Under the pieces are notes generated by a model, which saw only the letters and a program-made list of their open reading frames with translations, did no database searches and was not told where the DNA came from. A stretch of 64,000 nt of DNA. Origin: Octopus sinensis. Taxonomy: Eukaryota. The stretch lies in NCBI RefSeq assembly GCF_006345805.1, contig NC_043016.1, positions 16,368,001 to 16,432,000 on the forward strand. The letters are read 5' to 3'. Positions 1 to 64,000 of the stretch are shown here, in pieces (the first letter of the stretch is position 1; every line of letters begins with the position of its first letter). The position numbers were made by a program, and so were the translations under genes.

Positions 1-2010
1 TAGCTTGTTCGTTCTCGTCAGCACCCAGAGTCTCCCGGAGAATGTCGTCGCACTTCCCCGCCGCTAATCTTCTATAAATTTCTAAAGCAGAACATCCATC
101 GATCCCATTGCTCGACTGGTAGAGGGCTGTGAGTGCCTAACATCATTCTAGATGCCAGGCGCCCAGTCTCGCTCTTTTATTCACCCAGGATTGCAGCTCC
201 ATCAAGGAGACGAGCTGCAGAAAGACGAGCCTCACAAACAGAGCCCACACACGCTCACTATCCAGAAATCATTGCCGGTGGCGTAACCTAAAAGCGTGTC
301 TGCGCAGTAGCAGCCACGGCATACCTAATCCGCCACTCAGAGGATGCTAGCAGCATACTGACCGCCTGACCATTGGAACGCGTCCCTTCCACAAGATTTT
401 AAATAAGAGAAACTCCAGCCTGGTCAAGGCACGACGGTCAGGTGATAAATGATAACAGAGGTGGTGTAAGCATGCGCCACCTCTGCCAGATCTTTCAGGG
501 TAAGCTTCCTCTCAGCCTATTTTTGGGTAAAACTGGTCACCTTGTTTGCCACCTCTTCCCAGTTCTTATCAACCTGAAGGTCAGGAACAAACCAGGCCCC
601 GAGCAGTTTAACTGGTTCATCGGTCCAGTGTCCGACGACACCGTCCCATGGTATCGTCCTGCCTCTCCAGGAACCCAATCACAAAAGCCACTGATTTGTC
701 GGCGTTGATCTTGCAACTGACTTAGATTCCTTTAGGATGGTGCCAATCGTCTCCACTTCAGAGGCGTCCATGGCGGTGATGTCGTCCGCGTATGACGACA
801 CTGCTCTTCCTTTTCCCAGTTCTAAAGGGATGCCCCTTAGCTGTTCCAACTTCTGCAGCAGTGGCTGGCTCGAGTGCCAACTCATACAGAAGAGGCGACA
901 GTGGCAGCTCTGACGGACCGAGTATGCCAAACGGCCCCGACAAGCCGTCGTTTAGTTTGACCATTGAAGAGGTGCCGCTGCGCATTGCAGCGATCCAGCC
1001 TCTGAAAACGGGCCCAAGTAGCGATGGTCGACCCTATCAAATGCGTTTGATTGATCCAAATTGATCAGAGTACCCCAACCTCTCTATGATGTATCGCATG
1101 AGGTGGAGGTTGTCGTGGATAGAACTGCTCGGGATTGCGCATGTTTGCGCTTCTCTGACCAGGCTACCGACGACAAGCGCCAACCATTTCGCTAACACCT
1201 TGGCTAAATCTGAAACTTTGGGTTTAGCAGAGTTATGGGCGGAAAATTTTCTAGTACGTCCCCATTGTCGGCGTCCTTCGTCAGCAGTATTACGACATCT
1301 CTGCTAACAGCACTAGAAATTCTTCCGTTCTGTTGCCAGTTGCGGTAAACTCTGCCAAGAGGTCGCCAAAAAAATCTGGCATGAATACATAGGACAAACC
1401 ATCCAAACCGGGTGATCTGCGACTTGTGCACTCGCTCATCGCGTCCCGTGTTTCGGAGGCTGTTTTCGGCCTTTCACGTAACTTCGTGTCAGCTGCCGAC
1501 AGTCGCGACAAGCCACCCAAACACGAACTAAAGCCCAGTACCGTCGTCTACCTATCACCCCCAAACAGCTGCGCAAAGTGCTGCTGAAAATCTGCACACA
1601 TCTGCTGGGAGGGGCGTAGCACGCGCCCACCCCGATCCATCAAAGACATGGCCGTGGTTTTGTTTCCACCGTTCAGACAGTTTTAGTTCCTTCTTGTTTT
1701 AGCGCACGAGCCCTTAGCACTACTAACGCAACCTTCGTATTCGCTTCGAAGATATGGTCAAGGGTCATTCTCGCCGCTAACACATCGGTCGCAATGACCT
1801 TTTTAATCGCCTCTTTTAATTTGCTAACAATTATAATCTATTCCTTTCTGTTGCTAAACGCTATCGATTCTACTCTCATCGCCCTCTTCAGGGCAGCCCA
1901 CAACCGGTTGTTGACAACGGCTCCGTCAACTGCCACTTAACTAGTTCACTAATTCGGTCCCTGTAGTCTTTGCGTGCCGGAAAGGACGCCGATAACTTCC
2001 AGTAACAGGG
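1..2010 (-). mobile_element. Degraded Tx1/L1-clade non-LTR retrotransposon ORF2 (RT and downstream region), multiple stops/frameshifts
   Basis: Minus-strand peptides CYWKLSASF, NNRLWAALKRAMRVES, SPGLDGLSY, LENFPPITLLN, LNDGLSGPF...LPLSPLLYELALEP, SSYADDIT, GHWTDEPVKLLGAWF, GGLGMPWL follow Tx1/L1 ORF2 motif order across several frames. Confidence 0.85.
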
Positions 2011-2144
2011 GAAAATAATAATAATGATAATAATTTGTGTGGGTGCGCGAGTGTGTGTGTCTACAGTTTTGGGAATACATTTGTTTTTAGCGCTATTGTT
2101 TCTAACCTGAAATTTCTTTTCTAATTTTCTCACAAATCCTGCTA

Positions 2145-2742
2145 TAAGAACAAGATCATTAGCATTTAGCAGTTCCCAGGGTCAGCCGGTGTTAAATTCC
2201 TCTGTCAAGGCCTGGAGGATAATGATGAATGAGAGGGGAGTGTACACGTCTACCTGACTTATGGTTCTCACCTAACTGACAGAATCATTTTTTACAGGGC
2301 TTGAATAGCTTTTACAAGCCATTCACCGACCCCTAGCTTCTTCAGTGACCACGATATCACAGTAAGGGACACTGTTGAAGATTTTCTCCAGATCAGCAAA
2401 TGCTAAGTAAAGCAGTTTACTTTGGTTTAAATACTTCTGCTGCAGTTCTCTTTAGAAGAAGATGGTATCAGTTGGCAACTGTGTTGTCTGGCCACAAAAC
2501 GAAACCGCGTCACATCTACTCTAATGTGTTTCTCTAATTAATTGGACTTGTACTCTTTCTGTAACTTTCATGATCTGGTCCAGCAATTTGATGCGTCTTT
2601 AATTACTCCTATCCAAACAAACACCCCTTTTCGTAGGTACAGCTGACTGAAACAATGAAGCGATGCTAATCGTTGGGGATAGCCCCTTCCTGAATAACCA
2701 GATTAACGAACCGGGCGAATAAACCGCATCCTACTCTGACAG
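2145..2742 (-). mobile_element. Degraded RTE-clade LINE reverse transcriptase fragment
   Basis: Manual minus-strand translation gives IKLLDQIMKVTERV, KYLNQSKLLYLAFADLEKIF, SLKKLGVGEWLVKAIQAL, SPLSFIIILQALTEEF, WELLNANDLVLIA (the degenerate YADD region). Confidence 0.8.
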
Positions 2743-2755
2743 GTATTTTAAGCAT

Positions 2756-2783
2756 ACACACACACACACACACACGCACACGC

Positions 2784-2828
<45 letters not shown>

Positions 2829-3212
2829 ACACAGAGACGCATACCTCATTCTGTGATGCTTTCTGTCCCTGTCACTCTGTTTCCAAGTACACACATATAT
2901 GTGTGTGTGTGTATGTGTCTACACACACACATCGCGGCTGCACACATATAAACACCTATACACATATATGTACACACACACATACATACATACATGCACA
3001 CACGCATGTATGCACGCACATACACGCGCGCACACCTACAAATATGCACATCCCTCCAAACACGCACACACACACGCAGAGGCACACACGCACCCATGCT
3101 CTTGTTTATTTCACTAGAAACACACATCACTTCCCCCGCACCTCCAACCAACCCACACTCTCCACACCCACTCATCCTCCTCTCTCTCTCTTTCCCTCTC
3201 TCTCTCTTTCCC

Positions 3213-3270
<58 letters not shown>

Positions 3271-3296
3271 GCACGCACACACACACATACATACAC
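2756..3296. repeat. Compound (CA)n/(CT)n microsatellite
   Basis: Direct reading; source of the HT/CV-rich spurious ORFs. Confidence 0.95.
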
Positions 3297-3934
3297 ACCT
3301 CTCCCAATTTCAGGTCAGCCGTCGATCAATTATGGTAATTTATTATAATTCATAATAGCTTCATAGCAAACGCAGGCTTCTGAGCAAGCACTGGAAAATT
3401 CCGGTCACGTGTTCAGTAGTTTTCCACTCCCGTTTAGAGATGGCTTCATCCCGCCATATTTAATATTAAGCACACGTTACGCTTATTTCTTTCTCCTCTC
3501 TAGGTTTCCCCCTATCAGCAGGCAGGAGTCTGCCACATAGTGGTAGGTAGCGGTAGCATGAAACAAAACCGTGTGTGTGTGTGTGTGTGCGCGCGCGTGC
3601 GCATGTGTGTGTGTAATGCCTGTCTATATATATATCTATGTGCGTGCATATATGTGCATGTGTGGATGTTCATGTTTGTGCGTGAGTGCATGTGTGTGTG
3701 TGTGTGTGTATATGTTTATATATATGTGTACAAGAATGCTATGTATGTGTGTATGTATGTGTGACGTATGTATGTAGGTGAGCATGAAAAACAAGCGCAG
3801 AAGCTCTGCATATTTATTTACCTCTCAATTTTATACCCTGTTCTATTCGCACTCATTATTATTATTATTATTATTATTATAATAAAAATATGAAATATGT
3901 ATGAATGTATGAGTGTGTGCTTATATGTGTATAC

Positions 3935-4097
3935 AGGCGTAGGAGTGGCTGTGTGGTAAGTAGCTTGCTTACCAGCCACATGGTTCCGGGTTCAGTCTTA
4001 CCGAATGGCACCTTGGGCAAGTGTCTTCTACTACAGCCTCGGGCCGACCAAAGCCTTGTGAGTGAGTTTTGTAGACGGAAACTGAAAGAAGCTCGTA
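3935..4097 (+). mobile_element. tRNA-derived SINE family A (head and body)
   Basis: tRNA-like head GGCTGTGTGGTAAG...GGTTCAGTC followed by GCACCTTGGGCAAGTGTCTTCTACT...GGAAACTGAAAGAAGC. The same sequence recurs near 6061(+), 7510-7855(-), 16665(-), 23655-24215(-), 27232(+), 27725(-), 36130(+) and 45765(+). Confidence 0.8.
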
Positions 4098-4112
4098 GTA
4101 TGTGTGTGTGTA

Positions 4113-4288
4113 TTAAAAACGGAGAAGTCCGATTTATGGGATTACCTTAGGCTCCCCGTCCATAAAGGGTTTATTTTTTAATGGCGTATCATCAGATCCC
4201 AAAAACCTGACGATGCGCCATATAGCTAAAATTCCTTATGGATGCGAAACCTAAGGTAATCTCAAAACCGGCCTTCCCCTATTTTTAA
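4113..4288. ncRNA. Imperfect inverted repeat made of two hammerhead-ribozyme copies (PLE terminal repeat-like)
   Basis: + arm: CTGACGA(4207-4213)-stem II-GAAACCTAAGGTA(4246-4258). - arm: TTTGGGAT-CTGATGA(4195-4189)...GAGCCTAAGGTA-ATCCCATAAA, with an intact stem I but a mutated GAAA. 11-nt apex at 4196-4206. Confidence 0.7.
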
Positions 4289-4367
4289 TATATACTGCTC
4301 TACATCTTAGGGTGTGCTTCTTTCGGGTTGTATTTTTTTTTACAAACAATATATTTATATGTGTGTG

Positions 4368-4425
<58 letters not shown>

Positions 4426-4661
4426 ATATATATATACACACATACATACATACATATTATACATTACTTGCGTTCGTGTATATATATGTATATGTTTGTA
4501 TTTATGTATGCATGTGTGTAATTGTGTATGCCTCCATGTATGTATATATTTATTTATATGCATGCATTTAGATATGTATGTGTGTTTGTATGTTTGCCAA
4601 TTATTACTATAACAGCTATTATATTTTTATTATTATTATTTTATTATTATTATTATTATTA

Positions 4662-4724
<63 letters not shown>

Positions 4725-4726
4725 GT

Positions 4727-4826
4727 NNNNNNNNNNNNNNNNNNNNNNNNNNNNNNNNNNNNNNNNNNNNNNNNNNNNNNNNNNNNNNNNNNNNNNNNNN
4801 NNNNNNNNNNNNNNNNNNNNNNNNNN
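4727..4826. other. Assembly gap (100 N)
   Basis: Run of N adjacent to a (TTA)n tract. Confidence 1.
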
Positions 4827-4939
4827 GCAAGGACCTACTCTGACTCCCTTCTTTCATACTGTATCCCCTCAATCCCCAGCATAAAGCTGAACACCTTTCT
4901 CTTGGGATTTACAGACTTGCAAGTTACATGATGACCTCA

Positions 4940-5133
4940 ATAATGCTGGTATTACAAAAGATGGCACCCAGTAGAACACACTGTAAAGTAGTTGGTGTTA
5001 AGAAGGGCATCCAGCAGTGGAAACCACTACAAAGCAGACACTGAGTCATGATACAGTTCTTGAACCCATTGGGGTCCTGCTAACCTGTCCAACCCATGCC
5101 AGCATGGAACATGGACATTAAATGATGATGATG
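4940..5133 (+). mobile_element. RTE-type 3' tail repeat ending in (TGA)n
   Basis: GTTGGTGTTAAGAAGGGCATCCAGC...TCCAACCCATGCCAGCATGGAA...AAATGATGATG. Copies near 25486-25693(+), 28355-28525(+) and 38706-38896(-). The RTE label is from recalled family resemblance. Confidence 0.7.
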
Positions 5134-5139
5134 TATCAA

Positions 5140-5520
5140 ATGTCTATTCAATGAAACTGCCATCAGCCATAATTACAGACTTCACACAGCTTCTGAAATG
5201 TCAGAGTGTGTTTATCAGGTAATCTTTATTCACTTCATCTAAGATTTTGGACAAAGATCTTATCTGAGAAGAACCAGAGCATGTTGGGCTCCTTGGGGTG
5301 CTTGAGTTTGTGCAGCAAGCGCTCTAACTGGGTCTTAGTGGACATGAACTGCCCTCTTCTCTTAACAGAAGATTTATACCTGATGTCTCTGTGTTGCCTC
5401 CAACACATGAAGATGATTGGCAATGGCTCTCATTGACTTTCCAGGATTCTTGTTGATGGTGCTCCAGACTTGCTGGACAAACTCAACTTTCATGACAATG
5501 TCTGACCATTGAGAAGCTTT
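5140..5520 (-). mobile_element. Tc1/mariner transposase fragment
   Basis: ORF 5235-5423: IRYKSSVKRRGQFMS...LLHKLKHPKEPNMLWFFSDK, the region leading to the first catalytic Asp (FSD[E]K). No TIRs seen. Confidence 0.6.
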
Positions 5521-6576
5521 TATATATTGGGGATTAAAAAAAGAGATGTTTAGTTAAAGATTGAGCCACTTATGGGTTTTAAAAGTTTTGTTCTCAAATA
5601 GCTGATGCACCATAATTATATTGCTAAGGCATTATATAATTTTTGAAAACCATTTTGTCATGTAGAACATTTCTATTAATGGCTTTGAAAAGTTTAAGGA
5701 ATATCTTATTCAACAGTTTATTTGTGGTTTGTGAAAGTGACTATTTACTATGGGATTAGATCAACTTTGGACTAGAATCAATTGCCAATCTTCAAGAAGT
5801 TGGTAAGACTGATATTGGTTTGGAGAGTTATTAGATTCTTTAGAAATGAGATAGCAAGTTCCTAATCTTCCCATTCTGTTGGTGTCTGTATGCCATTGCT
5901 AAGCATTTAAATGGCATTATGCTATGATTCTTTATGGCTTTAAGTTGAAAATGAAGAGGGATTAGAAATAAATGTTAGAATTACATCATAATTCATTGAT
6001 TGATCAACAGAATATGTCCACCTGGTGTGATTTCATTTAATTTCGGAAAAGTAAGGTACAAGCACGGCTGTGTGGTAAGAAGTTTACTTCCCAACCACAT
6101 GGTTCTGGGTTCAGTTCCACTTGTGTGGTACTTTGGGTAAGTGCCTTTTACTATAGCTTTGGGCTGACTAAAGCTCTGTGACACAATCTGGTTGATAGAA
6201 ACTGAAAGAAGCTTTATATAAGTATGTATATGTGTGTGTGTGTGTTAGTGTTACTGTCATAGTAGAGTGTCATTCATTTCCAATATTTTGTGAAGACAAC
6301 ATGCCTGACCATGGAGGAAATATCTTACTTGTAAACAAGTAAAGGTCTCAAATAAACTCTGTCTGATCCATGCCAACATGGAAAATTGGATGTTAAATGA
6401 TCATGATGAGTAAGGTCCTACACATTTTATTATGGTAATAACATCCAGTTTGACAGTCCATTAACAGAGATCTCACCTTTGTCTAAGAATATGTATATTT
6501 TTTACATTATCATTCATATATGAGTATGGCCAGCATTAATGATTACCAATTGATATTTTTGCTACACTCATGGTCA

Positions 6577-6799
6577 GTTCTTTAGCACTTAAACACTTCA
6601 TATCTGACCCAAATATTCTACTTGTTGTTGGTCAAACAGAACAGATTTGGTCTCTCACGCCGATCCTACAATGTCATTCTCAAACTGAACAATCACATCA
6701 TTGGAATTTTGAAACTACGAGACAATATATGATTAATTGAAAACAATGTGAATTAGAAAGCATTACATTTGACAGAATAATCTGAATGCTAAAGAGTTA
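6577..6799 (-). mobile_element. piggyBac-type MITE (diverged copy, reverse orientation)
   Basis: Reverse complement matches the ~225-bp CCCTTTAGCATT...AATGCTAAAGGG element at 15391-15613. Confidence 0.7.
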
Positions 6800-6865
6800 T
6801 TCTGACCAATTTAGGCAAGAGAACTTCCTGCACATTTTGAAGCATATGATCTGTGTGAATAGACA

Positions 6866-7085
6866 CTTCTGAATTCAGGTTACTCTGTCAAATGTAATAC
6901 TTAATCATGTGTTATCATGTACCAGTCATGTATTATCTCAAAGTTTTTTGAGATTTCAAAGATAGGGTTGTCTAGTTTTGGAATAACAGTGTAGAAATGG
7001 GTTTCAGAGGCTAGAATTGGATACTTTAAACAAAATGGTAGAATATTTGTATCAGATATGGATGCTTTAAATGCTAAAGAGTTCA
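6866..7085 (+). mobile_element. piggyBac-type MITE (diverged copy, forward orientation)
   Basis: TACTCTGTCAAATGTAAT...GGTAGAATATTTG...TTTAAATGCTAAAGAGTTCA matches the same family. Confidence 0.7.
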
Positions 7086-7509
7086 GAGCTGTAAAAGATA
7101 TATATATGTACAAAGTAGTATAGTGAATAAAAACATAATCATGAAGGAACCAAAGTTTTTTTACTCTGTGATAAACATTTCTATTCTTTACTATGAATGG
7201 AACTGATTAAAAGAAAAGAAGAATGGGTAGCATTGTTTCTTTCCCAAAAAGTGTGACAGAATTTAAAAATGCTTTTTTACTTTCAACATTCAGTGTCTAT
7301 ACATACACAAATAAAATGTGTTGGCATTGACCAAATTCTAATGTTTTCACATACTGCTGGTTGCAATGCACTTTCTTGCAGTGTTTTCCATTTCAAACGG
7401 TGCCACGCATCCGGAATGAGGTGTCAGATTTATCTCTAGTATAATCATATAAATAATACGTATGTATGTACGTACGTATGTATACACACGCATACATGCA
7501 TCAATCTAT

Positions 7510-7855
7510 ATTAAACTCTTTTATCTTTTACTTGCTTTATTCATCAGACAGTGGCCAAGCTGGAGCAATGCCTTGAAAGGTTTTAATCAAGCAAATTGAT
7601 GTCAGTGTTTATATTTTTAAGTCTGGTATTTATTATATTTGTCTTTTTTGCTAAACAAAGCAACACTGGTTGTCAAGCGTCAGTGGGGAAGAAACCCAAC
7701 GAAACAAATAGATACATAGCACGGGCTTCTTTCAGTTTCCGTCTCCCAAATCCACTTACAAGACTTTGGTCAACTTGAGCTTATTGTAGAAGACACTTTT
7801 CCAAGGTACCATGTGGTGGGTTTAAGGTCAAAACTATGCTGTTGGGATGCAAACC
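7510..7855 (-). mobile_element. tRNA-derived SINE family A, near full length
   Basis: Reverse complement of the 3935 head/body plus tail (GCTTCTTTCAGTTTCCGTCT...ACTTTTCCAAGGTACC). Confidence 0.75.
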
Positions 7856-8070
7856 CTTTAACATTCACATACACAGCCGATAAGTATACATGTAACATAT
7901 ACAGACATAAATGTATATATATATGTATATACATGCACATGTGTGTGTGTGTGTGTGTGTGTGCGTGCGCACACAAGTGCATGTGTGTGTGTGTGTGCAT
8001 GCATGTGTGTGTGCTTGTGTGCATGCGTGTGTGTGTGAGTCTGCATGCATGTGTGCGTGTGTGCACATGC

Positions 8071-8109
<39 letters not shown>

Positions 8110-8433
8110 ACGAAAACTTGAAATGCAGAACAGAATAAATTTAAAACATAAAAGAGAAAACATGTATGAAAAATTTCGCTTATTTTTTTTTGTAATTAAC
8201 ATTACTTTTTATATGAGTATATTAATTGTTTATCATATTTGTTTATTATGTAAATAATCATTGGTTGTTCTTTTTACAGGAATAAAACTGACCAAGTCTT
8301 TGAGCCTGAATGCATGTGTGTGTGCGAGGAGGTGTGTGGTTGCACATGAATATGTGAGCGAATGATAAGTGTGAAGAAATGTGTGGGGCTAGGACTGTAG
8401 GTAAATGTTCATACCTATATATATATGAATGTA

Positions 8434-8468
<35 letters not shown>

Positions 8469-8658
8469 ATGTATGTATATGTAATATAATGCATGCATGT
8501 GTATGTATGTATATGTTATATAGATATTTGTATCAAATGAAATAAATGAAAAACAGGACACAAAGGATGTTGCGGTACATATGTTTCGGGCTTAGAGAAC
8601 AACTTATGTTTATATATATAATATGTATATGTGTTTATACATACATATATATATATTC

Positions 8659-8689
<31 letters not shown>

Positions 8690-8866
8690 TATATAATATA
8701 TATTCTGTATATGTAATAATTGTATATATATATATGTATATGTATATATATGTATATTATATATTATATGTGTATATGTTATATATGTATATATATATGT
8801 ATGTGTATATATATGTGTATATATATATATATATATATGTATATGTATATATGTATATATGTATTA

Positions 8867-8927
<61 letters not shown>

Positions 8928-9738
8928 GTGTATGTATGTATGTTGTGTGTATTACATCAGGTAAGAGAAGTGAATTGAGAATAGATGTTTACTCCATTTG
9001 TTGACAGTTGTATTGTAATCTGTATTCTACACAGCAATACTATATGGTTCACCACATACATAGAAATAAATCTACACACACACACACACACACACATGTA
9101 TGTATATATACACCCATTAATATGATTGTGCTGTAACATAATGGACAAACTATACTTCCCGGAATAAACATCTGGTCTGTCATTTCACTTTTCTTATCTG
9201 ATCAATCTTTATACATACTCTCTACCAACACTTGTATCCCTGGATAGGCCAGGCAATGGTGAGGCTATATTCTACACCTAACCTGTTTTATAGCCACCAG
9301 ACAGTGCTCTGTTTGATTCTTTGAATCTCTGTTCTCTATATATATATTCTATATATATATAGTTTATGTAGATATGTATATATATATACATATATATATA
9401 TATATACATATATATATTCTACATTCTATATATATAATATTATTATATAATATATATATATATATCATGTATCATATACGGTATATACATATGTATATAT
9501 AATATATACTATATACATATGTATATATATATATTACGTATATACATATGTAATATATATATATATATATATTATAATATATATATATATATGCATATTA
9601 CGATGATGTTGATATGTATATATATGTGTGTGTGTATGGTTGTAAATATATGTGTGTGTATGCATTGGTGTATATATATTACCTATCTCTCTGTTTATTT
9701 ATATATATGTTTGTGTATGTATGTATGTATGTATGTGT

Positions 9739-10038
9739 ATATATTAAACAATGTAGTTGTGTAAGGCCAGAACAATGCAAGAAGGTACAAATTAAAATAC
9801 AAAATGAAAAGAAAACTGAACAAAATTGCAGCTTTGTATTCTTATATTTCAGAGTGAAGACCCCCTCTTCAGGACATTCAGAAAAGCTTTCTGAAATGTC
9901 CTGAAGAAGGGATCTTCACCCCAGAATATAAAAATACAAGGTAAAACTGCAATTTTGGTCAGTTTTCTTTTCATTTTGTAGTTTAATTTGTACCTTCTTG
10001 CATTGTTCTGGCCTTACACAACTACATTGTTTAATATA
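9739..10038. repeat. ~300-bp near-perfect palindrome (fold-back) with a CTGAAGA motif on each arm
   Basis: TTAAACAATGTAGTTGTGTAAGGCCAGAACAATGCAAGAAGGTACAAATT... mirrors ...AATTTGTACCTTCTTGCATTGTTCTGGCCTTACACAACTACATTGTTTAA. Apex AGCT at ~9885-9888. Confidence 0.95.
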
Positions 10039-10242
10039 TATATACATCACAATGGTTCAAGAAAACTAGTTCATGTGTGTGTGTGTGTGTGCGCGAGTAG
10101 ATAGATAGACAGGTATTTATATATTTGCATATTATATATAAATTTATATATATATATGTATGTATATATATATATATATGTATGTATATATGTATATATA
10201 TATATGTATACATACATACATACATATATACATGCATACACG

Positions 10243-11417
10243 CAGGGTGCCCCAGATAGATTTACTCATAGATATCTCTTAATTATTCAAAATAAACTTC
10301 AGGTAGGAAAATGAAATTTGGTACACCTGTTCTCAGGTAAATTGTCAATCCATTGCAGTAATTACATTTCAAAATGCCTGCCTTTTGCCTTGATCATAGC
10401 CTGCAAATAAATGGTCACTGAGTTGCATGGGTACCATACCACCTCTTCAACTAACTTGATCCATGAAGACAGAAAGGCTTTCTTCAGATCTGACACATTT
10501 GAATAGGGGTGAACAGAAACATTACTCTCTAAGATGGACCAGATAGCGAAGTCCATGGGATGGTGTCTGACCTTGTGTGAGGCCGTATCGTCTTATTCCC
10601 AAAACTGCTGAAGTGCTCTTTGCACAAGCTCTGTGTCAAACTGGATATGTAGGCTGTTGCCCCATCATCAATGAAGATCAAAGGTAACTTGAACCCATTA
10701 GATGCAACTGTGGCCCACACCATGAGTGAAGGTAGCTGCTGATGGTGTAAATGACTCCTGCTACCTTTGGGCAAGTATCCCACATTATGTGCATAAAGCC
10801 TGTCGTTCTGTCTGTTGGTAACTACCTCCACAGTGAAGATTTTCTTGTCAGAATAGATCAATACTTTGTCAGTGGTGCACTTCCTCTTGGCTAACATGGC
10901 TTTACCCCTGTTGAGCCATTTCTTGGAAGCTGACGAAATTAACTGCTTGGATTGTTTCTCATATGCAGTTAACTTTAAATCCTCTTTAAAATCCCTGTGC
11001 ATTCACAATTCCAAAATTTCAAGGGCTATTGCAGTTTTTCCCGCACTCCAGCAGGGATTTCGGTTCATTTGCTTCTTCACAGATTCAACAGTTTGTTTGA
11101 TACGAATTGATTGTTTCTTACCAGGAATTGGCTTGTGAGAGGTAGTAGCAGATTCTACATGTTGATTCCAGGTTTTGAACACTGTTTTACAGCACACATT
11201 CAGCCGTTTTGCTATGCCCTTGAGGCTCACAACAGCTGTTTTCAAAGTGACAATCTGGACAAGTTTTGCTTTTGCTTACAAACATGTTATAGACAAATGA
11301 AACAATAGACACAGAAACAAGACATATGCAAATCTTTATGCAAAATGTAGATAATATTACCTGAACTGATATCCTTTAGGAAATTTTAAACATGAGTAAA
11401 TCTTTCTGGGACACCTG
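10243..11417 (-). mobile_element. Tc1/mariner DNA transposon (DD37D/maT-like), frameshifted, with ~27-bp TIRs
   Basis: Left TIR CAGGGTGCCCCAGATAGATTTACTCAT; right TIR reverse complement CAGGTGTCCCAGAAAGATTTACTCAT, followed by TA. Peptides IYSDKKIFTVE...NRQNDR, SLMVWATVASNGFKLPLIFID and PMDFAIWSILES (third residue Asp, as in maT). Confidence 0.85.
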
Positions 11418-11741
11418 TATAATATATATATATATATATATATATATTGGGATTTAATCCAATAAGTAGTTACCTCAGAATATATGAATATAACAAAAAG
11501 TTTCTAACAATGCTGTGTGTGTGTATGCTTTATGAGTAACCATATGATTTGAATTTGGTTCTTCAGTTTTCTCTTTATTGGTGACATTATTTTGTCTTTG
11601 CTCTCCATCTCTCCTTTTCTCTTTATCTCCTTCTGTTTTTCACAACTTTTTTTTTTTTCCCCTATCACTTAATTTTCTTTCCTTGTTAGCATGTATGACA
11701 GAAACAACGGAGTGTGCACGTAATGCTTGTGACTTACTTAA

Positions 11742-11963
11742 CCCTTCAGCATTCAGATCATTCACTCGTAAATGTAAAGCTTATCTATTCACATGGTTTT
11801 CAATCAATCATTTTTATTATCTTAGTTTTGAGATTTCAATGATGGAATCACTTAGTTTCAGAATGACATTGTAGGGTAGGTGTGAGAGGCCGGATCTGAC
11901 TGGCATGAGCATAAAACGGGTAGAATAAATGAGCTGGAAATGGGTGGTTTAAATGCTAAAGGG
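11742..11963 (+). mobile_element. piggyBac-type MITE with TTAA target duplication
   Basis: TTAA(11738-11741)-CCCTTCAGCATT...AAATGCTAAAGGG-TTAA(11964-11967). Confidence 0.85.
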
Positions 11964-12364
11964 TTAACTTAAGGCTGTGTGCACATGTATGAAAGGAGTT
12001 CAATGCTAAAAGTGTGTATATCTATTATATATGCGTGTATGTGTGTATGCTTGTGTGTGTTTCCGTATTATTTTTTTCTTTTGTCAGCATGCATAAAAGA
12101 AAGGAGAGTGTGCATGTGTGTGTATGTGTATATGTGTGTGTGTGTGTGTGTTAGTGTCTTACGTAAACATATCTTTGATATTTTAGTTCTTATTCCGTGC
12201 ACCCACATTTATACATTTTCTCTATTGCCTCTCTCTCATTCTCTCTCTATCTCCCCGTTTGTCTCTCTCTCTCCATCTTTGGCCCTCCTGCCTAACTTCC
12301 TACATCCTCCCTCTTTCCTTACTTTTTTGCTAACTTTCATGCAGCTATTGCACATATACACCTG

Positions 12365-12850
12365 AGGACACACACACACACACACACGCACAAACACACA
12401 CATGCACGCACACACACACGCACAAACACACACACACAAACACGCACAAACACACACGCACAAACACACACACACACACACACGCACAAACACACACACA
12501 CACGCACACACACACACGCACAAACACACACACACACGCGCACAAACCACACACACACACACGCACAAACACACACATGCACAAACACACACACACGCAC
12601 ACACACACACGCGCACAAACACACACACACACACACGCACAAACACACACAACGCACGCACACACACACACACAGACGCACAAAACCACCACACACACGC
12701 ACAAACACACACACACACACGCACAAACACACACATGCACAAACACACACACACGCACACACACACGCGCACAAACACACAACACACACACACGCACAAA
12801 CACACACATGCACAAACACACACACATACGCGCACACACACACGCACAAA
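12365..12850. repeat. CA-rich minisatellite (unit ~CACACACGCACAAA)
   Basis: Direct reading; explains the 160-256 aa HT/CV ORFs. Confidence 0.9.
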
Positions 12851-13513
12851 CACGCTATTTATTGCATTAGTAAATAAACAGATTCTAAAGCTTCCTTGTC
12901 CCTTTCTCTCTCTCTCTCTCTCTCGCGCTTTTTTTTTTTGCCACTTGCATGCTTTTTCTTCGTCTGTCTGTCTGTCACTCACTCACTCTCTCTCTCTCTC
13001 TCTCTCTCATCTTTTCTTGCTGCTGCCTACTATGTCTCTCTCTCCTTCCCTTCCCTCCCTCCCTCATTCTCCATTTCTGTCTGTCTCATCTCATTTTGAA
13101 TTTCTTTTCCTCATCTTCATCATTTTTTGTCCAATTGTTGATATTTTTTTAAATACTTTTATAACAATTTAAAAGAAGAAAAAGTAAAAAAAAAAAAAAA
13201 AAATGATATTTTGATATTTAAAAAAAAAAATAATAGTTCTTCGCCGATATCTGCTGGATTTTTTTTTTTTTAAATGCATTAATGTTCTCTTTAATTTCAC
13301 TTTCTAAAGGACAGTGATGTGGGCTGCAACAGAGAAGGCTGCAAGGCCGGCTGTAAACTAGGTCTTGTTTCCAATTCTTTGTGATACCTGTCAGGGTTAA
13401 ATATTTACTCCACTTCCTCCAGCAGACAGATTCTCAATAACACACAATAAAAACACAAAGAAAAAGAAAACCAATATCTTATAATAAACAAAACAAAAAC
13501 AATTTCAGTTTAA

Positions 13514-13558
<45 letters not shown>

Positions 13559-15390
13559 ACTGTGTTTATCAATCAAAGGTGAGCACTAATTATACATATA
13601 CACATGCATACATACTGTCTCGTTAAAACAATAATTTATATATTATCTTTTAATAAGACAGCATTAGAGTCTAGTGAAGGCTAAGCAGGCTAAAACTTTG
13701 ACGTCTCTGTCAATTCTATTCTTGTTAAAGAATAATAAATTTGTAGTCTTGCATTGAGCAATCCTTCAGTTAAATATAAAATTGTTTTTATTATAAGTTG
13801 ATATGGAAACAATTATTAATATCTCCCTTAACATAGATATTCTATTAAAAGCCACAAAACTGTGGTATTTGTCTCAAGACATCTTCTCATATGGATATAT
13901 AATACTGAAAAACACAGAAGTGTATAAATAACAGATGTAAAGTATTCATTGACATCTATGAAATGAATGAAACCATGATTTCTGAATTTTTGCATGTCAT
14001 CAGCAGCCATTATCCACCCTATCACTTAGAAGAAATTTATCTCCTACTGATATAGAAAAACTGTGACTAATTAAATGACTGGTGTCACAAATGGTTGACA
14101 GACTAGGTTAAAACTTGTTATTAGCAATGGATACAGTGCATTATTTTTCTAAAACAATAGAAGTAAAATTTGTGTAAGCCTGTGCTTAATAATGGATCTT
14201 GCTACAGGTGATGCTAAAGAAAAGAAATCTAGACTCAGCAAATTTCACCCCTCAGTTCTGGATACCTTTTCTCTACTACTCATGCACTTGCCTGCTTTTT
14301 AGCACCAAATGTGCACATGGGATACTTTCTTTTGATGAATACTACAGTTGTGTAGCTTTTTATAGTATGTCCTTCTTAGCTAAGACATACAAAAGGCTAT
14401 ATGTGCATTTTTGTGCATTTGTGTGTGTGTGTTTAAATATATGGCTGTCTATATATATATATGTATGAATATATAATACATTGTATGCTTTTTTCTTTCG
14501 TATTTTGCACCCTTTCAAAGGTGACAATATGAATATATATTTACATATATGTGTGTGTGTGTGCATGTTTATATACATGTAAAGTGTGAAACGTATCCAA
14601 AGATTAGGCTCAGCTGTGGCTTTCACACCTCCACACCAGTATCCAGTGTGCTACAACACAAGGCATCAACATGGTAGGCCAGTGTGCAGAATATGAACCA
14701 AAGAATAGAAAGGATAATAAATAAGCAGAAAACATTTAAGAAGCCAATACTTTATAGAACATACACGCGTCTCATTTGTATGCCATAATAATTACATAAC
14801 AGTTTCCACTTCACCTCATCAGTGTATTTATTGCTATTCACTAATGAGGTGAAGGGCAAGACTGCATTATGTTTTGTATTATGTAAGTAATTGCTGTGGC
14901 ATTTTGATGAAATGCACATATGTTCTATAAAGTATTTAATATCATAGCTGTTTTCTGCTTAACTATTATATATATGTACATATATACTATATATATATAT
15001 GTATATTCTTACTTTTACAAAACACATGCACAATATTATATACAGTGTTGTTTAAACTCATGACAATACTTTGACTTTATAAGACAAATTTCAAGCTCAT
15101 CTTATTCAGCACTCTGCTTGTGGTCATACTTCTGTTCTCAGAGCAAATGCCAACATGCATTCAAGCACAGTATCTACATTCATATTCATCAACATGCACT
15201 CTGTACAATCATACACAAACTGCTCCATCTTGTATTTCATGAAACAGAAAAACAAATTTGCATAAAGGAAAGTAGCAAAATTAAAATTAACTTAAATTAA
15301 ATTTTGACAATTTTTAACCCTTTTAACAAAATGTGTTATTCCCTACTCTGTCTGCTGGTGTGAACTTAAAAAAATAAATATCTAGCTTAA

Positions 15391-15613
15391 CCCTTTAGCA
15401 TTCAGATATTTCTCTGTCAAATGTAATGCTGTATATATTCACATTGTTTTGAATTAATCATGCATTATCTCATAGCTTTGAGATTTTCATGATGTAATTG
15501 TTTATTTTTAGAATAACATTGTAGGGTCGGTGTGAGATGCCAGATCTGGCTACTTTCAACATGAAACAGGTAGAATATTTGTGCCAGATATGGCCAGTTT
15601 AAATGCTAAAGGG
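15391..15613 (+). mobile_element. piggyBac-type MITE with TTAA target duplication
   Basis: TTAA(15387-15390)-CCCTTTAGCATT...AAATGCTAAAGGG-TTAA(15614-15617); CCC/GGG termini with TTAA are the piggyBac signature. Confidence 0.9.
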
Positions 15614-15657
15614 TTAATTGTGAATCATCACCAAATATACATACACTGTATATGTAT

Positions 15658-15708
<51 letters not shown>

Positions 15709-16975
15709 ATATATATATGTGTGTATATGTATGTATATATATGTATATATATGTATATATCATATATATATATATTTATAAATGCACTCTACATAGATAT
15801 TGATAATATTGCACACTGTTATGTGTTAAAATGGTTCACATAATCATTATTTTTAAAAAAAACGTCCAGTCAGTCAGATTTTTCCTTTCATTAAGTGAAA
15901 TTAAGTAAATATGTAAATAGTCAAATAAGGACAAATAAAATGCATAATTTTAAATAGAAATTTTACTTAGGTATGAGAATGTACATTAAATTTTTATTAT
16001 AATATTTAAATATTAGCACACACACACACATATACATACATACATATACATATATATAGGTAGATAGGTAAAAAGATAGGTAGGTAGGCAGGTAAATCAA
16101 TCAACAGATAGGAAGGATAGAAGGCAGATAGATATAAGTGTATAAGCACCCACACACACACAGTAGTTTTTATAGTAATTATTCAGCTTTTCTTTTTTTT
16201 TTTTTCGGGTTTTCTCTAAATTATTTTCTCTAAAATAAACTTGTAGTTAATTACTATAAGCTAATTATTATAAAATTATCTTTTGCCTTTTACATGTTTC
16301 AATCACTGGACTGCAGCCATGAATGGCCACCACCTTGAAAGGTTTAATCAAACAAATTGATCCCAGTACTTACTTTTGAAGCCTGGTATTTAACTTATTG
16401 GTCTCCTTTATTGGACAGCAAAGTTACAAGGATGTAAATAAACCAACACTAATGTTCAAGTTGTGTTGGGGGGACAAACACAAACGTAAAGATAACACAC
16501 ATACACACCCACACACATGAATATGTATATCAATTTGATTACACAACTGAAAGAGATTTTAATAGTTTCATGCTATTATGATACTTGAGCAGGGGTCTTT
16601 ATAAAATATGCCATGTGTCTTAAAGCAAACTTTGGAGCTCTGTTTATGTGTTTATATATAAATATGTGACAAGCTTCATTCAGTTTCTGTCTACCAAATT
16701 CACTCACAAATTTTTGTTTGGTCCAAAGTGCCATGCAGGAGGACTGAAACCTTGACCATGTGGTTTAGAAGAAACCTTCTTACCACAGAAATCTTTAGTT
16801 AGTCTCCTGATCAAAAATAAAAGTAATAGGTTTTCTAATAAAAATTAATAACATCTGTTTCTGCAAAATTAAGGAAACATAATATAGAATTGATTATAAT
16901 AATTCATTAATCCCTGCAGTATAATCCATTTATATCTAATCTGAATTGGATATACTGTAAAGGAGCAATAACATA

Positions 16976-17010
<35 letters not shown>

Positions 17011-18734
17011 AATGTGTGTGTGTATGTCTCCATTTAGTGTTAACTGTCAGAAGAATGAGTTCTCAATTCCACACTAGATGTTATTTGGGTTAAGTGAGTC
17101 TCTTCATGCAATGCTGAGCTTCTCCCAGAGGTGGACAAGATCTTCAGGCAAGTTACGATTGGAAATTGATGAGGTTTACACATTCATATTTAGTTTTCCC
17201 TCTTTCTTTTCCTTTTCATTTTCTTTCTGTTACATCTTTTTCCTTTTTTTTTTTCTCTCTTCCCTTTCTCTTCTTTATTCCTTTTCCCTCTTTATCATAC
17301 TTTCTCCTCATCACAGCACCCTGTGCCAAGAAAACTATGTATAAATGTGCAAACTCCCAACAAGTCCTCAGTCATAACTTGTTTGAAAATCATATGCATC
17401 TACAGATGAAACTCAGAGTAACAAAAAACTGATTAGACCAAAGTAAAACATCAAATATATATGTGTGTGTGTGTGTGTGTGTGATTTTGAAAAAAGAAAA
17501 ATTAACATAATTTATCAACCAATAAGACACGGCCTTCCTCCCTGATGAGACTCAGTGTGCTAACTGTTTCTGTTCTAACACTACAATATGTTTCATCTTT
17601 ATAGTGTCTGTCTGCATTGTGGGTCCTCTGGTGAGGTGGTTATTAGAACCCTCAATTCCTCTTTCTTTCTTTTTTAGATTTCACTGATATCGTGATATTC
17701 TCTATCTTTCATTTTCTTTAATTTTTTTTTTTTTTTTTCTGGTGAGGTTTACTGAAGAAAGCCTTCTCTTCAATTAGTTAATGCTCTATTGAGATCTCAA
17801 ATGACTAGCAAGTCCAGCTTCGCACAAACTGACCCCACAGGAGACGCCACAAATATTTTCAGGCCCAAATTTTAGGCAAAATATTCGCACTTATTCAGTT
17901 AGGTTGAATAACATGAACATTTCAGCTATTTTTCCTAGGCTGATTTTCTGCCAAGATTTGGGCACGATGATAAAAATGTAAATTTAGTGGGTCAAGGGAA
18001 GCAATCTCCCAGGAATTGTTGCACTAATTATTTCCCTTGATGCATGTTGGTCAACCGGTGCTAACTTGACAAAATAATGTTACATATATAAATTTACACA
18101 CTCTCACACACAAATACACGCAGACACACACACGCAAAGCTTTATTCTTTATCAAACAGGAACTCCCTTTGGTGAAATACTAGCCCACCTCACCCTACAT
18201 TTTACCCCTTTCTTTTATGCAGCCACCCATCTATGAAACATATACTATATATATATATAAGGCGCACATAATGCACGAGCCTTTCTGTGCATGTATTATG
18301 CACATCAGTATAGAGGGAGTTGGTTGTGGTTTTTCATTATCATTTAAGTAATAATGTTAATGTAAAAAATGACCAACTTTAATCCTATTCATTTCAAAAT
18401 CTGTTACACTTTGACTAAAAATTAATGCATGGCAGGAATAATTTAGTTAAGAGTAGCTGTTAAATATATCTAACGTATATTTATAATAAATTTTTAGAAT
18501 AAATATGTTAATTTACTTTATAACATATTTTTAATGACTAACTTGCAATTATATTTACTAATAAATAATTGCTATCTACATCAGCATTTTAAACAGGCAG
18601 CTAAAAAATTTATAAAATTTGTTGAAAATATTTATTTAGTGAAAATTTTTAATATTTTGTGAAAATAGGGAATAATAATCACTAAGTATAACTGTACATT
18701 TTCTAATAAAACAAAAATATATATATATATGAGG

Positions 18735-19010
18735 CATTATCGCTGTGTTGACCAGACTATTAAATGTTGCTATATAACGTCAGTGACAATGTGCTTCTTT
18801 GCATTGTTTTAGGTTTCAAATGAGGCTGTCCCTGTAGCAAAGCATTCCCCTTGAACAGAATGGTAGTCCGTCACAGGGTGTCCCATTTGCGGCTGAGTGG
18901 ACTGGAACAATGTGAAATGAAGTGTTTTGCTCAACAACACAATGCACCACCTGGTTCAGGAATTGAAACCAGAATCTTATGATCATGAGTGCAACACTAA
19001 GCCACACAAC
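18735..19010 (-). mobile_element. tRNA-derived SINE family E
   Basis: Minus-strand head (...GGTTTCAATTCCTGAACC...TTGAGCAAAACACTTCATTTCAC) and a tail shared with 19160-19455(-) and 60062-60190(+) (GACCAGACTAT...ATGTTG...). Confidence 0.65.
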
Positions 19011-19069
19011 TTAAGATACACACACACACACACACAAACATATATATGTTTATAATGTGTGTGTATGTC

Positions 19070-19118
<49 letters not shown>

Positions 19119-19159
19119 GTGTGTGTGTATATATATATGTATATGTATTTATGCATGAA

Positions 19160-19455
19160 TCACTGTATTGACCAGACTATCAGAAGTTGTCTTACACTGC
19201 TGGTCACTATGCGCTTCCTCATTTTGTCCATCTTTCTAATGATGCCAACCCACTAGTGAGCAGGCCAGCCAGCATTCCCTATGGTTAGAATGCCAGTCCA
19301 TTGCAAAGTTACCCATTTACAGTTGCATGGACTTGAATAACATGACATGAGATGTTCTTTTCAAGAACATAATGCTTCAATGGCCTGGGAACTGAAACTA
19401 CAATCTTGCAATCACAAATGCAACACCCTAACCACTAAGCCAGGCATCTTCACAT
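19160..19455 (-). mobile_element. tRNA-derived SINE family E, second copy
   Basis: Similar to 18735-19010 over head and tail. Confidence 0.6.
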
Positions 19456-20004
19456 ATTAGGCATTATATTGCAAAAAAAAAGGGATAAAAAAGAAAGAAA
19501 GAAAAAAAGAAACCGGAAAATTAAAAAAATATATACAATTTATGTGCAGGAAAATATAAAGCACAAATTTTCACATTCTAAAATATTTCACGGCTGGTTT
19601 TCCACTACAGAATATGATTTCACTTATATATATCTTTATATATATATATTTATTATTTTTTTTTAATTTTTAAAAATTATTGTTGAAATGTCTGTTCATT
19701 TGATTGGATTTTGGTTTTTGGATTCCTTATTGAGAACTAGTGTGAATTCCATTGTAGTTATTAGATTTTAATTCATTGGTGACTGTGGTTATTGTTGGGG
19801 ATCAAAATCAAGAAAAAAATATAGTCTTTGGTGTACACCTTGCAGAAATTTAGATAATGTTAAAAAAACAAAACAAATACTATAAATCTAAGTCACAGTA
19901 GAGCTGAGAATAATAATGACGAAAATGTGCTTCCACACTCCTCAAACTGTGGAACTCCTGAACCAAAGAACCAAATACCCACAACTAGATGCAGCTTCAA
20001 GTCA

Positions 20005-20605
20005 TACATTGGTCTTCATTAGCTGAAATATCTCATCTGTGAGTGCAGTGGGAACAGATGATAGTTGTACTTCAGTAACTGAACTGGTTGTTCCTGGCCA
20101 TTGACAGTTTGCCTGTCTGTTCCCCCTTTCTATTGACATTTGCCATTAGTTCAATGAGATTCACTTGTTGAAATAGTTTACATCCACCATGCTGTATCTT
20201 ATGATTTCAATTTACTCAGCTTGGGCCCTAACAAATGCTACAATCAGACCTGGAAATAGAAGTTGTTTAGACATGGTTCCACATTCCTTACAATCATGAT
20301 AGTCCAGGAGACTGGGGCTCCAATATTAGATGCATTAGTAGCCCTTTTTTTGGATGCCCACTTATGGGTTAAATAACATGTAACTACTCAAGACGGGGTA
20401 AGTTGAAATCATGGTGTGACTGAAGTGACCTGTTTCAGCAGATGAATCTCACTGAGTTAATGGTGAATATCAAAAAATATGGAGCAGATGAACAGACAGC
20501 AAACTCAATGGCCAAGATTAACTAGTTCGGTTAGTGAAGTACTGCTATCATTTGTAGTCACGGTGTGACCAAAGGAGATATTTTAGCTAGTGAAAGACCA
20601 ATGTA
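20005..20605. repeat. Diverged long inverted repeat (~175-bp arms, ~250-bp spacer)
   Basis: 20005-20179 (TACATTGGTCTTCATTAGCTGAAATATCTC...GGCCATTGA...GAGATTCACTTGTTGAAA) aligns to the reverse complement of 20427-20605 (TACATTGGTCTTTCACTAGCTAAAATATCTC...GGCCATTGAG...GAGATTCATCTGCTGAAA). Confidence 0.85.
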
Positions 20606-21052
20606 ATTATAGTCCAGGTCAGGCAATCATGCTGCACTGCTTGATCAGTAACATCTAGTGCGAAAAAGTTGTATTGGTCCAGGCAATTTGCCTGACCAGA
20701 CAATAAAAAAGAAATTTTTTAATAAGGAAAATATTTTTTTATTCTCATATTAATAGAATATAATATTTTCTTTATGTGTTTTGTACTTACATATGTATCT
20801 ATGTTATGTATAGAATGTAAGTGTATTTATATGCAATCATAAATTTATACATCAGTTTCAATGAACTTGTGTGTAACAGATTTTTGTGAATTCTTGTAAT
20901 TTGCATGGCTGAATGTTCAGTTAACTGCTATGTAGAAAGAGCAAGCTGTTAGTAGATAGGAGAATGAGATGGTTTGTGAAAGATTTGTAAGAAAACTGTG
21001 GGGCCTGTGAGGTGGGATGTCATAGGAAAGGAGAAACAGATTGAATAAATAT

Positions 21053-21259
21053 TTAATCCTTCAGCATTCAGATTTCTCTGTATTCTTAATTATCCATATT
21101 GCTTTGAATTAATCAAGCATTTTCTTGATTTCAATGACATGATTGTTCATTTTTAGAATAACATTGTAGGGTTGGTGTGAGAAGGCAGATCTTGCCTTTT
21201 TGAAAATAAAACAGAATATTTGGGCTGGATATGGCTAGGTTTAAATGTTAAAGGGTTCA
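21053..21259 (+). mobile_element. piggyBac-type MITE, diverged
   Basis: TTAATCCTTCAGCATT...AAATGTTAAAGGGTTCA; same internal sequence as 15391. Confidence 0.75.
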
Positions 21260-21994
21260 ATTAAGATACTAAAGAGACAGAGAGAGAAGGAGAAGGGAGT
21301 AGGTTTTGAGAAACAGAGACTGTTATAATATCAGTTACAAAGTAGCTGGAGAGATATGGTTTACTTAGTGATCAGCACTCTGTTCTTTTTGAGTGATGTG
21401 ACATATAATATACATACATGTACATTAACACAACCAGATGTATCAATACAATCAGAACTGCATATGTTTAGATTGTAATAAAAAATATTTCACAATATTT
21501 TCTTTTTATTTCTATTTGCTTATACATCTGAAAATAGCAAAATCATATTTGTTTTGAGAAGAAAAGCTTGGTAGTCAGCAGTCTGTACTTCTGGCTAATT
21601 AACTGAAGGATCAATTAAATATGCAAATTGCAATGTGCAACTACTGCATCCTGCTAAACTTTTCAAAACATGTGTAAGCTAAATAAATTGCTGATAATGA
21701 TCCTTCATTCTTTATCTTGTTTCATCTAAAATATATATATGTATATTAGTGTATGTGTATATATATATACAATCCTGGTAACCTACCCAAAGAAATTTAT
21801 TCTTAACGAATTGTCTACCTATCTCTGTGACACTAGTTCTCAAGCAGGGAAATAACCAAAGTCTTATCAAAGAAAGTCACTTTTGATTGTTGTTGTTCTT
21901 TATTTTAATTTTTTTTAAATATTATGTAATTTACTTTATAAAGCATGAGTAATTTAAGCCTTAGTTTGTTTATTATTATTGCTACTACTACTAT

Positions 21995-22038
<44 letters not shown>

Positions 22039-22063
22039 TTACTACTACTACTATTACTACTAC

Positions 22064-22096
<33 letters not shown>

Positions 22097-22100
<4 letters not shown>

Positions 22101-22315
22101 GTGTGCTGGCAGTATTGTAAACATACCAGACAGAATTCTTAGTGGCATTTTTTCCTCTGTCTTCACATTCTGAGTTCAAATTCCACTGAGGTTGGCTTTG
22201 CTTTTCATCCTTTCAGGGTTGATGAAATAAGTGCCAGTTACACTCTGGGGTCAATATAATCGACTAGCCCTTCGCCACAAAACTTCAGGCCTTGCTTCTA
22301 TAGCAGAGTCATCGT
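22097..22315 (+). mobile_element. tRNA-derived SINE family B with (TTA)n tail
   Basis: GTGGTG.GCTGGCAG...TTCTGAGTTCAAATT...GAGGT...CTTTGC.TTTCATCCTT..GGGTTGAT.AAATAA. Copies at 22965-23168, 37508-37730 and 43975-44185. Confidence 0.75.
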
Positions 22316-22881
22316 TGTTGTTGTTATTATTATTATCATTATTATTATTATTATTATTATTATCATTATTATTATTATTATTATTATTATTTATTATTAT
22401 TATTGAGTGAGAGAGCAGTTCATGCCATCAAGTGACACTGGGGTAAAATATACGAAGCCCAATTACCCATCATGACTACCCGTTCTGATAAGGGTACACC
22501 AGGCACATGCATCACAACCATATGTGCGCGACATGGTGATCTCATATCAAGATAACAGCACATGACCTTGCAGGTGGGACCCAGGTTATAGAATTTTCCT
22601 TCAGGTTGAGTAGCCCATCCCGCTCAAAAGGTCCCTGAATAAGGGTTGTTTAAGGATGTTGAAAGAACCACCCATGTTTCCTGAGGTGAATTATTCAACC
22701 CCAAAGAATCCCTCTGAACACATGGCTATGATGCTCCCCCACTACTTCTGCTCGTGATCAGAGATGCACATATCGTCAGCCACTAAGGGACATGCTCAAC
22801 TGTTAAGGTCAAACACTGACAAGCAAATCTGTGGTATTGAGCAGAATATTTGCTGTAGCCCATCTTTTATTATTGTTATTA

Positions 22882-22912
<31 letters not shown>

Positions 22913-22914
22913 CA

Positions 22915-22952
<38 letters not shown>

Positions 22953-22964
22953 GTTATTATTCAA

Positions 22965-23168
22965 GTGGTGAGCTGTCAGAATTGTAAACATGCTGGACAA
23001 AATGCTTAGTAGTGTCTCTTCCAGTTTTACATTCTGAGTTCAAATTCTGCTGAGGTAGACTTTGCCTTTCATCCTTCCGGGGTTGATAAAATAAAGTCCA
23101 AGTGTCATACTGGGCTCAACGTAATCAACTAACTCCTTCCCCTAAAATTGATGGCCTTGAGCCAAAAC
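22965..23168 (+). mobile_element. tRNA-derived SINE family B, second copy
   Basis: Colinear with 22097-22315; followed by (TTA/TCA)n. Confidence 0.75.
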
Positions 23169-23208
23169 TATTATTATTATTATATCATTATCATCATCAT
23201 CATCATCA

Positions 23209-23248
<40 letters not shown>

Positions 23249-23500
23249 CATTATTATTATTATTATTACCATCATTATTATTATTATTATTATTATTATC
23301 ATCATCATTATTTTCCTGTCATTATGGATTTATTCTGTCAGATCTATTTTTCAGAAATAAATCTTTTTTTTTCTACAATTTATTTATTTTATTATTTCTA
23401 TTTTTTGTTTTGTTTTTTTTTTTAATAATTGCTATTATTTATTTTATTTATTATTTTCTTCTGCTGTTTTGCTCATACAATTTTAAATGTATTTTATCAG

Positions 23501-23632
23501 TTTGGGATGTTTGAGACCATGTTGAGTGCCTTTATGGACGAATATCCCGAATATCTCCGAGGGAAGAAAACATTGATTTGTGCCGTTGCTTGTTTTGTGG
23601 AACTTCTGCTTGGACTCCCCTGCATCACTCAG
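23501..23632 (+). CDS. SLC6 (sodium:neurotransmitter symporter) internal exon, FGMFETMLSAFMDEYP...GLPCITQ
   Basis: AG acceptor 23499-23500, GT donor 23633; 44 codons, phase 0/0; TM8-TM9 region of SLC6 transporters. Confidence 0.93.
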
Positions 23633-24772
23633 GTTGGCATTGGTTTATTTCTTTAGTTCTATGTTGACCAGTCATGGCAGCCAAGCTAAGAGGGACATCC
23701 TCGGAGGGTTTAGTCTAACAAATGAACTTCAGTAGTTACTTTTTAACCCAGTACTTATTCTGTCAGTGTTTTTTGGCTGAACTGCTAAGTTATGAAGACA
23801 TAAACAAATCAACAAATGGTTGTCAAGCAGTGATGGGGGGATAAACACATGCACACACACACACACACACACACACTTATATACACACCACAGGCTTCTT
23901 TCAGTTTCCATCTACCAAATCCACTCAGAAGGGTTTGGTTGAGACTATAGTAGAAGATACTGGAACCATGTGGTTGGGAAGCAAACTTCTTATCACAAGA
24001 CATACAATATATATATTGAGAGATAGAGAAAGAAGCCTGTTATATTATATATATATATTATATATATATATTATATATATGAAAGACTTCTTAGTTTTAG
24101 AAGTTCAGTCAGCTTGAGGCTTTAGTAGAAAACACTTTCCCAAGATGCTGTGGAATGGGACTGAGTGCAGGATGATATGGTAGAGAAGCAAACTTGATAC
24201 CACACAGCCATGCCTGTGAATTATGGTAAGAATACATGTGTCTATGGCTTGGTAGAAATTGCTTCTCCAGTGATGTCTTTCAATTTCCATGTACTCAGAT
24301 TTATTTTGCAGGTTTTCAAGCGGGTCTTTAGAGTGTCCTTATAAGAGAGCAATGGGTGACCTTAGTGCTTGCTATCAGAGCTATGTTGACCATAGAAGAA
24401 GGCTTTAGGTATATGAGTGTCTTCCATGGATAGCACATGGCCAACCCACCTCTTAGCCACTATTGCTCCCAGCTCTACTTTGAGCCAGCAGCACATGCAA
24501 GGATCCCAGTTATGGGTTAATAGGTCACTCTCAGACACCCTAATGGGTCCAGTGCATATGAGGCCCTTTAGCTCTCCTCTAAGTGAAGATTACTTTATGC
24601 AGATCCTGTGTTCTAATAACTACTGGTTTTGTAACATTTGTTGCACCAGGCCAACACAGATTTGATGTCAGAGTGGGACTGGCTCAGCACAAACAATGCA
24701 AACCACTATTATAATATTCTTCTTCATACTAAGTTAATAACTCCTAACAATTTTCTTTTTTATATTTTTCAG

Positions 24773-24872
24773 GGTGGAATCTATGTATTACAAATCATGG
24801 ACTGGTATTGTGCAAGTTTCTCTCTGATGTTGATCTCTCTGGCAGAGTGTGTTGTCATTGCATGGATTTATG
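24773..24872 (+). CDS. SLC6 exon, GGIYVLQIMDWYCASFSLMLISLAECVVIAWIYG
   Basis: Polypyrimidine tract and AG at 24771-24772, GT at 24873; 100 nt, phase 0/1; conserved TM10 motif GG.Y...MD.Y...WIYG. Confidence 0.95.
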
Positions 24873-25865
24873 GTATATATCATATTTTGTGTGTATATAT
24901 ATATATGTACTTATGTGTGTAAAACTACATATATTCACACACATATGCAACACATGCACACACACACATACACATACAAACATCATCCATACTTAACTTA
25001 AGTGTGTTGTTTAATGTCAGGAGCTTTTGTTTTGCATGTGGGAAATGTCCCTTTGAAGATGTATAGTGTGAATCAAACTCAATCTATTTCTTAGCTAAAT
25101 CACCCCAGAAGTGATCTCATGAGTGACAGATACGTATTTTACCTTATTCGGAGCTTATCAATACAGTGCACTCGAGTCACTTCCAAAATGAAATCAAAAT
25201 CTCTAACCTGAAATATATATACACACATAGTGTATAAAATATTTGCTGATTTACAGTGGTGGAGTTGCATATGTAGAATAGGTTCAGACTGTGCAATAGA
25301 TGCAGCTCCTTAATATAAACAGTATTATTATTACCTACTTAATGTAAATGTGTTGTTTAAACAGCAGAGGTTGTGTTTTCTTATCCAGGAAAGATACATT
25401 ACATATATATATAGATATTGGCATTATGTTATGCTTGAAAAGAAGATCCATCAAGCTGAGTGATATCGTAGTCATGGCAGATACTGGTGTCATGCAAATG
25501 GCACCAGTGCCAGTGGCATATAAAAACACCCACTACACTCTCAGAGTGGTTGGTGTTAGGAAGAGCATCCAGCCATAGAAAACCATGTCAAATCAGATTG
25601 GAGTCTGGTGCAGCCTTCTGGCTTGCCAGCTGTAGTCTAACTGTCCAACCCATGCCAGCATGGACAACAGACACTAAATGATGATGATGATGATATAAGA
25701 AAATGAGATGACAAAGAAATAAAACAATTATCTCATGAACTTCATAAAGTTATCATTTTATTCCTTTGTCATTTTCTTATTACTTTTCTGTACTGGACTT
25801 ACTCTTCATTCTGAAATATAAATATTTTGAGTTCTACACCTGGTTATTAATCTCACAATGCCTAA

Positions 25866-25899
<34 letters not shown>

Positions 25900-25902
<3 letters not shown>

Positions 25903-26312
25903 AGAATTTTTTGCGTAATGAGATAAAAAAAACCCAGGCTGTATAGATATTAGAACATTTATAGACAGAAGGTCTTACAGCTGTTTCCAGGCTATTTATT
26001 AATTATATCCCTTCATCAGAGATGGTGTGAGAGGATGGTTAAGTAATAGTTAATTTAGATACAATACAAAATAGAGAGTGAGGTGGAGGAAAGAAAATAG
26101 ATGCAAGATATGTGGGGATATTGAAGTTGTAGATCCATTTTTTAGGCAGAATGGTATATATGTAATATTCCAATATCCTTTGAGTAAAGTCCGAAAGTCC
26201 AACAGGGTTTAAAATAGGTCCTTTAAAATATAGAGTTTATACACAATGTAAGATTCCCTTATGAGTGAGATCCAGCGGTTTTTAAACTTGATCATTCCAA
26301 GTAGAGAATTTA
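25900..26312 (-). mobile_element. Penelope-like element terminal-repeat remnant with minimal hammerhead core
   Basis: Minus strand: TCT-CTGATGA(26019-26013)-stem II-GAAACAGCTGTA-AGA. A closely related second copy lies at 46706-47125. Starts at a (TA)n tract. Confidence 0.65.
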
Positions 26313-27452
26313 TATATATATACGTATGTGTGTATGGATGGATGGATGGATGTACATACGTACGTACTGTATGTAATGTAATGTAATGTATGACAAAAAT
26401 ACAGATGGAGAAAATCACGTCTTTAATTGGTGATTCCACCATAATATACCAAAGATCGTTTCTGTCGTGTCATCATATTTAGACAGAAAAATGTATAAAA
26501 TACCAGTCAAATTAATATACCTGAAAGTATAATACAAATACAGTGTTATCAAGGCAATCTGAAATTAATTAAATTCAAAGTGAGCTAAGAAAATATCTCT
26601 AATAGATGAATGCATAGAAAAATAATGTTAAGAAGAAATATAATATTCTAAGAAAACCCACTTTTGTATTTAATTTTTGATGATGTCAGTAGATAACAAA
26701 AGAATAAACATTCTATGTCAAGGCAATTAGTTAATCTATTTATCTACCTATGTAATAGTGCTTGTGATTCCCTGTTATTACTTTACACTAATGAACTGTA
26801 CTTTTTCTTTAACAGCAGTTTTCTAAAGGGCAGATAATTTTGCTCTTACAATTACAAAGGCATTTATACACATGCATTTAGTACATGTTGTTAAAATAAT
26901 TAGTACTAACCCATCTCTCAGAAGTAGGTATTAGAGTTGGATTATTATCAGTATTGTAATTAATATTAAAACTAGGTTTTAACTGTATTATCAGAATTGA
27001 AATTACTTTTATCTAAAGTATGAAAATATAGTTTAGGAGAATTACCATTAGAGTTAATTCCATAATTCACATTACCAGTTCTATAGATGTATTTATAGAT
27101 ATATATGTGTGTATATGTTCAATTCAGTTCAGCATAGTTAGTGCATTTAAGTTTTCAACAATTTCAAAATTACTCATGCTATAGAAGAAAATGATACATT
27201 TAAATATTTAAATAAATAATATAGCTTGGAGGAGGCATGATTGTGTGGTTTGGAAGCTTGTCTCCCAACCATATATTTCAAGGTTTAGTCCCACTGCATG
27301 GCACCTATAGCCTCTCAGGCTGGCTAAAGCTTTTTGAGTGAATTTAGCAGACAGCAACTGAAAGAAACACTTCTTATTTTAGAATAATAATAGTACTATT
27401 TTCTTCATTTGCTATTTTAGCACTGTTTAAATTCCTTTCATTTTAATTCCAG

Positions 27453-27553
27453 GTGTTGATCGATTCTATAAGGATATTGAACTCATGATTGGTTACCAGC
27501 CGTGTCGATGGTGGAAGATATCTTGGTGCTTTATCACACCTGCAGTTATTTTG
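27453..27553 (+). CDS. SLC6 exon, (G)[33 protein letters not shown]
   Basis: AG at 27451-27452, GTAAAT donor at 27554; 101 nt, phase 1/0, restoring frame with the previous exon; conserved D...M.G..P..WW..CW/SW.F.TP motif. Confidence 0.95.
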
Positions 27554-28799
27554 GTAAATTTACACTTATAAATCATAATCAATTGTAATGTGACATAACC
27601 TCAGAAATTATATTTTTAATGACAGAACTTCATTCTTGAAATTTCAAAATATCCATCCATTTGACCACCCAGGCATCTTCTCCACTCACTATTCTTGGAA
27701 GAGTTGTTTGTGATAGGACTCCATATGGCCCAAGGTGCCACACAGTGAAACTGAACCCAGAACTATGTAGAATTAATTTAATCGATATGAGGATTTTGAT
27801 ACTAGATATTTTACTGGATTCAGGTATAAAGAGCAAGTAATACTTTCAAAGTTTCATCTCTGAAAATATGTTTTAAACTATTTTATCAAATAATAAAAGA
27901 AGAAGAAGCATTTTGCCTGACCAAAGTAGCTTTGCAGTATTTAGTTAAGCCTCTACTTTCTGCAATGATTTGTTGTGCAAATGGAACAAAGTACAAATGT
28001 GTGAAGAGAAAAATTGGGCATAAGAAGCATCAGATGTGGTGTTCAGGAGGGAAGACTGCACTGGTAGGGGCATGTGATGCAGATGGATAATGGTGCAGTC
28101 TCCATCTCTAATCATCTGTTACACTCTTTTCATGCTCTAACCCACTCACCCACCTTTTCCTCTCCCTCCATCCTGTTCCCTCTCTCTCTCATATTCACCA
28201 TGCACCTTGACTTCACGTCTCTCTCTCACTTTCCAGGTGGGCAAGTCATCCATTCACCTTTTCCAGCCCCTTTGTCACACTTTCTTATCCCATAATACTA
28301 CACCACACTCAATTGAGGAATCTGATTTTGTAGGTACTTTCTGACCTTTTAACATATCATGTAAAAAGCACCCTTTGTACATTCTGTGAATTGGTTGGCA
28401 TTGAGAAGGGTATCCAGCTGTAGAAACAGACACTAGAGCTTGGCACAGCCCTCTGGTTTGTCAGTTCATGTTCAACTTTCCAACGTGTGCCAACGTGGAA
28501 AAAGGGGATATTAAATGATAATGATTTTATATGTGTGTGCATGTATGTATACACACTAATTTTTGTCCCTCTATCATACTTTCAAATCCATCTCTCAGTA
28601 CTATACCCTACTCAAAGTAAGGTCTTGTCTTGCAAGTTCTTGGTGACTCCAGTTCCTGTCAACTTTTCCAGCTCATGCTGGCTAGAAAAAATTATGCTAA
28701 ATAAAGATTATTTGCTGTTATTTAAAACCATTTTCTATTATGGTGCTAAGTTTACATTCTAAAAAGCTTTTTCTTTTCTTTTCTTTTTTTTTTGTTTAG

Positions 28800-28967
28800 T
28801 TCATTTGGCTTTTCAGTGTTTCTACATTAGGACCAGTGACATACGGTGATATTCAATATCCACCATGGGCCATAAGATTTGGCTGGATTCTTGGATTAGT
28901 TTCTTTGGTTCCAATTCCTTTGGTGATGATATATTCCATTTACAGAGCTGAAGGAACATTTATGGAA
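28800..28967 (+). CDS. SLC6 exon, FIWLFSVSTLGPVTYGDIQYPPWAIRFGW...AEGTFME
   Basis: Long T tract and AG at 28798-28799, GTACGT donor at 28968; 56 codons; YP.WA...GW TM12 motif. Confidence 0.95.
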
Positions 28968-29458
28968 GTACGTAGTTGTTGCCATCTTTTACTGTTCCAT
29001 TTTTCTTCTCTCTTTCTTTTACAATCTCTACCTTATTTCATATCTTATCTTCCTAATTTTTTATTCTCTCTCAGGGTTAATATATCTACTTAGAAAGAAT
29101 TCACATTTGCCTCATAAGCCAAACAACACACAAAGAAATCTACAGAATGAAGCAAACCTCAACCAAACTAAAAGCTAAAAGAACAGAAAACACAAACACA
29201 CACACACACCCAAACATACACACACACAAATACACATATCCAAAAACGCACACGCACACACACACACACTAAGTGACTATAATATCTTTGATTCAATTGA
29301 TTGAAATATCTCTGCTCAATTACTACAAAATTAATGACTTATATTTCATTATAATATATCAATAATTAATTTATTCTCAGTTTAGGATTTTTCTTTCTAA
29401 TGTTTCAATGTTATTCAACTTTTTCTCTTTTTTTTTTCCCCTTTTTTTTAACTTACAG

Positions 29459-29542
29459 AGAGTAAAATCGCTGATTAAGCCAGCTCCAAACTGGGGCCCA
29501 GTCCTACCAGAAAACCGCAAGCTTTATTTGGCTTCACTCTAA
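29459..29542 (+). CDS. SLC6 terminal coding exon, RVKSLIKPAPNWGPVLPENRKLYLASL*
   Basis: AG at 29457-29458; in-frame P..WGP motif typical of the glycine/proline transporter subgroup C-terminus; TAA at 29540-29542. Confidence 0.88.
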   Translation, partial: RVKSLIKPAPNWGPVLPENRKLYLASL

Positions 29543-29960
29543 ATTTTAAAATGAAAAGTATGTATACAACAAAATGGAGAGGAAAAAAAAACATAAAGCA
29601 TAAAAATGTTTCTAAATGAGGAATAAAAGGAAGAAAAAAGAAACGAAAAAGAACAGAACACACAATTGGAATCTCAATCTGATTGAACCATGAGATCTGT
29701 TAAAATGGAAGAAGTCAGAGCGACTCCTAATCCAAATTGAGAAAAGATACAAAGAAATCTATAAATAGAACAAGAGAATAAATGAAGTAAATAACTGAAA
29801 TTACCTAAATATAGATATGATGTATATTATTAGTCTTGGAGTAGAGAAACAGCTGTCTGGTTTTCAATTTTGATTATTGTCACCAATTATCGGGCAGAAT
29901 AAATAATAGACATTAAATTTACTGCTGAAATTTTCACCACACTTTATTTTGTTAACAGGA

Positions 29961-29961
<1 letters not shown>

Positions 29962-30053
<92 letters not shown>
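29962..30053. repeat. Pure (TA)n microsatellite
   Basis: Direct reading; many similar (TA)n/(TATG)n tracts at ~8600-8950, 31300-32350, 56690-56920. Confidence 0.95.
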
Positions 30054-30058
<5 letters not shown>

Positions 30059-30293
30059 GCACATACACACACACACATATAAGTATATATATATATACAT
30101 ATATACATATATATACATACGTATATATTTATGTATAAATGTATATATACATGTATGTATATATGTGTGTGTGTGTATCGATATAAACATATGAAAAAAT
30201 TCTCAAATGATATTAAATATATAAACAAATGTATACATACGTATATCTACATACATATACACACACATATATATACATGCATAAGCACAAATA

Positions 30294-30327
<34 letters not shown>

Positions 30328-30677
30328 GTGCACCACATACATATGTAGGCATGTGTGTAAAGATAAATATACACACACAAAGCTTTGTGTGCTTATATAT
30401 ATATATGTATATACTTGTGTGTTAGGGGTGTGGATATATGCATATAATATATATATATATATGTGTGTGTGTGTATAATATATATGTGTGTGTGTGTGTG
30501 TATAGACATATAAACATTTTTTTAATTAACAACAATATACCTCTCCTGAAAAAGAAGGTATGTTTCACTATGCAGTGAAATAAATGCATAGAAAATGTCC
30601 AGTAACTAAGACAGTCAGAAATACTATATTTCTGGGCATTTTTGATTCTGTTTTTTTTATTATAATTATCATTATTA

Positions 30678-30744
<67 letters not shown>

Positions 30745-30985
30745 ATTATTATTATTATTATTATTATTATTGTGTAATTCTTTTTGGGGCTTCTACGTAT
30801 TCAACAAATTATTTACATTCATCATTAGCATCCTTTTCATTCTTATTCTTCTTATTTTAGTACCAGCCATTTACTGGGGATTGAATCTTGATCTAATCAA
30901 CTTTTTATTAATCCCCACTAATCCTTGGCCTCATGCTAATACTAGAAAAAAATGTTATCATCATCATCATCATCACATTATTATG

Positions 30986-31021
<36 letters not shown>

Positions 31022-31480
31022 ATTAATATTGTTGTTCTAAGCACTGTGATGTGTGATGTGTTAATTCATTCCCCACCTTCCCTTGATAAATCAGATTAAG
31101 AATCCAGTTTGATTCCCATTTCATTTACATCATTAGTTGTCTTTGGAGAAGAATGAGCCTAACAACCTCTTCTTGCAATTCTTAAGGCTGTATGCTTCTT
31201 TAATTAAAAAAACGGAAGTTCATTTATACACGTGTTTCTGCACATGTATATTACATTTGAGCGAATGGTTTATATATGTGTGCATACATGCATATGTACA
31301 TACACATACACACACACATATATGTATATATATATATATTTACACATATATACATTTACATATATGTGTGTTTATATATATAATATATATATATGGAGGA
31401 ATACACACACATATATACATATATATGTATATTTATATATACATATATATGTATATTTATATGTATATATATATGTATAT

Positions 31481-31556
<76 letters not shown>

Positions 31557-31688
31557 CGCACATTTTATACAGATAAATCTATTTGCTTTATGCTTAACAA
31601 TACAACATGGTAAACAAAGATATTTTTGACTGATTATTTTTTGTTTTAAAAATTCTTTATATTTTTTAATATTTCTTACTGTCCATTA

Positions 31689-31820
<132 letters not shown>

Positions 31821-31891
31821 ATATATATTATATATATATATATGCATATATATATATATATATGCATATATATATATGCATATATATATAT

Positions 31892-31981
<90 letters not shown>

Positions 31982-33247
31982 CATATATTTATATATAAGC
32001 ATATATTTATATATATGCATATATATATATATAATATATATATATATGCATATATATATACGTATGTGTGAGTGTGTGCCTGTATGGATATGTATGTGTG
32101 TGTATAAATATACGTATATAAATACACACACATGCATATATATAGAGACATAATCATATGTACATTATATATGCATTATGTATATGTATATATATATACA
32201 CGTGTACATATATATGTATATTACATACATATATAATGTGCATGTAATGTCTATATATGCATTTGTGTATATAAGTATACTTGCATATCCATACACACAC
32301 ATATATAAATTTACACACATGCGCACACTCATAATGTACACACACATATACATGCATAGTCTTAGAAGTATATAATATCAGGTGCCTAAAAATCCTTTGC
32401 CTTGTCTATGCAACTTGCAGCTAACGAAAATTACTGATTTTGTAAAATAATTTGTTTAATTTTGATTATTTAATCTCATTATGTAACACACACACACACA
32501 TACACACATACACACACACACACTCACATATTGATATATATATATAGATAAATGAAAGAATGGAGTCGAACGGCGATTTAACAAAATTCCTTTATTCTCG
32601 ACATATGTTTCGAAGACTATATATATATATATATATATAACTGAGATATGTAATAAGAATATTTGTAGGGTTCATAAAATTTTTATATGCAAAAAATTAT
32701 AAAATATTTGCAAATGCTATATATTATTATTATTATTATTATTATTATTATGAAACTAATGTATATTTGTGTTAACAGCAAAAAGCAAGAAAGCATGTAT
32801 GTATATATTGATCTTATAAATATACAAACCCCAAAAAATACATATGGAGCTTAGAATATTAGTATTGTTATTCTTCTTATTATTATTATTATTGATTTTT
32901 ATGAATGGCAGTGCACTGTGGTCGAATTGTCATATCAGCAGACAAAATATATTGTGGTATTTTTTCTGTTCCTTACATTTTCATTTTGAATCCCAGCATG
33001 GACAACTCTGCCTTTTATCCTTCTGGGATTGACAAAATAAATTACTTATCAATTACTGAGTCAATGCTATCAACTAATTCCCTTCCCCTAAATTTGGTGC
33101 CTAAATTAGAAACAATTCTTATTATTATTACAAAAGTTTGAAATCAAAATTTAAGCATACATACATATATGTATATGTGTGTGTGTGTACATATATACAT
33201 ATATATGGATGAAATCTAGTTACATACACACACACACACACATTCAT

Positions 33248-33335
<88 letters not shown>

Positions 33336-33781
33336 AAGTATGTATACAAATGCATAATATTGAATAAATATTAGGCAATTTAATGGGGAAAATAAATTTA
33401 CCCGGTGTAACTTTTACATAAATATATTTTTTGTTGTACTCTGTTGAATTTCTTTTATATTATAATAAGTATTTTGGACTATTCATCTTCAAGTATATAT
33501 TTAGAATAGTTTTGCATATATCTATAAGAAGTATAAGGAAAGGGAAAAAATTATTGTTGTAGACGATCTTTAATTCATAATCCAGGTTGGTGCAGATCCA
33601 ATATAAATTCTACAAATTGTTTTGGAGTCTAATTAATTCCAAAGACAAAAACGAAAAACTCTTCTTGAAACGAAAATTAGATTCTTTGTCAGGAATTACA
33701 TACTAGTATAAATTAATTACGACCAACAAAAATATAAAAAGACCTTTTATAGCCCTGATGGGAACGAACAAATAATAACGT

Positions 33782-33812
<31 letters not shown>

Positions 33813-36800
33813 ATTTAATGTAGTAACTCGGTAACTAGATTCCATATAGACATTTGTAATACCTATCGCCAAGGCAATGGACAATTGGACTGGATATTCT
33901 TTAGTGTCTAACTACTGTATTAGAGTAAGTTTTATTTATTTATTTTCATTTTTTTTTTTGTATCTATAGGATTGATAGAAATTTGTTTGGAATGATTCAA
34001 TTGGTAATCAGTTAACTAATGCTATTTGAGTCCACTTACACATATTATTATTGTTGTTATTATTATTATTATCATTGCTATTATCTAGACAGCCATCATA
34101 GCAGAGAGGTAAGTGTAGGTTCAGTTCCTCGTTGTGTTATATTTCCCCTTTTGCTTAACCAATATTGCTTATATATTCCTGGGATAGGTATGAATGTCAA
34201 AATATTCTTACTTGTCCAAAAATTTAAGGCATATCATCATCACAGTTATGACAGTAACATGTAGCAAGGTTTCTCGGTGCCCTGGGGGAGGGGAGGATAA
34301 AGATAGTTTTGATGTGTAACCCCGCCTAAGGAACAACAAGCACCATATTATACTCTGCGGGTAAAATTTCAAGTACATCTTCACAATTGTGTGCTTGGGT
34401 TGAACTGCTCTCATTTGCTACACCTCTGAATTATTAATTATTGCTATTATTAATATTTTGATGAAAATGGTGGAGGAAGATGTCATGTAGCAAGACATGA
34501 TTTTCTTACACCCCCTCCCCCTCTGTTTCAATTCCCGGTTAAAATTCAATTTATTTCCTTTATGCTGCAACTGCCCTTAATTACAAAGACAGCCACGATC
34601 CTCATGAGTTTCATATTTATCATTTGCAATCCCATTTTTCTTTATCAAATCATGACCTAATGCATATAATAAAAACTATTGTTGTTGTTGTTGTTGTCTA
34701 AAATGGATTTGGCACAAGTGATAAGCAAGTTACACTTGATCGCATTTCACATGGCATCTAGTTTCACTTGCTGTTTTGTTTTCGCTTTGTTTGAATTAAT
34801 GTTATAAAAGGATGTTGCTATTCATGCATCAGTTTTTTTTTTTTGGTTTTTTTTTTCACAAAAAAGGAAAAAAAAGAGATCATCAGTAATATGCTATGGA
34901 CCTGATTCAAAGAATTCAGCCACCACTCCCACAACCTCTTCCCTTTAACGTGTTTCATGATTGGGCTTTGTTGTTCCATCATAGACACTTGCAAACTTGC
35001 ATATTCTTTTATCTCTGTTGCTTTCCATGTTTGTTTCACACAGAACAGAAATACTTCTTTAATTTGCAATAGACTCAACTAGATTCCACTTTGGCAACAA
35101 GAATCTAGTATTTTTTATTATCATTTTCTTTTAATTTTTTTTTATATAAAATCTTGTTATATAACTAAATATGTGTCTGTGTATGTTTGTATGTATATTT
35201 TTACTACACAAATATACACACACACACATATATATATACATACATATATATATCTATATGCATACATATATATATATGTGTGTGTGTGTATGTGTGTATA
35301 AACATGCATTTATACATATGCACACATATCTATGTACATAATGTGTGTGTATATAATTCCCATTGTAATACTATACCACCATTATGACTAATGAATAAGA
35401 CTATTCATATGTAAACTACTAATATACTTATATAATTATATATAAAAATTTTTTTTTGCTATATTAATGTTTATTGGTATGTATGAATATATAAAATGCA
35501 TACGAACCAGGGTACATAAATGTATTTAATCAGTATGAATATATACTTATATAGGCCTGAAACATGTAAATATGTATATATTGCTTAATGTATCAATATA
35601 AATCAATATAAGAAAAGAGTTACTGTGTGTTTGTGCACATGTGTGTGTGTGTAGGTGTGTGTATATAGGTTATATAATCTCAGGATTGTGCTGTAAAGAA
35701 CTTGAAAGAGATGGTGAAAGTAAAATAGACAAAAAAGAAGCTTTGTTCTTCACTTTCTCTTCCTCTTTATTCCTACTTGTTCATGTATAAATCCACATGT
35801 ATTTGATTGTTAGTATTAGCTTATCATATATTGTATGGTGATAATAATGAAATAGAACATTGTTTTTCTAAGAAGCAGAAAATAGAGAAATTTAGCCAAG
35901 TGCTAGGAGCATTATGCTGCTTGACACGTAGAGAAACCATTTGAAGAATTGTAGATTTCAAAGACAACATGATGTTCTTTAAGAATTGTGTATTATAGAA
36001 GCACCATTATGATCAAGTAAAGTGGGTGTGTATGTGCATATGTGTAGGTATATATATATATATACTTATATTTATGTGTGTGTTTGTGTGTATTTAAGTA
36101 CATGCATGTATATACACATTTTTTCACAGTCAAATGGTGAAGAAGTTTGCTCCATGATATTGAGGTTCCAAGTTTGATCCTGCTGTGTTGCATCTTGGAC
36201 ATGTCTTTTCTTGTACCCTTGTGTTGACTTAAGCCTTGTTGGTTAGATGTGGGTAGACAAGATCTGAGAAAATTGTTGGAATGACTGTACCTGTAAGTCT
36301 GAGTGGTTACAAAGATTTTCTTGAAGGCCATAAAGTCCAAGATTCCATTCCACTGCATGGCATCTAGAACATGTGTGTTTTATCATAAAATTTGGAATTT
36401 TCCAAGCCATGTAAGTGAATGGTATGGAAACTGATTGGAATGTCAGTACTTCTAATTCAAAACTTCACTTTTGTCACAGTATGCCATGATCACGTGAGAA
36501 TTTAGTTAAGAGTATATTCATATCTACAAAGTTTTCAGTCACATTTACATGTTAATACAAGGAGTTGGTAGTTTGGTTAATCTAACGACTGGAATACTTA
36601 TAACCTAAACAGACGGAAGATCAAAGATTTATTCGGAATAAGCATATTTACGATTAAGTCCATTGATCTTTGAAGAGATCAATATTGTTAAGATAATCCG
36701 TCCAATGTCCAAAAATGTTTTGTTACAGTAGAAAGACTTGTGAATTTGTTATTGGAATTCTGACAGTGCAGTCAAGCTCTGGCTGTTATTCATGTTTTTT

Positions 36801-37507
36801 CTAACTCGTTCACCTTTTTCATTTTCTAAGTTAGTGATTTTAAATGTTCTTCAGTCGACAGCAAACAGAATAGAGTGCTAAATCATTACAAAATGCCAAA
36901 TGCTTTGTTTTTCCAGTTTTATAATACAAAAATAGAAAAAAATAATTATAGTGAATTTTATTGTAAAGAAATGCCACCTGTATCAGTGCTGTGCATTAAA
37001 AAGCATTCAAGTTTTCTAAACAGCAACATTTTACAGACTAGCCCCTAAAACATGTGGCACATCTATGAACCATAAACTGCATTTGAATGAACTGTGATGC
37101 TGTTTGTATTGTTTACCTTTTAGTCTGGAGGGAAGGAAATGTCTTTGTCTCTTTACAATGTCTCCAAGATTGGTGTGAGGTATGTTTCTACAAACCTTGA
37201 TGTAAATGCTTCCAACTGAGAGGGATCTACTAAGGACAACCAAGTTGCCATGTAGTGGTGGTGCTGTAAATTAAGTCTACCACCTATCATTGGAAATGTT
37301 TATTCTAAGTATTAAAACTGACATTCTCTTAATTTCTAATACTTATAGCAATATACAACTGTTAGCATAACATACTAACATGGAGACTTTTAACAAATAG
37401 TACAATGTGCAATGCTTTTGTACTTACTTTGAATTTCATTCATTTTGGGTTGGATTCTTGTAGATATTTAAAAAGTCATCATCATTATTATTATTATTTT
37501 TATTAAA

Positions 37508-37730
37508 GTAGTGGCTTGGCAGAACCATTAGAGCCTCAAATAAAATGCCTTGCAATATTTCTGCAGGCTCTTTATGTTCTGGGTTTAAAAACTGCCAGAG
37601 TCAACTTTTTTGCTTTTCATCTCTCTGTGGGTTGATAAAATAAAGTGTTGATTGAATATCGGATGTGATTCTATCAGCTTACCCACTCCTCTCAAAAATT
37701 GCTGGCCTTGTTCCTTGATTAGAAACAATT
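37508..37730 (+). mobile_element. tRNA-derived SINE family B, diverged
   Basis: GGCTTGGCAGAACC...TTCTGGGTTTAAA...GTCAACTTTTTTGCTTTTCATC...GTTGATAAAATAAA. Confidence 0.6.
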
Positions 37731-37921
37731 ATTATCATAAAGCCCTGAGAAATAGTTTCATTTACATATTGAGCAATACATCTTCTTCAAAGTGTAATGC
37801 ATGAATATAAATAAATGTACATCTATATATATATATATATATATAATATAATAAGGGTAAATAATTTCTATAATGGTTTTTAAAAAAAGACCACAATTAT
37901 TTACTGGTTCCTACAACCTTA

Positions 37922-37955
<34 letters not shown>

Positions 37956-38705
37956 ACTCATGGAGGTATACACACACTCTTCCTCTATCTGTTGTACATT
38001 ATTAAATACCAATATTTTAATTTTCTTTTTAATGAACAAGTTTTGTCTTAGTCTATGCAATCCCTAGCATACACTAGAATAATCCACCTTTCACCATATT
38101 AATCTGAAATTTGTTAGCCTTTCTAAGTTTCAACAAGAATTTATCTTTCTTTACAAGAAACCAAAACTTTACTGTAGCAGTCTTCTATATTCTACCATAT
38201 TATTGATGTTTCAGTAGATGGAATATTAAATTGGTGGACTGGAAATAGAATGCTTTGTAGCTTTTCTCTTCTTTTTTTTTTTTAATGTTCTACTTATGGT
38301 GATAAGTTTAGTCTAAATAAAGATTAACATTAAGACGGTTTATTGTTAGAAATAGTGGAGCAACAAACTGTTTTACTGTGTTTGAATTTCAACCAGTTTA
38401 TATATTCTGTGCTCAAATCTTGCCAGGAGGCAATCTTGCTCTACCTTCCTTAAAAACCCAAAAAAGGTTATACCCATAATATACTGAAAGAGCAAGTTAC
38501 TTACATCTCTTTCATAAAACATTTGTTTTGTGACTGAGGGAACTATGATTATACATCTTGAAAAATACAAATTTGACCAATATTATTGGTACAGGAATTA
38601 AATTAACATCAAATAATTTAATTAGCTTAACCTTTTTCTTTTGTTTTAAATCAATTGTTCTGTTACTTCATAATTCCTATACACTGACAGATAATTATAT
38701 ATATA

Positions 38706-38896
38706 TCATCATCATCGTTTAACGTCCGCTTTCCATGCTAGCATGGGTTGGACGGTTCAACTGGGGTCTGGCAAGCCCGAAGACTGCACCAGGCCAGTCA
38801 GATCTGGCAGTGTTTCTACAGCTGGATGCCCTTCCTAACGCCAACCACTCTGAGAGTGTAGTGGGTGATTTTATGTGCCACCGACACAGGTGCCAT
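38706..38896 (-). mobile_element. RTE-type 3' tail repeat, low divergence
   Basis: Reverse complement ends ...GCATGGAAAGCGGACGTTAAACGATGATGATGA; same family as 4940 and 25486. Confidence 0.75.
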
Positions 38897-39699
38897 TATA
38901 TATTATATATTATATATTATATATTATTATATATTATATATTATATATTATATATTAACTAATATATATATATGTTTGTGTGTGTGTATACACACACACA
39001 TTATATATACATTACATATGTAGTGGGTGCACATTTACCCTTCAAAAGCATGGGTGCACAATACGTTTTTGCTAGAGATGTGTAAAGTTTTGTGTGTTAG
39101 TGTACCAAAACTTAAGATATCTGAGCCATACCTAAATCTTTTGCACAGACAGCACTGTATGGGTATAATTTCAACACACACATGCCGAAATCTCTATGAA
39201 TATCTACACAATTTTTTACACACATACATGCATCTAATTTGTATCACTGCTAAATTACACAGTTCTCTGTTAATTTCTAGATATAATTAATCTTTTGCTT
39301 TGTTTTAACTTTTGATAGTGTCACTATTGAATTGATTCAGCAATAGTGACCAAAATTTTTTAATTTTTCATTTTTAGTTTTTTCTTTGTATTTTGGTGTT
39401 TCTCTTAGTTTTCTTACTTTTTTCCCCTTTAAATTTTTATTTTTTGTAGTAAATATCAAGGAATATTTCTAAAACAGCAGTTTTATGGGTTTTTTTCTAG
39501 TTTTAGAAATATTAATATTTTTGGTATTTTCCTACAGCAGACAGAATATTTTTTGAATAACCATTTTTGTTTAAATATTTCACTTGAACATTTGTGAACA
39601 AGTATATTTAATTTTTTTTAAATATGCAGTTTATAAAAAAAAATCAATACAGCTGAATAATGAGACAATTTAAATAAAGAAAACTTGGAAAGTAATAGC

Positions 39700-40560
39700 A
39701 TTTCTGGTAAATTTTGAATTGGATAAGAAATTATTTTTGTTAAGTTACAAACAGATATGAGAAGTCAATCAATTTTGTGTCAACTGTTAAACAATATCTA
39801 TATATCATGAAGTAACTGCACATTGACACTGATGTTTGATGAAAGAATGCACCACTTAATTGTAGTACTTTCTTTCATCAAACATCAGTCAGTGCACAGC
39901 CAGATCATGATGCATATGTATTGTTTAATAGTTAACACAAAACTGAATGACTTCTCAAATCTGTTGGCAGCTTGACAAAGAAACGAGCAATGCAGCTGCA
40001 TCTTCTGTTTCACCAAAATAGATTTTGCTTATGTTCTAAGCATTCACTGTTCCTTGAGGAGTAATTCTTAACTAATGTTTCACCATTGCAGAGATGTGAT
40101 TTTATTTATGTATGTGGGTAGCAACTTGTTCTCTAGTTTTCTGGGTCAGAGATGTAAAAAAAAGTTTTCAAAAGCACCTGAATCTTCATTCACATATCAA
40201 TAGCCTTGTCAAACACTTCTTCTCAAACACTTCTCGTCAAGCTCTTATACTCATGATCTTAAACATGCAAATATTAAACTCTATTGTAATGGAAATTCAT
40301 TTCCAAATGATCTTTCAACTTATCATAGCAGATAAGAGCAAGCTGTGTCTTTTTGGTCTCTTTTGTAGAGTTGCTATTATGGTACAAAGGAGTGCTGCTT
40401 TATTTCAATTTGTCAATTACCTCAAGCTGTCCATTTATGTTGATATCAGATAAAGAATATGCTTTTATTAAACAACTTCTTTTCAATACTTTATGCAATC
40501 CAGAAGTAATATCCGTCAGTATAATATCTAAAACAGCATCAAATATCATAAATTATGTAC
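39700..40560 (-). mobile_element. Possible highly decayed hAT transposase remnant
   Basis: Scattered minus-strand words (TQLALICY, EEVFDKAID, SAMV, LHCSFLCQAA) in the order expected for hAT (GTF2IRD2/SPIN-like) AQL...GEEIF...AMVG...HC..H. Many stops. Confidence 0.35.
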
Positions 40561-41117
40561 TACACTCAAGATGAGGAAAGTATTAAGGTATAACCTATAT
40601 TTTGAAAGGTAAGATGGCCCTTACTTGGAAATGGGTCGCTTTTCTTAGATTTTCACTGAGTTAATCAGGGGAGCTGGAGATATACCTGTGATACTTATCA
40701 GGCCCCTGTAGCTGGTGCAAGGAAGAAAAAAGAAGTGATCCTCCAACCAGAAAATTGGCCCAAATACACGCATTTGATTGGATTCTTCTAAAGGCATCCA
40801 TGAAAAATATGGAGATACTAATTACATATTCAGCTGAATAACCATAAGCATCCTCTTAGTCAAAGATAAAACATAATATCAATTTCTTACATTGGTACCA
40901 TATGACCAAATGAAATTATATTACCAATAGTTTTGATATAATTGCATTATCCTAGGTGTGTCCAGACTTCTGATGAGGGAAAATTACTGGAAAACTAATA
41001 AAAAGCAGCCATCTAACTGTTGTTTTTCTTTTCATTTTTACTATCTTTCTAATTTCAATAAAACTTCTAATAAACATACTGCTGAGTAAAAATGGACTTA
41101 TTCTTTACCATTTTGCC

Positions 41118-41169
<52 letters not shown>

Positions 41170-42909
41170 TCACTTTGCTGGTAGACACCTTATTGGACTC
41201 TATCTAAACTGTAATTATCTGAACTCTGAAATTAATTATTTACTTCATCAGATGCATTTTGAAAATGAATTTCTTGCTTCAGCCCAAAACTGGACAAAGC
41301 TGTTTGGTAGCAAAATTTTGTTGATTACATATTAAAATTGATAGCACTCCTATCTTATAAATGGCAATCAGATTGGTAGTAGCACATTGTCAGTGTTTCC
41401 TTGTAATGAGCATTATTACCAAAGCATTATTAAGTAGTTGGGGTAAATTCTTAATTCTGAATTGATACCTGCCTAACCTTACTCTATTAAATACCTTTCA
41501 TCCATAACTCTGCATAATTACACAAAATTAAAGTTGCTTTATATTTCCATTTTAAACAAATATAATTAATTTTGTAGGGTGCGTTGTATGCTTTCTTAGT
41601 GGGCTTTTTTAATTGTAAAAAGAGATAAATTACAGAATTTGTTTCTTTTAAGAAAGAATTTGTAATAAAAAATATCGATGGTTAGATCTGTGAGGAAGGA
41701 AGATTTTTTTAACAAAAAAATAACAATAAATAAAATAAAAATAAAAAAAGCTTAAGATTTCTAAAAGGGCTTAGAATATTTTCTTCATTCCTATAAAAGC
41801 CTGCATTTGGAAAAATCAATTTGGATGCATTTCATCCACTAGAAATTGATATTATTGTTAGCTTATTAGAATTCAGAAATAAATGGACATACGGTGCCTG
41901 GCCTTGTGACTTTGTATGATGCATGTGTGACTGTCCCTCTCAGGAGGTACCACTGATACACTCAGTATGTATATATTCTATGTATATATGTATACAGTAT
42001 GTATATATATATATATGTAAAATACTGTAAGTGGCTGTTAATGAAAGCAAAATTCAACCACATTCAACAAAACGTACCCAATATGAGAAATGCCAAGTTA
42101 AAAATATTGCTTAATGAAGATGGTTTTAAGAGAAATCTATCTGTCTTGTTCATGAGAAGATATTTACAAAAATTCTCTCAAATAAGGCAGGCAACTTTTT
42201 AAAACACTCAATTTCATCAATACATACACATATACATATGCACACGCACACACACATGTAAATGAACTCACCTTTGAACATGTATAAGTGATTTTTATGA
42301 AAAAAATGTTTTTGAAATAATCTTCCTTACCTGCCATCTCTGAAGAGCACATAGTGTAACTTAACCATGCTGTCATTTAATATTTGGTTATCTAATATCT
42401 GGTTATTACCTAGTGTGAAACGAATTGGTAAGATTGGCTGAAATCAATTTATAATGGGTGTGTGTATATATGTAAATATATATATATTTATGTATATGTA
42501 CATATGTGTGTGGGTTGTAGGTACATTATAAATATTGCTTGCATAAGTTTTGGGGAAGGTAATAAAAGCAAACTGAGAAGAAAATGAGTAATATTTACTA
42601 CTGTTACTAATGCTGCTGCTACTACTACTACTACTACTACTTCCACAGCTACTGCTAAAGGTATTGAGCAAGTTGATCAGCTGGCTACCCAATTAGAAAA
42701 CGATATGCATTTCTGTATATTTCTTTCGTGACAAGGGAAAGCATCATTGTCAAGCTACTTTCTAAAGTTTTCCTCTTTAAGGAAAAACAATAATAATTTA
42801 TCGTTATTAAAAGAAATTATCATTATTATTTTATGATGTTTATTATAAATGCAGATTTACTTAAATTTTATCATTAAGTGTTCTTCAGATATGTTTGTGT
42901 ATGGATGTA

Positions 42910-42951
<42 letters not shown>

Positions 42952-43974
42952 ATTCTCAAGAGCCATTATTGTTATATTATTATTATACTCAGAATGATTT
43001 CTTTTTGTATTTTTAAAATAAATTTTTTTATTAAATTTCTGAAATTAACATTTAAAAAAATGAAAAAATAGATAATTCAATAAAATTATACAAAAAAAAG
43101 TAACTTACTAAAACAACAGCAACAACAACAACAATAACGAAAAAAAATGGTAATGAAACTGGTATCAACATGATCACAGGTGTAAAATATTTTAGAATTA
43201 TTTCTTTCATCATTGATTTTGTATTATTATTATTATTATTATTATTTTAATATTTTATTTTTAAAATTAAGTCAGCATGTATATCATCTAATCTTCAGAA
43301 TGCAGTCAAATCTCTCCATACACTGTCAAAGAACTCCCGATTTTTAAGACAATTTGTTTTTAAAAAAAAATTTTAATAAAAAAAATGGACAAACAATACT
43401 AAATAAAATATATATACTTTTTTCGAACATGGTATTTGTTTGTTGTTTTTTGAAATTATTGTTTTGTTTAATCATTTATATTTATTTTTTAAATTCTATT
43501 GTTGTCATGGTAATAATAATAACAATTGTTTCACATTTTTGGCATACGTCTAGTAATTTTGGGGAGAGGATAAGTCAATTAGATCAACCCAGTGTTAAAC
43601 CGGTACTTATTTTATCAACCCTGATGATAGGATGAAAGGCAAAGAGAACCCCAGCAGAAAAATAAAAGTAATAATAATAATCCTTTATACTAAAGGCACA
43701 AGACCTGAAGTTTTAGTTGAGAGGGGACAGTGCCCCCCCCCCGCCCCGCTTCCCTGAAAGGATGAAATGCAAAGTCACCCATGGTAGAATTTGAACACAG
43801 AATGTGAAAAGGGATGTAATGCCACTGAGAATTTGACCCAGCGTGCTAATGATTCTGCCATATTGGCTCCTTGAGTGGGTTTTCTGTATGCATGGGACTC
43901 AAACCCACATCTCTTATATTCTCAGTAAGTGTGCTAACCGTTACATCAATGTACTAAAAAAGTAATAATAATAG

Positions 43975-44185
43975 AAGGACAGCAAGCTGGCAGAATTGTT
44001 AGTATACTGGGCGAAATGCTTAGTGGTATTTTGTTCTGAGTTCAAATTCTACCGAGGTCAACTTTGTCTTTCATCCTTTTGGGTTCAATTAAAGAAGTAC
44101 CGGTTATGCACTGGGTTGATGTAATCGACTTAATCCCTTTGTTTGTCCCCTCTATATTTAGCCCCCTGTGGCCAATAAAGAAATA
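43975..44185 (+). mobile_element. tRNA-derived SINE family B
   Basis: GCAAGCTGGCAGAATTGTTAG...TTCTGAGTTCAAATTCTACCGAGGTCAACTTTGTCTTTCATCCTTTTGGG. Confidence 0.75.
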
Positions 44186-44229
44186 AATAATAATAAAAGG
44201 ACATGAAGAAGAATTACGTAAGAAGGGTC

Positions 44230-45060
44230 TACACAATCAACTCCATGTAGCCACAACAGAAGTTTCTGGAAAAAATAGGTGGGATTGGCTGATGAAAGAA
44301 ACACTGAAAAAAGAAACCAAGTGCACTATACTGGCAGTGCAACAAGACGAAGCTTTGGCTACGAACTGGAGGGTCAAACTAAGAAATGAGCAAGTGTCTC
44401 CCCTGTGCCATATCTGCAATAGAGTGGATGAAACTATTGGCCATATCACAAACGAATGCCCTACACTTGCCCAAAACCAGTACAAGTTGTAGCAACACGA
44501 CCAGGTAGAGAAAGTGCTACACTGGAAACTGCCAAAAGTGTTTGCTAAAGAGAGGCAAGATATAGTGTGAGCACAAACCACAGAGAGTAGCAGAGTCGGA
44601 GACTAGCAAAATTATCTGGGATTCCCAATCCAAATAGATGATGAGCTAGGGCATAACATACTGGACTTAATGATGGTGGACAAGGTGCACCACCATTTTG
44701 CTATATAGTTGATGTTACATACCCTTTTGACCTGCGAATATTCAAGAAGGAAGGCGAAAATATAGACAGAAACAACCCTCTTAAGTACAAAATAGCCTGG
44801 CTATGGAAAATGAAGATGAAGATAGTGCCAATTATTGTTGGGTCCTTGGGAACAGTATCCGAAGGCATCAAGAGGAATATAAAGGAAATCAGGATAGCGT
44901 TCCCAGTAGAACTTTTACAAAAGTTTTGCCTTCTTGGCACGGCCAGAATAATCAGGAAAGTATTAGCTGAAAAGAGTGAATAGAACAATACTGTAGGCTG
45001 CAGGTAGTAAGCCTGCTATGCATAAAAGATTCCAGGAGCTCCAGCAAAGACTGTAATAAA
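44230..45060 (+). mobile_element. Decayed R4/Dong-like non-LTR element, 3' part (zinc knuckle + restriction-like endonuclease)
   Basis: QDEALATN...PLCHICNRVDETIGHITNECPTLAQ...HDQVEKVLHWKL...IVPIIVGSLG...QKFCLLGTARIIRKVL, with stops; followed by (ATT)n. Confidence 0.8.
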
Positions 45061-45289
45061 GAGATGATTATTATTATTATTATCCTCTTCTTTCAATTTT
45101 GCCAAGTGTCTTCCTGACACCTAGGGTGAAGAAACTCACTGTATACATTGGTAGGCCATTAAAATAAACACCAGATTGTTAAATAATAGAGTCATGTGAT
45201 AGAGAAAAGGGGAAGAAAGACAAAGAGAAAAAGGGGAAAATAAAAAAGTAAACAAATAAAATAAAGGGGGAAAAGGAAAGAAACTTCAC

Positions 45290-45757
45290 AGTGACGATGC
45301 TCTTCTCAATACGTGTGATGTACCATTTAAGACAATCTTTTTCACTTCCTACATGGGATCATTCTTAAATGATTTTCATTTCCTTTTTTCATCATTCCAA
45401 GTGCTCCTACAATCACTGGTATTATAATCGTCTTGAGATTTCACATCTTTTCGATTTCGATTGGCAAATCTTTAATTTTCTGATCTTATCAAATTCTTTT
45501 GCCGAGATATTATAGTCACAGGGTCTTCTCATGTCAATCAATAAACAGGCTTTATTGTTTTAGTCTTTCACAACAATATCTGGTTTATTTGCTTTGATGG
45601 TCTGATCTGTACATACTGGAAAGTCCCAAAGAATAGTTACATCTTCTCTCTCAGTTACAGCCTCAAGGTGGTGCTTGTAGCATTTGTCTGCAGTTTTGAT
45701 TTTATAATGCCAACACATTATCCGGTGTAGATATTGGCCAACTCTGTCATGTCTATA
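45290..45757 (-). mobile_element. Decayed R4/Dong-like RLE-domain fragment
   Basis: Minus strand RHDRVGQYLH...VTILWDFPVCTDQTIKANKPDIVVKD...LLIDM...IPVIVGALGM. Confidence 0.8.
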
Positions 45758-45815
45758 GTCCTAGGCTAACCAATGCCTTGTCTGTGAACTTGGTAGATGG
45801 AAACTGAAAGAAGCC

Positions 45816-45867
<52 letters not shown>

Positions 45868-46533
45868 ATATATTAATCAAAATAAGGAACAAGGATTTCC
45901 GGATGTAATGTAGTACAATCGTTTCATGCAACTCCATTTAATTGAACAATGCAATCATTACATCAATTTAAAATGCAGAGCAATCCTCAACTGCACAAAG
46001 ACATAGAATTTAATTAAATTAGAACAGATGGACAAATTAGTATAATTATTCCTAAAATCTCCAAGAAGTTAAGGAGATGGACAAAGAACATACTGTCTTC
46101 ACTCCAGCATAGAAGTTCATCAAACCACACGTATGTGTTTGCCTACATCTTCATAGATACTTGTATGAGCAAGTGTACATATGCCGTGCAGCTAGCATGA
46201 GGGCATTTATACGTCCATATCTTTTAACAGTTATTTTTAATACTTTTCTCTCTGTATTGTGTGTTCATTTCTTTTTTGCATTTGTTATTATATTTTTGAT
46301 CTTTCACATAAATAAAAAAAAATGTCCTTTAATTTGCTGTTTCTCTTTACATGAAATGAGAAAACACATTGCAGAACTGTTATTTTAATGAGTTGTATCT
46401 ATTTATCACCCAAAAAGACACATCTACTCCATACTCTTGAACTAGTTGTTATGTGTCCCACCCATGTGGGAATGATGCTAGATGTGTCAAAACAATTGTC
46501 GTGATTAATAAAAATTCTCATATCTTCAATCAT

Positions 46534-46570
<37 letters not shown>

Positions 46571-46705
46571 AGGTAATGGTGTCATTGAGACCCAGAGGTG
46601 TCAGGTAATGCTGAATAAGTGCTATAGACAGACCATAGTTAAGTTCCAGATTCGGTAATATTGCAGATAAATGGTTCAGTGTTGGTTCTATGTCAGCGTG
46701 TGTAT

Positions 46706-47125
46706 ATAAGAATTTTTTGCATAATGAGATAAAAAAAACCAAGGCTGTATAGATATTAGAGCATTTATAGATAGAAGGTCTTACAGCTGTTTCTAGGATA
46801 TTAATTAATAATATCCCTTCATCGGAGATGGTGTGAGAGGAAAAATTAAGTCATAGTTAGTTTCAATGTGATACAAAATAGAGAGTGAGGTGGAGGAAAG
46901 AAAATAGATGCAAGATATGTATGGGTATTGAAGTTGTAAATCCATTTTTAGGCATAGTGGTATATATGCAATATTCCAATATCCTTTGAGTAAAATCCAA
47001 AAGTCCAACAGAGTTTAGTACGAGTCCTTCCAAATATAGAGTTTATAAGCAATGTAAGATTCCCTTAGGAGTGAGATCCAGTAGATTTTTAAGCTTGGTC
47101 ATTCCCAGTAGGGAATTTATATAGA
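46706..47125 (-). mobile_element. Penelope-like terminal-repeat remnant with minimal hammerhead core (sister of 25900-26312)
   Basis: Minus strand TCT-CCGATGA(46825-46819)-GGATATT/AATATCC stem II-GAAACAGCTGTA-AGA. Confidence 0.65.
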
Positions 47126-47809
47126 GTGTTGCAGATTCAAGGTTTGTATTTAAAATGACCTAGAAATAGGGAGTGTATTGGTCTGGTTAAATTGAAAACA
47201 GGAAGAGAGGAATGAAATAAAGAGAAAAGAAAGGGGAAAAAAAGGAAGAAAGAATGAAAAAGAAAGGAGAGAGAAGATTAGCAAAAATAACAAAATAATA
47301 AAAAGTAAAAAATAAAGAATAAAACCCTGAAGATAGGAATAAAGGGAATAAAGAAAAAAGAAAAAAGTAAAATGAAGATATAGATCAGTCATCGGAGATA
47401 TTTTGAAAGAAGGAGTAGGGATAGAGAAAGAAAGGTATTATAGTGTAAAAGATAGAGGAAGGGGGGTTAAGAGGTGGTGGAAGGACCAATGTGTAGTAGT
47501 GACTTCTAATTGTGAGGCAAATATATGAAGAATTAAGGAAAGAGCAGTGTTTAGAAGTCTGAGAAAAAATATGTAAAGATGTATATACATGTATATATCA
47601 GATAAGTTACATATACGATCCTTATTTGCATGCGTATGCCCTCATATACGCTCATGTCTATATACCTTGCATGTGTGCATATGTTTACATATACCCACAT
47701 GCATGCATATATGCATACCCTCACTCGTACATATGTACGCACGCATGGGTGTGTGCACATACATACGAAAATATTCAGATGGTTGTATATGTGAGAAACT
47801 AGAGAGGGA

Positions 47810-48390
47810 TTATGAGTTAGAGTGTAAATTAATAGGTTAATGGGATTACCTAAGAATTATTGCGGAAATGTACTGTATGGTCATTCTGGCATTTGGATTT
47901 GTGGTAGAATTTAAATGTGTGATAAAAGTGGTGGTTGCATGTGCTTAGTGCCTCGTTATGTTTATTAAGCAGCGTTGGAGAGTTGTGCTTTAATATTTGG
48001 AGTTCCTCCTTCAGGCAAAGCTTGCAGATTGAGCGTTGACCTTGGTAGGGAAGTCCTGAGTCCAGTATGGACCATGATAGAGTATAGGGTATATTTACAT
48101 TTTTGAGATGACGTATGTGGTTGGCAAGTGTTGTAGATTTACTATGTTTATCGTAACTAAAAGAGTGGAGATGAGTGGCATAGTTTTGTTGATCCTATGT
48201 ATATGGCTGTAGAGTTGTGTAATAGGTTAAGGACTGTGCATTTGTAGATTACATTATGTCTTCTGCAATGGGTTTGTAACAGGCAGGTGGTTCCAGGACA
48301 GCAATTACAATTAGGTGAATTTTGATGACCGTGTTCGGTAACAGAAGAGGTAGTATCATCAGAAGAGAGGTTATAGAAGGTGGTGAAAAT
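47810..48390 (-). mobile_element. 5'-truncated Naiad-like PLE: GIY-YIG endonuclease and C-terminal Zn-binding tail, frameshifted
   Basis: Manual minus-strand translation (absent from the ORF track): NCNCCPGTTCLLQTHCRRHNVIYKCTVLNLLHNSTAIYIGST, then STTLANHIRHLKNVNIPYTLSWSILDSGLPYQGQRSICKLCLKEELQILKHNSPTLLNKHNEALSTCNH; same layout as the C-terminus of the 57251 ORF. Confidence 0.8.
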
Positions 48391-48409
48391 TTCTATATTA
48401 TTATTATTA

Positions 48410-48440
<31 letters not shown>

Positions 48441-48441
<1 letters not shown>

Positions 48442-48875
48442 TATGTTTGACTTTTGATTTATATTTGTACAAGTTGGCTCCAAGTCTCACCCAGAGACCT
48501 CAAGAGACAATAGGTTGGAAGTTCATGTTGTTGTTATGCCTAGTGTGCCATATATTTGGGGTTTTTTTTAGTTTTGTACTAGTGAATGTCTAAAAAAAAA
48601 AACATACGAAAATTTTGTTTGTTTTAAAACTTGAGATTACATAGAAAGTATTTTACGTAGGATATGAGCAGTTCCCATGAGCACTATCTTTTGAATTTCT
48701 GCCATTTTGGGGTTTCTTGGTATCTGAGTTAGGTAGCAATCAGCCCCTTTAGCTATCATTCCCAGGGCACCTATGACAACAGGTATTATTTTTGTCTTCA
48801 GGTTCCAGATTTTGCTGATTTCTATTTCCAGATCTTTATATTTGCTCAGTTTTTTTTTTATATTTGCTCAGTTTA
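48441..48875 (-). mobile_element. R4/Dong-like family B, short 3'-end copy (B')
   Basis: Visibly similar to, but diverged from, 51003-51430 (3' UTR and last RLE codons); bounded by (TTA)n. Confidence 0.85.
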
Positions 48876-48899
48876 TTTTTATTATAATTATTATTATTA

Positions 48900-48944
<45 letters not shown>

Positions 48945-48987
48945 TATTATTATAATATTATTTCATCATCATTATTATTATTATATT

Positions 48988-50929
48988 CAGTAGTTTTATT
49001 TTTATAGCGTGCTTTCACTTCACTACCGAGCGCAGCTCTGTGTGCCTTGGGTATGTGCTGTGATTTGTTGTGATGCTCTGATGGTTATTGTATGGAAAGT
49101 GTTCTGCGTAGGATGTGTGCAGTGCCTAGTAATGCAATTTTCTGTATGTTATATGTGTTTGTAAGTCCTGGTGTTTTTGTTATGTATTTGTCTGAATATT
49201 TTTTTATCATGCCTAATGCACCTACTATGATAGGAATTGTTTCTGTTTTCAGATTCCACATTCTAGTTACCTCTATTTCCAGGTCTTTGTATTTTGAGAG
49301 TTTCTCCATTTCTTTTAGAGACACGTTGTCATCTGCCGGTATTGATACATCAATTAGAAAGCATTTTTTTCTTCATGATCTCTGACAACTATATCTGGTC
49401 TGTTGGCCTTAATTTCTCTATCTGTGTGTATCGGCATATCCCAGAGTATGGTTGCTTTCTCGTTTTCTGTGACCTTTTCTGGTGTGTGCCTATATACATC
49501 TTTTTTCTGTTGTTATTCCATAATGTTGGCATAGCTTCCAATGTATGTAGGTTCCAACTCTGTCATGTCTGTGAATATATTCCTTCTTAGCCAGGACTGG
49601 GCAGCTAGAGATAATATGATTATTGTTTCTTGTCCATCTCCACATATTCTGCAGTTACTTGTAATATTTCTTTTCATTACATGTTTTTGGTAATTTCTGG
49701 TGGGGAGGCTTTGGTCTTGTGTGCTGCAATTAAAAATCCCTCTGTTTCTGCTTTGAGTCCTGAGCTTCTCAACCATTGCTGGGATTTTTCTTTGTCTATT
49801 TCTTTTGCGTTTAGTTTAGTGCAGTATTTACCATGACGGGGCTTTTCTTGTCATCGTTTTATCATGGTCCGTTGCTGTTCTATTTTTAGTTTGGATTTCA
49901 TTTGTTTTATAGCTTTTGTTGTTTCTTCATCATCTTCTTCTTCTTCTTCATGTTTATTAGGTGGTATGAATTCTTGTTTGTATTTGTCAGCTTCCTTAAA
50001 TACTGAGAACTGTTTTTTGTTTTGCTCGTGTTTTGCTGCTATCTGGATCAGTTTTCCTTCCTTCTGAAGTAGGTATTTTTGCAGTCCTATGGTGGTTATT
50101 TTATAGTAGTTTTCCAGCTGTATAAGGCCTCTACCACCTTCTATACGTTGTATATATAGTCTTTCTATGTCAGATTTTGGGTGATGCATCCTAGATCCTG
50201 TCAGTATTTTTCTTGTTTTCCTATCTATTTTGGACAGTTCATTTCGTGTCCAGTTAAGGATATTGTAGCTGTAACTTATAACTGGGACAGCTAAAGTGTT
50301 GATACCTATTATCTTGTTTTTAGCATTGAGCTCTGTTTTTAGTATTGATCTAACTCGTCTATAATATTCTTGCTTTATTTTCTCTTTCATTTGTGTGTGT
50401 TGTGTCTTATCTAGTTCATGGATTCCTAAGTATTTGTAAGTTGGGCTTTGGTCTAATTCTTTTATTTCATTGGTTTTATCTAGTGTGATGTTGTTACTCT
50501 TAACTAGTTTTCCTCTTTTCATGTTACTTTGGCGCATTTTTCTAATCCAAATTTCATATCTATTTCTTTGGTAAATCCATGAACTGTCTTTAATAGTGTT
50601 TCCAGCTGTTTGTCATTTGCAGCGTATAATTTTAGGTCATCCATATATAAAAGGTGGCTGATCGTTTTGCCGTAACATTTATATCCGCATCCAGTTCTAT
50701 TTAGCATATCAGATAGAGGTGACAGTGCCAAGCAGAAAAGGAGTGGAGAGAGCGTGTCTCCCTGGAATATTCCTCTTCTAATGGGGATGTCTTTGGTTTT
50801 CATGAGTCCCTCTTTGTTTGGAGGTGTAGGACTGTTTGCCATTTATTCATAGAGTGCTCTATGAATTTTATGATTGTTGGTGCTACTTTGTTAATGGCTA
50901 GTGTTTCGAGGATCCATGTTGGGGGATGC

Positions 50930-50932
<3 letters not shown>
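48988..50932 (-). mobile_element. R4/Dong-like family C, 5'-truncated frameshifted copy (C')
   Basis: Near-identical to 53732-55670 but with small indels; ORF pieces 50519-50842 (GIFQGDTLSPLLFC, LYMDDLKLYA), 49851-50537, 49085-49324; bounded by (TTA)n. Confidence 0.9.
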
Positions 50933-51002
<70 letters not shown>

Positions 51003-51003
<1 letters not shown>

Positions 51004-53541
51004 TATGTTTGACTTTTGCTTTACATTTACACAAGTTGGCTCCAAGTCTCACCCAGAGACCTCAAGAAACAACAAGTTGGAAGTTTATGTTGGTGTTATG
51101 CCTAGGGTGCCATATATTTGGTTTTGTACTTAGTGTTGTACTAGTGAATGTCTAAAAAAAAAACATACGAAAATTATGTTTGTTTTAAAACTTGAGATTA
51201 TATAGAAAGTATTTTGTGTAGGATATGAGCAGTTCCCATGAGCACTATCTTTTGAATTTCTGCCATTTTGGGGTTTCCTGGTATCTGAGTTAGGTAGCAA
51301 TCAGCCCCTTTTGCTATCATTCCCAGGGCACCTATGACAACAGGTATTATTTTTGTCTTCAGGTTCCACATTTTGCTGATTTCTATTTCCAGATCTTTAT
51401 ATTTGCCCAGTTTTTGGTAGGTCTTGACAGATACGTTTATATTGATTGAGACTGTCATATCAATGAGGAGGCATGTTCTTTGTCTGAAGTCTTTTACTAT
51501 GATGTCTGGCCTATTCGCGTCTATCTTTCTGTCAGTTTGAATGGTGTAGTTCCAGAGGAGTGAGATGAGATCATTTTCAAGCACTGGAGGTGGTTTGTGT
51601 TCCCACCAGTTTTTATCATGGGGCAAATCCAGGTTTTTGCAAATTACCCAGTGAATATATTGTGCTGCTCTATCATGCCTGTTGAGGTACTCTGTAGGCG
51701 CTAGAAGACTGCACTTGGAGACAACATGATCAATGGTTTCATTTTGTTGTCGGCATACACGACATGTTGGGCTACTGCCGTTCTTTAATATGTTGGCTTG
51801 GTAGTTCCTTGTCGGTAGGCATTGATCTTGAGCTGCTATAATAAACCCTTCTGTTTCAGATTTTAAGCCAGAGGCCATTAGCCATTGATGGGTCAGGGCT
51901 TTGTCAACATCTGCATTATTTGCTCTCTTTGGGTATTTGCCATTGAGAGGTTTTTCTTGCCATTTATCATTCAGAATATCTAAGGCAGCAGTTTTAGCAC
52001 GGGTTTTCATGTGCTAAGCTTTTTCTGTGCTTGTTTCTTGTATGTCTAATTCCGAAATTTGTTGTATTCGGAATTCACTTAGATATTCCTTTGCCTGTTT
52101 TGTTACTGAGTATGATGCTTTCTTGTTTTGAGACAAGTTTTAAGATCCAGTCCTCAGAGTTTTTCAGGTAGCTGTCTAGGCCAATTGTTGCTATATTCAT
52201 TGTTATTGCCAGTTGTAAAAGTCCACGGCCCCCCTCTTTTCTTGGCAGATAATGTCATTCTGTATCTGCCTTAGGGTGGTGCATTCTATGCATTGTCAAC
52301 AGTTTTCGTATTTTTCTGTCAAGATTACATATTTCACTAATTGACCAGTCAAGATTACATATTTCACTAATTGACCAGTTAATGATATTGAAACTATAAG
52401 TCACGACTGGTATGGCTAAAGTATTGATCGCTTTGATCCTGTTTCTCGCATTCAGCTCTGTCTTGAGTATTGCTCTTACTCTGCGATAACACTCTCTCCT
52501 GATCCTTTCCCTCATCACTGAATGTTTGATTCCATCCCCTTCAAATACCCCTAGGTACTTGTAGCTCTCCGCTGGTTCTAACTCTTTTATGACATTCTGC
52601 TGGTTGAGGTAAACGTTAGATGTTTCTATCATTTTTCCTTTGATAAAGGTAGCTTTTGCACATTTATCGAGGCCAAATTGCCTCCTGATGTCATCACTGA
52701 ATTGCTTAACAATCGCTAGTAAGCCCTGTAGTTGTTGGTCATTTTTCGCAAAGAGCTTTAAATCATCCATGTAAATGAGATGATTTATATTTTTATCAAA
52801 CATTTTATTTCCAAACTGTGCGTCATTGAGCAATTTTGAGAGAGGTATTAAGGCTAAACAAAAGAGGAGTGGTGATAGTGAGTCGCCCTGGAAAATGCCA
52901 TATGAAATTTTTACATCACCAGCATTTAGAGATTCATTGTCACTGTTCAAAGTTAGTGTGGTTCTCCATGATCTCATACTTATAGACAAAAAGTTTCGCA
53001 GAGTAGGTGCTATTTTATATATATCCAGACATTTCTTAATCCTGTTGTGTGGTTGACTATCAAAAGCCTTTTTATAGTATATCCAGGCTATTGATAAGTT
53101 TTTGTGTCGTTTGTGACAATCTTCTAAGATCCTCTTATTGATGAGTAGTTGACCTTTACAACCATATGATCCACGTTTACATCCTTTCTGTTCATTAGGG
53201 AATATGCTGCTGTCTGTTAAAAAACTATAGGTATATTCCGTCAGGACAAATGTTAGCGTTTTATACATAGTTGTTAAACAGGTTATGGGTTTATAGTTTT
53301 TTCGTTCATTTGTTTCTTCACTATTTGGAAGCAGGAATGTTAACCCATTAACTAGCCAAGGAGGCATCCTACTAGGGTGTTGCAAAACATCATTGTACAG
53401 TTCTGTTAGCAGTTCATGGCTCTCTGGAAAGGCATTCAACCAGAAATTAGGAATTTTATCCTTTCCTGGAGACTTCCATTTGCTTGAACTCCTGAGAGCA
53501 GATCTTACATCTTCTACCTTGATACCCTCCCACTTTTGCTC

Positions 53542-53544
<3 letters not shown>
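51003..53544 (-). mobile_element. R4/Dong-like family B, 5'-truncated, disrupted RT + RLE
   Basis: ORFs 52255-53544 (KSPGKDKIPNFW, GIFQGDSLSPLLFC, IYMDDLKLFA) and 51198-52010 (CRVC...H...C, RHDRAAQYIHW, ANRPDI...LIDM). Internal ~30-bp tandem duplication (WSISEICNLD x2). Confidence 0.92.
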
Positions 53545-53580
<36 letters not shown>

Positions 53581-53603
53581 TACTATTACTATTATTATTG
53601 TTA

Positions 53604-53647
<44 letters not shown>

Positions 53648-53667
53648 GTTGTTGTTGTTGTTATTAC

Positions 53668-53706
<39 letters not shown>

Positions 53707-53731
53707 CATCATCATTATTATTATTATTATT

Positions 53732-56084
53732 CAGTAGTTTTATTTTTATAGCGTGCTTTCACTTCACTACCGAGCGCAGCTCTGTGTGCCTTGGGTATGT
53801 GCTGTGATTTGTTGTGATGCTCTGATGGTTATTGTATGGAAAGTGTTCTGCGTAGGATGTGTGCAGTGCCTAGTAGTGCAATTTTCTGTATGTTATATGT
53901 GTTTGTAAGTCCTGGTGTTTTTGTTATGTATTTGTCTGAATATTTTTTTATCATGCCTAATGCACCTACTATGATAGGAATTGTTTCTGTTTTCAGATTC
54001 CACATTCTAGTGACCTCTATTTCCAGGTCTTTGTATTTTGAGAGTTTCTCCATTTCTTTTAGAGACACGTTGTCATCTGCCGGTATTGATACATCAATTA
54101 GAAAGCATTTTTTTTCTTCATGATCTCTGACAACTATATCTGGTCTGTTGGCCTTAATTTCTCTATCTGTGTGTATCGGCATATCCCAGAGTATGGTTGC
54201 TTTCTCGTTTTCTGTGACCTTTTCTGGTGTGTGCCTATACCATCTTTTTTCTGTTGTTATTCCATAATGTTGGCATAGCTTCCAATGTATGTAGGTTCCA
54301 ACTCTGTCATGTCTGTGAATATATTCCTTCTTAGCCAGGACTGGGCAGCTAGAGATAATATGATTTATTGTTTCTTGTCCATCTCCACATATTCTGCAGT
54401 TACTTGTAATATTTCTTTTCATTACATGTTGGTAATTTCTGGTGGGGAGGCTTTGGTCTTGTGCTGCAATTAAAAATCCCTCTGTTTCTGCTTTGAGTCC
54501 TGAGCTTCTCAACCATTGCTGGGATTTTTCTTTGTCTATTTCTTTTGCGTTTAGTTTAGTCCAGTATTTACCATGAAGGGGTTTTTCTTGCCATCGTTTT
54601 ATCATGGCTTGTTGCTGTTCTATTTTTAGTTTGGATTTCATTTGTTTTATAGCTTTTGTTGTTTCTTCATCATCTTCTTCTTCTTCTTTGTGTTTATTAG
54701 GTGGCATGATTTCTTGTTTGTATTTGTCAGCTTCCTTAAATACTGAGAACAGTTTTTTGTTTTGCTCGTGTTTTGCTGCTATCTGGATCAGTTTTCCTTC
54801 CTTCTGAAGTAGGTATTTTTGCAGTCCTATGGTGGTTATTTTATAGTAGTTTTCCAGCTGTATAAGGCCTCTACCACCTTCTATACGTTGTATATATAGT
54901 CTTTCTATGTCAGATTTTGGGTGATGCATCCTAGATCCTGTCAGTATTTTTCTTGTTTTCCTATCTATTTTGGACAGTTCATTTCGTGTCCAGTTAAGGA
55001 TATTGTAGCTGTAACTTATAACTGGGACAGCTAAAGTGTTGATACCTATTATCTTGTTTTTAGCATTGAGCTCTGTTTTTAGTATTGATCTAACTCGTCT
55101 ATAATATTCTTGCTTTATTTTCTCTTTCATTTGTGTGTGTTGTGTCTTATCTAGTTCATGGATTCCTAAGTATTTGTAAGTTTGGCTTTGGTCTAATTCT
55201 TTTATTTCATTGGTTTTATCTAGTGTGATGTTGTTACTCTTAACTAGTTTTCCTCTTTTCATGGTTACTTTGGCGCATTTTTCTAATCCAAATTTCATAT
55301 CTATTTCTTTGGTAAATCCATGAACTGTCTTTAATAGTGTTTCCAGCTGTTTGTCATTTGCAGCATATAGTTTTAGGTCATCCATATATAAAAGGTGGCT
55401 GATCGTTTTGCCGTAACATTTATATCCGCATCCAGTTCTATTTAGCATATCAGATAGAGGTGACAGTGCCAAGCAGAAAAGGAGTGGAGAGAGCGTGTCT
55501 CCCTGGAATATTCCTCTTCTAATGGGGATGTCTTTGGTTTTCATGAGTCCCTCTTTTGTTTGGAGGTGTAGGACTGTTTGCCATTTATTCATAGAGTGCT
55601 CTATGAATTTTATGATTGTTGGTGCTACTTTGTTAATGGCTAGTGTTTCGAGGATCCATGTGTGGGGGATGCTATCAAACGCCTTTTTGTAGTCAATCCA
55701 GGCCATACTGAGGCCTTTCTTCTTTCTGTGGCTGTCTTCAGTTACGGCTTTATTAATCATTAGTTGATCTTTACAGCCATATGAGCCCTTGCAGCATCCT
55801 TTCTGCTCTTCTGGGAACAGTTTGTTTTCGTCCAGGTGCTTGTTCAGCCTTTGCGATATCACTGCAGTAAATGCCTTGAACATAGTAGGGAGGCAGGTTA
55901 TTGGCCTGTAGTTTTCTGGTTTTGTTGTTTCATTTGATTTGGGAATTAAGATGGTTTTCCCCTTCGTGAGCCATTCAGGCATTGTCTCTGGCTCTGCTAG
56001 TATGCTGTTAAAGTTTTCAGCCATCTTTTTGTGCATTCCTGTTAGATATTTCAACCAGAAGTTGGGGATCTTGTCATGCCATGT
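53732..56084 (-). mobile_element. R4/Dong-like family C, 5'-truncated but uninterrupted RT-zinc knuckle-RLE ORF (~750 aa)
   Basis: ORF 53829-56162 (first 26 codons are TAA repeat): NYRPITCL, AWIDYKKAFDS, GIFQGDTLSP, LYMDDLK, CRIC...H...C, RHD, ANRPDIVVRD...LIDVSIP...EKLSKYKDL. Flanked by (TTA)n. Confidence 0.95.
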
Positions 56085-56097
56085 TATTATTATTATA

Positions 56098-56159
<62 letters not shown>

Positions 56160-56260
56160 CATTATTTTATTATTATTATTATTATCATTATTATTATATT
56201 ATTATTATTATTATAATTATTATTATTATTATTATCATCATCATTATTATTATTATTATA

Positions 56261-56302
<42 letters not shown>

Positions 56303-56345
56303 CATTATTATTATTATTATTATATTATTATTATTATTATTATTA

Positions 56346-56381
<36 letters not shown>

Positions 56382-56400
56382 CATTACTAACGTTATCATT
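56085..56400. repeat. (TTA)n microsatellite, 5' flank of the R4/Dong-like array
   Basis: Direct reading; equivalent tracts at 48400-48440, 48880-48987, 50933-51002 and 53545-53731. Confidence 0.95.
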
Positions 56401-56585
56401 ACTACCATTGTTACTGTTACTTCTGCTATTTGTCAGAGCATTAGAGATCGTGGTGGTGTTCTGGGCGGTGTCAGTAGAATGGGCTGGGTTGTGGTTGTAT
56501 AATAGCAGAAGTAACAGTAACAATAATAGTAATGATAACGTTAGTAATGATGATGATGATGATGATGATTACATTATGTCATCAG

Positions 56586-56620
<35 letters not shown>

Positions 56621-56695
56621 TATAGTGTAGCGAGAGGGAGGGAGGGATGGTACCTGGATTTGGAGAAAGGCAAAATTAGAGACAAAGACTATATA

Positions 56696-56747
<52 letters not shown>

Positions 56748-56756
56748 ATTATATAT

Positions 56757-56802
<46 letters not shown>

Positions 56803-56808
56803 TATATC

Positions 56809-56904
<96 letters not shown>

Positions 56905-56959
56905 ATATATATATATATATAGGAATAAAAAATGGAGTCAACGCAGGTTTAAACAAGTA

Positions 56960-57056
56960 TTTTTTCTTTCTACATATGTTTCAAAAATTCCACTGATACT
57001 TATTCAAAAGAATAAAAGGTATAAACAATGCAATCTTCTCTTCGGGAAAGTGAAAA
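56960..57056 (-). ncRNA. Hammerhead-like ribozyme in the 3' terminal region of the PLE (sense strand), CCGAAGA variant
   Basis: Minus strand: TTTTTTCACTTTC-CCGAAGA-long stem II (GAAGATT/AATTTTT, CATTG/CAGTG)-GAAAC-ATAT-GTA-GAAAGAAAAAA. Stem I CTTTC/GAAAG; palindromic stem III ACATATGT. The core has C in place of the conserved U of CUGA. Confidence 0.6.
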
Positions 57057-57250
57057 AACGAAACTTGTCAATACGACATTTTAGCAAAAATGATGGATTC
57101 GTATAGCGATAGACAGAACGCTATTAATATTGTTTAAAAAAACGTTATATGATATAACGTCATAAGTAGCTAACAGAAAGAGTAGGGATATTAATAGTGA
57201 ATGTTAAATATAAAGGAAATTAAAGTCTAAACTATATATAATGATAGAGA

Positions 57251-59773
57251 CTACTTATATGCACTAAAAGTATGCTTTTGCCAATGCTTACATCTGTATG
57301 CTCGTTCTATAACCGTGTTTACTAGAGTATTTTTAGAAAAAATAATGAAAAATAGCTCAGAATTGCAGAGAAGACAGAATTTCTTGCCTTTGTCATATGG
57401 TATCGAAATTGAGAGGATCAACCATTCCAAATGAAATTGTTCATTGTGGTCTTTTAAATTCCAAATCAGTTTGCTGAGACCGGTACTATTCCGTTTATTT
57501 CTATCTCTAAATGTTGAGTAATGGATAGAAATTCTCTTAGATAACTCTAACGATGTGCTTCCAATGTAAAATCGTACTTTATTACGAGTACTGATTATAC
57601 ACTGGTATATAGAATTTTTAATCTTAGAGTTACTTGACATAAATTTAATTCTATTGGGATTGACTTCAGATACAATAACCTTGTTATTAATATTTCTAGA
57701 GGGTTGGATGGTAGTAGCTAAATTAATGTTAGTATTAGTAAATGTATTAATATTTAACAGTTTGTTATTATGAGAAGATATAATTTGCAAGAGATTTTTT
57801 GTGTTTGAAAAACCTATCCTAACCTTATGTGAATTAATTATAGAGTAATATCTAGAATTATTTGGAAAATTCCTAGCAATAGCTTGACGAAACAGCAGTG
57901 GGAGATTAGATTTAATTTGTCTCCCGTAAGGAATTATTAACCAAATATTTTTACTAGTATTCATAGCGTAATTACTTTTGAAGGTGTTATATTTACTTTT
58001 AGATCGGTAATAGGGGAATAAATAAGGGTTATCTGCCTTCATTCGCTTTGTATCGGTGCGTAAGTTATGTTTGTTATCAATAATTCTTTTACGACTAGAA
58101 ATCTTATCTACATTATTGAATTTACAATTAGACTGAGCAGAATCAATGTAGAAAATTTTTTCTGTATAACCTGCTTTGATTAAGGCAGAGTTATAGAATT
58201 CAGCGTTATTATTGAAAATATCAACATTAGCAGATAATTTAGATAATCTAAATGAAATATTCTTAACTAAATTCTTAGTAATTGCTCCAGGATGATTACT
58301 AAATTTGCTAATGTACTTAAGATTGGTCAACGGTTTATGATATGGGAAGTAAGAGTCACTGTGTAAATTAAGGGTAATATCTAAAAAGTTGGCCTTCGTC
58401 AGATCGTCATCAAAAACGATTTTTAAGCCCATTCTACTGAAAAAATTAACTAAACTGTTCTTAACTTTTTGTACCTTTTGGTTAGAAACATTTTGGAGGT
58501 AAAGTAAACAATCATCACGATATAGACCTCCATAAATGTTAGGGAACTCTTCAGCCATTTCAAAAAGAATGTATATACAGACCAAATCAGCTATCTGTGC
58601 TGAATCAGAACTTCCCATAGGTATATCGAAACTATCTGGTGTGTCTTTACGGACCCACAACTTATCATCAAATTTAATAATAGATCTTCTGGCTGCCAAC
58701 ACAACATTAATTTCTTCTCGGGTGAGACCAGCTTTGTTATGAGCAAGCCAAAGTGCCTTATTAAGTACTATAGGATTAATAGACGAATAAAAATTGGAAA
58801 TATCAAACTGGATAAACTTCGTACTCACCTTACTGTTAATAGACCTAAACCAGTCAACTACGTCAAATGAATTAGTCCATAAGCTAAGTTTTAATGTTTT
58901 GATTAGATTAGGAATATATTTATCTAGTATATTTTTACTAAGGATACCGATGTCAGAGCTAGAAGGGCAGATAAGCCTTAATGATGGGTTAGTAAAAAAA
59001 TTTGGTTTGTGATCCTTCAAAATAAACCTAGGTTGCTTAGGAACAAGTGGTTCTGTCTTCATTTGTAGGTTATATTTCTCCATGACTTTCATAGCCTCGA
59101 TGTTGGCTTTCTTAAGTATTCTTTTATCAGCAATTTTATACTTTTTCTGAATTTCTTTTTCAAGTAATTCCAAATAATAGTCTTTATAAAGTTTGTACAG
59201 ATTACCAGTCTTATCAGATTGAACCAACATAGTATCCATAGAATTGATTTCTTTGGTGATGTTGCGAAGATACCTCAGATGTTTATTTCTTAGTGGTGAC
59301 CGTTGAAATTTTACATTTCTCACAATGGACCAGAGATCATCTTCAAATTGCTTCAACCTTGGGTTAGGCGGCGGACTATTTTTAGATTTAAATAACTTGC
59401 TGAACTCAGATGTTTTATCATTAGTGTGTTGTTGAGTGTCATTTTTGTCAAAGAAAAAGGTAAGCCATCTTATTCGGTTGATGAATGAATTAATCTTATT
59501 GACAAGTTGTTTAAGGAAAACATTCTTAGGTGGAATAGGAATGTCCTTAAGAGATGCGTTAATATATCTGCCAGCGATTAGGCTAATAAGTTGCAGCACA
59601 GCTTCCGAGTTTGAGTTGTTGGCAATCTCCCCTGCAGCCAGACTGCTTGGATCTCGGGTCCACTGATAGCGAACAATTTTCTGGTCATCATGTGAACGGG
59701 ATCCATCCAGCAAAACTATTAATTTTGGGAGTTGAATCACTTTGCTGATGTGCAGGCCTATAGTTTTTGGCAT
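57251..59773 (-). CDS. Chimeric 840-aa ORF: CR1-derived leader + KIAA0319-like PKD fragment + Penelope-like (Naiad-like) reverse transcriptase and GIY-YIG endonuclease
   Basis: SLKDIPIP...FINRIRW N-terminus; QFDISNFYSSI, FDIPMGSSDSAQIADLV, GLYRDDCL, NFLDITLNL...SNHP RT motifs; IYQC...FYIGST GIY-YIG; CLLC...CKH tail. No stop in 2.5 kb. The Naiad assignment rests on recalled motif resemblance. Confidence 0.9.
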   Translation of the reverse strand: MPKTIGLHISKVIQLPKLIVLLDGSRSHDDQKIVRYQWTRDPSSLAAGEIANNSNSEAVLQLISLIAGRYINASLKDIPIPPKNVFLKQLVNKINSFINRIRWLTFFFDKNDTQQHTNDKTSEFSKLFKSKNSPPPNPRLKQFEDDLWSIVRNVKFQRSPLRNKHLRYLRNITKEINSMDTMLVQSDKTGNLYKLYKDYYLELLEKEIQKKYKIADKRILKKANIEAMKVMEKYNLQMKTEPLVPKQPRFILKDHKPNFFTNPSLRLICPSSSDIGILSKNILDKYIPNLIKTLKLSLWTNSFDVVDWFRSINSKVSTKFIQFDISNFYSSINPIVLNKALWLAHNKAGLTREEINVVLAARRSIIKFDDKLWVRKDTPDSFDIPMGSSDSAQIADLVCIYILFEMAEEFPNIYGGLYRDDCLLYLQNVSNQKVQKVKNSLVNFFSRMGLKIVFDDDLTKANFLDITLNLHSDSYFPYHKPLTNLKYISKFSNHPGAITKNLVKNISFRLSKLSANVDIFNNNAEFYNSALIKAGYTEKIFYIDSAQSNCKFNNVDKISSRKRIIDNKHNLRTDTKRMKADNPYLFPYYRSKSKYNTFKSNYAMNTSKNIWLIIPYGRQIKSNLPLLFRQAIARNFPNNSRYYSIINSHKVRIGFSNTKNLLQIISSHNNKLLNINTFTNTNINLATTIQPSRNINNKVIVSEVNPNRIKFMSSNSKIKNSIYQCIISTRNKVRFYIGSTSLELSKRISIHYSTFRDRNKRNSTGLSKLIWNLKDHNEQFHLEWLILSISIPYDKGKKFCLLCNSELFFIIFSKNTLVNTVIERAYRCKHWQKHTFSAYK
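59564..59738 (-). pseudogene. Captured host fragment encoding a KIAA0319/KIAA0319L-like PKD domain segment
   Basis: IQLPKLIVLLDGSRSHDDQKIVRYQWTRDPSSLAAGEIANNSNSEAVLQLISLIAGRY matches the recalled KIAA0319-family last PKD repeat pattern LP....LDGS.S.DD..IV.Y.W.RD..S.AAG.V...S.....L.L.NL..G.Y. Confidence 0.8.
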
Positions 59774-59813
59774 CTGCTCTACTTCCCCCTTTATGGATTG
59801 GGTATATATATAT

Positions 59814-59943
59814 ATTTATTATATAGAAGGAGCTTCTACAGGACTAGAACTGTTTCATTCAAAAGAAATCATCAGAGCTTCCTGATGATTTCTTTTGAAT
59901 GAAACAGTTCTAGTCCTGTAGAAGCTCCTTCTATATAATAAAT
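59814..59943. repeat. Perfect 62-bp inverted repeat, 6-nt spacer
   Basis: 59814-59875 is the exact reverse complement of 59882-59943; spacer AGCTTC. Confidence 0.97.
59875..59927 (+). ncRNA. Type I hammerhead ribozyme
   Basis: Stem I GAGCTTC(59875-59881)/GAAGCTC(59921-59927); CTGATGA 59882-59888; short stem II TTC-TTTT-GAA; GAAA 59901-59904; stem III CAG/CTG; GUA triplet 59918-59920. Confidence 0.85.
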
Positions 59944-60001
59944 TAATTTACTCTGCTATGTACCTTATTTACTGTGGTTAACCCCGACTCAACCCGGGAC
60001 C

Positions 60002-60063
<62 letters not shown>

Positions 60064-60289
60064 TTGGCATGCTCACTTAGCCAGCAGGGTGGCGTCATTT
60101 GAAGGCTAAAACAATGTGAAGCGCATTGTGACCAGTGATGTGTAGTAACATCTGATAGCCTGGTCGGTCACAGTGATCACGGTGGTATAAATATATATAT
60201 ATATACATTTTATTTTTTCTCTAGTTTCAGCTCAGAGCTGTGACCATGCTGATGCGCTGCCGTTTTGTGCTACACTGTTATTCCTAAGA

Positions 60290-61790
60290 GCCTCCTCTAA
60301 TATGTGGCACTTGGTGAAGAATGGAGTCTGATATAGTTACCATCATTTGCATCCTCTTGCCATGAGGTAGGTTCATTTGGGACTCTCGACAGGAAGATGT
60401 CCAGCTTTGATTTAAAAACCCCTACATCTACTTTGTGCAAATTCCTCAGACTCTTTGGGAGAATATTAAAAAGCTGTGGGTCCTTGAAACCCAGGCTGTT
60501 ACAGTAGCTGGTTCTGAAGCATGATGGCATTGCTTGGATCTTTGGCACTATGTAGTGTCGTCCCGTTCTAGCATCGGTGTAGCTTTCAATGCCAAAATTT
60601 GGCACAATTCCTTCTAGGATCTTCCAGATATATATTACTGCATACCTCCCCCACCTTCTCTCCAGGGAGTAGAGTCTTAGCTGTTTCAGCCTTACCCAGT
60701 AGCTGAGCTGTTGCAAAGAGACGATCTTCTTTGTGAATCTTCTCTGGATTACTTCAAGGTCCGCTGTTAATTTTACACTGGTGGGTGACCATAGCTGTGA
60801 GCAGTAATCCAGGCGACTGAGGACGAATGTCCACCAGAGGACCATCATGGTTTCCTTATCTCTGGTTCTGAATGTTCTTAGGATCCATCCAGCCAGTCGT
60901 CTGCACTTTGTCGCCATCCTGGTAATGTGCACTTGGAAAGAGGTATCATCACTCATGTCGATATCCAAGTCCCTCACTGACTTAGGCTCTGGGATTGAAA
61001 TTCCCTGTGGACCGGTGTATCCTGTAAGTTTAATATTCAGTTTTGGGTGCTGGTAGCGCAGGGCCTGGAATTTTTCAGCATTAAACTGCATATTATTATC
61101 CTCAGCCCATCTGTAGATTGAGTCCAACTCCTGATGCAGATGTACAACATCGCTGGGGTTCTGTATTTTCTGTGAGACTTTCGTATCATCTGCATAGCTT
61201 GCCAGAATGGCTATCCGGGCATTTGAGGGCATATCTGAGAGAGCCACTATAAAAAGCAGTGGTCCCAAGACAGTGCCCTGTGGAACACTGCTCACTATTT
61301 GTGTGTTCATAGAGGTAGCTCCATTAACCACTACTGCCTGACTCCTATCTTTCAGGAAGTCATATAACCACTCTCCAAGTTTTCCAGCTATGCCGAGGTC
61401 ACGCAATTTGTGGCATATCATACCATGATCCACCTTGTCAAAAGCTTTTGCAAAATCAAGGTAGATTACGTCCACATTTGATTTGTTGAGTAACTACCTC
61501 ACACCCAGTAATAATGTTGTAAGATCTGGGTTAGGCAGCTCCTACCTGGTTGAAAACCATGTTGGGTATCACTCAGCAAGTTATTTTCGTCAAGGAATAC
61601 GATTAGTTTCCCTCTGACTATCCGTTCCATGACTTTGCTGATGTGCAGGCCTATAGTTTTTGGCATCTGCTCTACTTCCCCCTTTATGGATTGGGTATAT
61701 TATTCCCTCCTACAGTTTGCTTGGCAGTTTGCCATTTGTAAGAAAGCTCTGGAAGAGAATTTGAAGGGGTTTTGCCAGGGCATGTTTACA
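60290..61790 (-). mobile_element. CR1-clade LINE, 5'-truncated and frameshifted RT
   Basis: LAKPLQILFQSFL, PIHKGGSRADAKNYRP, HISKVMERIV, QHGF..GRSCLTQ, VIYLDFAKAFDKVDH, VPQGTVLGPLLF, SYADDTK, SRLDYCSQLWSP, LYSLERR. Confidence 0.92.
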
Positions 61791-62199
61791 CGATTTATAT
61801 TTATATTTATATATATCCACACATGTGTGTGTTTATACAAATATATATGAGTTAGTCGTATTTTGTCAGAATTTATGTTCCGACTTCAATTTCCGTCTCA
61901 GTCGACTTCACCTCCATACCCTTGGGTCTATACATTATGCATGCCACATTTAAGTCATAAGGCAAAAATCTCACTTAAAAATATTTTAAAATATATATTT
62001 CATTGTAAGGGAAATAACTCTCACCGCTAACATTTAGAAAAGTGCCGGCTTGTTTTGTAATTACCTCCCTTACCAAACGAGAAACACAACTCTTGCCATG
62101 ACTTGGAAATGGCAAGCGTTTAAATATAATCTCCGTTTGGAAACAATGGACAAACTTTTTTAGGCCCAATTTGTACAGAAACGGCTACAACCACAAATA

Positions 62200-63150
62200 T
62201 GCTACGTGTGTCTTCCGACGATAGCGCCGTCCCGATTGGCAGGCTGAAACTAACGCAGCTGACATGGAAGACCACACATCTGCAATATTCAACAGCCTAT
62301 GGCTTCTGGTCGACTTCCCCTAATAAATCCTCTACCCAGCCAATAATTCTTCACCTCCATGTGCATAATGAACCCTGCGATTCCTGGGTAAAATGCTCCA
62401 CTGATCCTCATCTCTTCATCACTATCCTCGTTCAAGCCGATGCGGCTGCTGCGAGGGCATCGGGTTTCACCTCTTCCCTTTCACCCCCCCCCCAATCTAT
62501 CCGTCATAACCCTAAAACAGACACTGGAGTTCCCGGTTTTATTGACCAAGAATTTCCGTTCCTGCTGCCTCTATGAAGTGCGGTGGTTTAGGTGGTGCTG
62601 TGGCCCATGAACCGGCTGGTTTAGCGGTTTCCGTTTTCTTTGCCTCGACGTACTTCAGGGCTTCTTCCCAGGGTGACTCCCTTCATTGGAATCACCCAGG
62701 ATGTCAAAGCAGATCTCGTTGTCCCAAACCTACGTATGAGAGCATTGCAGACTATCAATTCGATGTAATCAATTGTGGCATGGCAGCCCACCCGGGGGCA
62801 TCCCACCTTGAAGTTGTAGATCCCTACCTGGTCTCGAGGACGGGCAGCGAATGTTCTGACCCGTTCGTCCCGTTCCTGGCACATTTGTTGTAGCTGCACA
62901 CGAGCGACCGTGACATTTCCTTGGCGGACACCCAGGGACTTAACGTGAGTGAAGACTGTTTGCTTAAGCGCCAAATGTCCATGATATATCATTTCTGAAG
63001 GTCTCATTGCAACATTTGAGAAGCTGAAAGACTACGTTGTTACTCGTAATACGAGTGGCTTGTTTGTAGTCTGACCATCTCAGCTCAAATTAATCCCACT
63101 CCTCGCTATTTGCAGCTGCGGAGATAAAGGTGGTTTTAATAAGCAAGAAA
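62200..63150 (-). mobile_element. Decayed Ty3/Gypsy gag-like remnant
   Basis: ORF 62621-63007 LGVRQGNVTVARVQLQQMCQERDERVRTFAARPRDQ...IDY.E resembles recalled invertebrate Gypsy gag (VRQEN.MVARV.L..M.Q.RDE..R.F.ARL.GQ). No pol or clear LTR seen. Confidence 0.6.
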
Positions 63151-64000
63151 ATAAAAAAGTTGCTACTCCATCCCGGTAAAACGCTGCGCCCAGTATGAGG
63201 AAGCAGTGTCGACAATAATTCTTTAAGGTATACCCAGTGCAGGCTTTAGACACACAAGAAGTGCAGGGGATTCACAAGAAGGTTATAGTGATTTACGTAA
63301 CTAAATAGTTGAATGATCTCCCTTGCAAGAAGGATTATAGAGTAACCACCCTTTAATAAGTTTCTCGAAGCATCTGTATCATGAGACGTGATTCTTAATT
63401 ATTCTAGAAGTTTCTAGAATATCTGGCGTTACATTACTAAAGAGAGCTTGCTTGCCCTGTTCTTTGCTTCTTAATCGATTAGACTCAAAGCCATTCATGC
63501 CATTGCTATATCCGTCTATTTCTCTACACCACATGACCACCACTTAGCTGTTATTTCTACATTTCCTGTTTCTGAACTTTCTTGCATAGATTACTTCATT
63601 CAACTAGATTCTACATTTTGATTATATTTCATAATCGACAATAAATAAAATCTATTTTTATGTAGTAAATATATAGTTCTTAAATTTTTTCTTCTTCTCT
63701 ATATAAGAACACTTCTAATAATATACACGCAGCCATATCAACACCTGATACTGAATATATATTTTCACTATACCTTCTTTGCAAATCGTTGGCGGGACTT
63801 AAATGTCGATGTAAGCATTATAGCCGACAAAGAAAGAATACGTTCTTGGAACCTCATACGACGAGAGAGTCCATCATATATAAATATATACACGCGCGCA
63901 AACACGTTTATATATATTAGAAAGACAATTACTAAATATGTATATATATTTGTTTTGGGGGTGTATTTTATTTTCAAGATTTACATGGTCTGTAAAAAGC

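What the first reader, a model, noticed from the sequence alone, without database searches (positions are those of the whole stretch)
59739..59807. 69-bp exact copy from the neighbouring CR1 supplies the start codon of the chimeric ORF
Seen: 59739-59807 is identical to 61632-61700. Both carry the same lesion: only 1 nt between NYRP and HISKV where CR1 RTs have ISLTS, an inferred 14-nt deletion. That lesion puts an out-of-frame ATG (gATGcc) in frame with HISKV and the downstream PKD-RT fusion. Inference: the donor was this local CR1 copy (or a carrier of the same deletion), so the insertion was built from three templates (PLE, host mRNA, local sequence) and yielded a complete ATG-to-stop gene.
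Basis: partly seen in the sequence, partly recalled or inferred. Interest (0 to 1): 0.72.

Follow-up and report, generated by a model that had tools for sequence, protein, structure and literature searches.

The report
Three-template chimeric retrotransposon insertion in octopus
A recently inserted octopus retrotransposon lost its own start codon, then regained an open reading frame by picking up a piece of spliced host mRNA and a 69-bp copy of a broken neighbouring element; it is a clear single example of a known kind of reverse-transcriptase template switching, not a new system.

Summary
Window 59739-59807 equals 61632-61700 (69/69), and the flanks diverge at once. The right-hand copy lies in its native CR1-like LINE context. 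Relatives read NYRP-ISLTS-HISKV there, while the window has 1 nt instead of 15, a 14-nt deletion. That deletion puts an out-of-frame ATG (59773-59771) in frame. In an undeleted relative the same frame ends in TGA.

The 840-codon minus-strand ORF (59773-57251) has three sources:
- Codons 1-10 come from the CR1 copy.
- Codons 11-71 are 183 nt of the Octopus KIAA0319-like gene. They match O. vulgaris at 182/183 nt, span an exon-exon junction, and lack a 1,832-nt GT-AG intron, so they derive from spliced mRNA.
- Codons 72-840 are a Hydra-clade Penelope-like element (PLE) that lacks its native first ~5-9 codons.

The junctions carry microhomology (CAAAGT and ATAT), and the insertion sits in (TA)n.

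The best reading is one target-primed insertion with two microhomology-guided template switches, the last onto the CR1 copy 1.9 kb away. Three points remain untested: whether the deletion is private to this copy, whether the third template was DNA or RNA, and whether the ORF is expressed. No other protein in about 15 billion combines PKD and PLE. Interest is moderate: this is a new variant of known chimeric retrocopies.

The parts
59739..59807 (-). Copy A: 69-bp exact copy of a CR1-like LINE segment, out of context. It carries the ATG (59773-59771) and the 14-nt-deletion scar (single nt at 59753).
61632..61700 (-). Copy B: the same 69 bp in native context inside the CR1-like element, and the presumed donor. 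The deletion scar is at 61646.
60190..61804 (-). CR1-like non-LTR retrotransposon fragment (RT plus C-terminal domain), decayed. It has two in-frame stops, the 14-nt deletion, one further frameshift, and then a 392-codon open stretch (61475-60297).
59562..59744 (-). 183-nt fragment of spliced KIAA0319/KIAA0319-like mRNA (partial PKD domain, ORF codons 11-71). The exon-exon junction lies between 59630 and 59629. Bases 59739-59744 (CAAAGT) are shared with copy A.
56926..59561 (-). Hydra-clade Penelope-like element, 5'-truncated a few codons after its native start. The RT + GIY-YIG coding part is 59561-57251 and the 3' UTR is 57250-56926.
57251..59773 (-). Chimeric ORF, 840 codons plus stop. Its frame has 1 stop, against 46 and 144 in the other two frames.
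56690..56921 (.). (TA)120 microsatellite abutting the PLE 3' end, read as one side of the target site.
59808..59816 (.). Short TA run at the 5' junction, read as the other side of the (TA)n target. It shares ATAT with the end of copy A.
59807..59950 (.). 144-bp near-perfect palindrome (69-nt arms, 6-nt loop, 96% complementary) directly abutting the 5' junction. Its origin is unknown, and it is unrelated in sequence to the PLE.

Best explanation
A Hydra-clade Penelope-like element (PLE) inserted by target-primed reverse transcription into a (TA)n microsatellite in an Octopus vulgaris/sinensis-type genome.

Proposed steps:
1. cDNA synthesis ran from the PLE 3' end almost to the start of its ORF, then left the PLE RNA about 5-9 codons short of the native ATG.
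2. Synthesis continued on a spliced KIAA0319-like mRNA for 183 nt, crossing an exon-exon junction.
3. The growing 3' end (...ACTTTG) then paired through a 6-nt microhomology (CAAAGT, 11/14 over a longer stretch) with the sense strand of a decayed CR1-like element 1.9 kb away on the same chromosome. It copied 63 further nucleotides.
4. The end was finally joined to the other side of the break in the TA run through ATAT.

The two coding joints happen to keep frame. The CR1 copy carries a 14-nt deletion that both removes a stop and shifts an ATG into that frame. As a result the truncated PLE regained a complete ATG-to-stop ORF with an N-terminal partial PKD domain.

What is shown: the three sources, the intron loss, the deletion, the frame logic and the microhomologies. 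What is inferred: a single event, the local copy as donor, and the order of switches. Whether the third template was resected chromosomal DNA or local RNA is unresolved, as is which polymerase copied it. The ORF is most likely an accidental by-product: the PKD piece covers only profile positions 6-63 of 84.
For: - Exact 69/69 repeat with the shared scar.
- Copy B is continuous with CR1 homology on both sides, while copy A is flanked by non-CR1 sequence on both sides.
- Relatives carry ISLTS, or 15 nt, at the scar.
- The ATG frame is closed by TGA in undeleted L003 and open in the window.
- The host piece is 60/61 aa identical to O. vulgaris and O. sinensis KIAA0319(-like) proteins. It maps to L002 53556-53670 plus 55503-55570 with the GT...AG intron absent, at 182/183 nt.
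- The same exon junction exists in Argonauta.
- No other KIAA0319 exon lies in the window.
- PLE relatives begin 5-9 residues upstream of the joint.
- Hydra-clade motifs and a (TA)n target preference are described in PMC8557442. (TA)n lies on both sides here.
- Junction microhomologies were read directly from the sequence.
- No protein among 1.84 billion representatives combines the PKD and PLE parts.
- Double template switches that give tripartite retrocopies are documented for LINEs (PMC2104539). Template jumps and chimeric ORFs have been proposed for Penelope (PMC3846280).
Against: - Privacy of the deletion is untested.
- No target-site duplication can be delimited, because both flanks are TA repeats.
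- No second copy of this PLE family was available, so the native 5' end and the microhomology at the PLE/host joint are unknown.
- A 63-69-nt tract copied from 1.8 kb away is atypical of polymerase-theta templated insertions, which are 3-30 bp and usually come from within about 30 bp (PMC7165422).
- Only one assembly was seen; no reads or second haplotype were available.
Confidence: 0.7

Rival explanations
1. The third template was an RNA from another CR1 copy, not the neighbour. Under this reading the 14-nt deletion is common to a CR1 subfamily, and the neighbouring identical copy is a coincidence.
For: Privacy of the deletion could not be tested (searches were empty). The window copy and its 73% relative L003 start and end at the same element positions. 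This hints at a short unit that might be mobilised in trans, so defective copies could spread.
Against: L003 and all eight protein relatives lack the deletion. The deletion destroys the RT frame, and by established knowledge LINEs are strongly cis-preferential, so deleted copies should rarely propagate. Exact 69/69 identity, the same strand and a distance of 1.9 kb are most simply explained by proximity.
Confidence: 0.12
2. Two separate events occurred. A PKD-PLE chimera inserted first. A later break at its 5' junction was then repaired with a templated insertion copied from the CR1 neighbour.
For: Templated insertions at repaired breaks are common (PMC7165422). Copy A has 0/69 differences, whereas the host piece has 1/183.
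Against: The CAAAGT overlap sits exactly at the end of the host-derived cDNA, as expected if that end primed the copying. One difference in 183 nt against none in 69 nt carries no statistical weight. This reading also needs an extra break at the same nucleotide.
Confidence: 0.08
3. Co-transcription rather than intermolecular switching. The source PLE sat in a KIAA0319 intron, and a partly spliced host pre-mRNA carrying it was the template, with an intramolecular jump from the PLE back to exon B.
For: In Argonauta hians a sense-oriented Hydra-type PLE lies in the intron immediately after the homologous exon B (L001 70381-72723).
Against: The O. vulgaris gene locus L002 contains no PLE-like sequence at all. 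The Argonauta element is only about 33% identical to the window's PLE. There is no GT at the host side of the joint, so splicing cannot have made it.
Confidence: 0.05
4. Assembly artefact: the 69-bp duplication or the joints are mis-assembly.
For: The region is rich in repeats and TA, and only one assembly was seen.
Against: Both copies have unique flanks, and the nearest gap is 55 kb away. The chimera keeps one 840-codon frame across both joints. A chimeric read would not produce precise intron loss together with microhomology joints.
Confidence: 0.04

Closest known systems
Bipartite and tripartite chimeric retrocopies made by LINE reverse-transcriptase template switching (mammalian and Magnaporthe chimeras; PMC2104539)
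   Same: Several transcripts are fused head-to-tail in one orientation, with the retroelement at the 3' end. They are formed by one or two template switches during target-primed reverse transcription.
   Different: Here the enzyme is a PLE (GIY-YIG) rather than a LINE. The switches occur at internal positions with 4-6-nt microhomology. The most 5' segment matches a defective element 1.9 kb from the insertion site rather than an abundant cellular RNA. The product is an intact fused ORF. No flanking duplication can be read, because the target is (TA)n.
Hydra clade of C-terminal-endonuclease Penelope-like elements (PMC8557442)
   Same: It has an RW(K) motif, DKT in place of DKG, a C-terminal GIY-YIG with CxxC and CxH around the conserved E and N, insertion into (TA)n, and a mollusc host.
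   Different: The window copy has lost the four cysteines of the CxCX5C linker that its relatives keep. It has no pseudo-LTR and no detectable hammerhead ribozyme. Its native N-terminus is replaced by foreign sequence.
Penelope capture of foreign coding sequence and host genes in Adineta vaga (PMC3846280)
   Same: PLE ORFs extended by foreign coding segments have been attributed to template jumps. Other shared features are AT-rich simple-repeat targets and palindromes at 5' junctions.
   Different: In A. vaga the captures are N-rich internal segments, or whole intron-containing genes between pseudo-LTRs. Here the capture is a short intron-less mRNA piece plus local filler at the 5' end.
Templated insertions of polymerase-theta-mediated end joining (PMC7165422)
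   Same: The insertion is a direct repeat of flanking sequence bounded by microhomology at both ends, as expected from aborted synthesis on the other resected end.
   Different: Typical tracts are 3-30 bp copied from within about 30 bp of the break. This one is 69 bp copied from 1.8 kb away.
LINE-1 5' transduction (from my own knowledge)
   Same: Extra non-element sequence lies at the 5' end of a new insertion.
   Different: Transduced sequence is contiguous genomic flank of the source copy. Here the extra sequence is a spliced mRNA fragment plus a fragment that matches the target neighbourhood.

Membership tests
Hydra-clade Penelope-like element | N-terminal RWK motif in place of GxKF/Y | tested here: met
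   The alignment column has an invariant R102-W103. Relatives read RWK and the window reads RWL. The criterion comes from PMC8557442.
Hydra-clade Penelope-like element | DKG motif modified to DKT | tested here: met
   D187-K188-T189 is invariant across 12 sequences, including the window.
Hydra-clade Penelope-like element | C-terminal GIY-YIG endonuclease, with CxxC and CxH flanking the conserved E and N | tested here: met
   Y723, Y736, G738, R747, H751, C800, C803, E806, N819, C828 and H830 are conserved in the window ORF. Pfam itself gives no RT or GIY-YIG hit, and a profile of the alignment finds nothing in the PDB. Membership therefore rests on motifs and homologues only.
Hydra-clade Penelope-like element | Linker with CxCX5C motif | tested here: not met
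   Relatives have CNCRxxxxxC. The window has VSEVNPNRIKF with no cysteine.
Hydra-clade Penelope-like element | Insertion into (TA)n | tested here: met
   (TA)120 lies at the 3' end and a TA run lies at the 5' junction.
Hydra-clade Penelope-like element | Hammerhead ribozyme motif / pseudo-LTR | tested here: not met
   Rfam gives no hammerhead match at E<=1 in 55500-62500. No repeat of the 3' UTR is found. Both are expected for a 5'-truncated copy.
CR1-like non-LTR retrotransposon | LINE-type RT with the NYRP[IV]SLTS motif and a conserved C-terminal domain | tested here: met
   Pfam RVT_1 scores E=7e-17. There are 5,463 homologues, the best at 71% and 61% identity, one of them from Argonauta. 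See also the alignment.
CR1-like non-LTR retrotransposon | Assignment to the CR1 clade rather than Jockey, L2 or Rex1 | not tested
   No reference set or phylogeny was available. One homologue is named 'X-element' by its source.
KIAA0319-like PKD domain | Match to the K319L-like PKD profile | tested here: inconclusive
   PF22352 scores 24 bits against a 27-bit cut-off and covers only profile positions 6-63 of 84. The PDB AAVR PKD matches at E=7.5e-11. The piece is a fragment, not a whole domain.
KIAA0319-like PKD domain | Derivation from the host gene's spliced transcript | tested here: met
   182/183 nt match two exons of the O. vulgaris gene, with the 1,832-nt GT-AG intron absent.
Template-switch chimeric retrocopy | Parts colinear in one orientation, with the retroelement 3'-most | tested here: met
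Template-switch chimeric retrocopy | The whole chimera flanked by one target-site duplication | tested here: inconclusive
   Both flanks are TA repeats.
Polymerase-theta templated insertion | Microhomology at both ends of a repeat of flanking DNA | tested here: met
   CAAAGT and ATAT.
Polymerase-theta templated insertion | Tract of 3-30 bp templated within about 30 bp of the break | tested here: not met
   The tract is 69 bp and lies 1,893 bp away, compared with PMC7165422.

The most novel reading that the evidence does not exclude
The PLE reverse transcriptase itself carried out serial microhomology-guided switches from its own RNA to a host mRNA and then onto resected chromosomal DNA next to the target. 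The resulting PKD-RT-endonuclease ORF is transcribed and translated, or is even still mobile. This would be a retrotransposon-driven route to new chimeric genes in cephalopods.
Probability: 0.1. Interest if true: 0.7.

Novelty: new variant of a known kind. Interest (0 to 1): 0.45.

Why it matters
This locus records at nucleotide resolution how a Penelope-like element resolves its 5' end, which is the least understood step of PLE integration. The record shows two successive internal template switches with microhomology, one onto a spliced host mRNA and one onto sequence that matches the immediate chromosomal neighbourhood. It also shows how three non-functional pieces can combine by chance into a long intact ORF: a truncated element, a domain fragment and a frameshifted relic. 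That bears on exon shuffling and de novo gene birth in TE-rich cephalopod genomes. It is a single locus with no evidence of expression, so its value is as a worked example and a lead for a genome-wide survey.

Tried and rejected
- Target-site duplication: rejected. Copy B is continuous with CR1 homology on both sides, and copy A has none on either side.
- PKD piece as an in-situ exon of the host gene: rejected. The piece crosses an exon junction without the intron, its ends lie inside exons, and no other exon is in the window.
- Fusion made by splicing: rejected. There is no GT at the joint.
- PKD as a normal part of this PLE family: not supported. All PLE relatives start 5-9 residues before the joint, and none of 1,642 hits combines both parts.
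- Palindrome as an inverted PLE copy or pseudo-LTR: no similarity to the PLE. Its Rfam miRNA-model hits are all far below gathering scores.
- Searches that led nowhere:
  - The 112-aa N-terminal word-index search found nothing even though 98% matches exist, so that negative result is uninformative.
  - Exact-product look-ups of the 840-, 392- and 777-aa ORFs returned nothing.
  - The JGI metagenome scan for the deletion junction, with or without the deletion, returned nothing.
  - No DNA was returned for O. sinensis or for the second O. vulgaris gene model, because the gene ranges exceed 100 kb.
  - No copy of this CR1 or PLE family was found in L001 or L002.
Full report
**Observation.** Window 59739-59807 is identical to 61632-61700: 69/69 nt, direct orientation, 1,893 bp apart. 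Identity ends abruptly on both sides; the next 8 nt on one side match 5/8. A self-BLAST finds no third copy in the window. At 33.6% GC I calculate about 1e-29 chance exact 69-mers among all position pairs. The only assembly gap is at 4727-4826.

**The donor context.** On the minus strand, 61804-60190 is a decayed CR1-like non-LTR retrotransposon.
- Pfam RVT_1 scores E=7e-17.
- It has thousands of homologues. The best are a 71%-identical protein from an ENA metagenome contig and a 61%-identical protein from Argonauta hians.
- Copy B is continuous with this homology on both sides.
- At the scar the window reads CCT-g-CAC (NYRP, one nucleotide, HISK). Eight related proteins have [IV][SV]LTS there. 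The 73%-identical DNA copy L003 has 15 nt there.
- The lesion is therefore a net 14-nt deletion, at 61646 in copy B and 59753 in copy A.
- The element also carries two in-frame stops and another frameshift, so it is older than the event discussed here.

**The frame logic.** The ATG at 59773-59771 is out of frame with the RT upstream.
- In undeleted L003 that frame reads MQKTIGLSL and then stops at a TGA inside the ISLTS codons.
- The deletion removes that stop and joins the ATG frame to the native HISKV frame.
- In copy B this gives only a 55-codon ORF. In copy A it opens into 840 codons.
- The ORF frame has one stop, the terminal one. The other two frames have 46 and 144.
- From composition, the chance of 840 open codons is about 7e-29.

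**The middle segment is spliced host mRNA.** ORF residues 11-71 are 60/61 identical to KIAA0319 / KIAA0319-like proteins of Octopus vulgaris and O. sinensis, and 80% identical to that of Argonauta. They match the K319L-like PKD profile only partly: positions 6-63 of 84, at 24 bits against a 27-bit cut-off. They also match solved AAVR PKD domains.
- On the O. vulgaris gene locus (L002), window 59744-59562 aligns as 53556-53670 (100%) plus 55503-55570 (one mismatch, AAC to AGC).
- The 1,832 nt between those two blocks begin with GT, end with AG, and are absent from the window.
- The same exon boundary (…SLAAG|xIANN…) exists in Argonauta, with a 1.9-kb intron.
- Both ends of the fragment lie inside exons, and no other KIAA0319 exon is in the window.
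- This is a retro-copied piece of mature mRNA, not an exon in place and not a DNA-level exon capture.
- The near-identity also places the window in O. vulgaris/sinensis or a very close relative, and makes the event recent.

**The 3' segment.** Residues 72-840 align over their whole length with about 80 proteins of 700-760 aa, at 28-39% identity.
- These proteins begin M-x(7)-SLKDIPIP. The window enters at NASLKDIPIP, so the native start codon and about 5-9 codons are missing.
- The exhaustive search confirms this: PLE hits align from their residue 6-10 to query residue 71-73.
- The motifs match the Hydra clade of C-terminal-endonuclease Penelope-like elements described in PMC8557442: RW(K), DKT instead of DKG, GIY-YIG with CxxC and CxH around the conserved E and N, and a preference for (TA)n targets.
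- Three features depart from that description. The window copy has lost all four cysteines of the CxCX5C linker. No hammerhead ribozyme was detected. No pseudo-LTR was detected.
- The 3' UTR ends at about 56926 against a (TA)120 array, and a short TA run lies at the 5' junction. The target was therefore a TA microsatellite, and no target-site duplication can be read.

**Junctions.**
- CR1/host: CAAAGT is shared (59744-59739), and 5 of the next 8 nt also match.
- Flank/CR1: ATAT is shared.
- Host/PLE: identity to the host ends after ...AGATATAT. Any microhomology there cannot be judged without a PLE consensus.
- The AAA-GT overlap is in codon phase in both the CR1 and the host reading frames, and the host/PLE joint is also in frame. 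Two one-in-three coincidences therefore occurred, in addition to the frame effect of the deletion.

**Mechanism.** The simplest account is one target-primed insertion.
1. The first-strand cDNA grows in the plus-strand direction from about 56926.
2. It leaves the PLE RNA near its 5' end and copies 183 nt of a KIAA0319-like mRNA.
3. It then pairs by its last 6 nt with the minus (sense) strand of the CR1 copy and copies 63 nt more.
4. It is finally joined in the TA run.

The direct orientation and the position of the donor on the far side of the break are what is expected if the other, resected end served as template. However, the tract is longer and more distant than is typical of polymerase-theta scars (PMC7165422). 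A local RNA would give the same product. I therefore leave the third template (DNA or RNA) and the polymerase open. Double switches giving tripartite retrocopies are known for LINEs (PMC2104539). Template jumps, chimeric ORFs, AT-rich targets and junction palindromes have been discussed for Penelope (PMC3846280).

**Alternatives.**
- A target-site duplication is excluded by the contexts of the two copies.
- An in-situ exon and a splicing-made fusion are excluded by the intron loss, the intra-exon ends and the lack of a GT.
- A family-wide PKD N-terminus is not supported. Among 1,642 significant hits in 1.84 billion representatives, PKD proteins match residues ~10-72 and PLEs match ~71-259, and none matches both.
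- Co-transcription from a PLE inside the host gene is suggested only by an unrelated (33% identical) Hydra-type PLE in the corresponding Argonauta intron. The O. vulgaris locus has none.
- A non-local CR1 donor remains possible, because I could not survey other genomic copies. Against it stand three points: the absence of the deletion in every relative seen, the cis-preference of LINEs (my own knowledge), and proximity.

**Function.** Nothing here shows expression.
- The PLE promoter region is gone.
- The PKD piece lacks about a quarter of the domain.
- The linker cysteines are lost.
I regard the ORF as an accidental product of a very recent insertion. Expression and activity are worth testing but are not expected.

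**Verdict.** One key test, privacy of the deletion, is still open. The locus is a new variant of a known kind (template-switch chimeric retrocopies) and is of moderate interest.

Noticed in passing
window 59807-59950: A 144-bp near-perfect palindrome (69-nt arms, 6-nt loop, 96% complementary) lies directly against the 5' junction of the chimeric insertion. There is no other copy in the window, L001 or L002, and it gives only sub-threshold miRNA-model hits. Palindromes at PLE 5' junctions are mentioned in PMC3846280.
   Followed up: partly
L001 70381-72723 (+): The Argonauta hians KIAA0319L gene carries a sense-oriented Hydra-type PLE with a long open frame. It sits in the intron immediately after the exon homologous to the captured exon B. 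The O. vulgaris locus L002 has no PLE.
   Followed up: partly
L002 about 15100-46500: The O. vulgaris KIAA0319 gene model contains three to four tandem blocks of about 10.44 kb that repeat the same PKD exons (for example 15914, 26354 and 36785). This is either a real tandem duplication or an assembly or annotation effect.
   Followed up: no
window 47900-61804, minus strand: This stretch is a nest of retroelement coding sequences, all on the minus strand: a PLE endonuclease remnant (~47913-48330), LINE RT ORFs (51198-53715), a 777-codon intact LINE RT ORF (53829-56162), the PLE, and the CR1-like element.
   Followed up: partly
window 56084-56386: A (TTA)102 microsatellite overlaps the start of the 777-codon RT ORF and gives it a poly-isoleucine N-terminus.
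   Followed up: no
window 60190-61804 and L003 166-1790: The CR1-like copy and its 73%-identical relative from an ENA metagenome contig begin and end at the same element positions, and both are flanked by TA repeats. This may be a roughly 1.6-kb subfamily unit rather than two independent 5' truncations.
   Followed up: partly
window 57560-57700 (ORF residues ~690-740): The window PLE has an asparagine-rich linker in which all four cysteines of the CxCX5C motif are replaced. A relative (P0122) has a long N-rich insertion at the same place, recalling the N-rich captures in rotifer Penelope (PMC3846280).
   Followed up: no
window 59950-60200 and 18717-18826: The sequence between the palindrome and the CR1 3' end shares a 110-nt stretch at 72% identity with another place in the window. 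It is probably an unclassified short repeat.
   Followed up: no
P0239: One PLE-type representative protein has a roughly 240-residue N-terminal extension before the conserved PLE start. It may be another captured N-terminus in a different genome.
   Followed up: no

What the first reader, a model, noticed from the sequence alone, without database searches (positions are those of the whole stretch)
59564..59738. Host KIAA0319/KIAA0319L-like PKD-domain sequence fused in frame to the N-terminus of a Penelope RT-endonuclease
Seen: 58 codons (IQLP...LDGSRSHDDQKIVRYQWTRDPSSLAAGE...LIAGRY) join without a frameshift to INASLKDIPIP, where the PLE protein begins. The fragment has no splice sites or neighbouring PKD exons of its own. 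Known: this pattern is that of the last PKD repeat of the KIAA0319 family (neuronal/AAV-receptor proteins), recalled from memory. Inference: the PLE RT jumped templates onto a host mRNA, creating a host-domain/retroelement chimeric ORF. If multicopy, this is a PLE lineage carrying a captured host domain. This is the best candidate for a novel system in the window.
Basis: partly seen in the sequence, partly recalled or inferred. Interest (0 to 1): 0.88.

Follow-up and report, generated by a model that had tools for sequence, protein, structure and literature searches.

The report
Octopus retrotransposon fused to host mRNA piece
A young Penelope-like retrotransposon copy in an octopus genome carries, at its cut-off front end, 183 bases copied from the spliced messenger RNA of the host KIAA0319-like gene; this is a real but probably one-off by-product of reverse transcription, not a new system.

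Summary
Window 59562-59744 (minus strand) is 182/183 identical to the Octopus vulgaris KIAA0319 gene. It consists of the last 115 nt of one exon joined directly to the first 68 nt of the next. The 1,832-bp GT-AG intron that separates them in the gene is missing, so the piece was copied from spliced mRNA. It starts and ends inside exons, and no other KIAA0319 exon lies in the window.

Downstream it joins a Penelope-like element (PLE) with Hydra-clade features. The PLE has lost its 5' UTR, its ATG and about 5 codons. Upstream, a 6-nt microhomology joins the piece to 58-69 nt of a LINE reverse-transcriptase sequence. That sequence is identical to a LINE copy 1.9 kb away and supplies the ATG of the 840-codon ORF. 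The composite lies between TA-repeat runs, the Hydra-clade target.

Best reading: one PLE insertion whose cDNA switched template to host mRNA, and perhaps to LINE RNA or DNA. This is the PLE counterpart of LINE-made chimeric retrocopies.

The PKD piece is only about two thirds of a domain. I found no evidence of a multicopy lineage, but no octopus genome could be searched. Interest is moderate.

The parts
59562..59744 (-). 183-nt copy of spliced KIAA0319(-like) mRNA: the last 115 nt of one exon (59744..59630) plus the first 68 nt of the next (59629..59562). It encodes most of the last PKD repeat (KVIQLP...LIAGRY).
   Evidence: blastn to the O. vulgaris gene locus L002: 116 nt at 100% and 69 nt at 98.6%. 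Script: 182/183 identical to exon A + exon B joined; the piece starts 38 nt into exon A and stops 70 nt before the end of exon B; the single mismatch is at window 59583 (N->S). Pfam PF22352 28.1 bits.
59629..59630 (-). Exon-exon junction (...GCTGCAGGG|GAGATTGCC...). In the parent gene a 1,832-bp GT...AG intron lies here.
   Evidence: L002 shows CAGGG|GTAGGT ... CCACAG|GAGATT. Argonauta hians shows CAGGG|GTATGT ... TTCCAG|AACATA at the same codon position.
59739..59807 (-). LINE reverse-transcriptase fragment (R2), 69 nt. It is 100% identical to 61632..61700 of a LINE copy 1,893 bp upstream on the same strand. It supplies the ATG (59773..59771) and codons 1-12 in the LINE's own frame. Its ends overlap the neighbours by ATATA (TA run) and CAAAGT (host mRNA).
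   Evidence: the repeat finder family D4; base-by-base comparison; blastn 72 nt at 98.6%. The same peptide MPKTIGLHISKV starts the LINE ORF 61499..61666.
59739..59744 (-). 6-nt microhomology CAAAGT shared by the LINE sequence (..ATCAGCAAAGT|CATGG) and the KIAA0319 exon (..GGGGACAAAGT|GATTC) at their junction.
   Evidence: Direct three-way comparison of window R2, window R1 and L002.
56922..59561 (-). 5'-truncated Penelope-like element of Hydra-clade type, 2.64 kb. It lacks the 5' UTR, the ATG and about 5 codons. The RT (YRDD), DKT motif and C-terminal GIY-YIG nuclease are intact. The 3' UTR is about 330 nt and ends at a (TA)n run.
   Evidence: 72 homologues at 27-39% identity, about 700-760 aa, align from their residues 1-12 to ORF residues 70-75 and start M-x7-SLKDIPIP. 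Invariant motifs are kept. AF2 model pLDDT >90 over the PLE part, with Foldseek top hits telomerase RT at 3e-9. Clade features match PMC8557442 section 11.
57251..59773 (-). Chimeric 840-codon ORF: LINE codons 1-12, host PKD codons 12-71, PLE codons 71-840.
   Evidence: the ORF listing. P(no stop in 769 codons at this composition) is about 1.6e-26; the other frames have 46 and 144 stops.
56700..56921 (.). (TA)n microsatellite abutting the PLE 3' end: the target-site side where reverse transcription would have been primed.
   Evidence: Sequence; repeat families D1-D3. Hydra-clade PLEs insert into (TA)n.
59803..59818 (.). Short TA run abutting the 5' end of the composite. It overlaps the outer end of a 144-bp palindrome (59807-59950).
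   Evidence: Sequence; inverted repeat I5.
60200..61785 (-). Neighbouring 5'-truncated LINE copy that contains R1 (61632..61700) in its native context. It is the possible template for, or a sister of, the LINE fragment in the chimera.
   Evidence: Pfam RVT_1 E=7e-17 on ORF 60297..61475. The LINE reading frame continues on both sides of R1.

Best explanation
This is one recent retrotransposition event of a Hydra-clade Penelope-like element into a (TA)n microsatellite of an Octopus vulgaris-lineage genome.

Proposed sequence of events:
1. Reverse transcription was primed at the TA repeat on the element's 3' end and copied the sense PLE RNA almost to the start of its ORF, stopping about 17 nt after the ATG.
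2. The growing cDNA then switched template to a spliced KIAA0319(-like) mRNA. It entered in the middle of one exon and copied 183 nt backwards across the exon-exon junction.
3. It then continued, through a 6-nt microhomology (CAAAGT), on a LINE reverse-transcriptase sequence for about 60 nt.
4. It was finally joined to the TA-rich upstream end of the target through a 5-nt ATATA overlap.

All three pieces are in sense orientation and happen to be in frame. The result is an 840-codon ORF: a LINE-derived ATG, two thirds of a PKD repeat, and a nearly complete RT-endonuclease.

Shown: the composition, the missing intron, the truncation point, the microhomology, the TA flanks and the intact PLE ORF.

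Inferred: that the junctions arose by template switching during a single integration, and that the product is a single-copy accident with no function for the PKD piece.
For: - Host origin and spliced state: 182/183 nt identity to exon A + exon B of the O. vulgaris gene, with the 1,832-bp intron absent. The same intron position occurs in Argonauta.
- The piece begins 38 nt inside exon A and ends 70 nt before the end of exon B. No homology continues on either side, and no other KIAA0319 exon is in the window. The window is not collinear with the gene locus.
- PLE truncation: homologues start M-x7-SLKDIPIP, while the window reads ..GRYI|NASLKDIPIP.
- PLE identity: DKT, R-W-K-like, YRDD and GIY..YIG motifs and invariant residues are kept; telomerase-RT fold hits; these match the Hydra clade description, including the (TA)n target and <3 kb size.
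- TA runs flank both ends.
- A 6-nt microhomology lies at the LINE/host junction and 5 nt at the TA/LINE junction.
- Youth: 0.5% divergence from the parent gene, and an 840-codon open frame in 67% A+T DNA.
- Precedent: LINE reverse transcriptases make bipartite and tripartite chimeras by template jumps (PMC2104539; bioRxiv 10.1101/2025.02.02.635956). Template jumps have been proposed for PLE replication (PMC3846280).
Against: - No target-site duplication can be read, because both flanks are TA repeats. A single integration event is therefore not proven.
- The PLE family consensus is unknown, so microhomology at the host/PLE junction cannot be assessed.
- The LINE piece is identical to a copy only 1.9 kb away. 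That fits a local DNA template or a pre-existing second LINE copy at least as well as a second RNA template jump.
- No reads were available to verify the assembly.
- No hammerhead ribozyme or pseudo-LTR was detected, although Hydra elements are reported to have hammerheads.
- This copy lacks the cysteines of the clade's linker zinc finger.
Confidence: 0.78

Rival explanations
1. Bipartite rather than tripartite chimera. The 69-nt LINE piece was not copied during the event. It is the remnant of a second, pre-existing 5'-truncated LINE copy in the same TA microsatellite. The host-mRNA/PLE cDNA was joined to it by microhomology (CAAAGT), with deletion of the rest of that LINE (at least 1.4 kb of target DNA).
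For: The neighbouring LINE copy is also bounded by TA-rich runs at both ends, so this LINE also lands in TA repeats and two copies in one microsatellite are plausible. This explains why an identical LINE sequence lies only 1.9 kb away. The TA/LINE boundary shows an ATATA overlap, as expected of an ordinary 5'-truncated LINE insertion.
Against: It requires a large target deletion. Same orientation and same reading frame would then be coincidence. The mechanism already needed for the host/PLE junction (template switching) explains this junction too.
Confidence: 0.3
2. A propagating PLE sub-lineage that has captured a host PKD module as a functional N-terminal extension.
For: The fusion is in frame. 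The chimeric ATG is the only start that would give a near full-length RT-endonuclease, because the first internal Met is about residue 180. The PLE ORF is intact.
Against: No second copy of the PLE or the fusion is in the window, L001 or L002. No protein more than 39% identical to the PLE part is in the protein collection, and the exact ORF is not on record. Only profile positions 7-62 of 84 of the PKD domain are present, and the N-terminus is modelled as disordered. The PLE 5' UTR and pseudo-LTR are absent, so the copy has no known promoter. The LINE piece identical to a neighbour points to a local, single event. In-frame joining is expected in about 1/9 of such accidents.
Confidence: 0.05
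3. Two-step origin by 5' transduction. A 5'-truncated PLE first inserted into the ATATAT motif inside the second exon of the KIAA0319 gene. The spliced host-PLE read-through transcript was then retrotransposed and 5'-truncated.
For: The host sequence ends exactly at ...GGCAGATATAT, a miniature TA repeat of the kind this PLE clade targets. An in-frame fusion would be needed for cis-translation of the RT from such a transcript.
Against: The O. vulgaris reference gene has an intact exon with no PLE. O. sinensis, O. bimaculoides and Argonauta proteins read through normally. It needs two rare events, one of them disrupting a conserved gene.
Confidence: 0.06
4. Break repair by capture of separate cDNA fragments. 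A double-strand break in the fragile TA repeat was patched by end-joining of independent PLE, host and LINE cDNA pieces, rather than by template switching of one cDNA.
For: Microhomologies of 5-6 nt at two junctions are also typical of alternative end-joining. No target-site duplication is visible.
Against: All three pieces share one orientation (1/4 by chance). The PLE 3' end sits precisely on its clade's preferred target, as expected of endonuclease-driven, target-primed insertion.
Confidence: 0.07
5. Genuine exon of a host gene that overlaps the transposons, or a DNA-level duplication of part of the gene.
For: High identity to the annotated protein.
Against: The piece lacks the intron that splits it in the real gene and begins and ends within exons. 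The real gene, with all its exons, lies at another locus (L002) that is not collinear with the window. No other exons occur within 59 kb downstream.
Confidence: 0.01
6. Assembly or library artefact, such as a chimeric join or cDNA contamination.
For: The window is a scaffolded assembly with an N gap (4727-4826) in repeat-rich, TA-rich DNA. PLE structures are known to trouble assemblers (PMC8557442).
Against: Neither junction lies in a repeat long enough to mis-join reads; the overlaps are 5-6 nt. The host piece carries a private substitution. The architecture matches what in vivo retrotransposition is known to produce.
Confidence: 0.03

Closest known systems
LINE-made chimeric retrocopies (bipartite and tripartite 'chimeric retrogenes'; U6/L1 and mRNA/L1 chimeras): Gogvadze et al. 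2007 (PMC2104539); Law & Burns 2025 (bioRxiv 10.1101/2025.02.02.635956)
   Same: Copies of different transcripts are fused head to tail in one orientation. The retroelement is the 3' part and the cellular RNA fragment is at the 5' end of a 5'-truncated element. Two jumps can give three parts. The cellular part is intronless.
   Different: The 3' (priming) component here is a Penelope-like element with a GIY-YIG nuclease, not a LINE. There is no poly(A) and no readable target-site duplication. The junction falls inside the element's ORF and keeps the frame. In the paper searches run here I found no report of a PLE-made chimera with a spliced host mRNA.
Penelope-mediated mobilisation of host genes and capture of N-rich coding segments in Adineta vaga: Arkhipova et al. 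2013 (PMC3846280)
   Same: PLE machinery moves or incorporates non-PLE sequence. The authors invoke template jumps and note that a chimeric ORF can persist if it stays open.
   Different: In the rotifer the mobilised genes keep their introns and are framed by pseudo-LTRs, and the captured ORF inserts are low-complexity N-rich stretches inside the ORF. Here the captured piece is a spliced fragment of a defined host mRNA at the 5' end, with no pseudo-LTR.
Hydra clade of C-terminal EN+ Penelope-like elements: Craig et al. 2021 (PMC8557442)
   Same: Under 3 kb; single ORF; DKT instead of DKG; R-W-K region (RWL here, RWK in homologues); no Cys pair between GIY and YIG; insertion into (TA)n; molluscan host.
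   Different: This copy lacks the CxCX5C linker cysteines that its homologues keep. It has a 26-aa insertion. No hammerhead ribozyme was detected.
KIAA0319 / KIAA0319L PKD-domain proteins (Pfam PF22352)
   Same: The 61 residues are 60/61 identical to the last PKD repeat of the Octopus protein.
   Different: It is only a fragment: profile positions 7-62 of 84, with no signal peptide, no other repeats and no transmembrane segment. It is a retro-copied piece, not a family member gene.

Membership tests
KIAA0319-family PKD repeat (Pfam PF22352 K319L-like_PKD) | Profile match at or above Pfam's gathering score | tested here: met
   28.1 bits against a cut-off of 27 for the 58-aa piece alone; 24 bits (below cut-off) when scored within the whole ORF.
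KIAA0319-family PKD repeat (Pfam PF22352 K319L-like_PKD) | Complete domain (all of the ~84 profile positions) | tested here: not met
   Only profile positions 7-62 are present. The parent protein continues IFTLHVFDSDGLSSSDSASIIVKP, which is absent here.
Retro-copy of a host mRNA | Near-identity to the parent gene's exons with the intervening intron precisely missing | tested here: met
   182/183 nt. The 1,832-bp GT-AG intron of L002 is absent at window 59630|59629. The intron position is conserved in Argonauta.
Retro-copy of a host mRNA | 3' end of the mRNA with a poly(A) tail (classical processed pseudogene) | tested here: not met
   The piece is internal (38 nt into one exon to 68 nt into the next). 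No further KIAA0319 sequence is in the window. It is therefore a fragment chimera, not a processed pseudogene.
Penelope-like element (EN+) | Reverse transcriptase of the telomerase-related type with catalytic YxDD | tested here: met
   GLYRDD is invariant in a 41-sequence alignment. AF2 model pLDDT >90 over the RT. Foldseek top PDB hits are telomerase RTs at E 3e-9 to 1e-7. No Pfam, NCBIfam or PDB sequence-profile hit.
Penelope-like element (EN+) | C-terminal GIY-YIG endonuclease | tested here: inconclusive
   The motif pattern IYQCI-x10-FYIGST...R747...H751...E806...N819 is aligned with invariant columns of the homologues. No HMM library or fold hit was obtained specifically for this domain.
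Penelope-like element (EN+) | Pseudo-LTR / tandem or inverted partial copy, and hammerhead ribozyme | tested here: not met
   No internal or flanking repeat of PLE sequence. No Rfam hammerhead at gathering score or at E<=5. This is expected for a solo 5'-truncated copy.
Hydra clade of PLEs (PMC8557442) | DKT instead of DKG; RWK motif; <3 kb; no CCHH inside GIY-YIG | tested here: met
Hydra clade of PLEs (PMC8557442) | Linker CxCX5C zinc-finger motif | tested here: not met
   Homologues have CNCRxKxxCPLxGxC. The window copy has SEVNPNRIKFMSSNSK, with all four Cys replaced.
Hydra clade of PLEs (PMC8557442) | Insertion into (TA)n | tested here: met
   (TA)n at 56700-56921 abuts the 3' end; a TA run at 59803-59818 abuts the 5' end of the composite.
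Hydra clade of PLEs (PMC8557442) | Phylogenetic placement with published Hydra families | not testable with these tools
   Repbase and supplementary sequences are not held.
Template-switch chimeric retrocopy | Parts from different transcripts, same orientation, retroelement at the 3' end, cellular part intronless | tested here: met
   LINE, host mRNA and PLE are all in sense on the minus strand.
Template-switch chimeric retrocopy | Whole composite framed by one target-site duplication (single integration) | tested here: inconclusive
   Both flanks are TA repeats, so a duplication cannot be recognised.
Mobile PLE lineage with captured host domain | Several genomic copies sharing the same host/PLE junction | not testable with these tools
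   No octopus genome can be searched by DNA here. Indirect result: no other copy in 244 kb of octopod DNA held, and none in the protein collections.

The most novel reading that the evidence does not exclude
The LINE-ATG/PKD/PLE fusion is not a dead-on-arrival accident. It would be the founder or a member of an active Octopus PLE sub-family whose RT-endonuclease carries a host-derived, PKD-like N-terminal extension, translated from an ATG donated by a LINE fragment. That would be a retroelement whose lost start codon was rescued by captured host and LINE coding sequence and which has since propagated.
Probability: 0.05. Interest if true: 0.75.

Novelty: new variant of a known kind. Interest (0 to 1): 0.4.

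Why it matters
How Penelope-like elements replicate is still unsettled. Because they carry and spread introns, it has been suggested that they may use unspliced or even antisense templates (PMC3846280).

Here a correctly spliced, sense host mRNA fragment is collinear with the sense strand of a PLE at the point where its cDNA would have been growing. That is a natural-experiment trace consistent with three things: reverse transcription of a sense PLE RNA from the 3' end, target priming at (TA)n, and template switching by a telomerase-related RT in vivo.

It also shows that PLEs, not only LINEs, can scatter pieces of host coding sequence and create in-frame host-transposon ORFs. This matters for counting retrocopies and for gene annotation in PLE-rich invertebrate genomes. 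As a single locus it is an anecdote, and its value lies in prompting a genome-wide search for such junctions.

Tried and rejected
- Genuine-exon reading: rejected by the missing intron and the separate parent locus.
- Classical processed pseudogene later hit by a PLE: rejected. No remaining KIAA0319 sequence lies on the far side of the PLE or anywhere else in the window, and the TA repeat directly abuts the PLE 3' end.
- Search for other fusion copies:
  - The whole-ORF protein search gave only distant PLEs (at most 39% identity) plus true KIAA0319 proteins.
  - A 171-aa junction query returned nothing at all, not even the KIAA0319 proteins. I treat this as a limitation of the tool's word index, not as evidence.
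  - The exact-ORF look-up was negative.
- O. sinensis gene DNA could not be fetched because the gene range is too long. Look-ups of P0073 and P0074 found no record.
- Hammerhead ribozyme and other Rfam families: none at gathering score. Only sub-threshold hairpin-like miRNA matches to the palindrome and the TA repeats. A manual CUGANGA scan found nothing in the 3' UTR.
- Pfam, NCBIfam and PDB sequence-profile searches do not recognise the PLE. Identity was established by alignment motifs, the literature description and fold search instead.
- Supplementary Hydra-clade sequences are not held.
- The palindrome, the inter-repeat segments and the PLE 3' UTR have no other copy in the DNA held.
- I did not scan the viral, prokaryotic or metagenome DNA collections for the junctions. 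They do not contain octopus genomes, so a null result would say nothing.
Full report
**What is in the sequence**

On the minus strand an 840-codon ORF runs from 59773 to 57251. Its first 12 codons (MPKTIGLHISKV) are followed by IQLPKLIVLLDGSRSHDDQKIVRYQWTRDPSSLAAGEIANNSNSEAVLQLISLIAGRY and then INASLKDIPIP..., with no frameshift.

The coordinates given (59564-59738) are one base out of frame; 59564-59737 is the in-frame 58-codon stretch. That stretch alone scores 28.1 bits on Pfam PF22352 'K319L-like PKD' against a gathering cut-off of 27. It covers profile positions 7-62 of 84.

**Where the PKD piece comes from**

A protein search with the whole ORF returned two kinds of hit:
- 72 distant PLE proteins;
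- KIAA0319(-like) proteins of Octopus vulgaris and O. sinensis that are 98% identical over exactly the 61 residues KVIQLP...GRYI.

O. bimaculoides differs at two further positions, so the window belongs to the vulgaris/sinensis lineage.

I fetched the O. vulgaris gene locus (L002, OX597817.1:59,716,851-59,797,065) and the Argonauta hians gene locus (L001). At DNA level:
- window 59744..59630 equals the last 115 nt of one exon, at 100% identity;
- window 59629..59562 equals the first 68 nt of the next exon, with one mismatch at 59583 that causes N->S.

In the gene these two blocks are separated by a 1,832-bp intron with canonical ends (CAGGG|GTAGGT...CCACAG|GAGATT). Argonauta has an intron at the same codon position and phase. 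The window reads straight across (..GCTGCAGGG GAGATTGCC..), so the piece was copied from spliced mRNA.

The piece begins 38 nt inside the first exon and stops 70 nt before the end of the second. Homology to the gene ceases abruptly on both sides. No other KIAA0319 exon is detectable in the 64 kb even at E=50. Apart from dispersed SINE-like repeats, the window shares nothing else with the gene locus.

A DNA-level duplication and a classical processed pseudogene are excluded as well.

**The retroelement**

The 72 homologues are 27-39% identical and about 700-760 aa long. They align from their own residues 1-12 to ORF residues 70-75 and run to the C-terminus. Their N-termini read M-x7-S-L-K-[ND]-I-P-[IL]-P.

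The window has ...A-G-R-Y-I|N-A-S-L-K-D-I-P-I-P, and host-derived bases end within codon 71. The PLE has therefore lost its 5' UTR, its ATG and only about 5 codons, roughly 17 nt of ORF.

The rest of the ORF is intact:
- GLYRDD, DKT and the GIY...YIG pattern are present, and every column that is invariant in a 41-sequence alignment is kept.
- An AlphaFold model built on that alignment has pLDDT >90 through the PLE part. Its best PDB fold matches are telomerase reverse transcriptases at E 3e-9 to 1e-7, as expected for PLEs.
- Sequence-profile libraries do not recognise the protein.

The motif set and context match the Hydra clade of Craig et al. 2021 (PMC8557442):
- DKT instead of DKG;
- an R-W-K region;
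- no Cys pair between GIY and YIG;
- a CxCX5C linker in the homologues;
- size under 3 kb;
- insertion into (TA)n.

The 3' UTR ends at 56922 against a ~220-bp (TA)n tract. No pseudo-LTR or hammerhead ribozyme was found, which fits a solo truncated copy.

**The third part**

The first 12 codons are not PLE or host-gene sequence. Window 59739-59807 (69 nt) is 100% identical to 61632-61700. That segment lies in its native context inside the reverse-transcriptase ORF of a LINE copy 1,893 bp upstream on the same strand.

The LINE sequence (..ATCAGCAAAGT|CATGG) and the host exon (..GGGGACAAAGT|GATTC) share CAAAGT exactly at their junction. At its other end the LINE piece overlaps the TA run by ATATA. 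The LINE piece is in its own reading frame and supplies the ATG.

**Mechanism**

The arrangement is, 5' to 3': TA run, LINE fragment, spliced host mRNA fragment, 5'-truncated PLE, (TA)n. All parts are in sense orientation, and the junctions that can be assessed show short microhomologies. This is what serial template switching of a growing cDNA predicts.

Such switching is documented for LINE reverse transcriptases, which make bipartite and tripartite chimeras (PMC2104539; bioRxiv 10.1101/2025.02.02.635956). Template jumps have been proposed for PLEs (PMC3846280).

The 3' component, and so the primed template, is the PLE, and it sits on its clade's preferred target. I therefore attribute the event to the PLE machinery.

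The event is recent. The host piece differs from its parent at 1 of 183 positions. A 769-codon PLE frame has stayed open in 67% A+T DNA; the chance expectation is about 1.6e-26, and the other frames have 46 and 144 stops.

In-frame joining of three coding pieces is expected about once in nine and is not evidence of selection.

**Open points**

1. The origin of the LINE piece is uncertain. There are three possibilities:
   - a second jump onto LINE RNA;
   - templated synthesis on the neighbouring LINE DNA or its nascent transcript;
   - a pre-existing second LINE copy to which the cDNA was joined, with a target deletion.

   An identical copy lies only 1.9 kb away, and the LINE itself sits between TA-rich runs. 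That keeps the last two possibilities live. I give the pre-existing-copy (bipartite) version about 0.3.
2. No target-site duplication can be read in TA repeats, so a single integration is inferred rather than shown.
3. The host sequence ends at ...AGATATAT, a mini TA repeat. This allows a two-step alternative: PLE insertion into that exon, then 5' transduction. The reference gene is intact, so I rate this low.
4. Reads were not available, so the assembly is unverified. The junction overlaps of 5-6 nt are too short to cause mis-joins.

**Is it a lineage or a system?**

Nothing indicates so:
- No second copy of the PLE, the LINE or the fusion exists in the window, in 80 kb of O. vulgaris or in 100 kb of Argonauta DNA.
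- The protein collections hold no relative above 39% identity and not this ORF.
- The copy lacks the element's 5' UTR.
- The PKD piece lacks the last quarter of the domain and is modelled as disordered.

No octopus genome could be searched by DNA here, so multicopy status remains untested. I put it at about 5%.

**Comparison with what is known**

The closest known phenomenon is the LINE-made chimeric retrocopy. PLE-mediated movement of host sequence is also known, but in a different form: intron-containing genes framed by pseudo-LTRs, and N-rich inserts inside the ORF (PMC3846280). In the paper searches run here I found no report of a PLE joined to a spliced host mRNA fragment.

I therefore classify the finding as a new variant of a known kind, of moderate interest. 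Its main value is as a trace of sense-RNA, 3'-to-5' reverse transcription with template switching by a telomerase-related transposon RT. It also prompts a systematic search for such junctions.

Noticed in passing
window 59807-59950: A 144-bp near-perfect palindrome (69-nt arms, 96% complementary, 6-nt loop) lies immediately upstream of the chimera's 5' end, and its outer ends are TA-rich. It has no other copy in the window, L001 or L002, and only sub-threshold miRNA-hairpin Rfam matches. PLE literature links palindromes at junctions to self-priming (PMC3846280), but this one contains no PLE sequence. Its origin is unexplained.
   Followed up: partly
window 57600-57690 (ORF residues ~695-716) and ~57950-58030 (residues ~585-610): This PLE copy has replaced all four cysteines of the linker zinc-finger motif (CNCRxKxxCPLxGxC in over 90% of homologues) and carries a 26-aa insertion. 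Even so, the ORF is open and the element sits in (TA)n. The published suggestion that this linker directs (TA)n targeting may therefore not hold for this family, or the copy was mobilised in trans.
   Followed up: partly
window 60200-61785 (minus strand): A 5'-truncated LINE copy is bounded by TA-rich runs at both ends, and its ORF is broken between 61499 and 61475. Together with the PLE and the palindrome, it shows that this TA microsatellite has collected several independent insertions.
   Followed up: partly
window 49851-56162 (minus strand): A cluster of two or three related LINE-type RT ORFs (228, 270, 486 and 777 aa) lies in tandem or nested arrangement. Several are preceded by long (ATT/ATA)n runs that translate as poly-Ile.
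   Followed up: no
window 38705-38895; L002 many sites: A SINE-like repeat of about 190 bp has about ten copies (83-99% identity) inside the O. vulgaris KIAA0319 locus. This confirms that the window and L002 come from the same or a very close species.
   Followed up: no
window 4727-4826: A 100-N assembly gap shows the window comes from a scaffolded assembly.
   Followed up: no
L002 23914-46806 (O. vulgaris KIAA0319 locus): Two exons of the gene (protein residues ~331-404 of P0085) occur three times at ~10.4-kb spacing. This matches the triplicated PKD block in the 1,166-aa O. vulgaris models but not the O. sinensis protein. It is either a real tandem triplication or an assembly artefact in O. 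vulgaris.
   Followed up: no
(tool behaviour): A 171-aa junction query to the word-indexed protein search returned no hit at all. Yet the same 61 host residues had retrieved eight KIAA0319 proteins as part of the 840-aa query. Negative results from that tool on short queries should not be trusted.
   Followed up: no
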